A stretch of 64,000 nucleotides of DNA from Mytilus californianus (taxonomy: Eukaryota), in NCBI RefSeq assembly GCF_021869535.1, contig NW_026262581.1, forward strand, positions 121,830,001-121,894,000. The letters are read 5' to 3'. Positions 1 to 64,000 of the stretch are shown here, one piece after another. Every line of letters starts with the position of its first letter. The stretch's first letter is position 1. The translations under genes and the position numbers were made by a program. The notes beneath the pieces are model-generated. The model saw only the letters and a program-made list of their open reading frames with translations, did not search any database and was not told the DNA's origin.

Positions 1-379
1 ACATTTAAAGTCCTTAGATTTCAACCGCTTAACTGCCAAAACCCATTGTAATGGGTGGAACAAAGGCAAAATCAGAACGTGCAAAACAGAACCAAAAACA
101 TGCCGAACAGAATTGGTTGACCTCTCTGACAATCATTTTGACGTTTGTTACAGGCAGTCATTGCTTTTGACGGTGACACATTCATTAGTAAGGGGAAAAC
201 CAGGGTTTCAGTGTATACCACATGAATTGAACATTAAAAATGACGTAATCAATTCAACTTTCGAACTGCCAATTTTTTTTTAAACAATGAAGTAATGAAA
301 AAAATTTCTGTTTATAAGTTTTTTTTAACAAAAATGATTATTTGAAAATGGGAATTAAAAAGAATAATCTAGTATTGCG

Positions 380-820
380 TTTCTAAAGTCGGTCAGTATA
401 TGTTAGGTGTATGGAATGACTGTGATTGGTACATGTCAGTCTGGCAGGTTTCATCTGACTTTGGTCTGTTTTTCAAGTACTATAAGCAAAAGGTCAACTA
501 TATTTGGTGTATGGAATGATTGTAAGGTGTATATGTCTGTCTGGCAAGTATCATCTGACCTTGACCTCATTTTCATGGTTCATAGGTCAATGTTATGTTT
601 TTTTTTGTTTTGTTTTGGTCTGTTTTTCAATTATCATAAGCAATAGGTCAAATATATTTTGTGTTTAAATAAATTGTAAGGTGTATATGTCTGTCTTGAC
701 AGCATTTATCTGACCTGTGTTTCTGTGATGATTTTAGTTACACCTTTCTCTTTAAGACTTTCAACATAAAATCAATGGTCAGTAAAGCAGGCGAGAAATT
801 TCGGCCTAGCACTCTTGTTC
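380..820 (+). mobile_element. Non-autonomous HINE/DINE-like element, family A (3' part with internal tandem units)
   Basis: Repeated unit 'ctataagcaataggtcaactatatttggtgtatggaatgattgtaaggtgta...atctgaccttgacctcattttcatggttcat' recurs here and at 48906-49035 and 51910-52397. Both ends show the same 3' terminus 'aaagca(g/a)gcgaga(a/c)atttc...ctcttgtt'. Confidence 0.6.
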
Positions 821-1803
821 ATAATTGTCCCTCTTTTCTCTCTCTCATTATTTTTCTCCTGCAATTGTGAGTATAGTAGTTTCCACATTCGTGTGTAGCG
901 TGAGCATTAGCTTAATAAAACTTGTGATATTTTTGATCATTTTTTCTGATACTCCGTCAGGTATAAGATTGTTTTTGATGTACCATATAGACAAAAGAAC
1001 TTAAGACAATATATAGTAATGGATTTATCTTTGTCTAAGTTTCATTATGACTTGTTCTTTTCTTAAGCATTTTCTTTTAAGTCGAAAAGTGTTAACATCA
1101 TGCAACCAAACCATTTACTTGCTGATGAAAAGTTGTCATGCAATATCATTTATCATATATCTTTTCATCATTTTCCAATAGATCCATTAGTTGCTTGCAT
1201 TCTTTATTATTTTCTGTATGATTATTCGATTTAGTTTTGAAAATAAACCATTATGTCTATATTGTATTTCATTTTCCATACGTTTAGCACTCAATTGCGC
1301 GTAGTGCAGAACCGGCTTATAGTATATCGAGGACACCTAATTTCTCATACTAGAGTTGCTTACAGATTTTTCATTATGAAACTTTCTCTAGTCTCTATTG
1401 TTTAAGAAACATGTGTAACCCAGGCGTTTGGATCTTGAATCTATTTACTTTTTTCTTATTATGCTGTTTTTCATTTCTGTATTCTGGTAATTTTTATGTT
1501 TTTGAATGTGTTCTTGTTGCCTTGATATTTAGTTTATTGGTTTGTTGATTTTTCATCTTTCTTTTAAGTTTTTGATTCCTTTTGTTATATTCTTTCTATT
1601 TTGCCATATTGTAGTCTGTCTGTTTTCGACTTATCACTATTCAATTTGATATATTATTACACTTTCTCTATTCTTTTGGCCATGGTGTTGTATCATTTTT
1701 TCGACTTATTAGGGTTAAGCCTTAGTCGTAGTTGACACATTTTTTTGTTTTCAATTCTCTTAAACTTCGATCTTGATTTTGCTTTCTAACTATATTTTTA
1801 GCA

Positions 1804-1841
1804 CCACTGATGAGTTTAATGTATACGAAACGCGCATCTGG
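1804..1841 (+). ncRNA. Minimal type I hammerhead ribozyme motif (degenerate), Penelope/retrozyme-type
   Basis: CCA-CTGATGA-GTT(taatgta)TAC-GAAA-CGCGCA-TC-TGG. The core boxes and stem I are present; stems II and III each carry a mismatch. Confidence 0.7.
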
Positions 1842-1956
1842 CATACCAAAGTATAAGCCTTGTATCTAAGTCGAATTTGGATTTTCGGAATTTTTGGTTT
1901 TCAATGTTCTTCAACTTCGTTTTTTATGTGACTTTCCTACTGTTTTGATTCGAGAA

Positions 1957-1994
1957 TAAATGATGAGTCTTATATAGACCAAACGCTCGTCTGT
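1957..1994 (+). ncRNA. Second, core-mutated hammerhead motif in tandem with 1804-1841
   Basis: aTGATGA-GTCT(tatat)AGAC-cAAA-CGCTCG-TC. Stem II is intact, but C3 and G12 are mutated. Confidence 0.55.
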
Positions 1995-2645
1995 CGAAAC
2001 AAATTAAAAAGCTATTTCTTGGATGAGTTTTTTTACTTTTTAGTAAGTCCTGTTTTGTTGTAGATTTTTTTATTTAATTGATTTCACTATATCGGTTTCA
2101 CAGAATAACATTAATCAAACCAAATATAAACAGGACCATAAAATACCATATCAGACGATACATGTATTAGTTAAAAGAAAGTACTGTATGCGTTCATTGA
2201 AAGACCATGTTTTCTTGCATTCCAATAAAATCCTTTTGAATAAAAGGAGATGTGGGGTATAGGGATAATAACCAAAAGACATCTAGAGGGCAACATACAA
2301 TTTCAAAAATTCTCCAAATAACAGAAAACATTAACGGTAACTTTTGACAATTTACTTGACTATGGGAAGGCACACGAAAATAGTGTGTGGTTAAACTAGT
2401 TCTTAAAAACTTTATTCAATAGATTTCGTATAGCAATGTGATCAATATTGTTAGAAAGCAAGATCGTGTGCAGCGTCTGTTATAAAAGAGCAAAAACAAT
2501 TTAAAATGCATGAAAATAAGTTAATTGTGTGTTTAAGTAACTGCAGGCGAATAATATTTATTCATAGAAATATCAAGTATAAAGATAGATCGTTAATAAA
2601 TTGATTACCTGTCTAAAAATCTCATTAAAGATTATAATTTGGACA

Positions 2646-2683
2646 TCAGACGCGCGATTCGTCAGCATAAGACTCATAATTGG
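2646..2683 (-). ncRNA. Degenerate hammerhead motif of the same family
   Basis: Minus strand CCA-attATGA-GTC(ttatgct)GAC-GAAt-CGCGCG-TC-TGA. Confidence 0.55.
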
Positions 2684-3453
2684 CGCCAAAGCTTACACCA
2701 ACCACAAAGGTCAAACAAAATACTCTTAAACTTACAAATCTTGTTAACGTAAAATATATAGCATGACTTACCTTTTCATCATCATCATTATAATTTTTAA
2801 TATTATATTCATTAAAGTTGAAATACATACACCCATAGTAAGTCCTAATACATTTTGTAAAATTTAAGATACCTTTACAACTATAAACAACTGTCATACA
2901 AGTAGGAGGTTTAGCTAGCTATAAAATCAGGTTCAACCCACTATTTTCTTCGGAAAATGCCTGTATCAATTTAGGAATATTGCAATTGGTTTCCACTTGT
3001 TCCGTTGATTGATAGCGTTTGATTTTTTTCAGTTTTTATGGACTGCCTCTTGTTGAGTTTGCATTGGTATTTTTATGATACTTTTTTACATGCAATTCAT
3101 TATGAATTATGAATTGATGTTTCATGAAGCTCAAGACCCAGTTGTTTGTGGTGGGGATTTTCTCAACACAACAGTCAAAACAATTTCATGACATTTTATT
3201 TTAAATTCGGATACAATTTATGTCAGATGTGTTTGACAGATGGTAATTCCTGTATATTATTTACCTTCAACAAGAAACGTTTATCTTCAACTCAGCAATA
3301 CAGGTTTATTAAAAATTTAGGGGTCATCAGTAATATGTTTATATCATTCGAAACACTTACGGTTCTTCTACAATGTTTTGAATTGTTTAGTCTTCTATGC
3401 ATGCTCGTCACACTAGTAATTGATTTGGCTGTCAAGCTATTTTCATTTGACGG

Positions 3454-3490
3454 CCACTGATGAGATTCGTGCAGATAAAACAGCGTCTGA
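3454..3490 (+). ncRNA. Degenerate hammerhead motif of the same family
   Basis: CCA-CTGATGA-gat(tcgtgca)gat-aAAA-CAGCG-TC-TGA. The 5' core box is intact; stem II and G12 have decayed. Confidence 0.45.
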
Positions 3491-5089
3491 CATATTAAAT
3501 TATAAGCCTGGTATTTTTGAACACTTTTCACCATAGATCTGTTCATCAAAGTACCACGAGAAAGTGACCAAACCATATTACAAGCTATAAATAGTTCCAG
3601 TTCTATACTAGTATTGTGAATCAGTTATTGTTGTTCAGTCTTTAGTTTTCTATGTTGTGTTTTGTGTACTATTGTTTGTTTGTTTGTTGGTCTTTTTCTT
3701 TTTTAGCCATGGCGTTGTCAGTTTATTTTCGACTTATGAGTATCTTCCGCCTCTCTTTTACTTTCCTGTTATTACTCCTTCAGAGTCCTGTACAGGTCTT
3801 CGTGTGATGATCATATATCTTTGCCAGCTTTCATTTTCTAGTAAGACATACTCAGAATCTGGTATAAGCTGTGGTGTTTTTAGATTATCTCGGATTTGGT
3901 CAGAAATCCGTTTTTTAAATCACATATCATTGTTACCTCTGTCTATGATGTTCTAAATGATCATTATAAATATGTTAACATGTGGTCTGAATTGCGTTTT
4001 CCCCCTATTATTTTCTTGTATCCTTGAGGTTATTATCATTGATCAAGCTGAAATTTGAACAAAAATACACTTTCACTATCTTTTTAATATCATTGCATAT
4101 TTTGCAACACCAGTTTGTAAAGAAGCGAATAAATACTTAAGTAGGTGATAACTGCATAGTGTTTCAAATGTCGTTGTCTTATATATGTACTAAATTCAAT
4201 TGTGAAAAACAAGATTAAGAAAGAAAACAAAAGTAATATGTTTACGAGCTTTGTGTATTGCTTTGAATGAGAATGTTTAAAATAAAATGACAACTTGAAT
4301 TAATAATTATATTGAATTCACATCTATAAAACGTTCTTTATAAAGATTAAAGGGGCATTAGCTACGAGATATAGACAAAAATAAGATATGATTTTTTTTT
4401 CTTCAATCATTAATGAAAGTGAAATAGTGATATAATAATTCGCTTTTAGCAGCCAGTTTGGTTCAGTTTTGTCAAAATAAGCAAAGAATATCGCTAAAAA
4501 ATTATTCACTTGCAAGTGAATAATTCGACCTCATTAAAAACGTATTCATGTGAACTTCAATTGAACCCCTTAGCTAGAGATGGGTTACGCATGAAATAGG
4601 CGTGTTCAGCTATTAAAAAGAAAAGAATGTCAATATTGGAAGTGAAGCAAGGGCTAACCATTTGGTTGACTGATTCGATCTACAAAAACTCATTCTTGTA
4701 CAGGTAAAAACGATTATAAACATATGTTTTAAACCTATAATATGAAATCAAACAAACCCGCGAAAAATCCAATTGCACGAGTTCGATATCTATTTATATC
4801 TTTGTTTATGTTTATATCCGGTTATATGACCGTCGGCAGTCTTCGGAGGTCACCTCGATTGTTAATTAGATGGCGTCTAGACTAAAATACACACAAAATG
4901 TTGATACATATTATCGAGTCCGTGCATCGTAAATTGATTAATTTAGACTTTTTATAATTTGGATATACGTTTTAGTATGTTATAAATCAATTACGAGAAT
5001 TTGAGTCAAATCGCTGAACACTAATTTGACAGCTAATGCCCCTTTAAATATTTGTAATAACCTTTATCATTTTAGATGAATATTGTTTT

Positions 5090-5945
5090 TTCGTCATGAA
5101 TTCTACTGTGGAATACATTTCACATCCAATCTTTTATGGTAATAATCATTACAAAGCTCAAAAATGTCGGCATTCACCTCAAAAGCTAACCAAACCTTTA
5201 AACAGACTTATTCAAAAGGGATATAGTTACGATACTGTTGTCAGGTCATTGAAGATGGCATATTTTGGTATTAATATTGATTCACTCATAGGGTCTTTGC
5301 ATCAGAAATAAACACATTTGTTCTAAAACCAGTTGTTGGCATAATACGGGTTATGTTCTTCTCATATATTTTATGATGGTATGATACTAAACCCATAACG
5401 GGAGGGATTGTGCTTGATTTTCATATGATGAAGACATAATCTTTCAATCAGTTTAATTGAAGTCTGGAGCTAGCATGTCAGTAACTGCTAGTAACTGCTA
5501 GTAGTCCTTTGTTAATTTATGTATCATTGTCATTTTGTACTTCGGACTCGGACTTTTTTAAAACTGAGTTTTACTGTGCGTATTGCTGTGTGTTTGTTTA
5601 TTCTACATTGGCCAGAGGTATAGGGGGAGGGTTGAGATCTCACAAAACATGTTTAACCCCGGCGCACTTTTGCGCCTGTCCCAAGTCAGGGGCCTCTGGC
5701 CTTTGTTAGTCTTTTATGTTTTTTTTAATTTTAGTTTATTTATATGTTTTGGAGTTTAGTATGACGTCCATTTTCACTGAACTAGTACACATTTGTATTA
5801 TTAGAGGCCAGCTGAAGCCTGCCTCCGGGTGCGGGATTTTCTCGTTGTGTTGAAGACACATTGGTGGCCTTCGGCTGTTTTCTGCTCTTTGGTCGGGTTG
5901 TTGTCTCTTTGACATATTCCCCATTTCCATTCTCAATTTTATATC
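5090..5945 (+). mobile_element. 3' fragment of a probable Penelope-like retroelement (RT C-terminal remnant plus untranslated tail)
   Basis: ORF 5096-5311 ends ...KLTKPLNRLIQKGYSYDTVVRSL..., resembling the L-x3-L-x2-[RK]GY signature of the PLE RT C-terminus. It is followed by a tail with the core 'gcctgtcccaagtcagg' shared with many short repeats in the window. Confidence 0.5.
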
Positions 5946-6531
5946 TTTCTTACAGTATCTACTATCTATTTTGACGAGCAAAAAAAAAAACACCACAAGT
6001 TCCAAATATTTACAACTCTATAAAATGCTTTTATTTGCTATTAAAAATTTTAAGTTTGGGTCGAAATTTTGATTATGCTTTTTTAATTAGTTTCTGCCAA
6101 CTGTTAACCGAATGCATTTGTTTTTATCCAACAGTCAATGAACCAGTTCGTTATTTGCGTGTTTAGAAAATACGTTTGCTATTCGTGTGCATCATGCTTT
6201 TGTATTCATCATTTTCATACTAGTTATTAATTAATGTTTTCGCACTATATATGACATGTTATGGTGACAAAGTTATCTTGCATGTTGTGACAAGGCATGA
6301 TGTTTTATGATTTGACAAAGAGTAAGTAAATTATAATCTTCATTCTGAAAAAAGGTCGATTTTAAAACAGCTTAAAACCCATAAAAGATTTGATTGAGAA
6401 TTAGAAAATTGATTTACGTAGCCCTTCTACTTAGAACATATATATGAAGAATAAAGTAAAGCGTCACGCCTTGTCATACTTACATAACCATGCATATATA
6501 CTAACACAATACCTCATTTAATTTGCTACAG

Positions 6532-7279
6532 GAACCAGTGCAATATCAACCTACTGCTGATAACAATAATATCACACGGTGCACAATTGAAATGAAGACA
6601 ATAGTTAGACAAAACAGTAACACTAGTACAGATACTTACAATAGTTGTCTGACTCAACCACCGAATAGTCCTCTTAACAAGTCGCCAGGCAAGGGCAATA
6701 TTTTATGTAGTCCCACATGCAAGACATTGTGTGGGAAAATTTCAAATGCTCAACATAATTTATATATAAATCCTATGGATGACTCCGATTCTGGTATGGA
6801 AACTATAAATTCCGAATTAAATGACCTTACGGGTATTTGTGGTAAAAGTACATTAGAGAAAAAAGACTCTGAGCAGCCACTAGTTGTAAATGCATTTTCT
6901 GATCCGCCAATTAGCCAATCGAATCAAGTGATACAAAAATTGAATGAAGGTTTCACCACAACATGGCAGCTATATCCAAATCCCCAGCAAGAAGATGTTA
7001 GGCCTGAAATTAAACCGCCTAGCACTGTTCCACTTGGGAATCCGAAAAGGTCTAGCCTTAAGAGACACAAATCAGAGACCAATGAAAAACATCCTCATTT
7101 TAGTGATATTAAAGAACGCAGCTATTCATCAACAGACAATCTTCACTCGGAATGTACATCTTCAAAAAACAAAAGTATTAAATTTAGAAAAGCTGTATCT
7201 TTGGCAAGCAGACTTCATTCTAGTCCTTCAACAGGAAGAAAACTTGCAAATTATCACCTCATCGCAAATCCACAATCAG
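6532..7279 (+). CDS. Internal coding exon of an unidentified Ser/Thr/Asn/Pro-rich (likely disordered) protein
   Basis: Long open frame. Acceptor ttaatttgctacag at 6531 (phase 0), donor CAG|gtaaac at 7280 (phase 1). It splices in frame to exon 9279. Confidence 0.75.
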
Positions 7280-9278
7280 GTAAACACATTGTTGTCGTAA
7301 ATCTTTATATAACTTTTTTTTCTGTCTGTGTTTTTGTAGACTAGGCAAGCACAACAATGTTAGAGAAGATTTTTTTTTCTTCAGAAAGGGACTCATGTTT
7401 TTTTTTAAATATAGCATACTTCACAAACTACAATAAGGACTATTTTTGACAAGAAAGATAGCAAAGTAATATTTTCCTGTAAAAGCATTGAGGCAATCTG
7501 TACATTTGTTTGAGGTTATTCTTTAAGGGGAAAATGTTTTTACTTACAAAAGCACAATTAGCAAGAAACAACAGATGTATTTCTCTTCTTATTCTAATCC
7601 CATCGATGCAATTTGTACTAAATATATAAGACGAGCCTTCACCTTGTAAATACAACCAGAACGACCGTTAAAAGGGGGGTTTGAGTGGAAACCTTTATCT
7701 TTGTAGCAAAATTTTTCTACCTTATAAATTATGAAAGACTCGTACTCTAAAGACTAAATGGCAAAATTCTAAAAAGATCATAGTCGGAATGCGTGTTGAT
7801 AATACACCTGTATATGCTGATTGTTATTATTTCCTGCACCTTATATATATATGTGTATATATATAGACTAGCTTGCACACTGAGATAGATAGTTTGCACA
7901 TTATTTTGTATGTTCTTTAGACACGTTTTGGAAAACACTCATAAATTTTAAACCTATTTGCATGCTGAATTATTTTGTCTTTCAGACGAAACGTTTCTCC
8001 TTTACTGAGTGAAGAATTCCAATGCCGATGAAAAAGACAGATTTCAGGTGCGATACATTGGTGTGACCTGTGCTGCATATAAAATCCACAATCTACCCAC
8101 CATCATCAACTTTCGCTTTAATTAGCTTTTACCTAGCTTTTGGTCCTATTTAGTTCGTTCCATGTTTTATGTTCTTTGTTTTATCTTCCTTTTTCACTCT
8201 GATGGTTTAATGTTTTTTTTTTAATATTTATTTTAACTTCAATTTAATATAGCATATATTATGACTTGTTTGCAAGTTACAAGTGTTTTTTATACGTTTT
8301 TATAAATTTAGTTTAAATATACTAGCTTACAACTTTAATTTATTCCAAATATTTATGGTATATAGTTAGAAAGATTTAGAATATGATAAATTAGTTTCTC
8401 ATTTTATCCATAATAAAGAAACGTAATACTTTTCTAGAAATACAGCAACAACATAAAGAAACTAATGTTAAGTCTGGGATAAGAATTTTATATATAAATA
8501 TATATGAGCTAAGTGTATTTCTGTCCCAATATACAATATGTCAAACATTCGGTGTGTTGACTTTCGCTCCATTTATCCCGCTTATTACTTGGTCACACCA
8601 GTGTTTGCATATCCCTGAAATCCTTGTTTCTTTCTTTGTCTCAGTCTTAGTTCATTATGCTTTTGCTTTTGTTGCAATAATTTTGCACTTACTTTCTATG
8701 CGATGCCATGGATATTAAATAACGTTTGAAAACTTGCTTTCTCTACGATACTATGGATAAAGAATATAGTTCGCAGGCTTACTTTAGATGCGATATTATC
8801 AATTTCTTCCTGTTTAAAAGAAGTATTAACAGATTGATGACGTCAATTTACCAAACGTGAGTTGGTCTCCACTTTGTTTAAGATTTGTATTGCTTGTGGT
8901 TTCTCTGAAAAGTTTGTATAGGAAAAAAAACTCAGTTTTATTGTTGATGCTTTAAACGTGAAATATTTAGAAATGAAAAAAATTGTAGCAAAGGCATTCA
9001 TTTGGTACATTCGAATACTGACTATTATGGACTTAGGAATATTAGTAAAATCTTCATAAACATCTCCAAAGACATTATATACACTGTGTTAAGAAAACAC
9101 ACACAAAGAACATTAACTGTTACAAAATTTGCCGAAAGAAGAGAGGTTAATATAACACAATCGATATGAATTCAAATGTTCGAATTTGCTATAAAATTAA
9201 TTTTTAATGTAAACTGCATTAGATGTTTTTGTATTTGGCTATAGTGAGGCTTACTACTCATTTCATTTCCAATTTCAG

Positions 9279-9973
9279 GAACATTAGATATGGACAGAGT
9301 GGCAAAAACAAAAACACGAAGCTGCAGTAGCTCCCCTTTATTTGATCAGCCACCGACAAAGAAAAAATCAATTTTGAAAAAGGATGACCTTCAGAATAAT
9401 TTTCCTTCAACAGATAAATCGACGACGAACGACGATGACGTTTTTCTTCCTGACAATAATGTCAATTTTCAACAAACAAATTCTAACATATTTTCTGATT
9501 TAAATCAGAGTCCTGTTAAAGATGGCAATGACAACAATGGGAAGTATTTGGCGAGTCCCAGTTCTCAAATATCAACAGAATTCACTGGAAGTCAAAGCAT
9601 CGGAGATTTAGAATTCAGTGACAGTATTGCAAATCAACATAAATTATCAAATTGGCAGTGTGATGGTCAATCGTGTCAGAACGATACAAGTCCATCGGAC
9701 AATTTAGATGTAGACGAAAGTATATTAGGCTCAAATTCTTGTGATCATTCTCCTTCTGACATGAGTTTTTCTTCTCATAATTTTAACAGGTTATCTCCTC
9801 TTGACAATGAAAACCTGGATGCAAAATCAAATGCTGACCAAAGGGATTTTATATATTCCAATTCTAATCAAAGTACCGTAGTACCTATAGATGCTTTAAT
9901 TAACAATCTCAGTAGACAGCATTCTGGAGACAGTGGCAAGGACCAATATACGTCTGCGAATGCAAGTGGGTGA
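9279..9973 (+). CDS. Terminal coding exon of the same unidentified protein
   Basis: Acceptor catttccaatttcag at 9278, phase 1 (G|GA ACA TTA GAT ATG), matching the 7279 donor. The frame is open to TGA at 9973. Confidence 0.75.
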
Positions 9974-12900
9974 CGGAATGTGTATACTAGAAATAGGTAC
10001 ATTATCTTAACCAATAATATATAACGTATAATATAACTAAACATAAAACCTCTAAAGATGAATGCATATTACATAACAGTACATGTTATTCCAGGTAACT
10101 ACAAAGAATCAGATATCATTGTTGATCGCAGGTGGTATATATTGAAGATCTATGAATTTGATCTGTGTCTGTCTCTTTTTCTTATTTGTGCATTCAGTAC
10201 TTTCCGAAAGACACAATTTTTGTATACCATTATTCGTGTTTCCAATACAAATCTCATGATTCTAGATTCAAATAGACAAATATAGAGGTGACCACAGTCG
10301 GAATCGCATACGGAGTTAGTCCACGTACGTAGATAGGATAACATCTTCGGTCATGTGATTCTAGATTCAGACCGAGTAATAAGTGCCACATGATTAGTGA
10401 TTAATTGATTAATTTGTTGGTAAACATCCTGCGGCAAATTTACGGAATTTCTTCCCATGATTTATATATATTTTGCCATCCGCTCTACTGTTACATATAT
10501 TCAAGACTCTAACATGGTATGAGACATTTTCGAATTTTGAACGTGCTACTTCACAAGTTACAAAAAAGGACAGCAGGCATATTATTCTAACCTCGGGAGG
10601 ATAAAATTAAAGTCTGTTTTTTAAGTCGGGAACTCTTATTAATATCAACATTTCATATACGTATATATATATCTGAGATTATTGGTCAAAATTTCATGAA
10701 AATCAGTATACAAATGAGTTCAAAATATCTATTAGAAATTTATTAATTCTTTAAAATATATATCGAGAAAAAAAAATAGAAAAATGTTTTTTTTTTAAGT
10801 GAACGACGAACTCGGTAATAGATAATAAAATTCCAATGAGTTTACCGAGTGGCTTCCGATTACTCGGAATTCACCTTATTTTTAGATTCACTGTAACTTT
10901 CATTTCACAAATCTCAATAACTTATTCATATTAATAACCTAAAACATTTTAATGCCCCAGTTCAGAAATCGTACAACTAATACGTCAAGCATTTAGACCT
11001 TAATATTAGAGTTAAAGAGCACCTCAAAATGAATACTAGTAAGTCGAATGCCAAGTCAATGAATGTTCATTCTAACACTCAAGTAGAACTTCGAGTGATG
11101 TTGACGAGTATTTAGGTTGCCAGAAGAGGTCGTTAAAAATGATTCTGCGTATTGTTGATATACTTTCATTACTTTTGTCATATAGACACATGATTTGTCT
11201 GATATATTTGTGACATAATACGTAAACCATTTATTTATACTTGTAGATATAAGAAAGCAACCTTGTAAGTTGGAAATGAAGAAGGAAAACAGTACTTTAA
11301 ATGTAGATAGCAGCATTTGAAGTTATGTGACTGCAAATAGTCAACATACATGGAACAATTGAGTGTTTACTATCGGATAGTTTTAGGATGTTTCAGCTCA
11401 GAATATTAGGTTTTTGAACCCATTGTCTTTGACCGTTTGCTAATTACGGTATTTAATTTCGATCAGTATCATTTCCCTTAGACATCCATAAACACTTTAA
11501 AATAAATCTTTTCAAAAATCGTGTTTTATTCCGTTAGAAAGAACAAAAAGTTACATTTGTATTAGTCAGGTTGAAAGGTCAATCAAGTTCAATAAGGTTA
11601 CACTATTGAGTTTTATCCTGAAACTAACAGTGGTCGTATATGAAGTGATATAACTTTGATATTTTTGTAAATATAAAGAACGTAAAATTATGAAATAGTA
11701 ACTAATCATTTTTATTTGAAGTTGATAAATCGCAACTTTTCAACATAGGCCAAATCGTCGAATGATAAAAATGTGAAATATTTTTTTAGTATTTGAGTTT
11801 TGTCATTAGATTTTCATTGGTATTGCCAAAAATATATATACCTAATATGGCATTTTACATACTATTGGGTAAAGTTTGACCACCTTTTTTCTTTCCTTTT
11901 TTGAGAAGGTGACTGATGATTATTTTTCTTACACTTTATAAACGTCATTTCTATTCGAGCTGTAAAGCTGGTAGGATAATTGCATTTTTCAAGTATTTTC
12001 ATAAGAAGACTATCACTTTGGATATCGCACACCACTGACGAGAAATATATTTCGTAATGCCAATTTATGGACCATAAAATTTAATTCTATGTCTTGTAAT
12101 TATGTATTGATATAAAACCTCTTTTATTAAATGCGAAGTTGATATAAAGAATAGATTAGAAGTCTATTGATTAATTTTAATGGATCTTATTCATTTGAAG
12201 AGTAATAATGTTGAAATAACAGTGAGAATCAAATAACAGACAATGAATTGAACAATCACTTAGATACAGTGTGTATGAGATCATCATACTTAAATATTTA
12301 TAAAATTTCCAAAACTTTTATAGATTTCTCATTTCAATTGTGCATAAAAAACGTTTTTTTCTCTACAAAACTGGGCATAGTGATATCTCTAGTACGATGA
12401 TTACCGCTATTATCAGAATTTGTAAGAATAATACCCATTTAGTTGTGCTTTATTGAACATACATTTGTGAACCTTTAATCTAAAAAAGTCACTGAATAGT
12501 ATAATAACCCTTTTTCTTGTTGATTTTTTATGAAGGCTCCTACACCGCTATGTATATATCCTACATAATTATGCTTGTGCAATTAGCATAATTTACATTA
12601 GATGAATATGGAAAGTGTATAGACAGTTTATTATAAATTCTACATAAATGTCATCGTGGTTTCAATTTTTGTACCATTTAGGGAGAACAGCATGGCAGGC
12701 TGTATTTATATTTATTCAACTTAAAATATCTCATTTACTTTATTAGATGTCTTTACTTTCAAAAGTTATCTTACAAAAAGTTTTAAGGCATCTCAAATTA
12801 TTTCACAGGTTATAAATTAAGGCAACAGTAGTTTATCGATGTTCACATCTCGTTAATCGATTAAGAAGACACAAAACAAGGTAACAAACAAAACTTGAGC

Positions 12901-15900
12901 GAATCGCATGAACTCCAAAATGAGCGAGATTTGAATTGTTGAAGGGTAAACGTCTCCGGATATGCATGCATTATCCGCCATGAGAATTCACACTCCGTCA
13001 AAAAGTTAAAAAAAATAATAAAAGATATAAGATATCTTGCAAATTAGATATTTCATAATGTATAATTGATACCTCATATTTTTTTTTCATTTTTCAAGTG
13101 TTTTATATATTTTATGAGATACGTGTATATCAAATATGATTAAACTCATCATAGATACCAGTATAAAAAAATATAACACAGGTAATATATCTAATAACAA
13201 AAGTAAAATATAAAGAAAAAAATATCTTATTTTCTTTAAAAGATTTGCATAATATATCTATGATATATTTTGAATAATTGATAAAGATCTTTGATAGAAT
13301 TTATATTATATCTTGTATATTTATTGAGATGTCGAATAAAGAAAAGTTTGTAAGATATCTTTTGTTTTTATAGGATATCTTATATAATTTAAAATTTACA
13401 ATTGTCTCATATAATAACTAGGATATCTTATAAAGGGAAGTTTATATGATGTCTTCTATTTTACAAGATATATTTTTAACTGTATTAATCTATTATAGGA
13501 TAGCTGATATCTTATTAAGTATATGAGATACCTTAAACTTAAATATGAATATGGCGTGCCATTTATCATACGGTGCTACGTGTGTGTACTTAGGAATACT
13601 TGTTTCATATTAAGAAATCTAGTCCCAGCTTTTTTAAAGAGGAAAAATATTGCATTGATTGTTAATATCTATGATATTATAAAACATATTTATGTATAAT
13701 TCTTAAAGATATTGTTGGCATTACTATTACTGATAAAAAATATATTTTATATTACGATCACTTATTAGTATCTTGGGCTTACTCTTGAATCCTGGATGAA
13801 AACAATAGAATACTGAACACTTGCCTGTAGTCAGATTGTGATTTTTTAGCTGTGATATTATAAATAAAACCAAATATATGATGGTTTATGAAAATAGGAT
13901 GGATTATTATAAGTTTATTTTGAACAAGTGATATGAAAAGTTATTGCTGAAAGTTGCCAGCTGTTTGTATTATGAAATATGATTTTCTTTACCAATTCTC
14001 CGATGATGGCCGATTTCAATTCCTAGATATAGAAATACACATTTGCCTTATTTTTGAATTTTTTTATATTTTTTTTTATTATCTTAGTTCTAATGTTTTG
14101 AGTAGCATGTTAATATTTTATTCGAAAATATTGTTTTGTTTATTAAACTAAAAGATATGATGCAGTTTGATTTGATTGTTTATATATTTATTTGTTTTAG
14201 TTCAATTTTTTACTCGACCTCGTCTCGTTACAATTTGTTTTGATTGTTATGTGATGCTACCACCTTTTTTACAATTGTCTCTTGCACTACTGTTGTTATC
14301 TTGTATATAAATGTTTTTGTCTTCCTGTTATATTCCTTGCCATTTCATTTTTTTATAACTTCCTATCGATGAAAACGTTATTTACACGTATTTCATTCAA
14401 AATGTAAATCAAGGATATATTAGGAAGGATAACTTCATTACTATTCAGTATGCATGAGCGAAAACGTTTTATCTATTGAATAGCGTGTCTTGTTGACGTT
14501 GTATACAGTCGTCCTTGTTAAGTTTTATGATGTTATTGTCCTACAGAACAGGACAGGAAAATTATCTTTTTCTCTCCAGTGTATTAAAATTCATTAATTC
14601 ACATCATTGTGTTTGTCTTTATGCGATTCTTACTCGACGGTAGATCAAGTTGCTCCAAACACCATACGTAGTAGCTATGCAATTACTAATTCACTCTTAA
14701 GAATCGCTCCTTGCTCAGTCTAACATAATACGATAACTAATTTTGTTACTCCTGGTTTTTTTCAAATCGTTATTGATTTGTAAATATTTCGATCAAAATG
14801 AACCAAGCATTGGGTCGAAAGTGACACTTTCACAATGACACTGCATGCTCTATTCGAAACCTGAAAATTTTTCTAAAGATGTTTTAATGTGACCCATTAC
14901 CTTCCATACCTGTTTTACTAATCGTTTGCAAGGCAACATATACATTCTCTTTGGATATATTGCAAAAAGTTCGTTTCTATCAGTAAATGTATATAAACAC
15001 AATGACGAGTTTTGCAAGTCAAATATTGTAATTATACAACTCGTACCCAAGGAACATCAAACATTTAATATTTGTATAAGCTCTTAAATGTCGAATTCTT
15101 CTAAACTGGACCATAAACCGGTGATACAATGTTATCAACCTAAGGAAACTAATAATGCGGATCACTTCAGGACCTTCGTACAACACTTAACGGTGCACAG
15201 ATAAGTTAATGTCTATAATTTACGGATAACAACATACTTAACAACTTGGAATCGTGTGAATACAAAGATTTTAATTGTTTTCAAATAAATTATCACGCTA
15301 AACAGATATTTCTTCACGGCACCATTAGTTAAACCTGTTGCCGTTTAAATTAAATACATAATGCCTATAAAATATGTCAAAAAAACAAATTATATGATGA
15401 TAAACATAAATTTTTCTAACTTGTATCATTATACATCCATTTCATGTTTTTTGTGTGTCATTTTCACAAATTTATTACAGATTGTGCAAAATATAACTTT
15501 AGTCTTTATAGACATTGTTATATTTCTATTAAAAAGTAAAAGTGTTAAAAGCCAATACACCTATGAAGTATGTTGCTTGTTCCACTGGTTCAGATATTCT
15601 TGAAAATAGATTTTTTTTACTGATAGCGCTCGTGAAAGTAAAGATGGCATTTTGGTTTCACGAGAATGTTGACAATCAACTTGACATTTCTGATTAGAAT
15701 TTAAAAAAAAAGTTTTAATGAAAAGTTTACAATTCATTTTTTTTTTGTATTCACATTAAGATATATACATAAATTAAAACACGTGTTTCGAAGGATAAAA
15801 TATTTGTGGTATAGGACAACCCTGTCAGATACATGTGAATATTTACCAAAAGTGACAGGGGAGTTTCTTCAGTTTAACAGCCATTATGTGAACATTATCA

Positions 15901-18249
15901 AACTGTATAAAAGTGTATAACATAACCAAATATTGTGATTGGTATACATATAACATCTTTTTCATTAAAATCAAACAAACTTTTTTTCTAGTACCAAATT
16001 GTAAATTCATTCTTAATTAGAAATTTTTACCTTGCATTATTATTAAATATTTATTATTGTTAAACTTAGTGTGTTTTATATATGTGAGTTTTTTACTATT
16101 ATTGAGTAACATTGTAATGAAAATACAAGTTAGGTCATTGAAGATTTATTCTAGACACATAAAAATTAATGAAAGAATAAATATTGCATTGTTGTTTATG
16201 CTCTCCTTTGGAAAATACATGATCGAATGTTCAACCGTTTCTTATGGAATAAACAACAAAAGTTGTCCTAAAATCAAATGTTAAAAACACTAAAACCAAA
16301 CCACTATCTGATTACATCTTCCAATGGATATTTTATTTTCGGTTATCGCTTAAAGATTCTCTCTCGTTCTCCTTTTATTTCTTTCTTTGATTATACGGAG
16401 ATTATTCTTTATTTGGTCAACAAAATACTGTTCATTTCTCATATTTTAATTGGTTAAATTTAATTATGACGTTTAATTCCTCATCCTTCTCCTTTTCTGA
16501 CCGGATTAACATGTCATCTTACTAGACTTCACCATAAAATATCGTGAGATATGACATTTCTCTACAATATTTCTTTCAACATCATTTTTGTAGAGTGGTT
16601 GTATTGTTGTGTAATGCAAACTAAGACCTTTAAATAGATCTGAGTGACCAAAATCTTCGATCTACTCTTTATAGGTGTTCCCTTAAATATGAACCATTTT
16701 AGTTCATTATAATCTAAAAAACCCACTACGATATGTAGAGAGAAACACCATTGGTGATTAAGTAGACCGATCTACAAACAAGACAAATGACCGAAATCGT
16801 CAATGAACTCCTTATAGGAGTTATTAGTCTTCTATGATGATTTTTACCGATGTGTTTGCGTTTTTTTTGTGAAACTTATGATAGATAAAGAGAAACTGTT
16901 ATCAGCCAAAATAATCCCAAAAATAAGATTTATTAATAATTCAACATGACCAGTCGGTCGTCTTCTTTAAGGAATTATTGCATTTTCATTTATTGTTTTT
17001 ATCCATCTTTGTGTTTTTTTGGCGAAAACTATTGTACACAGAAAGAAACTTTAAAAGAATAAAACATGGTCAACAAGAAATTGATTGATTGTTGGTAGCT
17101 TGAAGTCCATCGGTCAACAAGATGAGATCTGCAAATAAGTCAACATGGCTGAAATTTTTATCCAACAATTTAAAAGCTAAAAGTCGGCTGAAACTATTAA
17201 CAACAATTTTCAGAATTTACTCATTAGCTTGAAAACTATCTTGGATAGACCGAAACCTTTTCCAGCGAAAATAATTAGATAGACAAGAATTTTACTCGAA
17301 GTTTTCATTCACCGAACAAAATATTGTTATTGCATTGTTTCAATTGTATGCAAAAATGTCACGTTAGCAAATATATGCTTCTTTGAGCCTCTAGTTTCCT
17401 TTTCTATACATATTTCTCTCAGTATGATGTTTGCTTTGTCATTCTGTTGTTAGTGTAAAAGAGCAAAACACATGCCCGTTCATCAGCGAAAATCAACTAA
17501 AAATAATATAAAAATAAGAAAATGTGGCATGATTGCCAACGAGACAATAAACTCATTACAGTTATAATTTCTCATATGATTAATCTTCCTGGATTTAAAA
17601 ATAATGATACTATACATATTTTATATACCTTTCCAACCTCTTGACCTTTAGCTGGACAAAAATGTTCAGAACAGAAAAAATGATGTCACTAGACCACCTA
17701 CTTTATCTTTTTTTAATTTGAGAACCCAAAGTATAAGCAAACATCCTGTGTTGTGCAAGTTTGCCTTAAGTATCCCATTATGCCAGATTTAATCTCAAAG
17801 TCATGCTGTTTCAGATCTAACTGTAAACATCGTGCTATGTCATTTTTTTCTAGAATACTGCAATGCCACGTTGCGTACAGATAAATTAAGTAAAATTTAT
17901 CAAAAGCATTGGATTTTCTTAAAGATTCTGAATGGGTCGAACAAAAACATTTCTTGATACGACACATTTGCATGAAAAATTCTTCGATATATAATTTTAT
18001 AGTCAATGAGACAGATACCCAATGTTACAAATGTAAAAAAGGCCAACTTCAGCAATAGACAAGTGCCAATACAAATGCAAAACTGTAAATCGCAACTGTA
18101 TAGAAAAAGTGAAGACATTCATTAACAGAGACTATATACACATCTGCCATTAACACAAAATTCCTCAAAGGACAAAAGCAAATACCCCATATACACCACT
18201 TACACAGACTTGGGACAGACACATTAACTTTACGACATGCGAGATGATT

Positions 18250-18620
18250 TCTTTTAATTTTTTATTTTTGTAGCAACATTCTAGCAGCAACTACGTTTGG
18301 AGTATACACATTTTTGCAGGTCTTGTGTTGACTGTCATGATTTCTTTGATAGAGTGTTGGTGCTCGCAAGGAAATTTTGAACCAAGGGTTCTTAACGGCA
18401 AAGTTAAAGTCATCTTTTCGAAAATGAAACGAACATTACACGATGGGCACCACTAGCAGAGAGGGAACTCCTCATCTGTCCGGAACACCTGAGGTCGTCC
18501 CGCTTTTTGTTGGGGTTCATGTTGCTCGATCTTTAGTTTTCTTTGATTTTCTTTATATCGTTTTTCAAAAACTTGTAGTTTTCGATTGTCCTCCTTGTAT
18601 CCGTCCACTTTCTATCATAA
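18250..18620 (+). mobile_element. Decayed 3' fragment of a second Penelope-like RT family
   Basis: Broken frame reading ...SNILAA..FGVY / FFDRVLVLARKF*NQGFLTAKLKSSFRK, followed by a 'ccggaacacctgagg...ggggttcatgttgctcgatctttagttttct' tail. Several stops and indels. Confidence 0.45.
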
Positions 18621-21362
18621 GCTAAGACTAACCTAGTTATGTGAGTACTCAACCCTCCACTTTAAAAATCTTTCTTCGTGTACTTAAAAAATGTTATACA
18701 AAATGTCTGACTAAATGATATTTTGTCAGATTTTCCAAAAGAATCCACCCAGTTAGGATTCACGTACCATTTAAAACTTTTTTGAGATTTTACATAAAGA
18801 ATTCCGAGTTCAAGTAATAAGTTGAAAATAATGATTAAACTAAGTTTCTGACGAGCCTGGACAGGCGTTATGTATGTCATGGTTTAGTGACCTTTATATG
18901 ACACGTGTTCTATACTCTTTCAAATATATTTAAGACTAAAGAATTCAACTTGTTAACGGGTTTCAGTCATTCTATTTGATTAATACTTACATACCATTTC
19001 AGATTGAACAACTTCATAATGTTACAACAAACGATTAAAGTAATGGAGTTTTGTATGCGTTTTAGAAATAAAATGTCAATAAAATCAAGTAGACAGAATC
19101 GTTAACGTGCAAACTTATAAAAGTTTGATACAAGAAACAGACATGATGGTACAATCTAACAGCGTTAAACGATTACTAAGTGATGGAGACTATCACATTT
19201 GCATCCAAATGATTCCAATTTGTTATAGAAATTACTTGTTACAGTTTCTTTTCCAGAAAGACGGAGTCGATTTGTTGTTAGGAAGGATAAGATTGTAATT
19301 AAATTTTCAGAATTGATGAGATGGGCTTCTCTGAATAATGATTAAGTTTAAAAAAGCTATGGAATATTTCAAAACAATATCTTTAGGGATTTATTTCAAT
19401 TTTGTAAATGATTATTTAGATAATGTTTGATATAAGACAGTATCTCCGTTTATATCATCTTAGTTTTCTATATAGATGGCGATAAATTGAATATTAAGAT
19501 AACATGCCAAATAAGATAGATACAACTTCATGCTAACTGACATTAAATTCTTTGGTGATAAATGGAAGGAGATATTGTGGTAGAGACGAGCTTAATATGA
19601 AAATGGAAACCAGAACGTTTTTATTGATGCAGTGAAGCCAGAAAACGGTTCCGTTGCTTGAGGAACAAATTGATCAACGTTGATTAAGTTGTCTGCGTCA
19701 AATATCAAAGCAACAAACCTATAAATCAGAAGTCCGTCTAAGTAAAAATCTACACGCCATCTACTTCTTACATTTCACTGAATAACTCTCATTGATCTAC
19801 TGTCATATTTCAAGGCTAATCATATCAAAATCCGAAATTGCCGCAAATATTTTCTTATCAGGTTACCACTGTATATACACCAGAATACTGATAATCGGTC
19901 TAGAAAATTGTTGCAGACAAGAAAGTGTATATGAGGGAAATCAAAAAATCTATATACAAATAGTATCAATAAGAGGCAACGGTAGATTACCAATGTACAA
20001 ATTAAGGCGACAGTAGTTTACCGATGTTCAAATCTCGTAAATCGATTGGAAAAGACAAATTAAGGTAAAAAACAGAAACTGAAGAAAACTATTTAAAAAT
20101 TACACAAAAAGAGACAAATTTAGAAAGAATCGCATGAAATCCAAACGGACTAAGACCAAGTTTGTTGGGAAGGTAAGCACCACCCTCTGCCGCATGTGCA
20201 AAAACGTTTTCCACAACACGTTTGCGATCTTTAACTAATAGGAAATATTAAACTGACAGAAGAAAGAATGAAACTGAGATGAAGATTCTATAAATCCCTG
20301 CTTATTAGTTATCTTGTTGTTAAGTTACTAAGCAGGTTTTTAATGTGACAATGGCGTACACAATTGTAAACCTAGTATCTATGAGTGTTTACCACATAAG
20401 GTCAAGAAAGGCAAGTTGGTAGGTTTACTGATCTGTTTAAGTGTCTCTTTAACGACGCAGGGAAAGGGAAAGTAAGTTAATAGATGTATTGAGGAAGATT
20501 TTTATTGTGTTTTTTTTACGATCTAGAAAAGGAATTTGGATAATGCACTGGGGATGTTTTATTATGTCTTTAACAAGACTAAGAAAATCATATAGGAAGC
20601 AGAACAGAACAGATGTTTTCTTATTCGGTTTTCGCTATTTAAGATAGAGAAAAGTCAGGTTATACATTCCTCATGTTGTTTATGTTTGTTTTGTTTTTAT
20701 TCTGTTTGTTTGTGTGTTTTCATTCTTTGACAAAATTGTGTTTGGTGATGTTAGATCCGAAGTCCAGACAGTTGTTTCTACTAAATGATTGTTAACGGCT
20801 TGAAGTCCATGCATTTTATTTACTTTTTTTTATATTAGAATTATTTCATATTGCTGATGTTATACCAACTTTTAAGAATCTAATACTTCTCTGAATGTAG
20901 TGCTATAGAAAAGAATGCGAACGTGACGATTTAAGATATGTTTATCTTTAAAGTTCAGGTAATTTTTTGGACAATTAAGGAATGACATTGAGAAAAAACA
21001 TAATGTATATGGACATTCCAGCTAGTTCAGAGGTAACTTTCACTTTGGGATACAATTGCAGAGGATTGGTTGCCTTTCTGTATACTTTATTTGTACTAGT
21101 ATTCATCTTTAGAATGTATTTTTTTTATTCAATGATGATTAAATAATGGTAGAACTTTATTATTTATGTTGTATGCATGCTTAAGTAAAAGCTAGAGAAG
21201 TACGGAAAAGGTATATCCAAAATTGACGACGTTCTCAAAAGACTTAATGCGGGTATACAAAAAGAAATAAAATAATAAATAATGATTAAACGAAATGATT
21301 GAGAGTAACATTAAAATAGAAAAAAAAACAAAATTTCAAATAACCTTTGGTTACTTAACATA

Positions 21363-21722
21363 AAAAGGAGATGTGGTATGAGACAATTATCCACTAAAAC
21401 CAAATGATAAGGATGCAATCTACTTCAGGTCACCGTACGACCAGTAAAAATTAGCAGACAACATTCAATGAAGCTATAACTGCCCCCTGCGTAACAAAAT
21501 AATAAACAATCCAAAAGAGAAAACTAACGGTCTAGTTGGTATAAGTTGATAGCATCAAACGAAAAATAGCTTTAGCACATAGCGATTAACGACAACCATT
21601 GGCCTACGGGCTCCTGACTTTCGACAGGCACACAAAGAATGGTGCGAGATACGGTTAAACATATATGTGAGCGCACAACCCTTCCCTTACCTGCAACAGT
21701 AGTCAGTAGTGACCATCTTAAC
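21363..21722 (+). repeat. Abundant interspersed repeat, 'aagaagatgtggtatg...gagacaa' family
   Basis: Alignable by eye to 48314-48765, 53705-54198 and 27772-27830, and in reverse to 37195-37325, 49036-49395 and 60305-60390. Confidence 0.7.
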
Positions 21723-22860
21723 ATCGCAACATTAAAACATTAGATTTGTTTTTGCTATTTGCTTTCTGTATCCTTTAATTATATAGCTCTTTATGTATTG
21801 ATCCATCGTTGTCTGTGCTTACCAGATAAAGGAAAATCAAGAAATGTGCATTAAACATATAAAAACTGGTAAATATTACAAAACACAGATATAAACCTAA
21901 GTGGAAAAACTTAAATTCATTGGAAAACAAAGACGTAATAGGAGAATGATCAGCTACTAACCAACAGTGGAAGAACCAATTTATCAGTAGTAAACTATCA
22001 ATTACTTACAAAAAGTTGAAATACCAATCCTTCAGCACAATTTAAAATCCATTATTCAGCACAATGCTATGTGCTGACCAAAAGTTGAACCCATTATTGA
22101 CCAAAATGATATGTACCGATCAAAAGTTATAAGATATAAAACAGCCATATCCCCATTTATTCATAGAGGATGGTCTTGTACAAAATAAGAAAAATGGACA
22201 CACACACACATACATATTTTCTTGAGCAAAGGCATTTCATAGTTTTTCAACAAACGACTTCCAATGCTTCTGTTTCCATGACAAGAAAATTACAGGGATT
22301 GTGTTATACCTCAATGAATGTATCAATTCTGAAAGCGTTATAGTTATGAGGATCAGCAAGTAAAGAAGTGCATGATTTTGATTTTAGTGCTTTGTAAATG
22401 TTTTGCTGTAAATTGGAGCTGTAAAATATGCACCGTTAAATTTATAGAAGATACTGATGGTCAATAAGTTGTAAGATAGTTTGTCGTATCGGGCTGATCT
22501 GCAGCATACTCTTGTGATAACTAAGACACTTGAAATGTTTGGTTTATTATTGTTTATTTTTTTAAATATATCATATTTTTTCCGCAAATACACATAATGG
22601 ATTCTGACACAGCATTATACAGGTGTGAAATCGACCCCCTTTCTATGCTCTTTTTTCTGTTTCTGTTCAGTAATTGAACAAAATTTGACCGTTTCAAGTC
22701 TGTCAGTCAGTCAGTCCGAGATGGTTTTTGTGTCATGGAAAAGTATGTGTGTTTTTAAGTATCGAAATCTAGTTAGTGGAAATCGGCACACAATCTCAGT
22801 ATTCTTTCCTTTGTTTTATGGGAAAATTCATCAAAGATACCTAGTTTATTATTTGGTACA

Positions 22861-22898
22861 TCAGACGCGCGTTTCGTTCAAATCAGATTCATCAGTGG
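22861..22898 (-). ncRNA. Hammerhead motif with intact catalytic boxes
   Basis: Minus strand CCA-CTGATGA-atc(tgatttg)aac-GAAA-CGCGCG-TC-TGA. Core and stem III are intact; stem II is poorly paired. Confidence 0.65.
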
Positions 22899-23947
22899 CG
22901 TTCGAATCAAAACAGTTGGTAAGTCCAATCAAATACGAAATTGAAGAAATTTTAAAACAACACAACTTAAGAGAATTGTTAATTGTAAATTCACTATGAC
23001 AATAAAATAAGTAGTAATGTTTTGCTTTGGTTTGATCTTGTCGAAATTTGATGAATTTTTTTTCTTGAGTGTAAAAATCGTATTACCCGTACTAAAGAAT
23101 TGGGAAACAGTTTTTGTATGTCGAATTGAAAACATGTTTAAAAACAAAAGTGTTTTTGATAAAAATAAGATTAAGCGCCTAATTAATGAACAGACTTATC
23201 ACAAAGTTTGCATTAAATGTAGACAATTTGTTGACTGGTTACCTTTAATCTTACCACCCTCAAGGTTGGTATTAGAAATATGATCGCCTGAACTTCTATC
23301 CGGCAATATAGCTTAAGATGGATATCCGTTTGGTTGATACGCGGTCACACCCGGTCGTTATGAGACGTTAATTCCGTTGCCTAGTATGGAGAGAGTGTCA
23401 ACCTATCTGATATTTGAAGATGTTGAAAGATGCCTTTACCATTATGAAGGTACAATATGTTTGAAGGTAAATTAGTCATTGAAGTTTGCCGTACCGGCTG
23501 GCCTGCAGCGTTCTCTTTGGATAAAGTTGAGACACTTAAAATGTTTTGTTCAATTTTGTTTTTGCAAGATTCGTTTTTGATATACATGTATATATTATAG
23601 TTGCTGTTTTACAGCATAACTGTATATATATATATTTCGCAGTTGCGCATAATAGAATTCTGAAGCAACATTGTTCATATGTGAAATTGTCCCCCTCTAT
23701 ACTCTGTTTCTGTTTCTATTCAGCAATTGGACAAAATTTTACGATTTTCATTCCGTCAGTCTAAGACGTCTTAGTGTCACAAAGAGAAAGTTTGGACTTT
23801 TACTTAACGGAAATCGATACTCACTTTCGTTAATATATCTCCAATACGAAACCAATCGTCTTTGTTTTATGTAAGTTTAACACTTTAATAATTTCGATTC
23901 AGAGTTTTGAGCGCATATGAATCTACACCTTCGAATATTCTTATATA

Positions 23948-25253
23948 TAAAGGCAACAGTAGTATACCGCTGTTCAATAGTCATAATTCGATTAAGCAAA
24001 AACAAATCCGGGTAACAAACAAAAACCGAGGGAAACACATCAACTATAAGAGGAATCCTATAATGTTATGCTGTAAAACAGCAACTATGCACTTTGGATT
24101 GATACATAATCAAACCTTAGCCCCTTTAAATGGTTGCCAAAACCCAATAGAGATGCAGCAAAAAAAAAGATTATACAGTGCTACTTATATACAAAGGGAG
24201 ATAACTCTATTCTATATTCACTATTTCTATATGCCAAATAACATTAAAACGCAATAAATAAACTGAACAAAGAGGGTCGTCAATGATAAAAGTCAAGGTA
24301 TAAATGATACAAACATGGAACTATCAGTTCGTTTTTTGGCAAATAAAAATTCATTTGACCACTAGTTAAATGTTATGTGTTCAGTAAGTGTACATTACAA
24401 CTTTGCCAGCAATATTTATCTTTAAATGGCAACAGCATAAAGCCGTTTAGAAATATGATATCTAAAATTGATTTTAGAAATTTTCTGTTTTATTATCATT
24501 AAGTGGATTTTGGGTCATTTTAGAAAAGACTCTTTCAGAGATTGGTTCAGATGCTACGTTGACGGTAGATACGAATCAGAAGATTTGGGAGAGACCCCAT
24601 TATTGGTTTCTAAACCTTTATTTCCTTTTTTTCTAGCTGTCAATTTAAACGTTTGATACAATTTTAGTAGACAGGACAATGTTCTGGAATAAACTTCATC
24701 AGGTGAGCTTAACCATGAATTTCGGACGCCAAATAAATAAAACATTTAAATAAAAGCAACAGTAGTATACCGCTGTTAAATAGTCATAATTCAATTAAGC
24801 AAAAACAAATCCGGGTAACAAGCTAAACCCAAGGGAAACACATCAACTATAAGAGGAAAACAAAGGAACAACAGAAACACTGAGCTACAACAAAAGCAAA
24901 CGCCAACATACATAGAAACGGACTGTAGATAACAACTGCCATATTCCTGACTTGGTACAGGAAAAGCATCACTGCACCGTTTCAGAATCTATTGCATTCT
25001 GTGTAATATTTTATAAGCGTACATCAAAATTCCACCAATTTCATGATGTTATTTTCATTTTGGGATACAAACAATGGTATAAATAAACACAACAGTAGTT
25101 TACACTGTTCAATAGTCATGAGTCGAATAAGGGAAAACAAATCCGGGTCATAAACCAAAACCGAACAACAGAAACACTGAACTGCTACAAAAACAAACGC
25201 CAACATACATAGAGATGGATTATTTGATAACAACTGCCATATTCCTGACTTGT
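23948..25253 (+). repeat. Three clustered copies of the 'aaggcaacagtagtataccgctgtt...aaatccgggt' interspersed repeat
   Basis: Copies at 23948-24055, 24751-24962 and 25085-25253; further copies near 12817 and 20003. Confidence 0.7.
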
Positions 25254-26100
25254 ATAACCTATAGCCCTTTAGAGTCTGAATAGTTGATTTAAACAATCAT
25301 TTGTAACATAAAACTCCAGAGAAGTGACCAAGTTGTAGCATTTATACAGTATACGCTAATGACATATAAATAGTTATGTTTATACTTTTTGGGGTTGTAA
25401 TTTCTGATCATCCCGAGTCTATAACACTGAATAAATCAAGCAGAAACAATCAAATATCTGCCAAATTCTAAATAAGGAAAAACATTAAGATATGACATAC
25501 AACAGTTACTGACGAGATTAATGACTTCGAACAGGAACATAAAAATGGGGCGGGGTTAGTTTTTTTATATCTCAACCCTCTTCCTTCAAACCTTGATTAA
25601 AAGATTAATTAAATATACAAAAAAGAACGTAAAAACCAGTGCAGGAAAAGCACTTAACTCTAAAATAAAGATATGATAGCTAACAAAGTATATACTATAA
25701 AAGAATGCAATTACTGAAAATAAGCTCAAATTACTTAACCTGCTGACAAGAAATCAAGCAATCTTACACTTAATTAATATACTTCATTTCATTGAGCAAG
25801 GTCATAAATAGTTCAGGAAGAGACATGATATTGTGCAATGCTCAAAACAAACTACTGATATACAGAAAAAACAAAAAAGTGTAAAGTTCTTTTTGGTGAT
25901 TGTCTTTTCATTTCCCTGTCCTCAAACATGATTTTTGTATGCCTCGTCTTGAAACTTTTTACTTTTCTTGCTTACCTTTAATAAAAAAAAAATATCAGTT
26001 CAATCCTATATTGCCTAATTACTATTTTTTTCCAAAAAGTTCAACGACATTGTATCTTTTATAAATATTATCAGGTTTTTTTTTATTTTCTCATGACATG

Positions 26101-26138
26101 TGGTGGAGGTTTCGTCCCTGAGGGCATCATCAGCCCAG
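26101..26138 (-). ncRNA. Variant minimal hammerhead motif (second family)
   Basis: Minus strand CTGGG-CTGATGA-tGCCC(tca)GGGAC-GAAA-CCTC-CACCA. Confidence 0.5.
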
Positions 26139-29100
26139 TATTTAGCACTTCTGTGTTGACAAATTTTTATTCAAGCGTCACTGATGAGTCTATTTTAATG
26201 ACTGTCATGTGATCATCAAGGTCAACTGAGATAAGCTGTTTTTGGGGGATACAAGCCCTGTTTTTTTTCCACACATCCATTTCAAAGAATTTCTTATAAA
26301 CTTTCCCATAAAGAAATATGTTCAAATGTGGCTTTTTGAATGTTGTGTGGATCATTTGGTCACCAACTAACAACTCCTTTTATGGGAAAAGTAGTGCAAT
26401 GAGGTAAATCTATTTTCAGGTGGAAGGAAAATTAGAAATTTAGGGACAATGCCAAAACAAATATATTTTTAAACTATTAGCCAAAATCAATTGGATTGGT
26501 ACTTTGCTGCATCATGGAGTATTTCATCTATCATATGGAATCATATAAAGAAACTGACAAAAAATTAAATTCTAACACAACGTAGACTTTTTCAAAGAGG
26601 AGTAATGGTGAGAGTAGTTGCTTACATTATCTCATGGTGATGAAAATAAAATGGAACTTCAATGGTCCTCATGGAAACACTATTCGTTGGATAAACATCA
26701 TAATTGTAACTTGGCATATAAAAAGGAAGCAGTATATTTCTGACTATTTAACAATTGACAGTATGTACTGAAGAAACACATTGAAGTTATCACAGACTAT
26801 AAAGGAAGTTAATAGCATCACACTTAATAACATACAAGTGATTTATGTGTATCATTATTGTGCATTAAAACAATAAAGGAAACAAAATAATAGTCAAGGA
26901 ATTCTTAACCTTACTTTACCAAAATACACCTTATCGGTTTACTAACGATAATTTAAATAGGAAGATTGATGCATTAATGAACAATTGTTAAATGTTACCA
27001 TATAGGTTTTCAATTGTTAATATAATATAAATTCTTTGTCCAAAAAATATTAAAAACAAAAAAGAATCAGGCCTTCTTTTGTGTTATTCTTTAAAAGCCA
27101 AAAAGGCAACACAGTATTATTTCTGGATGAATATTGATTAAAAAGTGTTCTTAGATTTTCTTCCTAGCCAGACATTTACAAATCATTTATATATTGTTCT
27201 TAATGTTACGATACTTCAAATAAGTTGTGGCAGAAATTGCATTTTTTTTCTTTTCACAAAGATATATTTTCTTTCATGTTATAGGAATATGACTAAACTG
27301 TAATTATAAAACAAATTAACTGTACTTTCTCAATTTAAGGAAGTGCTGTCTACATGCAGGAGTCATTTTTGATAGCTTTATGATATTTTTACTTGTTCCC
27401 ATTTTATCAATAAAATTATACTGAGATGTAAGTTTTGCTCTATTTTTACCCAAAGGAATGAACTTGCTTGCAAACATAATGAAATATATACATGTATGCT
27501 TTAATCACTTCTATACAGCTACATACACATATTCCATCACAGATAGAATATCAACACAATTATAGCATACTTCTAAAAAAGAAAACAATATATATTAACA
27601 ATAAGACTTTCACATTCACTAAGCAGTAAATTAAATGGTGCTACAAAAAATAACAATTAAAGTAATAAAAAATGATAACAAAAATAAATAAGCTGAAAAT
27701 CTGTATCATGGAGTAACAACTATATGACAACTCCTTAAATATTTATAGGTCTAAAATCACTGTTTGTATAAATAAGAAGATGTGGTATGAGTGCCAATGA
27801 GACAACTCTCCATCCAAGTCACAATGTATGGCCCCTTTTGAAATTGTAAGGTTTAATTTTTATCAAACTTATTATAACATTTTTACCATGAAATTTAAGG
27901 AATTTTTCTACACTATTTAATGTCAAACTGAAGGAGAATTGATTTCTTTATATTTTTTTTAGAAAGAAAACATTCTAATATGCTCTTTATTCAATTTTCA
28001 AGCTATTATTTCCTCAGAAGACATGAAAAGGCTGTTTTAAAGCCCAACAGATTAAAAGATCACTAAGTACTATAAATGGATCATGTAACATGTTTTGAAA
28101 TCCATAAAATCACAAGTCTTCTTATTTTATTACAAATTATTTCTACTCTTGTTATAAAATTCTCACCTATTTTCTATTGGATGTCAAACTTGCTGCATTT
28201 TGATAAAACTTTTTTTTAAATAGTCTGAACAAAATTTTTATTCATCGCTGTTTAGATCAACAGCATTACCAGAATTGATATTTTGCAAAAAGATGACAAT
28301 GAGGCTATCTACAGACCTTTTTTTGGATAAGGCTCTTGATATTGGTTAATTTGATCATAAACTTTATAAAAAATGGAAATGTTGTGAAGTATGCTACTTA
28401 TGAAATGTTTGAGTCATAATGACATCATAAATTGAAAATAAATTTTGCACTTAAAATGAACTTATTTTGAAAGGATTTCAAGAATTTTTAAGGTTTAGAA
28501 TTTTAGGGACCAAAAAATGGCTGATAACATACCTGTTCCTTTTGTCATTTTAAACTATCAATATAGGTTTAATACCAAGTTACAGTAGTGTAAAATAGTA
28601 TTCTTTATAACAACTGTATATTGCACAAAAATAAAGCCATGTGTATGTACAGATTATTGGCATGGGCAAATTATCATCAAAATATAGTCAATAACAAACA
28701 AATATACAATACTACATCCTTGAGTAATATTTACTGCATTGGTATGCATGACTGAAGAGTACAATACATTTAGTTGAGAAAAACAGTTACCCTTCTTAAA
28801 CCCAAACAATGTATATGATAACCCTTTTCTGTTCAATTGACATATGCATCATTTTGGTTACAATAGGCTTTTTCTTCTGTAACTTTCCTTAAGATTTCTT
28901 TTGGTTTTAGTGTTTTGTAGTTGCTGTCTCACTGAGGTTTCCTTTTATTCATAAATTAAAACTAAAATTAAGTTTTCAATCTTAGGATCAATTGATTTAA
29001 TGGCTAAAAATATTTGCTTTTCTTATCAAATAATATTATAGCTACTCAAACATTGAAACTGTTAAAAAAATGAAAAATAATAATATAACAACATTTAGGG

Positions 29101-30423
29101 GACTTATTTTAACCCCAAAAGCAAATCATAAAACAAAAGGTTTTAGAATTAACAGATAATATCACAGTTTGAACACCTACATTTCAGAAGATAACAAAAA
29201 ATATTCAATTTGTGATGAACCAAATTGAAAAAGCATAGAAATTGCTCCTGCACATAAGAAACAACAAAATGTTTTGCATACAATATACACATCCTAGTCT
29301 AAAAATATCTAGACTTCATTTAAGAAACAAAATTTTTTTTTTAAAAAGCCTTCTCTGTTTATACCTAGATTAAACAATCACAATTCGTGCTTATTTCAAG
29401 TCAGTCTATCTAGATTATTTTTTGTTTGTAAGTCAATTTTTATTGGACTGAGTCGGATGTTGATGTGGGGTTTTCTATTCTCTAATATTATTTGTAATCC
29501 TGTTATCCTCTTAATGTATTGTGATGAAATTTCAAATAATGTTGGTACACTACCTTTATACTTGCTGCAAAATTTCACCCAATATTCATTTTTTTTTCTT
29601 GTATAAAATAATGATAAAGATACTGTGGATTCATTAACGTAAGTGTCAATTTTGTGGACTGTGGAAAAAGTCATTTTCAGTGATACATGTAAATGATTTC
29701 ACGGGTTCAAAAAATTATGCAAACAAGCCTATAGAAAATTTGTAATTTTGTTGAACACATCATGTTTCACTTTTAACCACAAATCACTGTAAATAAGTAC
29801 ACCACAAATAATAATGAATCAACAGTAATTATGGTTTCTTTTCTCAAAAAAACGCCAGAAATATGAATATTTTTTGCCTTTTTCCATTAAAAAAACGGTT
29901 GATTTGGTGTTGTCTTTACATCTTCTTTTAAAATAATTTTGAAAACTTATCAAAAATAGGCTCTCAATGCCTCTGTTTGCTTTCAAGCAAACAATTACTG
30001 ACATACATCATTGATGGTATGGTTATAAAGTCAGTTAAACTTTCAGGTGACATATTGGAAAAACAGAGATTTATTATGTACAATCTAAATCACACTTAGA
30101 AGTAAGAAACACAAACATACAGAATAACAAGTTCTTATGAGTGGGCTCAAATCAGTCAATACCCTTATAAACATATAATGTATATATAACAAAACATTTT
30201 CCACTCCTTGAAACAAGATATGTTAAAGAAGTACACAAATAAATCAGTGTTGAACCTTTACAGCATATGTTTATCTGATTTTTCACATAATCTACAACTG
30301 TACACAAATATTTCCATTCAGATCTAACTTGGTCCATATTTTACAACACTAACAGCCATCAGAATCTAAATGTTCAAGTTGTCTGTTTAAATTAAAAAGT
30401 TTGCCACCTACAATACTTCATCC

Positions 30424-30437
30424 TCATACATTATCAT
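30424..30437 (-). CDS. UBE2W: UBE2W exon 6 (DDNV*)
   Basis: ctgtttcag|AT GAT AAT GTA TGA; phase 1 matches exon 5. Confidence 0.8.
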
Positions 30438-33400
30438 CTGAAACAGATTGTGAACAGATATTAGTAGTTTATCATCAAAAAGCTCAAATTGTTCCATTTT
30501 ATTTCATAACAAATTTGGGGCTGATTTTTAAGTTTTCATTTTTGATTTTCAATAGCATATAAACCACTGGATGTTTAGCAAACAACTGTCAATCAATCAA
30601 AAGTATTTATTATTATTCAAATAGCATGTTAAGCATAGAGACAGTATTCAGAATAAGTTAATGGTCTTTGTTCGGTTTGAGAAAGAGTCTGCCAAAAACA
30701 AATTTGTCATATAATTTTAAAAACTAACAGTATAATAAACATATATACCAAGTTTCAAGTTGATATGACCTAAACTTCATGGTAAACTATCTTAAACAAA
30801 CACTTTTACCTGACAATTTACTGCTTTCACTCAATAACATTTCCTTGTTCAGTGAACCATGAAATTTTGGTCATGACCATAATTTAGCATGAAGACTAGA
30901 AAGTTCACATTAAAAGAACATTTGTACTAAGTTTCATGTTGACTACAACTTCATGATAAAATACCTTGTCCATGAATTTAACCTGAAACCGGACAGACAA
31001 AAAGATGGACAGAAAAACAGATGGATGGAATTACTAATGGACCCATACAAGAAAACACTATGCCTCTCTACTTTTGTGGAGCATAAACTATTGTTTTGTC
31101 AAAAATCTATTCTAACATGTGTTATTCATTTTACTTCTATTGATCAATTTTGGAATGTATTCAAAATTTTAAAAACATATCCTCTTTGAATGAAAAATCT
31201 TATAATAAACCTTTGACACAGAGATATGTGTCTTGCATGTATGTAAATTTGATAGTAAAATGCAAATGTTGAAATTAAAATGGGAATACTTTAACATGTA
31301 AAATATGTAAACATTCAAAGTCAATGAACCATGACTGATGGTGCAGAAATAATACTTTCCATGGAAATGAGTAGTGCCAATACAACTGCATCACAAACAT
31401 CATTGACTTACCATTGGTGGTTCCCCTTAAACTGACCTAATCATAAACTTTAACTTCTAAACTTTGCAAAAGTTTCAAAGTCAATAGATCATGACTAGGC
31501 TTAATAGTTCCATGGAAATGAGATGTGCTAATACAACTACATACCAAATATCATTTAATCACCATTATCGGTTCCTCTAAAACTGACCTAATCACAAACT
31601 TCCAACAAATTGTTGATGCCACCTTCTAGGGGAAACAGCACTCCTAGGTCTGCTTCATGACTTCTTCTAGGCAAGACAATAATTGTGATATCCCCAAATG
31701 ATATACTTTAACTTGACTTCACAATATAAACTTACCATGATACCACCATCTTGTTTTCTTAGGATTTTTACTACAGGTTTTTATATAAAAAGCATTATCA
31801 GGTGGTCTCTTCTGCAATAATAGATTAAACAACTATACTAAAACACAAAATACATATATATATATATAGCCCTGGTGGTCGAATGGTTTAGCACGACGGG
31901 CATAGTGCAAGGCGATTTGGTGCCACGATATCTCAGTAGCATGAGTTCAAATCCCGGCCAGGGAAGAACAAAAATTTGCTTCCGCAAATTTACAGATCTA
32001 ACATTGTTGGCCTGTTGTTCAGACGAACTATATATACAGAATGTGTTTTCAGCCTTGTATCACCATCACTAGTGATCCGATGGATAAAATCTGTCGTAGA
32101 GTTGTCAGACGTACTTATTATATATATATATATACCGGTAAGTCTAAATTGAAAACAACATTCAAACCTATGATTGCGTTGGATAAAAACCGCAATTTTT
32201 ATACATGTGCATGCAAAACAAATTTCTTGGTAGAGGGGTCTAAATACAGCACAAACAACATTTTCCAAAAGACCAAAAAAGTATATATATATATATATAT
32301 ATATAATGTGCCTAGAAAATCAACCTAACAATGTTAGAGTAGATTTGATTCTTTACTTCCTCCCCGAGCGAGGCTGGAACCTGTACTTCTCACTTCATAC
32401 TTCTACAGCAATAACACTTAGCATTGCGCAGACGCCTTATCCCCTCCTCTAAATATAGCTAACAAAAAAAATCAATCCAAGCTACTGAAGAAAAACCATC
32501 AAAGTACTTTTGGGTGATGATGCACAAAAAAATAACTATGTAGTCTTCTTCTTTTCTTACATTTATTAATTCAAAGTTAACAATATTTTCATCATGCATA
32601 ATGTATTTACCATCAAAACATCCATTATCTGTATTTAAAAACTTTAAAAGACACTTCAAGAATGTTACAGAGATGAAAGAACTCTTTTTATCTATATAGA
32701 TTAAAGCATATCAACTTAACATAGGAAATTCATGCATGTATACTGCATGGCTTCCAAAACGGTCATATTTTCTGGTCATGACTTGTAAAATTTATTTTTG
32801 ACTGGCTTGTGTACGTCTGAAATGTCTGTACTTGTAATTCAAAGTACTGAAAACAGGAAGTAGGTGTCTGACAGATCCAAAAAGTGCTTACATCTTACAA
32901 CTCATCACTGCCAAGCTGCTGAATAAATATGAAGACATTACCTTCAGTAGTATTGAAGAATTATGTGAAGAAAAAAATTGTAGTCCATTCAATATTTTGA
33001 TAAATTTACAGTATAAGCAAACCAGAAGTAGGTGTTCTACAGAAGCAAAAAAGCTCACATGTTACAACTTATCACTGTCAAGCTGGTGACCACTGAGACA
33101 GACATCTCAATGAAAGGATGAACAGACTCACAAATGGTCTATGTGATTGCAATATTGCCCCAACGCATTATATATATTTAAATTGGGTTTGTTAAAACAT
33201 GTCTTGACTGTTACCTTTTCTGTACAACTAGATAACATACTGACAATACTAAGACAAACAGCTTGAACAGACAGAGCAGGAGACCAGTCTTCTGTGAGAA
33301 TTGACAAACATATATGTCCATTACTATATACATGTGGATGTACAGGGATATTTGGTCCTACAAACATAACCTGAAACAAACATAAAATCAATTAATTGAA

Positions 33401-36400
33401 AAATATACCAGTCATTCAGAGTAAGTTAGTATATGGTGCTGATGACAATTAAATTACACAAAACACTCAAATGTACAGCTTCATTAGGTGTTTATACAAT
33501 TCACAATATTCAAGTTTTAATTCTTTATCAACAAATAAAGATGTTTATTTCAATTGATAAAGAATTTCACCATTTTTCTATGAATTTAAATTGCATTGCC
33601 ATGTGTTGCCTGTCATGTAGGTCCTTAAATTTTAGCAAAAACTACATAAAATATAAAATTAAAATATGATCAGTTCAGTATCGAAGCAGCCATTTTATTA
33701 TTTTGTGGATATTGGACTGAAATACATGTAGACTAGTCTGTCATCTTCAAAGGTATGAACTTGCAAGAAATTAAATATGCATGAATTTGTTTGGTTTTTT
33801 TTATTTGGCTGTAAAAAAATTAAACTATCATAATAATTAGTATTTGAAAACATCAGTTGTATTAAACAATTTTAGTATGACAAAACAAAAGAAATTAATT
33901 AGAATTAGTATGGAAAATTATCATTTCAGAATAATATTATATAGGATCAGTTTCAATGTACAATGACTTCAATTTTAAAATTAGAAATTTAAATTTCTTC
34001 ATTGATACACATGTACATGTATTATGATGTTAGAGTTTATTACTGATTCTGAAATACTTACAAAGCCAAAGGAATACAATGCAATAGATTTCAAGAGTAT
34101 ATATATATCCTCCACTAACAAGATTCAATTGGAGATGGAAAATATGACAGCTACATGTATGAGATTGTAAATAAAATGCTTCGCTGAGCACAGCCTGATA
34201 CGACCGCAGAGGTCGAACCCTGAACAGTTGGGGAAAATTTGGACACAATATTCAAGCTTGATACTGTCAGAATTTGGATTGTGATCAAATTTTTGACATA
34301 ATATAGGTTTCTGACACAAAATAAATGTGGTCAAAGATCTTACAAATCTATTGCACAATACTGTGCAATTGAAGATTTCTTCTTGAAACTTTTCAAAAAT
34401 TCAAAATAAAAAAATATGAATCCTTTAAAAAAATTGTAAATAAAAAATCCCTCCCTTGAAGCAATAACCCCAAAACTCAATCCCAGCCTTTCCTTTGTAG
34501 TATGGAATCTTGTAGTATAATTTCAGAGAGATCCATACACTTAAACACAAGTTATTGTCTCGAAACTAGAAAAATGCTTCTTTTTGGCCCTTTTTTGGCC
34601 CCTAATTCCTACATGTTTGGGGCAATTAACCCCAAACTCAATCCCAGCCTTCCCTCTTGTTATATGGAACCTTGTGGTACAATGTCTGAGAGATCCATAC
34701 ACTTACACACAAGTTATTGTCCGGAAACTAGAAAAATGCTTGTTTTTGGCTCCTTTTTAGCCCCTAATTCCTAAACTGTTTGCCCCATAACCCTTAAAAT
34801 AAATCCCAACCTTCTACTTGTGGTATTAAACATTGTGGTACAATTTCAGAGCAATTGAAATACTTATACACAAGCTATTGTCCTGAAACTAGATAAATGC
34901 TTGTTTTGGGCCCCTTTTGGGCCCCTAATTCCTAAACGGTTGGGACCATCATCCCTAAAATAAATCCCAACCTTCCTTTTGTGGTATTGAACCTTCTAAA
35001 AAAATTTCATAGAGATCCATTCTCTTAAACTAAAGTTATTGTCCGGAAACAAATGTGTCTTCGGACGACGACGACGACATCATACCATTATACAATCCCA
35101 AAAAAATTTTTGCAGTCGTATAAAAATTACCAGAGAAAATAGGCCACTTACTAAACTGACCTACAACTTAATGAATGTTCCAACATATGGAAAATTATTG
35201 TGAATTTTAACAGCTGGTTTGGCATTTGTGTGGATTTATCCACCCTTTTGATTGGCTTATTATCTTCGATTAACCTTTTTCCAGAATAGTTTCATTATCC
35301 ATCTTTTATATTCAATAGGATTATGTTATCATATGTATGACTTCCTTTACTTCACTTTTAAAATGTCCATTGTTTCAAATTTCCTAGCAGGAATTGCTTT
35401 AGGAAAAAATCAAGCAAGAAATTTAAATACATGTCACCTTGTTGTACATGTAAACATATGCAGGGCAAAAGGCAATGTATTTTTACTTTTGTTTTATATC
35501 ACAATACTTTTTTAAAAAACAATTTTTAGGAGAAAGAAATTTACAAGAATACCACATACATCTTTCTTTTTAAAAGCAAGTAACAAGTCTAAGGACTAAA
35601 TATTATACTACAAAAAAAAAAGCAAAGAGGTAATTATTATAAAAGTTTCAATCATTTATTCATGTAGTTTTTAAAAAAAGAACCTTCAGGCACATGTAAG
35701 CAATTTTTAAATTAATCCATGTAACCTGAAAAAGGAAGTGCAGATTTCCGAAAAAGTTGTTTATTGACAATAATATTTTCCTCAGAGAGAAACTGTATTG
35801 CTACCACTACAGGGGTGTTAAATGACCTTGACTTCTCAAAGGAACTTGCATGGTATGTGATAAATCTATTGTGTAAGTAAAGCAAGTTTTTATCTCAATT
35901 TATTTAATTATTTTATTTATTTAATTTTTTTTACAACTATAGTAAACTTCTAATGAAATAAAAAGTGTCCTGGTGTAGCCAGTACTTACCTGTGGTGAAT
36001 CAAATGGGTACCTTGAACCAAATTTGAATAATAACTGCATTTTCTCGCCAGCATACAATGTTCCAGGGGCTCCATCAAGGTCAACTATCCATCTAAAAGA
36101 AAATTCCACAAATAATAAAATGTATAAGTCGTACAAGGTATCAATGTCCATGAAAATAGAACTTTTGAAGAAATGATTACATTATTTTTATTCAATGTTA
36201 CATGTACCTGATAAAAAATAATGTATGTACCAAAACCCAATGCAAATCTATAGTTATATATGATGCCATTAAACTCAAGCCTTCTGTTATTAGATAACTG
36301 CACATTTTCATTGTGTAATCTCATCTTAGTGTAGTGAGTTTGAAGCTTTTTTCCTGTGGATATTGTTAAACAAAAATTCAATTATCTAAACCACAAGAAA

Positions 36401-39400
36401 ACTTACTTGTTGAATTCTTTTAGTTATTGAGAAGACTTACTCAGATAAATTCTTATAAATACTTTCAGCATCTACTTTAACACCTGTAGGAGGATCTTTC
36501 ATTAAAGCTGTAAGTTCTTTCTGCAATCTTTTCTGAAAAGAAAATGTTTACAAGTTCTACACAGTCTGTACACAAATTTTGAATACTTTAGCATTTGTAG
36601 GTCTAGAATCAGGTATATGATTCAAAGTACAACTTGGCAGATGACCTCTACATATAGATGTTGCTGTCTTATTAAAAATATCGACATCTCCTTTTATGCA
36701 TATGATAATTCCAAGTTTCAAATGATTTTAAATAGGATATGTGTTTAGTGATTCCTAGCAACATCTTCTAATTTCACAAGATTTGGTGTAGACTTACTCA
36801 GGGGACAGTCCAGAAATTTAAAAAAATGCTATTTTGTGCTTGATCAAGGGCCTTACATCTGGAAAGACTATCTATGTAAGTAAAATCTGTCAATTTCCAA
36901 CTGGATCTGTGCTTAGGGGTCGCATATAACATTTCCACATTTCAAATAATATGGGAGAGGCTTATTCAAGGTAGAATCCAGAAACCAATTTCTGGACATA
37001 TGTACTTTTACAAAAGCAATTCTATATGCCCCTGTCACCTCTCTCATAAAAATAGATAAACAAGGTTTACACAAATTTTTGGTCTAATCTTCATATGGAT
37101 TGGTTAAGTAGTTCAATCTATTTGAATACATTCAGAAAAAAAATACCCCCCTTTTTTTAAAATTGGATGAGAAACCAGGATTTTTTTTATAATGGCCTTA
37201 GTGTACATGTGAGCCAAGGCTCTGTGTTGAAGGCCATACTTTGACCAATAATTGTTAACTTTTAATACATTGTGACTTGGATGGAGAGTAGTCTCATTGG
37301 CACTCATACCACATCTTCTTATTTATAATAACAAAAGACAAACTAATAACCTCCCATATCCTAATGACAAGTTCCCATAAAGTTCACAGGATAATAAGGA
37401 ACTATGAAATTAATTTCATAATATAGACTGTTAAATGTAGTACACTGTAGTTAAGGTAATGTATGTGTATGTACATGTAGCTATATCTAAGAAAATTTCC
37501 TTTATTATGAAAAAACCTATGGAGCTTAATGGGAAGTCGATTCTTATATTTATAATTGTATAAATGTAATAATGTCCTCTATGAGCCCTTGCTTGATGAA
37601 TAAAAAAAATATGTAATATCTCTACAATACTGCCAATTTGCAATAGCATGTACACAACAGACAGGAGCTAACAAGTCTACACATACCATGCCAACTAATA
37701 CCAAAATTTGCAAACTTGGTACCATTGTCAGCTCATACCAAGCCAATTAATACCAAAATTTGCAAACTCTGTACTATTGTCAGCTCATACCATGTCAACT
37801 AATATCAAAATTTGCAAACTTGGTACCATTGTCAGCTCATACCATGTCAACTAATACCAAAATTTGCAAACTCAGTACCATTGTCAGCTCATACCATGTC
37901 AACAAAATTCAGCTTGTAACATGTCAACTAATCTCAAAATTTGCAAACAAATATATTGAATATATACTTGATTATTGATTTTTTGTTGTTGTCTGTAATA
38001 ATCTCCAATATTGTAATATACTCTTGGTGAGCCCATGGCTATTTTTGGAAATAAAGCATCATCTTCTGTTCATTAGACCCAGTGATAAGTTGGTAATAAA
38101 TTTTGCAAGTTCATGCTTTAACACATGATCAAACTAGCAGTAGTAGGAGTTGACTTTCTTTGGTACAAGTTTGCAATGGTTTTATTGTTTTATTTGTGCT
38201 TCGTAATATAATAATTCTTGAGGCGGCGGAAATTTTTATATTTTAATATATACAGTCCGCCAAAAGTTAAGCACCACCTAAATATAACTGGCAATATTTT
38301 TTTAACTATTGCGAAAAAAATATTTATGTTTGGTGTTATGAATTGCCTATAATATACACTAAGAAAATTCATTACGACCAAAAAAGATAGACTCCGATAA
38401 ACACGCCAAGCAATTTTTTATTAAAGGTCATCTGCACTTTTTCGAATACACTGTTTTGATGCCTTTAAATCATCTTCCTACTGTCCCGTGTACAGGTGAA
38501 ATTTGACCTTCACCAAGTCACTGTGAAATATGGCAAGGGGTAAGTTATCTGTGGCTGAACGTTGGCAAGCAATTGACATGTCAAATGCCGGTAGGAGCAC
38601 TAGTTGCATAGGTAACCATTTCAATGTTAAACATACCGTCATTGTCAGATTTTTACAACGTCATGTTGACACAGGAACTGTAAATGATAGACCAAGGTCC
38701 GGAAGACCCCGTTTAACTACCGATCGTGATGACAGACTCCTTATTGGTTGTGCTAAAGCCGACCCATTTACTCCTGCCCAACAACTTAGACACCACTGGC
38801 GTCAAGGTGGTCATGTTAGTGTTCGAACATTGGTCCGTCGACTTCATAGAGGCTACCTAAGAGCATGTCATGTTATCAAGAGACGTGCCCTAACAGCCAG
38901 GCACCGTATAATCAGGTTTCAAAGGGCTAATGACCAACGACGCTGGAACATGAGAAGCTGACAAACTGTTCATTGGTCAAATGAGAATCAGTTTCTGTTA
39001 CGACCAATAGACGGCAGAATACGAGTTTGTCGTGGAAATAAAACTGCTAATGACCAAAACAACATTTGCCCAACGACTGCAAACGTTGCTGGTGGTGTTA
39101 CAGTATGGGGTTTCTTCTCATACTGTTGTAAGGTGGGTATGCATATCCTGCAGGGTAACATGAACGGACAGACATACAGGGATTTGGTGCTTAGAAACAT
39201 TGTAGTCCCTCATTTTGATAATCCTCCACTTGCTTCAAGACCCTTGTGCATGTACGACAATGCTAGACCACACAGGGCAAGGATTGTAACCGAGTACAAA
39301 GAGCAAGAAGCCATTTACACTATCTTTTGGCCTTCCATGTCTCCAGACATGAACCCTATCGAACATGTCTGGGATGCCATTGGCAGAAATATCAATCGCA

Positions 39401-40447
39401 GAGATCCACCTTTGCAAAATCTTAGCAATTTAAGAAGCGCAATTGTTGCTGAATGGAATAAATTTGCTCAACTAAAGTTCAGAAGGCTTGTACAGAGTAT
39501 GAGACTCCGTGTTATGGAACTGTACCGGAAGAGAGGGTGTTACACATCCTGTTGACTCAAATATTGACATTAAATTTTCCGAACATACCAAAGATTATTT
39601 GTAGAGACTCTTAATGCTATTGGGTGATTAATTGTTGTAAAAAAATAAAATCACAGTGAAACTAAAATTCCGTTTCTGATTTGTGTAATTTTCACTATTT
39701 CTATGAACGCAAATTTCAAATGCATAGAACCTGCATACGTAAACAAACCTAAGTCTACGGTATTGTAAATTATTGTGAACTGACATTTTCCTCTATGTGA
39801 ATGGAGGTGTGCCTTGATTTGCAGAATTACGATTACAGATTACAGAATGGTATGTGTTAACTATATAATTTCCTGGACTGATAATAAATAGTGTTTATAT
39901 GTATGTGTACAAATGTACACTTCATTACAATCAGATAAAATTAAATCATTATGAAATCATCTTCATGGGAAAATGTCTGATAGGGGACTCAATGTGATCC
40001 TACACATTAATTTCAAGTGACTTGTGTATTAATATTGGAAAGATTGAATTCCCCTAACTTTCCCTTCAATTCCAGGAAGGAAATTTGGTATAATCCCAAA
40101 TATAGAAATTATATATTCCTGTGTAACTATCTATATACTCTAAGTCTCTAATGAAACTGTAACTAATATTTTAGACTGGCACAATTAAAATTATTATGAA
40201 TTTATCTGGTTTTTTTTCAAGGATTCGACTATACAAATCCGTTACGTTTTTTTCCATATTGATATTTTCGGAAGTAAATTTTTCGTTACTTTACACTGTT
40301 TCAAAATCTTTGTGTCGTGTTTGTTGTAGACATAATTCAATGCTTAAACACGTGAGTCTAACTATAAGTTTTAAATTGCACATAACAAAAGTAATTTAAC
40401 GAACAAAAGGCTGAAATATAAAAGTGGAATACCTCCATAGAAGCCAT
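30424..40447 (-). CDS. UBE2W: Ubiquitin-conjugating enzyme E2 W (N-terminal ubiquitinating E2), 6 coding exons
   Basis: Exons 40433-40447 (MASME), 36441-36532, 35990-36092, 33215-33370, 31736-31811 and 30424-30437, all with GT-AG introns and consistent phases. Translation: [22 protein letters not shown]...[16 protein letters not shown]...[12 protein letters not shown]...[23 protein letters not shown]...[29 protein letters not shown], matching the UBE2W-specific C-terminus. Confidence 0.96.
31205..31682 (-). mobile_element. HINE-like element family D in UBE2W intron 5
   Basis: Reverse-complement match to 58111-58936 (internal unit containing 'catctcatttccatggag' and both termini). Confidence 0.6.
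31736..31811 (-). CDS. UBE2W: UBE2W exon 5
   Basis: ttattgcag|AAG AGA CCA CCT GAT...TGG TGG TAT CAT G|gtaagt. Confidence 0.95.
31868..32035 (+). mobile_element. tRNA-derived SINE
   Basis: A-box-like TGGTCGAATGG (31875) and B-box-like GAGTTCAAATCC (31943), then a non-tRNA body ending in a TA-rich tail. Confidence 0.65.
32060..32455 (-). mobile_element. Second probable tRNA-derived SINE, convergent with 31868-32035
   Basis: Minus-strand head with B-box-like 'aggttccagcc', GC-richer than the flanks, interrupted by (TA)n tracts. Confidence 0.4.
33215..33370 (-). CDS. UBE2W: UBE2W exon 4 (catalytic Cys region)
   Basis: [52 protein letters not shown]; tttcag acceptor, AAG|gtaaca donor. Confidence 0.97.
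34172..35126 (-). mobile_element. HINE/DINE-like element family B in UBE2W intron 3
   Basis: Same termini as 49417-51909 (sub-terminal 'atacgaccgca' inverted repeats, (GTC)n microsatellite, 3' stem-loop); about three internal ~155-bp units. Confidence 0.75.
35990..36092 (-). CDS. UBE2W: UBE2W exon 3
   Basis: tcttttag|A TGG ATA GTT GAC...TCA CCA CAG|gtaagt. Confidence 0.96.
36441..36532 (-). CDS. UBE2W: UBE2W exon 2
   Basis: cttttcag|AAA AGA TTG CAG AAA GAA CTT...TTA TCT GA|gtaagt ([30 protein letters not shown]). Confidence 0.93.
37687..37950. repeat. Minisatellite, ~52-bp unit, ~4.5 copies
   Basis: Unit 'ccatgtcaactaataccaaaatttgcaaacttggtaccattgtcagctcata' repeated in tandem. Confidence 0.9.
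38253..39880 (+). mobile_element. Tc1-family DNA transposon in UBE2W intron 1
   Basis: Left end TA|CAGTCCGCCAAAAGTTAAGCACCACC plus a transposase gene. The right TIR is only tentatively located (degenerate '...ttaact...ggactg' ending 39880). Confidence 0.8.
38530..39555 (+). pseudogene. Tc1 DD34E transposase pseudogene
   Basis: ORFs 38530-38961 and 39133-39555 are in the same frame, separated by one TGA (38959). N-terminal HTH region with the GRPR motif, DNARPH and SPDMNPIE (34 residues between D and E). The first catalytic D reads N (WSNE). Confidence 0.9.
40433..40447 (-). CDS. UBE2W: UBE2W exon 1 (MASME)
   Basis: ATG GCT TCT ATG GAG|gtattc; phase 0 into exon 2; equivalent to vertebrate MASMQ. 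Confidence 0.85.
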
Positions 40448-40664
40448 GATCGTCTGTCTGTTTACCTTTAGTTTCGAATAAAAAGAAACTATAAATTCAT
40501 TGTGTTATCGTGCTTCTAATAATTAAAAGTACATACCAGTAGGTATCTAATTCAGATACATTAATTTTGTGAAAATGCATTCCATGCCAGAGGTTTGAAT
40601 TTTATACGAAACTGAGTCTTTACATCAAGCTTCTTCTTATTTTTCCAGCTCGACATCATCTACG
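40448..40664. promoter_or_regulatory. Probable bidirectional promoter / 5' UTRs shared by UBE2W and BPNT2
   Basis: Only 217 bp separate the two divergent start codons. Confidence 0.65.
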
Positions 40665-40991
40665 ATGGGACCTGCAAATGTAAGAATTAACCCTGTTGGT
40701 GGAGCTGTATTTATAGCTCTTGGTGTATGTGCAGCTTTGTACATGTTTGGTCTTCCCGACTGGTTCCATAGAGAACCCAGAGTTAGCATGAAAGAACTTT
40801 TATCAGTGTGTATACAGCTTGCACAAGAAGGGGGCAAACGAGTAAAAGATGTAAGACTAGCAAGTAATGAACTCGCGGAAAATCTGAAAGGAAAAACTGA
40901 CGAAGGTGTCAAAGATGTTAAGACAGAAGGAGATACACAGTCTCACAGGGCTATTGTATATGGATTGGCAAAAGCATTCCCTGGTCTGAAG
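40665..40991 (+). CDS. BPNT2: BPNT2/IMPAD1 exon 1
   Basis: [10 protein letters not shown]...KAFPGLK|gtacat. Confidence 0.93.
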
Positions 40992-43900
40992 GTACATGTT
41001 ATGTAAGATCTAATGCAAGTAATTGTATAATCTATTATCTAGTCATTTAGTATTGGGTTCAGTGTTTTGTATCTACAATGGCAGTATTCTTCACAGGCCC
41101 TTAAAGCACCACAGATTTGGGGTATATAATTTCGGAGCATGGTCTTATCAGTGAGTGATTCTAGATATCTGGCCTGTGGTGCTATACATGTTATATCCGT
41201 CTAAAAATCATAAAATTTTATCCAACTTGATTGATGTTATATATACTTACTTACTTATAGTTACTTATAGTTGATTTCCAGTACAGGACCCCTCAAGGTT
41301 CCTCTTCACCAGACTCATAATTTAATGTTTTTCTATTACTGTTTTGTCCGTGACTTCCGGATATTTCTGCTCTGTAGTCATTATAGTATATCTCTTCGTC
41401 TGACCAAAATTTGTCTAATCGGTTTTTAAATGCATTTATTGATGGTGACTTTGTTATTTTATCTGGTAATTTGTTCCAGGTTTTAGCAATTCTAACAGAG
41501 AAAGAGTGTTTACGGATATTTGTTTTGAATCTTTGATGAATGACTTTATTACTGTTGGTCCTGCTACTGAATCTTTGTTGAGAATCATCTGCCGTTCTTA
41601 AAAATGAGCTTACTTCTTTGTCGTAGTATCCATTCATTGTTTTGAAAGTTTCAATCATATCCCCTCTTATTCTCCTATACGATAATGTTGGTAAGCCTAG
41701 TTTTTTAAGTCGCTCTGGGTAGCTCATGTCTTTGAGACCTGGTAATTGTTTTGTTACCCTTCTTTGGACACCTTCTATTTTGTCGATATCTTTTTTCCTG
41801 TATGGGGACCAGACTGAGCTGGCATAATCTAGGTGGGTTCTAACCATGGTTTTGTACAATGGCATGAATGTCTCAATTCCCAAGTACTTAAATGTTCTTC
41901 TAAGAACTGCAAATATAGAGTTGGCCTTGTTCACTTTTTCACTTATGTGATTTTCAAAGGTGAGTTCTGAGTCAATAAGGACTCCTATATCTTTTTCCTC
42001 TGTAACTTGTGCTATTGGATGGTTTAGAAGACTATAATTTGATGGTTGGTCAGTGCTATTAGATTTCTTACATATTTTCATATATTTACATTTTTCCGGG
42101 TGAAATTTGAGTAGCCATTTGTCACTCCAGGATTCCATCTTGTTAAGGTCTTCTTGTAGAATTTGTCTGTCTTTCTGGGTTTTTATTATTCTAAAGATCT
42201 TGGTATCATCCGCAAATAGGTATGCATCAGAATCCACTTGGTCTGGAAGATCATTTATATATAGAACAAATAGTAATGGTCCTAGTACAAATGTAGTACT
42301 GATCCTTGGGGTATCCCAGATGTAACGTTAGCCCAGTCTGATTCTTCACCATTCACTATGACCTTTTGTTTCCTATCTTTTAAGAAGCTTGTTATCCACC
42401 CTACTATATCTTCACTGACACCTAGATTTTTGATTTTGGCTATTAATCTTTTATGAGGTACCTTATCAAAGGCCTTCATAAAATCAGTATATATAGAGTC
42501 TATGTCTAAACCTTGATCTAATGCCTCTGTCCACTTATCAATCACTTCTAATAATTGAAGACCAGTTGACCTCCCTGCAATAAATCCGTATTGCTTTTTA
42601 GAGAATAAGTTGTTCTTTTTCATATGCTCTATAATAAATTCACGCAATATCTTCTCCATTATTTTGCATACTACAGATGTCAAACTGACTGGTCTATAAT
42701 TTTTGGCTAGTGACTTATTACCCTTTTTAAATATAGCACTTATCATAGCATTTTTCCAATCGTTAGGTACTGTCTTACTTTCAAGTGATTGATTATATAT
42801 TATACATAAAGGATTTGCCAATGATTCAGCAATCTCTTTTAGCAGCCTAGGGTGTAGTTTGTCCATACCTGGAGATTTATCTATTTTCAATGCATTTAAG
42901 TGTTTCAGCACTACTTCTTCCTTTATTTTCTGATTTGACATTACATTAGTTACTAATACCGGCGTTGGTGATGGCACTACTCCGTCAGGTTCCTTGGTGA
43001 ATACGCTGGAAAAGTATTCTACTAGTAATTTGGCCTTCTTGCTATTATCCTCCGTTTTATCTGATTTTGTGTCTTCTGGATCCAGGTGTAAATCCCCAAT
43101 TCCTTCTTTGGTTTTAGTTTTTGACTTGATATAACTCCAGATAGCTTTTGGGTTTTCTTTAGCTTTTTCAGACAGATTTTTCTCATATTCCCTCTTCAAC
43201 TTATTTACTCTACTTTTTACTTGATTCCTTATCTTATTGTATTCTTTCCTCACATCTGGGTCGTTATTATGCGTTATCTTTTTTGAGAGGATGTTTTTCC
43301 TTTTAATTTTAACTATGGTGTTTTTATCCATTGGAAAATTGTTTTTCCCTCTCCCGATTTGTTTCCTTTCTTTTGTTGGTATATATTTTTTGTCCATATC
43401 TTGAATTATACTTAAAACTGATCTCCAATTTTCGTTTATATCATTTTCTTTCTGTAGTAATTCTGACCATTTAATGTTATCTAGTTCTTCTTTTATTTTT
43501 ATGTAGTTTCCTCTATTAAATAATTTAATTATTTTTGGTTTACTTTTAATATTTGTATAGCAACTAAAGTCAAATTTCATAGTGCAGTGATCGCTTTTTC
43601 CCAGTGGACTTTGGTATTCTAAATTTGAGATCATATTTTCCTCATTTGTTAAAATCAGGTCTAGGGTATGGGGTGTATTTGTACCCCTCCATCGTGTTGG
43701 TCTTGTAACATGTTGAAATAAGAAGTTTTCTTGTAGATTCTCTAAAAATTTGTATTCATTACTTTCTGTACTTTCACCTGGTGAATTCCAACTGTCCCAG
43801 TTTATTTCAGGAAAATTATAATCTTCCATTAATAGGATATGTGAGTAGCCTTTACTACAAGCTTCAGTGGTAAGCGTATTTAATTGTTTAGTGTATTCCT

Positions 43901-46900
43901 GTGATCTGTTTGATGGTGTTCTGTATATTAGTCCTAATAATAGCTGGTCTGACTGGTTTAAATTAATCTTAATAAATAAGTTTTCTTGGAATTCTGTATT
44001 CATTTGGACCTGTGATGCGTCCAGTTGTTTATCTATGTACAATAAAAGACCTCTGCCTGTGTCAACGTCTAGGTTTTTACCAAACATGTTGTAATCGGAT
44101 ACATCGGCTAAAGAATATTCTGAAATTCCTGGTTTGTACCGATTATTTTTAGGTTTAACCTCTGTAATACCAATTATTTTTGGTTTATCGTCTCTTGTTC
44201 TTACTGTTAATTCAGGCAGCTTGTTGAATAACTGATCTGCATTTGTGTATATACAGCTTAATTTGGGTAAAACTGTAAAATTATCTGTTTTTACATTTTT
44301 AAAAACCTTTTTACCATTAAAATTATTTACATTCTCTTTTCCTCTTTTATCTTTTAGGAGTCTAGCTTCCTTAATTTGACAACCTTCCTTGCCCAAGGTG
44401 GGCCCCTTACTTTGAAATGGTAGTCCCCCGAAATCTCTTCTTCGGTTTGTCTTCTCGCTTGATCCCACAATCTTTTCTCTTGCTCTCTTTCTGCTTGGGT
44501 TAGGTCGTTACTGACTCCCACTTTTTCGTATTTTGGGTTTGTTTTTATATAATGGATGTTTCTAAATAGGGTGATCTTAGGTTCTGCACTAGGTAATTTT
44601 ACTAGGATTGGTCTATTTAGCTTTTCTTTGTTAAATTTCCCAAGTCTTTTAACCATTTTCAAATTTTCCTTATCCAGTTTTATTTTGCAGTCTGTAAAGA
44701 GCTCGTTTAGTTTTTCTTTGTCAGTATTATCTCTTACTTCTTTGCTCTCGTCATCTATTTCAGGGATCCCAAAGACGATCAGGTTATTTTCTCTTGCCTT
44801 TCTCTCATTAATTTCTTCAAGAACATTTGTTACAGTCTCCTTTCTTGTTATAGGATTGGCTGCTATATCTATCTCATTGTTTGTGGAATCGCTATCTCCT
44901 TTATTCTCGGGCTTTTGTATCTTGCTTATTTCTTCTGTTATTATGGCTTTAACTTTTTCCTCATTACAACTTTCTTCTATGATTGGTGCCTCTATTTTGC
45001 CAACTTCCTCTTGTACCATCAATTTTACCATATCGTCATTGCAGTTTTTTATTTCCTCTCTAACAATCTCCTTGACTTTATCCTCGTCACATTTATTTTC
45101 AACTGTTTTTTCAAGTAATGTAATTCTTTCCTCATAACTCTCCATTATCTGTTTGCACCTTCTTTCTATTTCAATATCGGTGACTGCATGTTGTTCCATG
45201 ACTATTCTGCATTTCCCACAAAACCACATTGCATCTGTTTTACATAGCATGCTGTATTCCGCTTTTGTTTTCTTTAGACCGGTTATGCAGAAATGTTCCT
45301 TACACCTTTGGCATTCCATAAGTTGAGCCTCTGGCTCCCTGAAGATTTTGGTACATTTTGCGCATGTCCACGCTTCATCCTCATCTTGACTTGTTTTTTT
45401 GTGACGATTTGGGGCCTGTGGTACTGTTTTTTCTGGTTGACGCCATACTTCTTACTTAATAAAAATAGGGCTTCCCTATTTTTTTTTTTTTTTTTATTAT
45501 TATTATTTTTTTTTTTTTTTTTTTTTTTACCTGGCTGAGGAATTGTATAAGGCTTCCTTACACCAACTTATTTTGTAGTACTTTATTTTATTCTACTTTT
45601 ATTTAAAGGACAAGGCTACCCTATCCTTGTCTAAAGTTCGATTTCAAATGAAGCTAGACTATCCTAATTTTGACAGGGCTTCCCTATCACGTGTTTAATT
45701 TATTTTGGGACAAGGCTTCCCCATCCGTTTGACATAAACTGCACTCTCAAATGATAGAAATAGGGCTTCCCTGTTTCCTCAATAACTATCTCTCTTTACT
45801 TATTTTTCAGGACAAGGATTCCTTATCCTCCTAAAATTTTTTAGCACTGACCTTTTTAATAAAAACAAGGCTTCCTTTGTTTTTATTTCTCCTTGTTGTA
45901 TATATTCCTTTCCCTTACTCAGAAGACAAGGCTTCCTTGTTTTCTGTTCACGTTTTAAATAAAACTAGGCTTACCTCTACGTAATAGGGCTTCCCTATTA
46001 CTTTAAAAATTTTTTCAATTTTTTTTTTTTTTAAAATTATTATTTCTCTGTTAGAATATGCTTTTTTGCTTTAAATTTGAAGACAAGGCTTCCTTGTCTA
46101 TGGAACTGAAGTACCTATCTATAGAGTCAATATTTCACTTCGTTATGTACAGAACAGGGCTTCCCTATTCTGTCTTGCCTCCCCAATAATTTACTATGCC
46201 CAGACAAGGCTTCCCTATCTGGGTTTATTATATATATATATATAATAATAACAGTTCCCTTTTACTTTATGCAACTGAAACAGGGCTTCCCTATTTCAGT
46301 GACTCCTCCTTAACAGGTTTCAGACACTTCTAGGGATAGCTCCACCATTTTGTAAACCCATAGTTTAGCTAGCGTTCTATTTGGGTGGATGCCGTCTGAC
46401 AATAACTTATAGTTTTTCCTGTACCTCACCCTGGTTTTGTTTTTGGGTTTGTTCGATATTATTTGGTCTTGTGAAAATCTGGGTGCTCTATACTTCTTAT
46501 TAAGTAATTTTAATTGACTATTATAGTAGTCTACTTGGTAGCACAGTTCTTTATCCAAGCTACTCGCTTGTGTTACTGATCTAAACCCTTTAGACTTATC
46601 AATTACTAATGCCGGGTAATGCCTCTTGTTTCTTTCCTTTTTTGTTACAATTCTGGTACCACTATACTTTTTCACTACTAAGGAGTAGTTTGATGGTTTT
46701 TTCTGATTGTTGTTTTGTTCTAATATGTCTTTATTTTTCTTCCCTTCTCTGATTGTTTTATTAAATGTGGAGATTGAATAATATGGGCATTCAAGAAAGA
46801 TTATAGTGACATATTTGAATCTTGTAAGTATTTTGTCTCTTAGTTCTCTATAGCCTGTTAGAATTGACTCTATATTTTGATAGGGGTAAATTCTTAGGTA

Positions 46901-49467
46901 TGTGTATTTTCCCTTTGTGGTAATCTCACAAGTTCCAAACCAGATTAGAATAATTGGGTCTTTTTGTTTCAGTTCTTCTAGTTTTGCAAAGAGGTTTTTT
47001 AAGTGCTCATCAGTGGTGGCTGTAGTTCCGCTCTTGGCTATTATGTGGAACTTGTCACGGACGCTGTCTGGGACCACTTTATCTACACTAAACCCCTTGC
47101 TGTCCGTGAAAAGCACGGTTTCTCTTGAAAGGCCCTGCCTTTTAAATAGGTTATAAACCCTTTTGTATTCTTTTATTATCTTGTTCACTGACATGAATTT
47201 CTATTGCTTATGCAATGTCAAAATTCGGATATACAAAATTTCAATTTCAAAATAAAAAAAAAAAAAAATCCAATATGGCGGCAACAGGCCTAGTGTCAAT
47301 GCACAATTTTCAAAGAGGATTTTTCACTATTCGTCAGTAATTAATCCACATTTACATTTATATACAGTTATTTATGGCTTATTTACTGAAAATATTTGAC
47401 TTATTTGACAACTGACTCACAAAAACACACAGAAAACTTATCTTTTTTTGACTTTTTGCAGGAGCAGAAAAATCTTGACCATGCCGACCGGAACCAAAGT
47501 TGGTTTCCATTCTCTATATATAAACTTCTCTAATATATGTTTTTATTATAATTATTCTTGATATAACTTCTAATAAAATCGTAATCAACATATTAAATGC
47601 CATCAGATATACTACATAGTCATCCCTTCTCATTAAAGGTGATAAAATGATTTTAATATAAATATTTTACATTGAAAAATAATATATTTAATATGAAATA
47701 TTAATATAAATGTTTAAGATATTAAAAACAATATTTGAATAAATGTTTTCACCAATGAATATTATATTTGAATATGTGTCGGAAGCACGATTTTTGATCC
47801 TCCACCTTTGCTGTTGGTCATAAAATTCATTAATAATACATATAATTTATATCCCTTTTAATTTTTCATGCCCCCTCTGTAGCAGAGGGGGCATTAAGTT
47901 TTACCCTTGTCCGTCCGTACGTCCCAAAGTTGGTTTCCATTCTCTAACTTAAGTTTGCCTCAACCAAAGGTTATGAAACTAATACAAAATGCTTATTACC
48001 ACAAAACACAGATCAAGTTTGAAGTTTGGTGGCGTCACTTTAATCGTTCTAGAGTTATGCCCCTTTATAAATGGAAAAATTGCTGAATTTTTCATTTCCG
48101 TTCTCTCACTTAAGTTTGCCTCTACCAAATGTTATGAATCTTATACACAATGCTTATTACTACAAAACAGAAATTGATTTTGAAATTTTGTAGGCATCAC
48201 TTTTACCATTCTAGAGTTATGCCCCTTTACAAATGGAAAAATTGCTGAATTTTTCACTTCGGTCTCTCACTTAAGTTTACTTAAGTTTTGCTTAAGAAAC
48301 TTATACAAATAGATATAAGAAGATGTGGTATGAGTGCCAATGAGACAATTCTCCATCCAAGTCAAAATTTATAAAAGTAAACCATTATAGGTCAAAGTAC
48401 AGTCTTCAACACGGAGCCTTGGCTCACAACGAACAGTAAGCTATAAAGGGCCCCAAAAATTACTAGTGTAAAACCTCTCAAACGGGAAAACCAACGGTCT
48501 AATCTATATAAAAAACGAGAAACACTTATGAACCACATCAACAAACGACAACTACTGAACATCAGATTCCTGACTTAGGACAGGTGCAAACAAATGCAGC
48601 GGGTTTAAACGGTTTAAAGGTACCAAACCTTCACCCTATTAAGTCTGAAACAATATTGTAACGTCACAACATAGAAAGACACACTATAAAATATCAACTG
48701 AAATAGCTTAACTCAATCAAAGGACATATTAACACCAGTGAACATACACTGAACAAATAAATATATAAATGCTTATTACCACAAAACTCAGATCAAGCAC
48801 AAATTTAGGTAGCGTGACTTTTACTGTTCTTGAGTTATGTCCCTTTATAACGTTATATGCAAGGGTTGGCATCATTTGTGTCCCATGGACACATTCCCCA
48901 TTTATTTTGTCATGGTCTGTATCTTAGATACTATAAGCAATATGTCAATTATGTTTGGTGTGTGGAATGGTTGTAAGATGTACATGTCTGACTGGCAGGT
49001 TTTATCTGACCTTGACATAATTTCCATGGTTCATGGGTTTTGCTCATTGTTGAAGGCTGTACGGTGACCCATGGTTTTTATACGCCCATTTACGGGACAT
49101 ATTATGGTATACTGTTGTCCGTCTATCGTCAACATGTCGGACAATAACTCAAAAACGCTTTAACCAATTTGCATGAAACTTTGGTGAATTGTTTATATCT
49201 ACATGTATTATAATAACATTCCTTTAGTTTTTTTAAATTTCTGATATGACATTGAGTAGTTATGGAACTATATTCTTTGAAAAAGAGACGGGCGTATCAT
49301 GCGCTCATGGCACAGCTCTTTATTAACTTCTATGTCATTTGGTCTCTGGTGGAGAGTTGTCTCGTTTGCATTCATACCTCATCTTCTTATTTTTACATTC
49401 ATTGGACAATGCTTAGTTTTTATACGACCGCAAAAATTAAAAATTTTTTGGTCGTATATTGGTATGA

Positions 49468-49498
<31 letters not shown>

Positions 49499-52400
49499 CG
49501 GCGTCGTCGTCGTCCGGCGTCGTCTGGCGTCGTCCGAAGACACACTGGTTTTCGCACTCTAACTTTAGTTTAAGTGAATGGATTTCTATGAAATTTTACC
49601 ATAAGGTTCAATACCACAAAAGGAAGGTTGGGATTGATTTTGGGGGTTATGGTACCAACAGTTAAGGAAAAAGGGGCCAAAAATAAGCATTTTTGTAACT
49701 TCCAGACAATAACTTGTGTGTAAGTGTATGGATCTCTCTGACATTGTACCACAAGGTTCCATATCACAAAGGGAAGGCTGTAATTGATTTTGGGGGTAAT
49801 TGCCTCAAAATTTAAGGAATTAGGGGCCAAAAAAGGGGCAAAAAACAAGCATTTTTCTAGTTTCATGACAATAACTTGTGTGTAAGTGTTTGGATATTTC
49901 TGAAATTGTACTACAAGGTTCCATATCACTAAGGGAAAGCTGGAATTGAGTTTGGGGGTAATTGCCTGAAACGTTTAGGAATTGGGGGGCCAAAAAGGGG
50001 CCAAAAATAAGCATTTTTTCTAGTTTCCAGACAATAACTTGTGTTCAAGTGTATGGATCTCTCTGAAATTGTACTGCAAGGTACCATACCACAAAGGGAA
50101 GGCTGGGATTGAGTTTGGGGGTGATGAATCATAAGGGGTTCAAAAAATTTGGGGGGGGGGGGGATTTTTTTTTTTCTTTTTTTCCTTTTTTTTTTCTTTT
50201 TAAATTTTCCATTTTAAGGTGGTTATTTCTGATTTATATTTAAAAGCAAATAATAATGATATGGTAGGAGATACACACCAAACAGGATGTGTAAATTATT
50301 ATATAATAAGTATTGTGCAATAGCAAGAAATTTTCAATTGCACAGTATTGCACAATAGCAAGAAATCTTCAATTGCACAGTATTGCGCAATAGCAAGAAA
50401 TCTTCAATTGCACAGTATTGCGCAATAGCAAGAAATATCCAATAGCACAATATTGCGCAATAGCAAGAAATTGTCAATTGTACAGTATTGCGCAATAGCA
50501 AGAAATATTCAATTGCACAGTATTGTGCAAAAGAAGATACTTCGTATAAATTGCTTATTTCTTGATCAATTTCAATGGGGTTTTATTCTTGAATTCTTGG
50601 GGTTCTTTAATATGCTGAATCTAACCGTGTATTAAGTTTTTGGATTTTGGGCCCCGTTTTTAAATTGGTCCACATTGAGGTCCAAAGGGTCCAAAATTTA
50701 ACTTTGTTTGATTTCATCAAAAATTGAATTATTGGGGTTCTTTGATATGCCGAATCTAACCGTGTATTTAGATTCTTAATTTTTGGTTCCGTTTTCAAAT
50801 TGGTCTACATTAAGGTCCAAAGGGTCCAAAATTAAACTTAGTTTGATTTTAATAAAAATTGAATTTTTAGGGTTCTTTGATATGCTGAATCTAAACATGT
50901 ATTTAGATTTTTTATTATGGGCCCAGTTTTCAAGTTGGTCCAAATCGGGGTCCAAAATTAAACTTTGTTTGATTTCAACAAAAATTGAATATATGGGGTT
51001 CTTTGATATGCTGAATCTAACCATGTATTTAGATTTTTGATTTTTGGGCCCCGTTATCAACTTTGTCCACATTGAGGTCCAAAGGGTCCAAAATTAAACT
51101 TAGTTTGATTTTAACAAAAATTGAATTCTTGGGGTTCTTTGATATGCTGAATCTAAACATGTGTTTAGATTTTTTATTATGGGCCCAGTTTTTAAGTTTG
51201 TCCAAGTTGGGGTCCAAAATTAAACTTTGTTTGTTTTCAACAAAAATTGAATATATGGGGTTCTTTGATATGCTGAATCTAACCATGAATTTAGATTTTT
51301 TATTTGTGGGCCCCGCTATCAAATTGGTTCATATTGAGGTCAAAAGGGTCCAAAATTAAACTTTGTTTGATTTCATCAAAAATTGAATTATTGGGGTTCT
51401 TTGATATTCCAAATCTAACCGTGTATTTAGATTTTTAATTTTAAGTCCCGTTTTTTAAATTGGTCTACATTAAGGTCCAAAGGGTCCAAAATTAAACTTA
51501 GTTTGATTTTAGCAAAAATTGAATTCTCGGGGTTATTTGATATGCTGAATCTAAACATGTGTTTAGATTTTTGATTATGGGCCCAGTTTTCAAGTTTGTC
51601 GAAGTTGGGGTCCAAAATTAAATTTTGTTTGATTTCAACAAAAATTGAATATATGGGGTTCTTTGGTTTGATATGCTGAATCTAACCATGTATTTTGATT
51701 TTGGACATTGGACCATAATAGGTAAATTAAAAAAAATTCAAGTTCTTAGACCACATTCTTTCTGTGTCAGAAACCTATGCTGTGTCAAATATTTAATAAC
51801 AATCCATATTCAGAGCTGTATCAAGCTTGAATGTTGTGTCCATACTTGCCCCAACTGTTCAGGGTTCGACCTCTGCGGTCGTATCAAGCTGCGCCCTGCG
51901 GAGCATTTTATTGTGGTTTGGTCTGTTGCTCAGAAACTATAAGCAATAGAGCCTCTATTTTTGGTGTATAGAATGATTGTAAGGTATACATGTCTGACTA
52001 GCAGGTTTCATATGACTTTGACCTTATTTTGATGGTTCATCGGTCAATGTTCAGTTTTGTGATTTTGTCAGTTTGTCAGATACTATAAGCAATAGGTCAA
52101 CTATATTTGATGTAAGTAATGATTGTAAGGTGTAGATATTTGTCTGGTAGGGTTATTATGACCGTAACCTCGTTTTCATGGTTCATTGGTCTATGTAAAT
52201 TTTTTTATGGTTTGGTCTGTTTTCCAGATACTTCAATAAAATATATGCACTAGGACCACTATATTTGGTGTATTGAATCTTTGTAAGTTGTACATGTCGT
52301 TCTGGCATGGTTTATCTGACCTTGACCTCATTTTCATGGTTCATTGGTTAATGATTAGTAAAGCAAGCGAGACATTTCAGCATGTGTGCTCTTGTTTAAG

Positions 52401-55400
52401 AATGGACAAAAATGTGAGATTAATTATTGCAATTTCAGTAAAATCTGCATAGTGATATATGACATGTATTATTGCGAGACACCACTGAGTCACATTATTT
52501 GCATTATTAAAGACCTCACAATAATTTCTGAATTTACAGTATTAATTTCAATCATTTTGTCCATGTTGATCTGGAAGGAGTTAAATGTTTTGACTTCAAA
52601 ATCCATGTGGTCAAACCAGTATTATTTTACAGTACATCAATAATATGAACATATGTCATGTATGTACTTTACAATATATTTTAATAAACCAAACTTTGTT
52701 ATATTTCCCACAGTATCCTGCATTGTAATATCACCCGTGATAGTATATACATTCATCATGATTTGACTCAATATATTAACAAAATGCATTTCTATTTTTC
52801 TGATGCATTTTACAAATTTGGTTTCCGAGAAGGATTCAGATATTTTTTCACATGATATCAGTCTTTTATGGACATGAGGATTTAAATATCTGGATCATTT
52901 AAAAAAAATCAGAATATATTAATAATTCATTTGGGTATTTTTGTATGACAACTGCTGAGGCTAGGTTAAAGATAAGCTTGAGCATATATATTTTGTATCA
53001 GCCATTGTTGATTATAATGTCACCAATTTTTCATAGTAAAAGTTTCAAAAATAAAATTAGAATAACTTGTATAATGTAAACTGTTGGCTCCTTCATGCAA
53101 ACAGGTTCCTGGTTGTTTCATAAGTTGATAGAGTAGACCATAAACTGCTAGCTGATTAATGATAAATTAATAATAAAAAATAATCTTTAATGTCATACAT
53201 GTCATAAAAGCAGGAAAACAACCAAAAATACAAATTATTTAAAACAAATACAGATATATATATTATACAATAAATTTTACAGGAACGAAATTTTATAAAG
53301 AACTCTCAAATAATTCAAAAGTAGCCTTGTTTGATGTACATGGTACATAATGTACATGCGTACATGTAGTCTAGCAGTGATTTTGAATACAATTGAACTC
53401 ATACATTTATGTTTAGGTTATATCTGAAGAAAAAGATCTTAAGCCTGTGAATTTACTGGAAATTAAAGACACAAATAAACATTTAACTGAAGTTGCAGAA
53501 ACAATATCCAGTGACCAGTCAATATCAAACTCGAAAATTACAGTATGGGTGGACCCTCTTGATGCTACAAAAGAATACACTGGTATGCAAGTAGGAGTAC
53601 ACTTGAATATACGCTCATTATTCTTTTTATCTAAATACAGCGAAAGCATAAAAGTGTACAAATTTAATTTTTAAACTTGTCATCAAGACATATATCTGAA
53701 TATAAAAATAAGACGATGTGGTATGATTGCCAATGAGACAACTCTCCACCAGAGACCAAATGACACAGATGCTAACAACTATGGGTCACAGTACAGCCTT
53801 CAACAATGAGCAAAATCCATACTGCGTAGTCAGCTATAGTAGGCCCTGAAATGACAAATGTTATAAAAATCAAACCAGAAAACTAACGGCCAGATTTATT
53901 TACAAACAATGAATGAAAAATAAATATGATATACAGCAACAAACGACAACCACTGAATTACAGGCTCCTAACTTGGGACAGGCACATACAAAATGTGGCG
54001 GTGTTAAACTAATTTGCTGGCGCCAAACCCTTCCCCTAACCTGGGACAGTGGTGTAACAGTACAACATAAGAACAATCTATAGAAAGCAGAAATACATCT
54101 AACAAAAACACAGACTGAATGTGGCAGGGTATGTATACATCCCCACAACAAAAAAGACTAAGTACAGATCTGAGGGTACTCACAGTTACTGACAGCTGAA
54201 GCCTTTTTGTGTGACATTGCATTAAGTGTTAGGCAATCATCAATTAATCAAATTTTTAACATGCAAACTCAAATTATAATTTTATACTTGTTACCTTATA
54301 CTGGTGTTTGCGTCATCCACACTTGTAATTTATTTTATGTTGAAATTTCAGTTTTATGTTGTTTTTTCCAATATACAGTATGTATTTGTTCATCCAGAAT
54401 ACTGTAAATTAAGAAATTATTGCGTGCATTTAATATTGTGATTTTTGAAGAATGTACAATAATGCGTGATTAATTATTGCGATTTCAGAAAAAAATCTGC
54501 ATACATATATATATATGTATCAGATATCATAATGCGAGTTCTTATTATTGCGTTTATTGGCATTAATAAAAACCTCGCAATAATTTCTGAATTTACAGTA
54601 GTTATTGTTCATGATTTAGCCAGATACATGTATGTTAACAATCTATACAGTTTTCAGTCAAACATGTATATTATGTAAAAGGGACAGGACAACTGAAATT
54701 TCTGCACTGATGTTTCCCCATTCTTTTATCAACTAACTTTACATAATTTTGACAAGGTTGAAGAACTTTCTATTTTTGTAATTTCAAGGGCCAAAGATTG
54801 CCAATGAAAAGAGAAATGATTTAATAGAATTTTGAAATGTATGAATCTATATAGTCTGTTCACATGAACTATTGAAAAATACATATTGGTTTTTTTAAGA
54901 TTGAATTATTTGGGACAGCTTTGATGAGCTCAAATTCTTACACAAAGTGTAAAGCAGAAACAATGAAAAAACAAAATTGAAAAAAATAGAATATTGTCAC
55001 TTTTATTCTTCAAACTGTCTGTGAAATCCTTGCCAAAGTAGGGTGCTTGTTTGGTTGTGCAGGATGTAAAACTCCAATTTTTCGGCCCTTCATCCCTTTT
55101 GACCCCTATTACAGGACCTACCTTTTTGTATTTATTGTTCATTTGGTTTAAATTGCATCCTGAACATGCATGAAATATTTGTATATGGACATAAAGTAAA
55201 CAACAATAAATCAATCAATCAATTGAATCTGCATGCATTGTCTTGTGAAAATAATCTGATGAACCTATAAAGTAAACTGAATGACATTGTTATTTACAGA
55301 AAAGAAGTTAGAGTATGTGGCCACCATGGTTTGTGTTGCAGTAGATGGCCATCCTACTATTGGTGTCATACATAAACCATTTGTCAATGATAATAAAGGG

Positions 55401-57912
55401 GAGACAGGTATGCCAGACTTTTTAATGTAATAACCGGGACAGTTAAGTCAGATTTATCAATGGCTATAAAATGATAATGATAATGGGGAGAAAGGTAAGT
55501 CAGACTTTTCAATGACAGTAAGGAGATATGAAAGTGAGATTTGTCAATAACAAATTTGGAGACAGGTAAGTCAAATTTGTCAATGAAGATAGAGAGACAG
55601 GTAAGTAAGATTTGGCAATGACAATGGGGGAGACAGGTAAGTCCAATTTGTCAGTGGCAATGGGTGACAGGTAAGTCAGATATTTCAATGAAGATGGAGA
55701 GACATTTAAGTCAGATTTGTGAATGACAATGGCGGAGACAGGTAAGTCTGATTTGTCAATGGCTACAGGTGACAGGTAAGTCAGATTTGACAATGCAATA
55801 ACTATAATACAAGTATTAGTAAGTCAGATTTGTCAAGGTTAACTGCTTTCCTTTTAGGCTTGAACATAAGGATATCAACATATTAAAGGAGAATTTACAT
55901 TTGCTGTGTAAATTGACTGAAAATAAAACAAAAATGATGATACCATTATGTGTTACCTGTTTAACCAGCCAAATATAGGCCTTTGCTAAAAATGTAAAAA
56001 TTAATTTTGTCTTGATGATGCAAATTGACTGTGACATCATTGACATAATGTCATATCGTGTTTATTTACCAAATTTAAGCACAAAAATATGCTAACTTCA
56101 GGAATATTTCATCTTAAATAATGTACAGCACAAGCTGCACCCAAAACAATTGTTTCAGCAAGTAGATAAACACGTAACAATTCCTGTGTGAATGTCTTTT
56201 TGGGCTTGAGTTGTTGTCTCTCTACTTTCTAAGCATCTATATAGGTCAAATACCAGTAGTTAAGATTTTTTGCAAATTCATGACTTTACTGAAATAACTT
56301 GTCTTTTCATGTCTGTATCATCCATTAAGAGCAACTCTTTCTTTCATTAAAATAGCAATGTTTTATTGAGAAACATTGATTCAACAATTTTTTCTTCAAA
56401 TTTGAGAACATTTGATATACAATTCAGTTAAGGGCTAATTTTACTATTTGCTTTTCCAAAAATTGTAAATGCTATGATTTCAGTATTTAATCCACAGTCT
56501 ACTGAAGTATTGAGGATATTAAAAGCAGTCAGATTGTTTTTTCATAAGATTTAATCAAACAAAATATTCAAAACATAATGATGTGATTACATGATATATT
56601 TACCAGATAAAATTAAGTATTAATAAAAATAACTTCAACCATTGTTAATTGTTTGTTTAATTAAGTGTATGTACAAAAACTAAATGTCAATAAAGTGATT
56701 TAAAACTTGTAAGAGATTATTTAAGTGTGGATAATATAGATCTCATCACATTCAGTGTTTTGAAATTAGTTCTCATTACATACTGGAGAAAAATTATAAT
56801 TTCATGTTAAGCGTTATTACTTATATAAGTATATTTACACATGTTTAGAATTATACAAATGTTTTGTAACTGCATTGAGAATCCATCCATATTTTGAAAG
56901 TGTTTATTGTTTCAGTTTGGGCTTGGGTTGGATATGGAAAATCCAAAACCTTAGAAGCAGTTAAGACTGAAAAGAAGGAAGGTGATCCTGATAGAATTAT
57001 AGTATCAATATCTCACAAAGGGGATGTAGAATCAGTAGCTAAAGCTGCGTTAGGGGAGAAAACTCAAGTATTGAAAGGAGCGGGTGCAGGTAAAGTTATA
57101 ATATACATGTATCAATATTTCACAAAGGGGATTTAGAATCAGTGGCTAAAGCTGCGTTAGGGGAGAAAACTGTATTGAAAGGAGCTGGTGCAGGTACAGT
57201 TACAGCATACATGTATCAACAAAAACTTATTACAACAATTTACTCGGAAATCAATGATGGTAGATCAATGATATCACACCATTATAAACCTCTTATATAC
57301 CTCTATACTCTTATGTCTGATTCTGTGAAAGTAAGATGACCTGCCATATACTGTACACCATGCCACCTTATTTTCACTGATAATAATGTGGTTTTTTTCA
57401 CACTTTTTATTTTACATATTAAACTTAATATCTTAAAAAAACAGATTATCAGAAGTTTTGTTTTGTGAAGCTCTTTCACTATGAAAACAATAAGAGAGAA
57501 TAAGAACCCATAATGACATATCAAGAATATTTCAAATATTAACTACCAATGAAATGATTTTTAGGTCTCGATTTGCTTGTTTATCAATTTTGCTATATAC
57601 TGTATCTATACATTTTTTCTTTATAACGTTATATTTTCTGTTTTGTTTTTTGCAGGCTATAAAACTTTAGAAGTAATTAAAGGTAATGCAGATGCATATC
57701 TTCACACAACAAAAATAAAAAAGTGGGATTTATGTGCAGCTAATGCAATTTTAAGTTCTATGGATGGTAAAATGACAACATTACAAGGAGATTTTATTGA
57801 CTATTCATCTACTACAGATAAAGTGGTTTCTGATGGTTTATTAGTGACTTTGTCAAATCATTTTGATTATTTGAAAAAACTAGCAGGTGCTATGAAGAAA
57901 TCTGATGCATAG
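40665..57912 (+). CDS. BPNT2: Golgi-resident PAP 3'-phosphatase (inositol monophosphatase family), 5 coding exons, 343 aa
   Basis: Exons 40665-40991, 53417-53582, 55300-55407, 56916-57089 and 57656-57912 join in frame with GT-AG introns. N-terminal TM anchor ([17 protein letters not shown]), [41 protein letters not shown] and KKWDLCA motifs (IMPAD1/gPAPP). Confidence 0.95.
41293..44468 (-). pseudogene. LINE ORF2: apurinic-type endonuclease plus reverse transcriptase, frameshifted near 42290
   Basis: EN motifs [30 protein letters not shown] motifs [53 protein letters not shown]. An 11-nt insertion breaks QGSVLGP. Confidence 0.95.
44354..45446 (-). pseudogene. LINE ORF1: PHD finger, coiled coil, RRM-like region; 1-nt frameshift near the start
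   Basis: CAKC...CQRC...WFCGKC, heptad-rich region, [27 protein letters not shown]. The Kozak-like ATG at 45446 is one base out of frame with the 44354-45319 ORF. Confidence 0.85.
45461..46300 (-). other. Array of 14 triloop stem-loops (GG-AAG-CC core) in the inter-ORF spacer of the LINE
   Basis: Hairpins at 45461-83, 45545-63, 45606-28, 45671-89, 45708-26, 45757-77, 45809-29, 45858-87, 45920-46, 45981-46001, 46081-99, 46149-73, 46199-223 and 46274-300; stems are about 8-12 bp. Confidence 0.9.
46310..47194 (-). CDS. SGNH/GDSL hydrolase (esterase)-like protein, 294 aa, upstream ORF of the LINE
   Basis: Block I VLFTDS (Ser32), block II KSG, block III IWFGTCE, block V DGIHP (Asp267/His270); uninterrupted ORF. 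Confidence 0.8.
   Translation of the reverse strand: MSVNKIIKEYKRVYNLFKRQGLSRETVLFTDSKGFSVDKVVPDSVRDKFHIIAKSGTTATTDEHLKNLFAKLEELKQKDPIILIWFGTCEITTKGKYTYLRIYPYQNIESILTGYRELRDKILTRFKYVTIIFLECPYYSISTFNKTIREGKKNKDILEQNNNQKKPSNYSLVVKKYSGTRIVTKKERNKRHYPALVIDKSKGFRSVTQASSLDKELCYQVDYYNSQLKLLNKKYRAPRFSQDQIISNKPKNKTRVRYRKNYKLLSDGIHPNRTLAKLWVYKMVELSLEVSETC
47272..47282. promoter_or_regulatory. YY1-consensus site in the LINE 5' leader
   Basis: AATATGGCGGC matches AANATGGCGGC; an ETS-like ACCGGAA lies at 47487-47493. Confidence 0.4.
47862..48905 (+). mobile_element. HINE-like element family C, interrupted by a nested repeat (48314-48765)
   Basis: 5' hairpin 'atgccccct..agggggcat', (gtcc)n, tandem internal units and a 3' 'gcatcatttgtgtcccatggacac' stem-loop. 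Confidence 0.65.
48314..48765 (+). repeat. 'aagaagatgtggtatg' family repeat nested in the family C element
   Basis: Matches 53705-54198. The family C unit breaks off before it and resumes after it. Confidence 0.7.
49077..49322 (+). mobile_element. Short HINE-like element family E
   Basis: Starts ttttatacgccc, ends gggcgtatcatgcgctcatggcacagctctt (terminal IR plus stem-loop); inserted into a T-run of another repeat. Confidence 0.55.
50330..50530. repeat. 35-bp tandem repeat, ~6 copies
   Basis: Unit cagtattgcgcaatagcaagaaatcttcaattgca (starts at 50343, 50378, ...). Confidence 0.9.
50560..51705. repeat. Satellite array, ~160-bp unit with two related halves, ~7 copies
   Basis: Recurrent 'gggtccaaaattaaactt...aaaaattgaat...ggggttctttgatatgctgaatctaa'. 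Confidence 0.9.
53417..53582 (+). CDS. BPNT2: BPNT2/IMPAD1 exon 2
   Basis: tttag|GTT ATA TCT GAA GAA...[13 protein letters not shown]|gtatgc. Confidence 0.95.
53705..54198 (+). repeat. 'aagaagatgtggtatg' family repeat in BPNT2 intron 2
   Basis: Long copy including the 'ggctcctaacttgggacaggcacatac' core. Confidence 0.75.
55300..55407 (+). CDS. BPNT2: BPNT2/IMPAD1 exon 3
   Basis: tttacag|AA AAG AAG TTA GAG TAT...([23 protein letters not shown])...ACA G|gtatgc. Confidence 0.93.
55380..55835 (+). repeat. ~35-bp tandem array derived from the exon 3 / intron 3 junction
   Basis: Unit 'tttgtcaatgacaatggggagacaggtaagtcaga' mirrors the exon end 'tttgtcaatgataataaaggggagacag|gtatgccaga'. Confidence 0.85.
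56916..57089 (+). CDS. BPNT2: BPNT2/IMPAD1 exon 4
   Basis: gtttcag|TT TGG GCT TGG...RIIVSISH...GAGA G|gtaaag. Confidence 0.93.
57111..57219 (+). repeat. Tandem duplicate of the 3' half of exon 4 plus donor
   Basis: Near-identical to 57004-57115, with a few substitutions and a 3-nt deletion. Confidence 0.92.
57656..57912 (+). CDS. BPNT2: BPNT2/IMPAD1 exon 5 (terminal)
   Basis: ttttgcag|GC TAT AAA...[12 protein letters not shown]...KKSDA*. Confidence 0.95.
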
Positions 57913-58110
57913 TGTATAGTAATACTGTTAGAATATACTACTGTTAGTATATAATACTGTTAGTATAATTATATGGGGAAATTTGTTCATGATTGTTATC
58001 GTTAAAAAATGCAATTTAGCTATTCTCAACAGTTCAAACTATAATTCTCACACGTTTTTAAGGTTCATAACCATGGAGTGATCATAAGACCTATTATGCA
58101 AAAGGTGAAG

Positions 58111-58936
58111 TTGTTGTCTCGCCTTGACGGAGTCAAAAAGCGAGACATAGGTATACTGTTGTCGGCGGCGGCGTCAACAATGTATTAGTTTGTGATTAGA
58201 TCTAGTTTATGGTGAACTACTAGTGGTAGGTCATTGATATTTGGTATGCAATTGTATTAGCATTGGCACATCTCATTTCCATGGAGATTATTTGGCCCTG
58301 CCCCCTCAGTCATGGTCTATTGACTTTGAAACTTTTGCTTGGTTTACATGTATAAGTTTGTGATTAGGTCAGTTCAAGGGGAACCATTAGTGGTAGGCCA
58401 ATGATAATTGGTATGGAATTGTATAAGCATTGGCACATCTCATTTCCATTGAGAATATTTGGCCCTACCCCTCAGTCATGGTCTATTGACTTTGAAACTT
58501 TTGCTTAGTTTACATGTATTAGTTTGTGATTAGATCAGTTTAAGATGAACCGCTAATGTTAAGTCAATGATATTTGGTATGCAAATTTATTGGCAGTTGC
58601 AAGTCTCATTTACAAGGAGATTATATAGCCCCACCCCCTCATCATGGTTCATTGACTTTGAAGCTTTTTACATAGTTTACAATTTAATGTTTGTGTTTAG
58701 GTTTGTTTAAAGGGAACAACTTATGATAAGTCAATGGTACATGTATTTGGTATGCAGTTGTATTAGCATTGGTACATCTCATTTCCATGGAGATTGTTTA
58801 GCCATGTACCTTCAGTCATAGTTCATGGATATGAATATTTGAATAACTTACATGTTAAAGTATTGCTATTTTAATTTCAACATTTGCATTATCTAAATTA
58901 CCAAAAGGCGAGACATATCTCTGTGATAATAGTTTA
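58111..58936 (+). mobile_element. HINE-like element family D downstream of the BPNT2 stop
   Basis: 5' ttgtctcgcc...gcgagaca IR, (ggc)n, about four tandem ~170-bp units, 3' ggcgagacatatctctgtg. Confidence 0.7.
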
Positions 58937-61900
58937 TTTAAATTAAAAGTATTGACTCCGTCCTGCACTACACATGACAGAGATTCAGTATTCAAAGATA
59001 TTTTAGGGGGAGAGTAGTGCCAATTTCAGTATCAGGAGGGGGGACTTATCTCAAATTGTTGTGTACCAAATATGGATTTAAGAAAAAGATAATTTCATTT
59101 CATTTGTAGCATTGATCTCTTTAAGAATTTCCTGGTAAAGACTTCAGACTATTTGTTTATCTAGCCATTCAATGTTTGTTGGTCTTATTACTGAAATGTA
59201 AGTCTAGCAATCATTTGTGTAGTCATAATTATTTATTTCTGAAACAATCTGGGTAAAACATGTGTAGAGGTTTTAGGTTGAAATGTTGAGATATATTACA
59301 TTTATTTTGAACAGTATTATTATGATGATATTTATTAGTCTACTGTGTGTCCCATGAATTTGGAGAAAATTTTCTCTTTGTGTATGATTTTATTATTGTG
59401 CTGAATCTAAAAATGAATAAATTCTTTAGTCCAAGTTTAATCACATTGTCCATATGAAAGACAGGAAATACTTTCTGATGTGAAGAAGGCCATCATCCAT
59501 AAAACTTAAGCTGATTCTACATATCATCAAATGTACAAAGGAACCTAAACAGAATAGCCAAACCAAGTAAGGTCAAATTTTCTACTTCACAATTCCTGGA
59601 ACACTCAGTAGATTATAATTAGCATAAGTATGATTTTAAGCAACCATCATACTTTTGGGTATTTTAAATGTATTTTCTTGGAAGATCAATTTTGCCAAAT
59701 AAATATATTTTTAGCGTGTACTTAGTGAACTATTCTAGTCTTTATTCTATCGTAATGATCAAACTATTATTGTCAAACTGTTTCTTTGCTAGTCATATTT
59801 GTTTGTGGTATTGATTATATTGTTAGTTACTTTGCATTATACACCAGAACATATCCTAAATGCCTCTATTCAAACCATTACTATGTTAAAAAAAAAGTTT
59901 CAAGCTACATTCATTAATATTTTATGTAAAGGAGAAGGTACAAAAACAATTCTGAACCAAAAGGCAATAGGTTCAATGCTAAATTAAGTACCTCTTACTT
60001 AAAAAATCTTTTGTAAATATTTCACATGTAACTGGTGACAAGTTATGCCATGCTATATAGTGGAAAACTTTTATTCACTGATTTTGGTTTTAATGATATA
60101 TCAATGACGTAAAAAAATTAGGGTTTTTGACTATTGGTGTTTATGAAAGCAAGTGGAAAGAAGAATTTCATTGGATTGTAATCTTATCAAAATCCATTGT
60201 TATATTTTCTTTGTACAGCTTTTTATGTATATGCATAGCACTCAGCTTCATATCACAAGTATAGAAATTATCTTTTATCCAAAACTTAAATGATATCCAA
60301 ACTTTACAGCGACCTATAGTTGCTAACATCCAAGTCATTTGGTCTCAGGTGGATAGTCTGTTTGGCAATCATATCACATCTCCTTTTTCTATATCAGGCA
60401 CAGATCCAGCCATTTTGAAAAAGGGGGTTCCAACCCTCAAAACACCATGAAACGTTAACATAATTAAAAAAATTTAAAGATAAAAAAAATCGGGGGAAAA
60501 AAAGGGGGATTCATATCCCTGGAACCCCCCCCCCCCCCCCCCCCTTTTTGAAGCTTCCCCTGGATCCAATGTATATTTATATCCAGATGATTTTTATAAC
60601 AAGGTTCCTAGAAAAAAAGTTGGTTATTATTTTGGTAAAGTAAACAAGTGGTTAGCTGCCAACAGTTTACATGCAATAACTTATGAAACGTTCTACAAAT
60701 GCTTTTCAACTTTGAATATATTGATACTGATTTCAAAATGGAGGTCAAGTTGGATATTGAGGATTTTACTTTTACAGTTCAGGAGTTATGGTCCTTGATA
60801 TAGTGGAAAATGGCTCTGTTTGTTCTTTCCATTCAATATCTTATGAACCCTTCTACTGATGGTTTTCAAATTATAAAATGTTGTCACTAATGACAAAATG
60901 GAGGTCGAGTGTGATATTAATGATTCTCACTTTTGCCGTTCAGGAGTTATGGTCCTTAATCTATTTGACAGCTCATTCCTTCTTTAGATTACTATACTAT
61001 GTATAGGTTTTCTAAATAGGCATGTATTCTTATGTCAGTGAAGTCCCATGTAGAAATATGTAAGTAATTTATCTTTTTATCAATTTAGTCCAATGTAGAC
61101 ATGTGTAATTACATGTATCTTTATTCTTGTGTTATTTAGTCCCCTGTAGGAGAATGTAATTAATGTATCGTTATAATTGTGTTATTTATGTGAACTTTGT
61201 CTTCCAATTTGTGGTACCAAAGATGTATTGATTATCCATTATCGGCATCATGCATTCCATTATATTTTAATTAGAATAATGCTTTAGATGTTCCAGGACC
61301 AATGGGACTCGCTTATGAGAACACAGATAATTTCACGATTCATTTGTTAGACTGTTACAATAGCTAGAAAAACTGTTATCTTGACATCTTGTCCTGGTAT
61401 GTAATAAAATGAAAATACATGTACAACATTAAGTTTAAAATCCTATTATTTATTGTTTTTTTGCTTCACAATTTTTCCAATAGCACTTTGTATTGAACAG
61501 TAAAAATACTACAAACAGAAAATGGAGAATAAAACAAGCTGTCACATACACAACCATACAAAATGATTTATACAGTCATCCATTATGAAATTGAATCAAA
61601 TCTGATGTTAAAAAGAATTTGAACAGGTGTTTAATACAGTAAATTAAACTATAGAGGGAAGGTTTTGTTTGTTTGTTTCCTATGTGACCTTTTCATTGTC
61701 TTTTTACTCATGTTCTCATAAGAAATAATAGGTGTATTTGTGGAAAGAAATCAAAAGTATTAAGGGGAAAATTTTGCCCTGGCATTATGAGAAATATTTA
61801 GAAAAAATTTTGGAGACATCTTTAAAAAAGTTGTGATAATTTATTTCCTGGCAGATTAAACTTTGATCTTACTTAATCTGTACCATCATTGAGCACATGA

Positions 61901-64000
61901 CGACTAAAGAGATTAGGATGGAAGGTCAAAATATAGAAAATGAGTTGAGGAAAACTAGAGATTTTGGGAAAAAATAATCACCATACAATTTATAAATTTC
62001 ATTAAAATGTGTATAATAGATATATATATATATGTATTACAGGGCTCACACTACTTCAGAATCATAGGGAGAAATGACTTCTCTTTTTGAAACTGATAGG
62101 GAGAAGTGGTAAAATTTGAAAGAGAAGTGCTTGTTCGCTTACGGCACTATAATGTTTGGTTTTTACTATAATATTAAGGGCCATATTTATCCTTTCTATT
62201 TATTTTTTATATTGTTCAATTCAAATCTGAGTATACAATTAAAGTAACAGTTGTTTCAGTTTATGTCATGTATGTCTTTCATAAATAATCATTAATAGTT
62301 GCACAATTATATTAGTCCTCAAGATTGTCAGAAACTACCAACTAAATATCTAGCACTAAAAAGAACTTTTGTTATATCAAAATGGAAAAGAATGTATCAT
62401 ATATCAATTAAAATTCAATTAAAAAACTATTCTGTTTATCATGTTTATGAAACTCATTGTCAAATAAGGACCTCAAAAATTGTGAATGTTTTAATGCTGT
62501 CATAATTGACTTTATGATAAAGACCACCACTATCAGTATTCTCCTCTGGTGCTCATCTTTTTTGTTCAATCCCTGCCTTGGTCAAACCAAAAATACAGAT
62601 ATTAAAACCAGTATTTGGTGCTTCTCCATCAATGAAAACAATCTTTCAATTTTTAGGGTGGAGTAACTGCATATTAATTACTGAGTACTATTGGTTTAAT
62701 GTTTCATTATGTAAGTTTACAAAGATTCTGCAATTAACTTTACAAAATTTTTTTTTTTAATTTTTATTTTAAAGTGGGGAATAACATGACTTAGTATCAG
62801 GTGTTGTGTATAATTTATGTTTAAAATATCCTTTGTCATTTTTACCCTTGAAAATGTCATGTAAAAAGATATGTATATACCTTCAAACTTATTGTTTATT
62901 ATTGTCATATCTGATTTACTTTCTAAATTTTGTTCATACTTTGTATTCACTGTAAATATAATCATTTCACAAAGAACAAGAGAATTTGTTTCATCCATTT
63001 TTCATCTAGTCTTTATGTACAACTGTAAGTTAACATCTGCTCATATACAAAATAAGTAAATACTGTGTATTTTATACAGCAAGTCTCGTCATTCATTTTT
63101 ACATTATATATGAACAAAGTGGAAATGTAAGATTCCTTCTCTCAAAGGTGATCTCCATAATATTTTTAAATACCAATGTATATTTTAAGACTGTCTTATT
63201 ACACTGATGCAAGGTTATTTCCATAGTTATATATTATGCAACAAATCAATTTTGTTTAGAGCTCTGTTGGATTGTTTAAACAAAACACATCACATTTTTC
63301 CCCTGAAATCAGCAGATTTTATTTATAAATCATGTTATGAAATATTGATTTCTTACCTTAACAAATTACAATTTGGTAATCTTTTTATTGATAACAATAG
63401 GACTAAAATAGTAGATGCACAGATGTACAGTTATCATATTCCAATATTTTAAGACCTTGAATACAGAAAAAATATTGTTAACAAGTTATTGTACCTAAAA
63501 GAATAGAAATTTTCTTGTAGTTGTTTGTGTGAGTTGGTGATTGTGGAAAATGACCTGATACACAATATAGATGTATACATTGTTAGTTAGAATTTCAGGA
63601 AAACAATTCAAAAGCCCATAAATATTAAGGAAAACATGTCAAGAAATGATAAACTGCATTTAAAACACATACAATTAGGATTTTTGTAGTATAATACTTA
63701 CAAATTTTTAACATAATTTATCCTATTTCTATTGAATAAATATTTTCTGAATAGATGAACATTGCAGATATTGAGATCCATTAATGTTTTAATATAAGTG
63801 TACAATCTGTGACAATAGTATTTCATAATATTTAAAGTAATGAAACTGGGTGATTTTATGGAAAAGGGTTTTATTTACAATTGTTTTATTCAGACTACTA
63901 AATAATTTTTCAGCATGTTCAGCATAAGAGAGGTGAAAGATACCAAAGGGACATTTAAACTCTTTAAGTCGAAAAACAATCTGACAAAGCCTTGGTATTC

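Follow-up and report, generated by a model that had tools for sequence, protein, structure and literature searches.

Does the SGNH-type esterase ORF that lies beside a LINE copy in Mytilus californianus belong to the same retrotransposon, and if so, how might one RNA supply three proteins? The window analysed here is a stretch of 64,000 nucleotides (contig NW_026262581.1, forward-strand positions 121,830,001 to 121,894,000), in which a preliminary description had recognized a CR1-type LINE with a stand-alone esterase ORF upstream of a PHD-containing ORF1 and an ORF2 encoding EN-RT. LINEs normally have at most two ORFs, and ORF1 proteins with an esterase domain and with a PHD domain have both been described (PMC4120745). 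A CR1/L2 element with three ORFs was not found in the literature. The three ORFs are indeed co-oriented on the minus strand at the positions first assigned to them (Table 1), and the originally proposed limits of 41244-47495 fall within a few bases of the homology limits.

The window element is a single mobile unit of 6.26 kb, running from 47493 to 41238 as delimited by blastn against copies from M. coruscus (L005, full-length, 93-96% identity) and M. edulis (L006, 85% identity). Both align without a break from 47493 through the esterase ORF, the hairpin array and ORF1 into ORF2, in agreement with the claim that no repeat boundary separates the ORFs; the M. coruscus alignment reaches 41238, collinearity with the M. 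edulis copy ends at 42600, and the flanks of both copies are unrelated to those of the window. Because this 5' end, upstream of the esterase ORF and identical to the first base in the independent M. coruscus and M. edulis copies, is common to three Mytilus copies, the evidence supports the esterase ORF as a separate first cistron of the same retrotransposon rather than a mere neighbour. Part of the M. edulis copy is inverted. Its two breakpoints lie side by side in element coordinates (42600/42572) and the inverted part extends to the extreme 5' end, which is consistent with one RNA template carrying both esterase and ORF2. The window copy is dead: its esterase ORF is intact, the only one of the three without a lesion as had been noted, and both ORF1 and ORF2 are frameshifted. 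The lesions of ORF1 are a 1-nt excess in an A-run (A7 at 45394-45400, where the frame needs A6 and the M. coruscus copy has A5) and a change from Cys to Gly at a zinc ligand; ORF2 has gained about 11 nt around 42283-42293, and two tblastn pieces join at 42294/42312. No clear target-site duplication is present at the window element, only TATATA(TA); a 21-bp repeat beside the 5' end was rejected as a duplication, as it sits outside the element.

Table 1. Features of the three-cistron LINE copy, in window coordinates.
Feature	Position	Strand	Basis
Whole LINE copy, three cistrons	41238-47493	minus	blastn limits common to L005 (3525-10060) and L006 (5' end at 8687)
5' UTR and presumed internal promoter	47195-47493	minus	identical first bases in three copies
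Cistron 1, stand-alone esterase-like protein with predicted SGNH fold, 294 aa, intact, pI 9.9	46310-47194	minus	fold, motifs, dN/dS
Intercistronic array, 14 short hairpins with variable lower stems	45458-46301	minus	motif counts, pairing, covariation
Cistron 2, ORF1 (PHD finger, coiled coil, L1-like RRM and CTD, as predicted)	44354-45446 (start approximate)	minus	domains of relative L001
Cistron 3, ORF2 (APE endonuclease and RT)	41293-44468	minus	-1 frame; overlaps ORF1 by about 110 nt
3' end, stem-loop over ORF2 stop (about 41277-41313) and tail	41238-41313	minus	sequence, comparison with L001 and L005

The 5' UTR of the window element begins with TTCCGGTCGG. The M. coruscus and M. edulis copies have an ETS-like ACTTCCGG there and carry 7 more bases (ACGTGAC), so a few bases may be missing from the 5' end of the window copy. 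At about 47267-47282 there is a YY1-like box, GCCGCCATATTGGATT. The motif CCGCCAT(N)TTGGATT precedes the esterase ATG by 30-201 nt in L005, L006, L002 and L010-L012; it is altered in the relative L001, whose 5' UTR gave an uninformative alignment with that of the window. ETS-like and YY1-like factors may thus bind in the 5' UTR.

The same gene order is found in more distant relatives. L001, an intact element of 5.8 kb, has all three ORFs open, which together with the common 5' ends supports the earlier proposal of separate cistrons in a three-ORF element; the P0021 contig consists of ORFs of 247 aa and 271 aa, followed by a 1265-aa EN-RT. The order esterase-ORF1 also occurs in L002, L004, L007 and L010, and an ORF1-like ORF comes next after the esterase in each relative with enough downstream sequence (two contigs under 1.6 kb cover just 180-250 nt past the esterase). 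EN-RT follows ORF1 in L001, L002 and the P0021 contig, those covered far enough downstream with intact ORFs. Metagenomes scanned with the esterase alignment yielded one locus only, L007. The esterase-ORF1-ORF2 order recurs in relatives down to 28% esterase identity, their esterase-ORF1 spacers measuring between 84 and about 1500 nt. It is present on two LINE backbones: the ORF1s of L001 and L002 are unrelated and their ORF2s are 25% identical, that of L002 matching human L1 ORF2p (4e-17) and that of L001 matching R2, not L1 ORF2p, in PDB. The unit moves as one piece, and its gene order is conserved across deep divergence. The esterase tree agrees with backbone type and so lends no support to a recent swap of the esterase module between backbones. 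Bicistronic relatives exist as well: upstream of an ORF1 homologue on another contig there is no ORF of esterase size.

An esterase ORF that was an adjacent independent element or host gene, or a fragment of a split PHD-esterase fusion ORF1, would agree with the usual limit of two ORFs and with the domains known from ORF1 proteins. We consider this barely credible, given boundaries common to three species, separate cistrons whose spacers are kept across the lineages described above, and an esterase ORF that is under selection and whose family is made up of stand-alone proteins. Among ten genomic contexts, esterase ORFs were not found mostly without the LINE, nor did full-length copies consistently begin downstream of 46300, the two outcomes named beforehand as contrary to the three-ORF reading.

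Pfam gave no matches for the esterase ORF and the window ORF1, so structure prediction was needed instead. The AF2 model of the esterase (pLDDT 79) confirms the SGNH assignment at the level of a predicted flavodoxin-like fold: the top 50 Foldseek matches are dominated by GDSL/SGNH hydrolases, and VIA-align gives Z of 14-16 over about 180 residues (rmsd 3 A). In the model the core is preceded only by a 15-residue helix. The blocks named in the preliminary description are real and conserved in 17 homologues. The block I serine (S32 in DSKG), the block II glycine (G56) and D267 of the block V Asp-x-x-His (D267-G-I-H270) are invariant, and H270 is kept in at least 90% of the 17 sequences. Block III corresponds to G87-T-C89-E90, an assignment that follows from block order and the topology of the predicted model; its Cys and Glu are nearly invariant, and the oxyanion-hole Asn (G-x-N-D) is replaced by Cys, so that catalytic activity is uncertain. 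The proposed comparison of copies gave dN/dS values of 0.08-0.21, indicating purifying selection, to be relied upon for close pairs only because dS between the window and L001 is saturated. The family comprises 977 clusters of stand-alone proteins, with a typical length of about 240 aa, drawn from assemblies of invertebrate origin and from the genomes of bivalves. When 17 members were combined in a profile and searched against PDB sequences, no esterase chain was retrieved at E up to 10, only two spurious matches.

Esterase-type (type IV) ORF1ps occur in CR1, L2 and RTEX LINEs. An example close to the mussel protein is the zebrafish ZfL2-1 ORF1p (PDB 4c1a/4c1b; PMC3905857); there, too, the first LINE ORF encodes a basic protein of SGNH fold that retains Ser and Asp-x-x-His. 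In ZfL2-1 the sole ORF upstream of ORF2 joins the esterase to a coiled coil and an arginine-rich motif (PMC3905857), whereas the mussel element has a bare esterase with a short N-terminal helix and then a complete RNA-binding ORF1; its block III Asn is Cys, and Trp instead of the His of the transposon-specific His/Ser pair of ZfL2-1 stands 4 residues before the block III position. The ZfL2-1 esterase has no detectable sequence relation to the mussel family, and 4c1b is absent from the top 50 structural matches of the model. Type IV esterase ORF1s were seen only in vertebrate CR1 and L2 subgroups (Metcalfe & Casane, PMC4120745), and the mussel family extends LINE esterases to invertebrate CR1/L2-type elements. 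LINE esterases have been counted among several interchangeable ORF1 types, as an alternative to RNA-binding ORF1ps that has no RNA-binding domains itself, and their patchy occurrence was ascribed either to exchange or to successive loss and gain (PMC3905857, PMC4120745). Since esterase and L1-like ORF1p are carried as separate genes in one family, the two functions can be complementary, not interchangeable, and the family is a plausible intermediate for exchanges between ORF1 types; the esterase would add a membrane or lipid function alongside RNA packaging by ORF1p, not replacing it. Stand-alone GDSL esterases are also encoded by ORF3, an accessory gene, of the Vesta LTR retrotransposons and Athena of bdelloid rotifers (PMC5408684), a likeness that would fit repeated capture of GDSL/SGNH enzymes by retroelements; these belong to another element class, have the ORF downstream of pol, and no hairpin array was described for them (PMC5408684).

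The domains ascribed to ORF1 (PHD, coiled coil and RRM) were recovered through the intact ORF1 of L001, which is 49% identical to that of the window and has a PHD match of E 5e-5. Its AF2 model (pLDDT 83) matches human L1 ORF1p (2yko/2ykp) at E 1e-5 over about 208 columns as well as Pygo/MLL PHD fingers, and has a helix across residues 69-109. With this C-terminal fold match and long helix, the ORF1 of the window family is predicted to be an L1-like ORF1p (type II). ORF2 of the window contains Exo_endo_phos_2 (1.7e-14) and RVT_1 (9e-18), the only domains found in it and in that of L001, where the search gave no RNase H. The 3' tail consists of short repeats, (ACTATAAGTA)x2 (AGTA)n, with no poly(A), and the preceding stem-loop, distinct from the spacer hairpins, is common to the window, L001 and L005 except that a G-U pair has changed to G-C. 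APE endonuclease followed by RT without RNase H, together with a 3' stem-loop and short tandem-repeat tail, is what characterizes the CR1 group. The label 'CR1-type' thus appears to hold at the level of the CR1/L2 group and nothing finer, as judged from the 3' end and the ORF1 type. LINEs with type IIC ORF1 (CR1 subgroup 5, L2 subgroup 6; PMC4120745) are similar in having PHD and transposase_22-like RRM-CTD, an APE-RT ORF2 and a 3' stem-loop with short-repeat tail; they are described as two-ORF elements, to which the mussel family adds the upstream cistron and the hairpin array.

Esterase and ORF1 are bridged by hairpins on the minus strand, as had been described, in a gap that measures 864 nt from esterase stop to ORF1 ATG instead of the 863 nt first given. 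The hairpins share the apex (U)AGGG-AAG-CCCU(G/A), with GGGAAGCCC as its core. Twelve exact RGGAAGCCYT cores, all on the minus strand, lie in 45467-46291 (0.13 expected), 14 hairpins are reached once variants are counted, and the first hairpin starts 9 nt after the esterase stop. Stem cells are paired in 87% of cases versus 71% in shuffles, double-change cells number 49 versus 18 (0/500), 8/10 stem pairs covary, and the fold z-score of the array is -8.4; G-U pairs fit the sense strand only. A search of Rfam with 41000-48000 found nothing. In most lineages a covarying GGGAAGCCC hairpin lies 0-10 nt from the esterase stop codon, which is inside the 5' arm in L002, L007, L010 and L004, and the core is retained between lineages whose synonymous sites are saturated (dS of about 2 or higher). 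Selection has maintained the hairpin as a sense-strand structure, placed at the esterase stop codon or immediately beyond it. We note that the core was also considered as a double-stranded transcription-factor site, which was rejected because stems covary and G-U pairs fit the sense strand only.

Copy number varies widely, with 1, 2, 5, 11, 14 (window) and about 24 hairpins (sister clade, variant type), and the variant array of L010 repeats regularly in tandem with a unit of about 37 nt, as might be expected if the array were a functionless, minisatellite-like expansion of a palindromic unit. Such neutral growth is very improbable: linkers in the window array are not repeated and form no direct-repeat families, stems differ yet stay paired (the 49 compensatory cells), the apex is identical across the saturated lineages, and the position relative to the stop codon is conserved. 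The hairpins may instead be multivalent protein-binding sites for packaging or tethering, with the esterase, ORF1p or a host factor as candidate binder, a possibility that we rate as somewhat unlikely and that may coexist with a role in translation. The 13-nt apex is conserved in sequence beyond structure, as expected of specific recognition; hairpin type follows the esterase clade, one clade having GGGAAGCCC arrays and its sister AAUAA/UUGUU arrays; the GGGAAGCCC hairpin is found with the esterase on both backbones, whose ORF1s are unrelated; L001 has one copy in its 5' UTR; and the esterase is basic. The ZfL2-1 esterase domain, on the other hand, did not bind oligo(A) RNA in an assay with single-stranded RNA only (PMC3905857), and protein binding leaves the stop-codon proximity of the first hairpin and the avoidance of AUG in the spacer unexplained.

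Roughly 2 kb upstream of the ORF1 start are strongly AUG-poor. The window spacer has 2 ATGs versus 18.6 expected, and of the six permutations of A, T and G, ATG occurs least often in spacers. Most esterase ORFs contain 4-9 ATGs per kb (L008 has 12.7), compared with 32 per kb for ORF1 and 19 per kb for ORF2. In five lineages U occupies both -3 and +4 of the esterase AUG; the ORF1 AUG of the window and of L002 is flanked by a purine at -3 and by G at +4. The functional form is probably three cistrons on one RNA of a mussel CR1/L2-group LINE with the esterase separate from ORF1: a 5' UTR with promoter would be followed by a basic SGNH-fold esterase, an AUG-poor hairpin spacer, an RNA-binding ORF1p and EN-RT in the -1 frame. 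The dedicated expression mechanism postulated for the downstream ORFs gains some support from AUG depletion, which points to scanning-dependent translation, and from the stop-proximal hairpin, and is still something that we infer. Tentatively, and short of calling it probable, we suggest that ribosomes reach ORF1 by a scanning-dependent route. Some would leak past the weak-context esterase AUG, others would be retained after esterase termination, with the stop-proximal hairpin as cis element, and reinitiate; the AUG of ORF1, with its strong context, would offer them the first good start for about 2 kb. Stop-codon hairpin and AUG-poor leader provide a handle on three-cistron expression from one retrotransposon RNA. 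More doubtful is the proposal that the stop-proximal hairpin and arrays are a new eukaryotic intercistronic element through which one capped LINE RNA yields three proteins; it would hold post-termination ribosomes, or recruit the esterase or some other factor, and hand them on over an AUG-free spacer of up to 1.5 kb.

Against clean leaky scanning or reinitiation stand about 5 internal AUGs in the esterase ORF, the strong context of the L010 esterase AUG and the L003 spacer, which is not AUG-depleted. The paucity of AUGs equally fits the array as 5' leader of a shorter transcript. ORF1 and ORF2 would then be translated from a shorter RNA, produced by an internal promoter or by splicing out the esterase; translation of the esterase would draw on the full-length RNA or on one polyadenylated prematurely. 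Long A-runs and AATAAA-like signals in an A-rich spacer agree with this, as do the esterase-less relatives; we nevertheless regard it as unlikely, since it is upstream of the esterase and not in the spacer that the ETS-like terminus and YY1-like box, both promoter-like, are conserved, the three Mytilus copies all begin at the identical 5' base, and the esterase ORF is itself AUG-poor, which would be needless for a separate transcript.

For the proposed scanning-dependent translation of a three-cistron RNA, a comparable case is rice tungro bacilliform virus, whose ORFs I-III are translated from a polycistronic RNA by leaky scanning. In this reverse-transcribing element, too, few AUGs occur over a long stretch ahead of the later cistrons and the first start codon has a weak context; AUG depletion in the mussel element is strong yet incomplete, and the resemblance serves as a lead only. 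Reinitiation after an ORF of roughly 290 codons is normally inefficient in eukaryotes, a further point against the suggested route, and translation of L1 ORF2 is unconventional (reviewed in PMC3894237). SART1 also has a polycistronic LINE RNA, in which structure downstream of the UAAUG stop-start site affects ORF2 initiation (PMC3894237); its stop and start overlap, whereas mussel cistrons 1 and 2 are separated by the hairpin-filled spacer. Readthrough of the esterase stop codon into ORF1 was rejected, because the in-frame extension in L002 ends at a stop in a frame other than that of ORF1.

Our analysis supports reading the minus-strand copy as a LINE of the CR1/L2 group in which a stand-alone esterase forms an additional cistron and a conserved hairpin element lies between cistrons. 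The three ORFs, including the 294-aa esterase ORF, were confirmed where the preliminary description had placed them (see table). In comparisons of the window with the copies of M. coruscus (L005) and M. edulis (L006), homology starts at window position 47493 in both and extends in the former to 41238, with 93-96% identity. The flanking DNA of the three copies is unrelated, hence they represent independent insertions. The 5' end of the element is TTCCGGTCGG, and TTCCGGTCGGCATGG forms the first bases in 3 of 3 Mytilus copies; since ACGTGAC directly precedes TTCCGGTCGGCATGG in L005 and L006, the window copy may be short of a few 5' bases. This common 5' end, together with an order of cistrons that is kept in relatives, supports the earlier proposal that the esterase is a separate cistron of a tricistronic LINE. 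The M. edulis copy contains an inversion: window 42572-41620 is in reverse orientation and directly abuts the 5' end (L006:7731-8672 versus 8687-13617). Its collinear part ends at window 42600, so that the breakpoints 42600/42572 are adjacent in element coordinates. The arrangement would fit a twin-priming-type event on a single RNA carrying esterase and ORF2, and is suggestive only, as the inverted 3' piece ends prematurely at window 41620.

Features of the LINE copy and of the adjoining DNA (window positions)
Feature	Position	Strand	
Esterase ORF, 294 aa	46310-47194	minus	
ORF1	44354-45319, extends upstream to ATG at 45446	minus	
ORF2 (EN-RT), two pieces	42282-44468 + 41293-42237	minus	
3' short-repeat tail, (ACTATAAGTA)x2 (AGTA)n	ends near 41238-41244	minus	
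Extreme 5' end, ACTTCCGG	47485-47493		
GCCGCCAT(N)TTGGATT box	~47267-47282		
Exact RGGAAGCCYT cores of hairpin array	45467-46291	minus	
Long A-runs and (AAT)n in spacer	45480-45535	minus	
A7 run in ORF1	45394-45400		
Insertion of ~11 nt in ORF2	~42283-42293		
113-aa ORF	40665-41006	plus	
Exact 21-bp direct repeat GAGAATGGAAACCAACTTTGG	47494-47514 and 47924-47944	minus	
Match to repeat at L005:12237-12615	47913-48272		

The esterase ORF represents a genuine gene under purifying selection, and its product has an SGNH fold. Its protein is 95% identical to the M. coruscus protein and 87% to the M. edulis protein, with dN/dS values of 0.10 (L005), 0.08 (L006) and 0.17-0.21 (L001, an intact relative). 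A Pfam search with the 294-aa ORF gave no match. The SGNH blocks that had been read from the sequence are conserved in 17 homologues alignable over their full length, the invariant or near-invariant residues being S32 (in D-S-K-G), G56, G87-T-C89-E90 and D267-G-x-H270, and the fold is backed by an AlphaFold model (pLDDT 79, pTM 0.76) whose Foldseek matches are mostly GDSL/SGNH hydrolases and PAF acetylhydrolase (VIA-align: Z 14-16, ~180 residues, 3 A). Judged by block order and model topology, the predicted active site keeps the triad and the Gly, with an atypical oxyanion hole in which Cys replaces the Asn of block III. With a pI of 9.9 the protein is basic, and it contains just 1-2 Met. When 1.84 billion cluster representatives were searched with a profile, 977 clusters were obtained at E <=1e-3 (471 at <=1e-10); most of them comprise 235-250 aa and span the whole profile, and are therefore stand-alone proteins. 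A profile of the family found no esterase among PDB sequences, including the esterase of the zebrafish LINE ZfL2-1 (4c1b; PMC3905857).

Esterase ORF1s are known as a separate architectural class without RNA-binding domains (PMC3905857), which Metcalfe & Casane encountered in CR1 and L2 subgroups of vertebrates only (PMC4120745). Among CR1-group elements of vertebrates, a survey from 2026 reports ORF1-less and esterase-ORF1 forms only (PMC13343379). Stand-alone GDSL ORFs are known from rotifer LTR elements (PMC5408684). Our search, confined to the published literature, found neither a three-ORF LINE with an esterase nor hairpin arrays between LINE ORFs.

The remaining two cistrons are those of a conventional LINE. 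Pfam returned Exo_endo_phos_2 and RVT_1 for the window ORF2 and no match for the window ORF1. The PHD and RRM domains previously assigned to ORF1 were recovered in L001, a 5.8-kb contig on which all three ORFs are open and which encodes an ORF1 with 99% identity to proteins of M. galloprovincialis. Its PHD match (E 5e-5) scores 23.7 bits, slightly below the Pfam cut-off of 24. The AlphaFold model (from 32 homologues, pLDDT 83) consists of a zinc finger, a long helix and an alpha/beta C-terminal half, and matches the human L1 ORF1p trimer 2yko in Foldseek (E 1e-5, ~208 columns) as well as Pygo/MLL PHD fingers and RRMs. The protein is an ORF1 of type IIC (PHD and transposase_22-like), described in CR1 subgroup 5 and L2 subgroup 6 (PMC4120745). 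In the window and L001 alike, ORF2 lies in the -1 frame relative to ORF1 with an overlap of ~110 nt, and a conserved stem-loop spans the ORF2 stop upstream of the repeat tail. The lesions suspected in the window copy are indeed present: ORF1 carries an A7 run where in-frame reading needs A6 (A5 in L005) and a Cys to Gly change in its zinc finger, and ORF2 carries the insertion of ~11 nt. Within ORF1 of the M. coruscus copy, a 23-bp unit is expanded to ~7 tandem copies (L005:5925-6068), disrupting that ORF.

The three-ORF order is conserved among relatives. It is found in L001 (esterase 266 aa, ORF1 324 aa, ORF2 1014 aa), on contig P0021 (247 aa, 271 aa and a 1265-aa EN-RT; esterase 28% identical) and in L002 (246 aa, 777 aa, EN-RT of at least 1140 aa), with L007 and L003 as decayed copies of the L002 type; L004 (329 aa) and L010 (294 aa) combine the esterase with spacers of 1.5 and 1.3 kb, respectively, and a PHD-ORF1. 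By sequence comparison, the L002 type is a different LINE backbone: its ORF2 shares 25% identity with that of L001 in the RT and matches human L1 ORF2p at 4e-17, whereas the L001 ORF2 matches R2 proteins only, and the ORF1s are unrelated. The long ORF1s of this second backbone (L002:1241-3574, L003:9353-10730, L007:1100-2775) gave no Pfam match and have a common N-terminal motif, ...Y-T-x-N-x-Y-x-T-T-S-K-x-L-V-N-G-K. The esterase tree mirrors the backbone types, hence an old association of esterase and backbone is likelier than recent swapping. Two-ORF relatives also exist, as one contig encodes a 44%-identical ORF1 that is not preceded by any ORF of esterase size.

The spacer between esterase stop and ORF1 ATG holds the hairpin array that was said to bridge the two cistrons, confirmed here by 12 exact RGGAAGCCYT cores, all on the minus strand (0.13 expected by chance); counting three variants, there are 14 hairpins. 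When 24 hairpins of the window and L001 were aligned on their loops, 87% of cells were paired; shuffles gave 71% and slid partners 26-55%. Cells changed on both sides number 49, as opposed to 18 in shuffles, none of 500 shuffles attaining 49, and covariation is seen in 8 of 10 pairs. The frequent G-U pairs are compatible with the sense strand only. The window spacer folds with z = -8.4, its linkers are not repeated, and the region has no match in Rfam. An apex (U)AGGG-AAG-CCCU(G/A) is common across lineages, with 11 copies in L001 (one in the 5' UTR), 5 in L003, at least 2 in L008, 2 in L007 and 1 in L002. The first hairpin begins 9 nt past the esterase stop in the window and 6 nt past it in L001; in L002 and L007 a hairpin 5' arm includes the UGA stop, and in L010 a degenerate hairpin copy covers the UAG stop. 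The sister esterase clade (L004:1460-2530, L010:1790-2670) has, in place of the GGGAAGCCC array, ~24 hairpins of related design with a conserved AAUAA/UUGUU stem, a U-G wobble and covarying outer pairs, which in L010 form a regular tandem repeat of ~37 nt. The shared AAUAR/YUGUU stem suggests that both designs descend from the same hairpin.

With respect to the downstream ORFs, the spacers are poor in ATG: 2 observed versus 18.6 expected in the window, 3 versus 12 in L001, 8 versus 31 in L004 and 9 versus 24 in L010, ATG being rarer than the other five A/T/G permutations in 5 of 6 spacers. Most esterase ORFs contain 4-9 ATG per kb (12.7 in L008), compared to 32 in ORF1 and 19 in ORF2 of L001. 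Around the esterase AUG, U occupies positions -3 and +4 in the window, L001, L005 and L006 (C at -3 and U at +4 in L002), and the context of the ORF1 AUG is strong in the window and L002. Based on this depletion and the start-codon contexts, we infer that ORF1 would be reached by a scanning-dependent route combining leaky scanning and reinitiation. The stop-proximal hairpin would be a candidate cis element for downstream translation, with SART1 as a precedent, whose ORF2 initiation is influenced by a structure located past the stop-start site (PMC3894237). The same features would be expected if the hairpin array served as the leader of a shorter transcript. Several observations count against the scanning route: ribosomes usually reinitiate poorly once they have translated a long ORF (PMC3894237), internal AUGs persist in the esterase ORF, the esterase AUG context of L010 is strong and the L003 spacer is not AUG-depleted. 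The hairpin also fits a protein-binding role, compatible with one in translation, because the apex is sequence-specific and tracks the esterase clade. Just before the last hairpin of the window, the A-runs and (AAT)n could be sites of premature polyadenylation or slippage.

A conserved, putatively promoter-like sequence sits upstream of the esterase. In the window, L005 and L006, the esterase ATG is preceded at a distance of 87-104 nt by a GCCGCCAT(A/T)TTGGATT box; boxes of this type recur in L002 and L010-L012, and L001 has an altered form. We take the GCCGCCAT(N)TTGGATT box to resemble a YY1 site and ACTTCCGG an ETS site, making both candidate internal-promoter elements.

Outside the LINE, a 113-aa ORF on the opposite strand, ~230 nt past the 3' end and with no match in Pfam, may be a host exon. 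Directly upstream of the 5' end, the two copies of GAGAATGGAAACCAACTTTGG flank a 409-bp AT-rich segment, which may belong to another repeat family or, with GAGAATGGAAACCAACTTTGG as its TSD, to a small insertion.

Follow-up and report, generated by a model that had tools for sequence, protein, structure and literature searches.

Between two open reading frames of a LINE on the minus strand of Mytilus californianus DNA lies a spacer filled with short stem-loops. The locus raises the question of whether these hairpins are a selected RNA structure or a product of chance and repeat growth and, if selected, what they might do for the element. The first-pass annotation had proposed a selected structure on the sense strand, with protein binding, translation of the downstream ORF, and nuclease processing as possible roles. 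From the analysis presented here, it is very likely (probability of about 0.9) that the spacer is a selected sense-strand RNA hairpin array belonging to the LINE. Its role is addressed below in more tentative terms. The whole 64,000-nucleotide stretch of DNA that was analyzed is referred to as the window.

The Host Element

The host of the array is a Mytilus LINE with the gene order ORF0, hairpin spacer, ORF1, and ORF2, all encoded on the minus strand. ORF0 (46310..47194) encodes a stand-alone protein of 294 aa and terminates at a TAA codon (46312-46310). A search of ORF0 against Pfam and PDB sequence profiles produced no match, and a fold search was needed to confirm that the protein is, according to its AF2 model, an SGNH/GDSL-fold esterase. 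The model (pLDDT = 79) was matched by Foldseek to the GDSL hydrolases 3p94, 4iyj, and 1yzf with E-values of ~1e-4, and residues Ser32, Gly56, and Asp267-x-x-His270 are conserved.

ORF1 (44354..45446, ATG at 45446) consists of a PHD-like zinc finger and a coiled coil, and is 45-50% identical to the ORF1 of two related LINE families, B and C. The PHD finger of the family C ORF1 gives a weak match to PF00628; a Pfam search with the broken ORF1 of the window found nothing at E <= 0.01. ORF2 (41293..44468) contains an apurinic-type (APE) endonuclease and a reverse transcriptase (Exo_endo_phos_2, 1.7e-14; RVT_1, 9e-18) and is split at 42237/42282. A short 3' UTR (41244..41292) with 10-nt and 4-nt tail repeats completes the element. 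With an APE endonuclease and reverse transcriptase in ORF2 and an SGNH esterase and PHD finger upstream, the element may be named a CR1/L2-lineage LINE from its domain content alone.

The frame that begins at ATG 45446 meets a stop after 21 codons due to a frameshift in an A run. Given this frameshift and the split in ORF2, the window copy of the LINE is defective. The earlier description of the array as lying between two LINE ORFs is correct in position, but the second of these ORFs is broken in this copy.

Layout of the Hairpin Array

The array (45461..46300, minus strand) is composed of 14 sense-strand triloop hairpins with the core RGG-AAG-CCY, separated by A-rich linkers. Both the count and the margins given by the first-pass annotation were reproduced: the first stem begins at 46300, 9 nt past the ORF0 stop, and the last ends at 45461, leaving 14 nt to the ORF1 ATG. 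The hairpins are spaced 37-99 nt from center to center and range in predicted free energy from -8.2 to -17.3 kcal/mol. The loop is AAG in 12 hairpins, and AAU and UAG in one each. Contiguous stems measure 4-12 bp, or 8-12 bp if one mismatch or bulge is permitted.

In transcript order, hairpin 1 (46274..46300) has 12 bp, an AAG loop, one U.G pair, and a free energy of approximately -16.5 kcal/mol; its lower stem, AAAUAG/CUGUUU, is also found in families B, D, and E. Hairpins 2 (46199..46223) and 3 (46149..46173) each have 11 bp, with two G.U pairs and one U.G pair, respectively. Hairpins 4 (46081..46099, 8 bp, ACAAGG/CCUUGU type) and 5 (45981..46001, 9 bp) are Watson-Crick throughout. Hairpin 6 (45920..45946) is formed by 6 bp, an A.C mismatch, and a further 5 bp. 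Hairpin 7 (45858..45887) has a contiguous core of 4 bp and is predicted by RNAfold to form ~13 bp in two segments around one bulged A. Hairpin 8 (45809..45829) has 9 bp and the AAU loop, and hairpin 9 (45752..45781) has 4 bp, a C.A mismatch, and 4-5 bp more. Hairpin 10 (45708..45726, 8 bp, three G.U pairs) holds one of the two AUGs of the spacer. The remainder are hairpins 11 (45671..45689, 8 bp, one U.G pair), 12 (45606..45628, 10 bp, UAG loop), 13 (45545..45563, 8 bp), and 14 (45461..45483, 10 bp), the last having the top covariance-model score of 37.7 bits.

The linkers are 47% A and 26% U with long A runs, and are mostly unrelated apart from one faint 20-nt similarity, as had been noted at first reading. 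All direct-repeat families within the array are centered on the hairpin and cover the hairpin alone. Tandem Repeats Finder (TRF) applied to 45461-46300 detected no periodic array such as a fixed-period minisatellite would give.

Pairing, Covariation, and Strand Preference

A chance origin of the array is excluded. The heptamer GGAAGCC occurs 12 times in the 861-nt spacer, twice elsewhere on the same strand, and not once on the plus strand of the 64 kb. Stems of at least 7 bp are formed by 13 hairpins as compared to 2.4 ± 1.5 in dinucleotide shuffles. The minimum free energy of the spacer is -233 kcal/mol versus -161 ± 7 for shuffled sequences (z = -10.0), and -196 kcal/mol for the antisense strand. 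A covariance model built on the hairpin found no further match across the 64 kb of the window, nor among the ORFs and flanking sequences of the related loci, beyond the copies described here. A cmscan of positions 41000-47700 against Rfam 15 on both strands returned 0 matches at E <= 1.

The outer stems had been described as different from each other yet complementary, and this was borne out in an alignment of 38 hairpins, whose rows are paralogous repeats from three families such that the cells are not independent events. In register, 80.7% of cells are paired, as compared to 65.5% after shuffling (0/500 shuffles reach the observed value) and 26-51% when the partner strand is slid. Double-change cells number 99 versus 43, and the covariation score is 0.46 versus 0.21. 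Compensatory changes are present in 10 of the 12 pairs; position 7, for example, is GC in 11 hairpins, AU in 10, and UA in 7.

The mismatches are also informative with respect to strand. A recount in contiguous stems of the window agreed with the 12 G.U wobbles reported previously for the sense strand; two A.C/C.A mismatches interrupt hairpins 6 and 9. Over stem positions 1-6 of the inner stem, there are 15 G.U pairs and 1 A.C. Bulged-A variants of the hairpin retain the helix register.

These observations bear on the proposal that the array acts as DNA, with palindromic transcription factor sites through which an ORF1-ORF2 transcript would gain an internal promoter or enhancer. Promoter and enhancer arrays of transposons typically consist of short conserved motifs in repeated copies, a GGAA is included in the core, and the scarcity of AUG described below would also fit the 5' UTR of a subgenomic RNA. 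A palindromic site in duplex DNA, however, is sufficient as a symmetric duplex and takes mismatches without regard to strand; it needs no variable complementary outer arms of up to 12 bp and no preserved helix register around a bulged A. The mismatches seen here are strand-asymmetric, and the hairpins of family D are a sense-strand feature. A DNA-level element is thus barely plausible.

The Hairpin in Related LINE Lineages

At least five other LINE lineages with an ORF0 contain the canonical core AUAGGG-AAG-CCCUAU, each in 4-15 copies that are without exception on the sense strand. The carriers of the core are families A, B, C, and E and a TARA-ocean lineage, which together straddle the midpoint root of the ORF0 tree. 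The esterases of these families are 31-52% identical, and the core-bearing lineages are ~2 substitutions per site apart in ORF0, a depth that is judged by protein divergence and not by host phylogeny since the loci include metagenomic contigs and contigs from ENA, JGI, and Logan (one source, PRJEB15554, being a metagenome of a hydrothermal plume). Between lineages, the linkers are unalignable and have only low-complexity words in common. All loci were collected by ORF0 homology, and the association of hairpin with ORF0 is in part a sampling effect; a metagenome scan with the esterase profile added one locus only (L007). A DNA pattern of two cores gave 24 matches in bacterial and archaeal genomes and 3 in IMG/VR. 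Two of the bacterial matches were inspected and proved unrelated: the first is a coding repeat of Ruminococcus, and the second is a tandem repeat, rich in GC, from an Acidobacteria MAG. These pattern matches have no bearing on the LINE element.

Two families have derived hairpins at the same site. Family D presents an AAUAR/YUGUU stem with a variable loop, and family F presents GGG-UAUAA-CCY. The family D hairpins number 24 on the sense strand versus 4 on the antisense strand in one locus (L042), and 22 versus 4 in another (L012); the family D motif itself was counted 26 times on the sense strand and never on the antisense strand.

Because the hairpin has been kept across LINE families while its surroundings changed, it may be regarded as a selected RNA element. 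Compensation, strand specificity, and conservation amid diverging flanks are the general marks of a conserved structured RNA and all three are found here, in agreement with the original proposal of a selected sense-strand structure linked to the LINE and with its expectation that pairing and loop would persist in other copies. The shared core had been given as GG-AAG-CC. This core is present but too short a description: approximately 13-15 nt (AUAGGG AAG CCCUAU/GU) are conserved in sequence, which indicates a sequence-specific motif and not structure alone.

Duplication of Units and Retention of the Core

It had been argued that simple tandem duplication does not produce the observed pattern. 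This is only partly correct, as recent duplications of hairpin plus linker can be recognized among the loci: an extra unit is present in L001/L002, and units 5/6 of L003 and 6/7 of L009 are further cases. L012 of family D is a plain tandem repeat with a TRF period of 37 nt and 23.6 copies. From these recent duplications and the L012 array, it follows that duplication makes the units and selection retains the hairpin alone. Linkers, copy number, and spacing turn over through tandem duplication and decay. Structured RNA arrays comparable to those of viral packaging signals and of lncRNAs such as Xist can thus arise and persist inside retrotransposons by a cycle of duplication plus selection.

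The same duplications, found in three families, together with the regular L012 array, might instead be taken to mean that the units are a self-propagating or neutral by-product, where a palindromic core promotes template switching or slippage in the course of reverse transcription or replication and multiplies without serving the element. In-frame spread of small palindromic elements is known elsewhere, and is resembled by three hairpins that lie inside the ORF1 coding sequence of one locus (L006), all in one frame. Under drift, however, neither the core of 13-15 nt nor the asymmetric loop would stay constant while the linkers randomize. Neither the 15:1 preference for U.G over C.A intermediates nor the preservation of pairing in variable outer stems is explained, and a by-product of this kind is highly improbable.

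Position of the Array and Translation

The placement of the hairpins relative to the ORFs follows a pattern. In six of eight lineages checked, the first hairpin is 0-23 nt past the ORF0 stop or overlaps it, with the stop codon residing within the 5' arm in L006, L012, and L042. The first recognizable hairpin is 140 nt from the stop in the TARA lineage and ~40 nt in L043. In families A, B, and D, 14-25 nt separate the last hairpin from the ORF1 AUG. The spacer between ORF0 and ORF1 is 83 nt in L006 and 305-1516 nt in the remaining lineages. The fourth hairpin of L006, in addition to the three in ORF1, is located at the ORF0 stop. In family B, one copy precedes ORF0, within the 5' UTR.

An array that always sits between ORF0 and ORF1, beginning near one stop and ending near the next start, could be a translation device that allows ribosomes to reach and initiate at ORF1, and subsequently at ORF2, when ORF0 precedes both on a single RNA. 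Such a device could act by long-range reinitiation or shunting once ORF0 has terminated, or the hairpins and their A-rich linkers could constitute a modular IRES. A translational role is kept alive by the depletion of sense-strand AUG in the linkers, where 1 was observed against 7.4 expected, 3 against 5.8, 2 against 5.5, and 7 against 15.2 (13 against 33.9 in total). Control triplets occur at normal frequency, and the leftover AUGs open only very short ORFs. ORF0 is itself mildly AUG-poor, however, with 6 observed versus 10.6 expected. Moreover, mere structure needs no conserved loop sequence, and the ORF1 copies of L006 (three of its four) and the upstream copy of family B would be of no help to ORF1 initiation. 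Stop and restart are not within the few tens of nucleotides typical of termination-reinitiation, and we know of no precedent for reinitiation after an ORF of 220-330 codons over 0.5-1.5 kb, which also counts against this reading. Taken together, a translation device appears unlikely. Readthrough of the ORF0 stop codon was rejected since the spacer is closed in all frames.

The proximity of the first hairpin to the ORF0 stop is equally relevant to RNA surveillance. A polycistronic RNA has, from the viewpoint of this stop, a '3' UTR' of >5 kb, and hairpins with bound proteins might make the stop look normal and avert nonsense-mediated decay, much as a stability element after the gag stop protects Rous sarcoma virus RNA. 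First hairpins at or just past the stop in most lineages, stops enclosed in a 5' arm, and A-rich linkers with long A runs would all suit such a shield. It leaves unexplained why 8-26 copies extend over up to 1.5 kb, why copies appear in ORF1 and the 5' UTR, and why the TARA lineage and L043 begin their arrays farther from the stop. A shield against surveillance is therefore improbable.

Nuclease sites were the remaining suggestion of the first-pass annotation. With stems of 6-12 bp, RNase III-type processing is unlikely, and Dicer/Drosha-type processing was rejected because stems of this length appear too short.

A Predicted Protein-Binding Array

The reading tentatively preferred for the role of the array, at slightly less than even odds, is that of a multivalent protein-binding platform for assembly of the LINE RNP. 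Each unit would present an AAG triloop on a G-C clamp over an A-U/U.G lower stem (AUAGGG-AAG-CCCUAU or -GU) and may be considered a putative sequence-specific protein site, with the spacer acting in cis as an element of the LINE sense RNA. The most economical candidate for a partner would be a protein encoded by the element itself. Since most lineages have only 0-23 nt between the ORF0 stop and the array, the array could capture nascent protein in cis, that is, newly made protein on its own encoding RNA. The captured protein might then nucleate the retrotransposition RNP in cis, with the many copies providing avidity.

Copies inside ORF1 and in the 5' UTR favor a binding array. As in a packaging signal, several stem-loops carry a short conserved motif on the genomic sense RNA, and the derived hairpins of families D and F are consistent with co-evolution of a partner. 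On the other hand, the AUG depletion of the linkers is not predicted by a pure platform, and the type of hairpin is not tied to ORF1 architecture. ORF1p is the usual RNA binder of LINEs. Families A, B, C, and D all have a PHD-type ORF1, yet the hairpin of family D is derived; the ORF1 of family E is unrelated to the PHD type and its hairpin is canonical. Given that hairpin type does not follow ORF1 architecture, ORF1p is not an obvious partner. The proteins common to all lineages with the canonical hairpin are ORF0p and ORF2p.

A more specific form of the binding platform, which we consider doubtful, is that hairpin and element-encoded protein form a private operator-protein pair that gives each LINE lineage a cis or self preference over competing LINEs. 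In that case, the hairpins of families D and F would have co-evolved with the protein as switches of specificity. If true, a natural multi-copy RNA tag system would be described for the first time in a non-LTR retrotransposon. The pair would also serve as an experimental handle on how a LINE RNP chooses its own RNA, and possibly as a new orthogonal tagging pair.

Comparison with Known Systems

CR1/L2-lineage LINEs have been described with an esterase-type or PHD-type ORF1 (Kapitonov and Jurka 2003, cited in PMC4120745; PMC3905857). The mussel element resembles them in its SGNH esterase, PHD finger, coiled coil, APE-RT ORF2, and short 3' UTR with tail repeats. Known elements encode the esterase as part of ORF1p, and this type was found only in vertebrate subgroups (PMC4120745), whereas the mussel esterase is a separate upstream ORF that is followed by the hairpin spacer. 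Neither PMC4120745 nor PMC3905857 mentions a hairpin or tandem repeat. The earlier remark that no described LINE with such an array was known agrees with the literature searched, which covered few subscription journals: it yielded no description of hairpin arrays between LINE ORFs or of a stand-alone esterase ORF.

In stringent-type LINEs such as eel UnaL2 and the zebrafish L2 type, a 3' stem-loop is recognized by the element's own reverse transcriptase (PMC3747384). Like the array unit, it is a short conserved hairpin of the sense RNA, and there it is a cis signal for the element's own machinery. That stem-loop is single-copy and 3'-terminal, while the array is internal with 4-26 copies. The covariance model found no array hairpin in the 3' UTRs of the loci, unlike what stringent 3' recognition entails. 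A short hairpin around the ORF2 stop and 3' UTR of the window element differs in sequence from the array hairpin, and 3'-end-type recognition of the array hairpin by the reverse transcriptase was rejected on this basis.

Termination-reinitiation signals include the UAAUG overlap with downstream structure in SART1 and the TURBS of caliciviruses, and operate over a range of a few nucleotides. They too place RNA structure beside a stop codon in a polycistronic eukaryotic RNA. In the array-bearing LINEs, by contrast, 83-1516 nt intervene before the next start, and the structure is present in many repeats.

Among lncRNAs of dosage compensation, the Xist A-repeat and the roX-box stem-loops contain ~8 GC-rich hairpin cores with variable U/A-rich linkers. 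As in the array, the units are tandem-duplicated and the core alone is conserved, and there they form a multivalent protein platform. These are host lncRNAs on chromatin; the array resides in the protein-coding mRNA of a retrotransposon.

Stem-loops with the loop GGG in alphavirus nsP1/nsP2, AA-bulge repeats in MHV, and the dispersed coat-protein stem-loops of MS2 are viral counterparts. The concept of repetitive structural motifs in viral packaging signals has been set out previously (PMC8206606). The array shares with such signals short stem-loops with one small motif and variable stems on the sense genomic RNA, partly in coding sequence, as well as flexible copy number and spacing and a presumed avidity for a self-encoded RNA-binding protein. 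It differs in that the host is a capsid-less non-LTR retrotransposon, the array lies between ORFs, and the binding partner is presumed. Its motif is also a closed AAG triloop on a stem that is conserved in sequence.

How LINEs achieve cis preference and how downstream ORFs are translated on polycistronic LINE RNA are open problems, and what is known derives mostly from mammalian L1, in which no internal RNA signal is obvious. A clade of invertebrate LINEs offers a conserved multi-copy sense hairpin right after the first ORF, with lineage-specific variants. As a defined mutable sequence in terms of loop, clamp, wobble, and copy number, and with a short list of candidate partners, the array makes for straightforward experiments.

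Host element and its open reading frames

The hairpin array belongs to a LINE of about 6.2 kb on the minus strand of the window, which is composed of three parts. ORF0 (46310-47194, minus strand; 294 aa) is followed by ORF1, which encodes a PHD-like zinc finger and a coiled coil (ATG at 45446, continuing to 44354, minus strand), and by ORF2, which encodes an apurinic-type endonuclease and a reverse transcriptase (41293-44468, minus strand). The window copy is defective: the ORF1 frame shifts in a homopolymer A run (45380-45446, minus strand) soon after the ATG and reaches a stop after 21 codons, and ORF2 is split at 42237-42282 (minus strand), just ahead of the reverse transcriptase active-site region. 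A 193-aa ORF antisense to ORF1 (44556-45137, plus strand), low in complexity and rich in S, L and F, is most likely an incidental result of A-richness in the sense strand. The window's own lineage (family A) and a related one (family B) share a conserved short segment around the ORF2 stop (window 41244-41310, minus strand; L003:5600-5660), in which a small GGAxCC...GGxUCC hairpin precedes two 10-nt repeats as well as GTAA repeats. The 3' recognition and tail region of the element probably lies here.

ORF0 shares 95% identity with a protein of Mytilus coruscus and 87% with one of M. edulis, and searches returned no Pfam match and no sequence match in the PDB. The label of esterase given to it in the first-pass annotation holds, since Ser32 (in a TDSKG block), Gly56 and Asp267-x-x-His270 are kept in an alignment of 17 sequences and the AlphaFold model (pLDDT = 79) matches the GDSL/SGNH hydrolases 3p94, 4iyj and 1yzf (E ~1e-4). 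In described CR1/L2 elements, the esterase is a domain of ORF1p, and one survey found the esterase type in vertebrate subgroups only (PMC4120745); in contrast, the mussel esterase is a separate upstream ORF.

The array in the window

The sense strand of the 861-nt spacer between ORF0 and ORF1 contains exactly 14 hairpins, extending from 9 nt past the ORF0 stop to 14 nt ahead of the ORF1 ATG, the same count and ends as first annotated. Twelve cores read GGAAGCC and the two loop variants noted earlier, AAU and UAG, occur once each (GGAAUCC and GGUAGCC). Outside the spacer, GGAAGCC is found just twice on the same strand of the other 63 kb and never on the plus strand. The stems have 4-12 contiguous base pairs, or 8-12 if one mismatch or bulge is allowed, and each hairpin folds with -8.2 to -17.3 kcal/mol. 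Thirteen stems of at least 7 bp are present compared to 2.4 +/- 1.5 in dinucleotide shuffles, and the spacer folds to -233 kcal/mol versus -161 +/- 7 for the shuffles (z = -10.0) and only -196 for its antisense strand. TRF identified no periodic repeats in the array, and the direct-repeat families of the spacer are all centred on the hairpin. A accounts for 47% of the linkers, which alone is not special given 42-43% across the element as a whole. On their sense strand the linkers include (AAU)n and long A runs of 13 to ~24 nt (45484-45535 and 46008-46032, minus strand), which differ in length between this copy and those of M. coruscus and M. edulis.

Covariation and strand bias

Among 38 ungapped hairpins, which are paralogues and hence not 38 independent events, 80.7% of cells are paired versus 65.5% with shuffled partners (0/500) and 26-51% when the arms are slid. 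Double-sided changes account for 99 cells where 43 are expected, with compensatory changes in 10 of 12 pairs, and the pairing and wobble pattern is repeated in three families. Stem position 3 is G-C in 21 cases, A-U in 8 and G.U in 3, while position 5 switches between U-A (19) and C-G (2) through U.G (9), with a single C.A. Over positions 1-6, intermediates tolerated by the sense RNA only therefore exceed the opposite kind by 15 to 1. Family D independently shows a strand signal that is stronger still. Both the complementary yet different outer stems and the wobble bias toward the sense strand that had been proposed are thereby borne out. A DNA-level promoter array is less likely.

Related LINEs

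Relatives were obtained by fetching DNA around ORF0 homologues, so that every locus was found through ORF0. In family A, L001 (M. coruscus) and L002 (M. edulis) have an orthologous array of 14-15 units. Family B consists of L003 (5.8 kb, apparently intact) and L004 from M. edulis, with an esterase 44% identical (37% in L004, which is truncated) and 10 hairpins in a 567-nt spacer. Unlike the window's 5' region, where there is no canonical hairpin, the 5' UTR of family B holds one ~100 nt ahead of the ORF0 ATG (L003:112-140; L004:6885-6913). Metagenomes of hydrothermal vents and plumes supplied family C (L008-L011), which has a 45% identical esterase and 8 hairpins. In family E (L005, L006 and L007; esterase ~32% identical), the same core sits on a stem that is longer and bulged (GUGAAU-A-AGGG AAG CCCU-GUUCAC). 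The L005 spacer has five copies, two of them degenerate; the 83-nt spacer of L006 has one, with the ORF0 stop within its 5' arm. Three more hairpins lie in one shared frame of the 777-aa L006 ORF1 (L006:1817-1846, 2924-2953 and 3167-3196), each encoding VNKGSPVH; here coding sequence contains a structured RNA motif. L044, a TARA-ocean contig, combines the canonical core with a bulged stem of 12 bp.

All canonical copies in families A, B, C and E and in L044 are on the sense strand. Matches to a covariance model built from the 38 hairpins are confined to these sites across the window and loci, and scoring the antisense strand there gives values 10-18 bits lower. In the ORF0 tree the lineages with the canonical hairpin straddle the midpoint root, about two substitutions per site apart, and the linkers between lineages are unalignable, with only low-complexity words in common. 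Pairing and loop, which other copies might have lacked, are conserved in these relatives. The 11-mer AGGGAAGCCCT at 30-60 nt spacing in the bacterial contigs L015 and L018 was rejected as a relative; these are Ruminococcus coding repeats and a GC-rich tandem repeat of an Acidobacteria MAG.

Derived hairpins and array evolution

Family D, a well-supported ORF0 clade, retains at the ORF0 stop a single hairpin resembling the canonical one (loop AUGC in L012) and has 22-26 further hairpins of another type, NNNN-AAUAR-loop-YUGUU-NNNN (L012:1791-2665; L042:1022-2539). This type invariably has the U.G wobble, and covariation is seen at its basal pairs (C-G 12, U-A 10, A-U 2 in L042). Sense hairpins outnumber antisense on folding (24 vs 4 and 22 vs 4), as does the motif (26 vs 0 and 22 vs 0). 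AAUAAA occurs within several 5' arms. A third type, UACUG-AU-GGG UAUAA CCYGC-CAGUA, with GGG-UAUAA-CCY on a CUG/CAG lower stem, occurs 3-4 times in the same spacer of L043 (family F; L043:981-1287); by BLAST, the L043 ORF1 is unrelated to that of the other lineages. Since families D and F carry other types there, a hairpin array after ORF0 is a feature of the whole clade in which the hairpin itself is replaceable.

Simple tandem duplication had been considered unable to give this pattern. That statement requires amendment because recent hairpin-plus-linker duplications are visible (one extra unit in L001/L002, L003 units 5/6, L009 units 6/7) and L012 is still a plain tandem repeat of 37 nt, while the repeats of L042 are aperiodic. 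Units arise by duplication and the linkers then drift, with the hairpin alone being held. Selfish duplication, by which units would multiply for their own sake, is a less likely explanation.

Function and comparison with known systems

The array is established as a hairpin element under selection, multi-copy and sequence-specific, on the LINE sense RNA, and the selection first proposed is supported by covariation, strand bias and retention across lineages with unalignable linkers. The features agree with a putative protein-binding site used many times per RNA because the asymmetric loop and G-C clamp are invariant, spacing and copy number are flexible, copies within ORF1 and the 5' UTR are tolerated, and replacement types are lineage-specific. 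The main rival is a translational role. The array brackets the ORF0 stop and the next start, and the linkers of four independent families contain ~2.6-fold fewer AUGs than expected (13 vs 33.9), with control triplets normal; however, the copies within ORF1 and upstream of ORF0 argue against a role exclusively in ORF1 initiation.

In most lineages the array starts at the ORF0 stop or within 23 nt of it. A shield against nonsense-mediated decay is a less likely reading of the array. If it binds protein, one freshly released at the ORF0 stop may load onto its own RNA. Since hairpin type does not track ORF1 architecture, ORF0p or ORF2p would be better candidates than ORF1p for an element-encoded partner, among loci that were all found through ORF0.

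Rfam has no match to the array. The literature search found neither such a LINE array, of which the first-pass annotation likewise knew no example, nor a stand-alone esterase LINE ORF, a provisional result since few subscription journals were covered; the key papers on esterase-type ORF1 (PMC4120745, PMC3905857) mention neither hairpins nor tandem repeats. Provisionally, the array represents a known class, cis-acting structured RNA arrays, that is new for non-LTR retrotransposons. As a putative protein-binding array, it would resemble the Xist A-repeat, in which a protein site likewise recurs along one RNA. Viral packaging signals offer a similar parallel, their repetitive structural motifs being bound by protein at multiple points of the RNA (PMC8206606), as the repeated motif of the LINE array may be.
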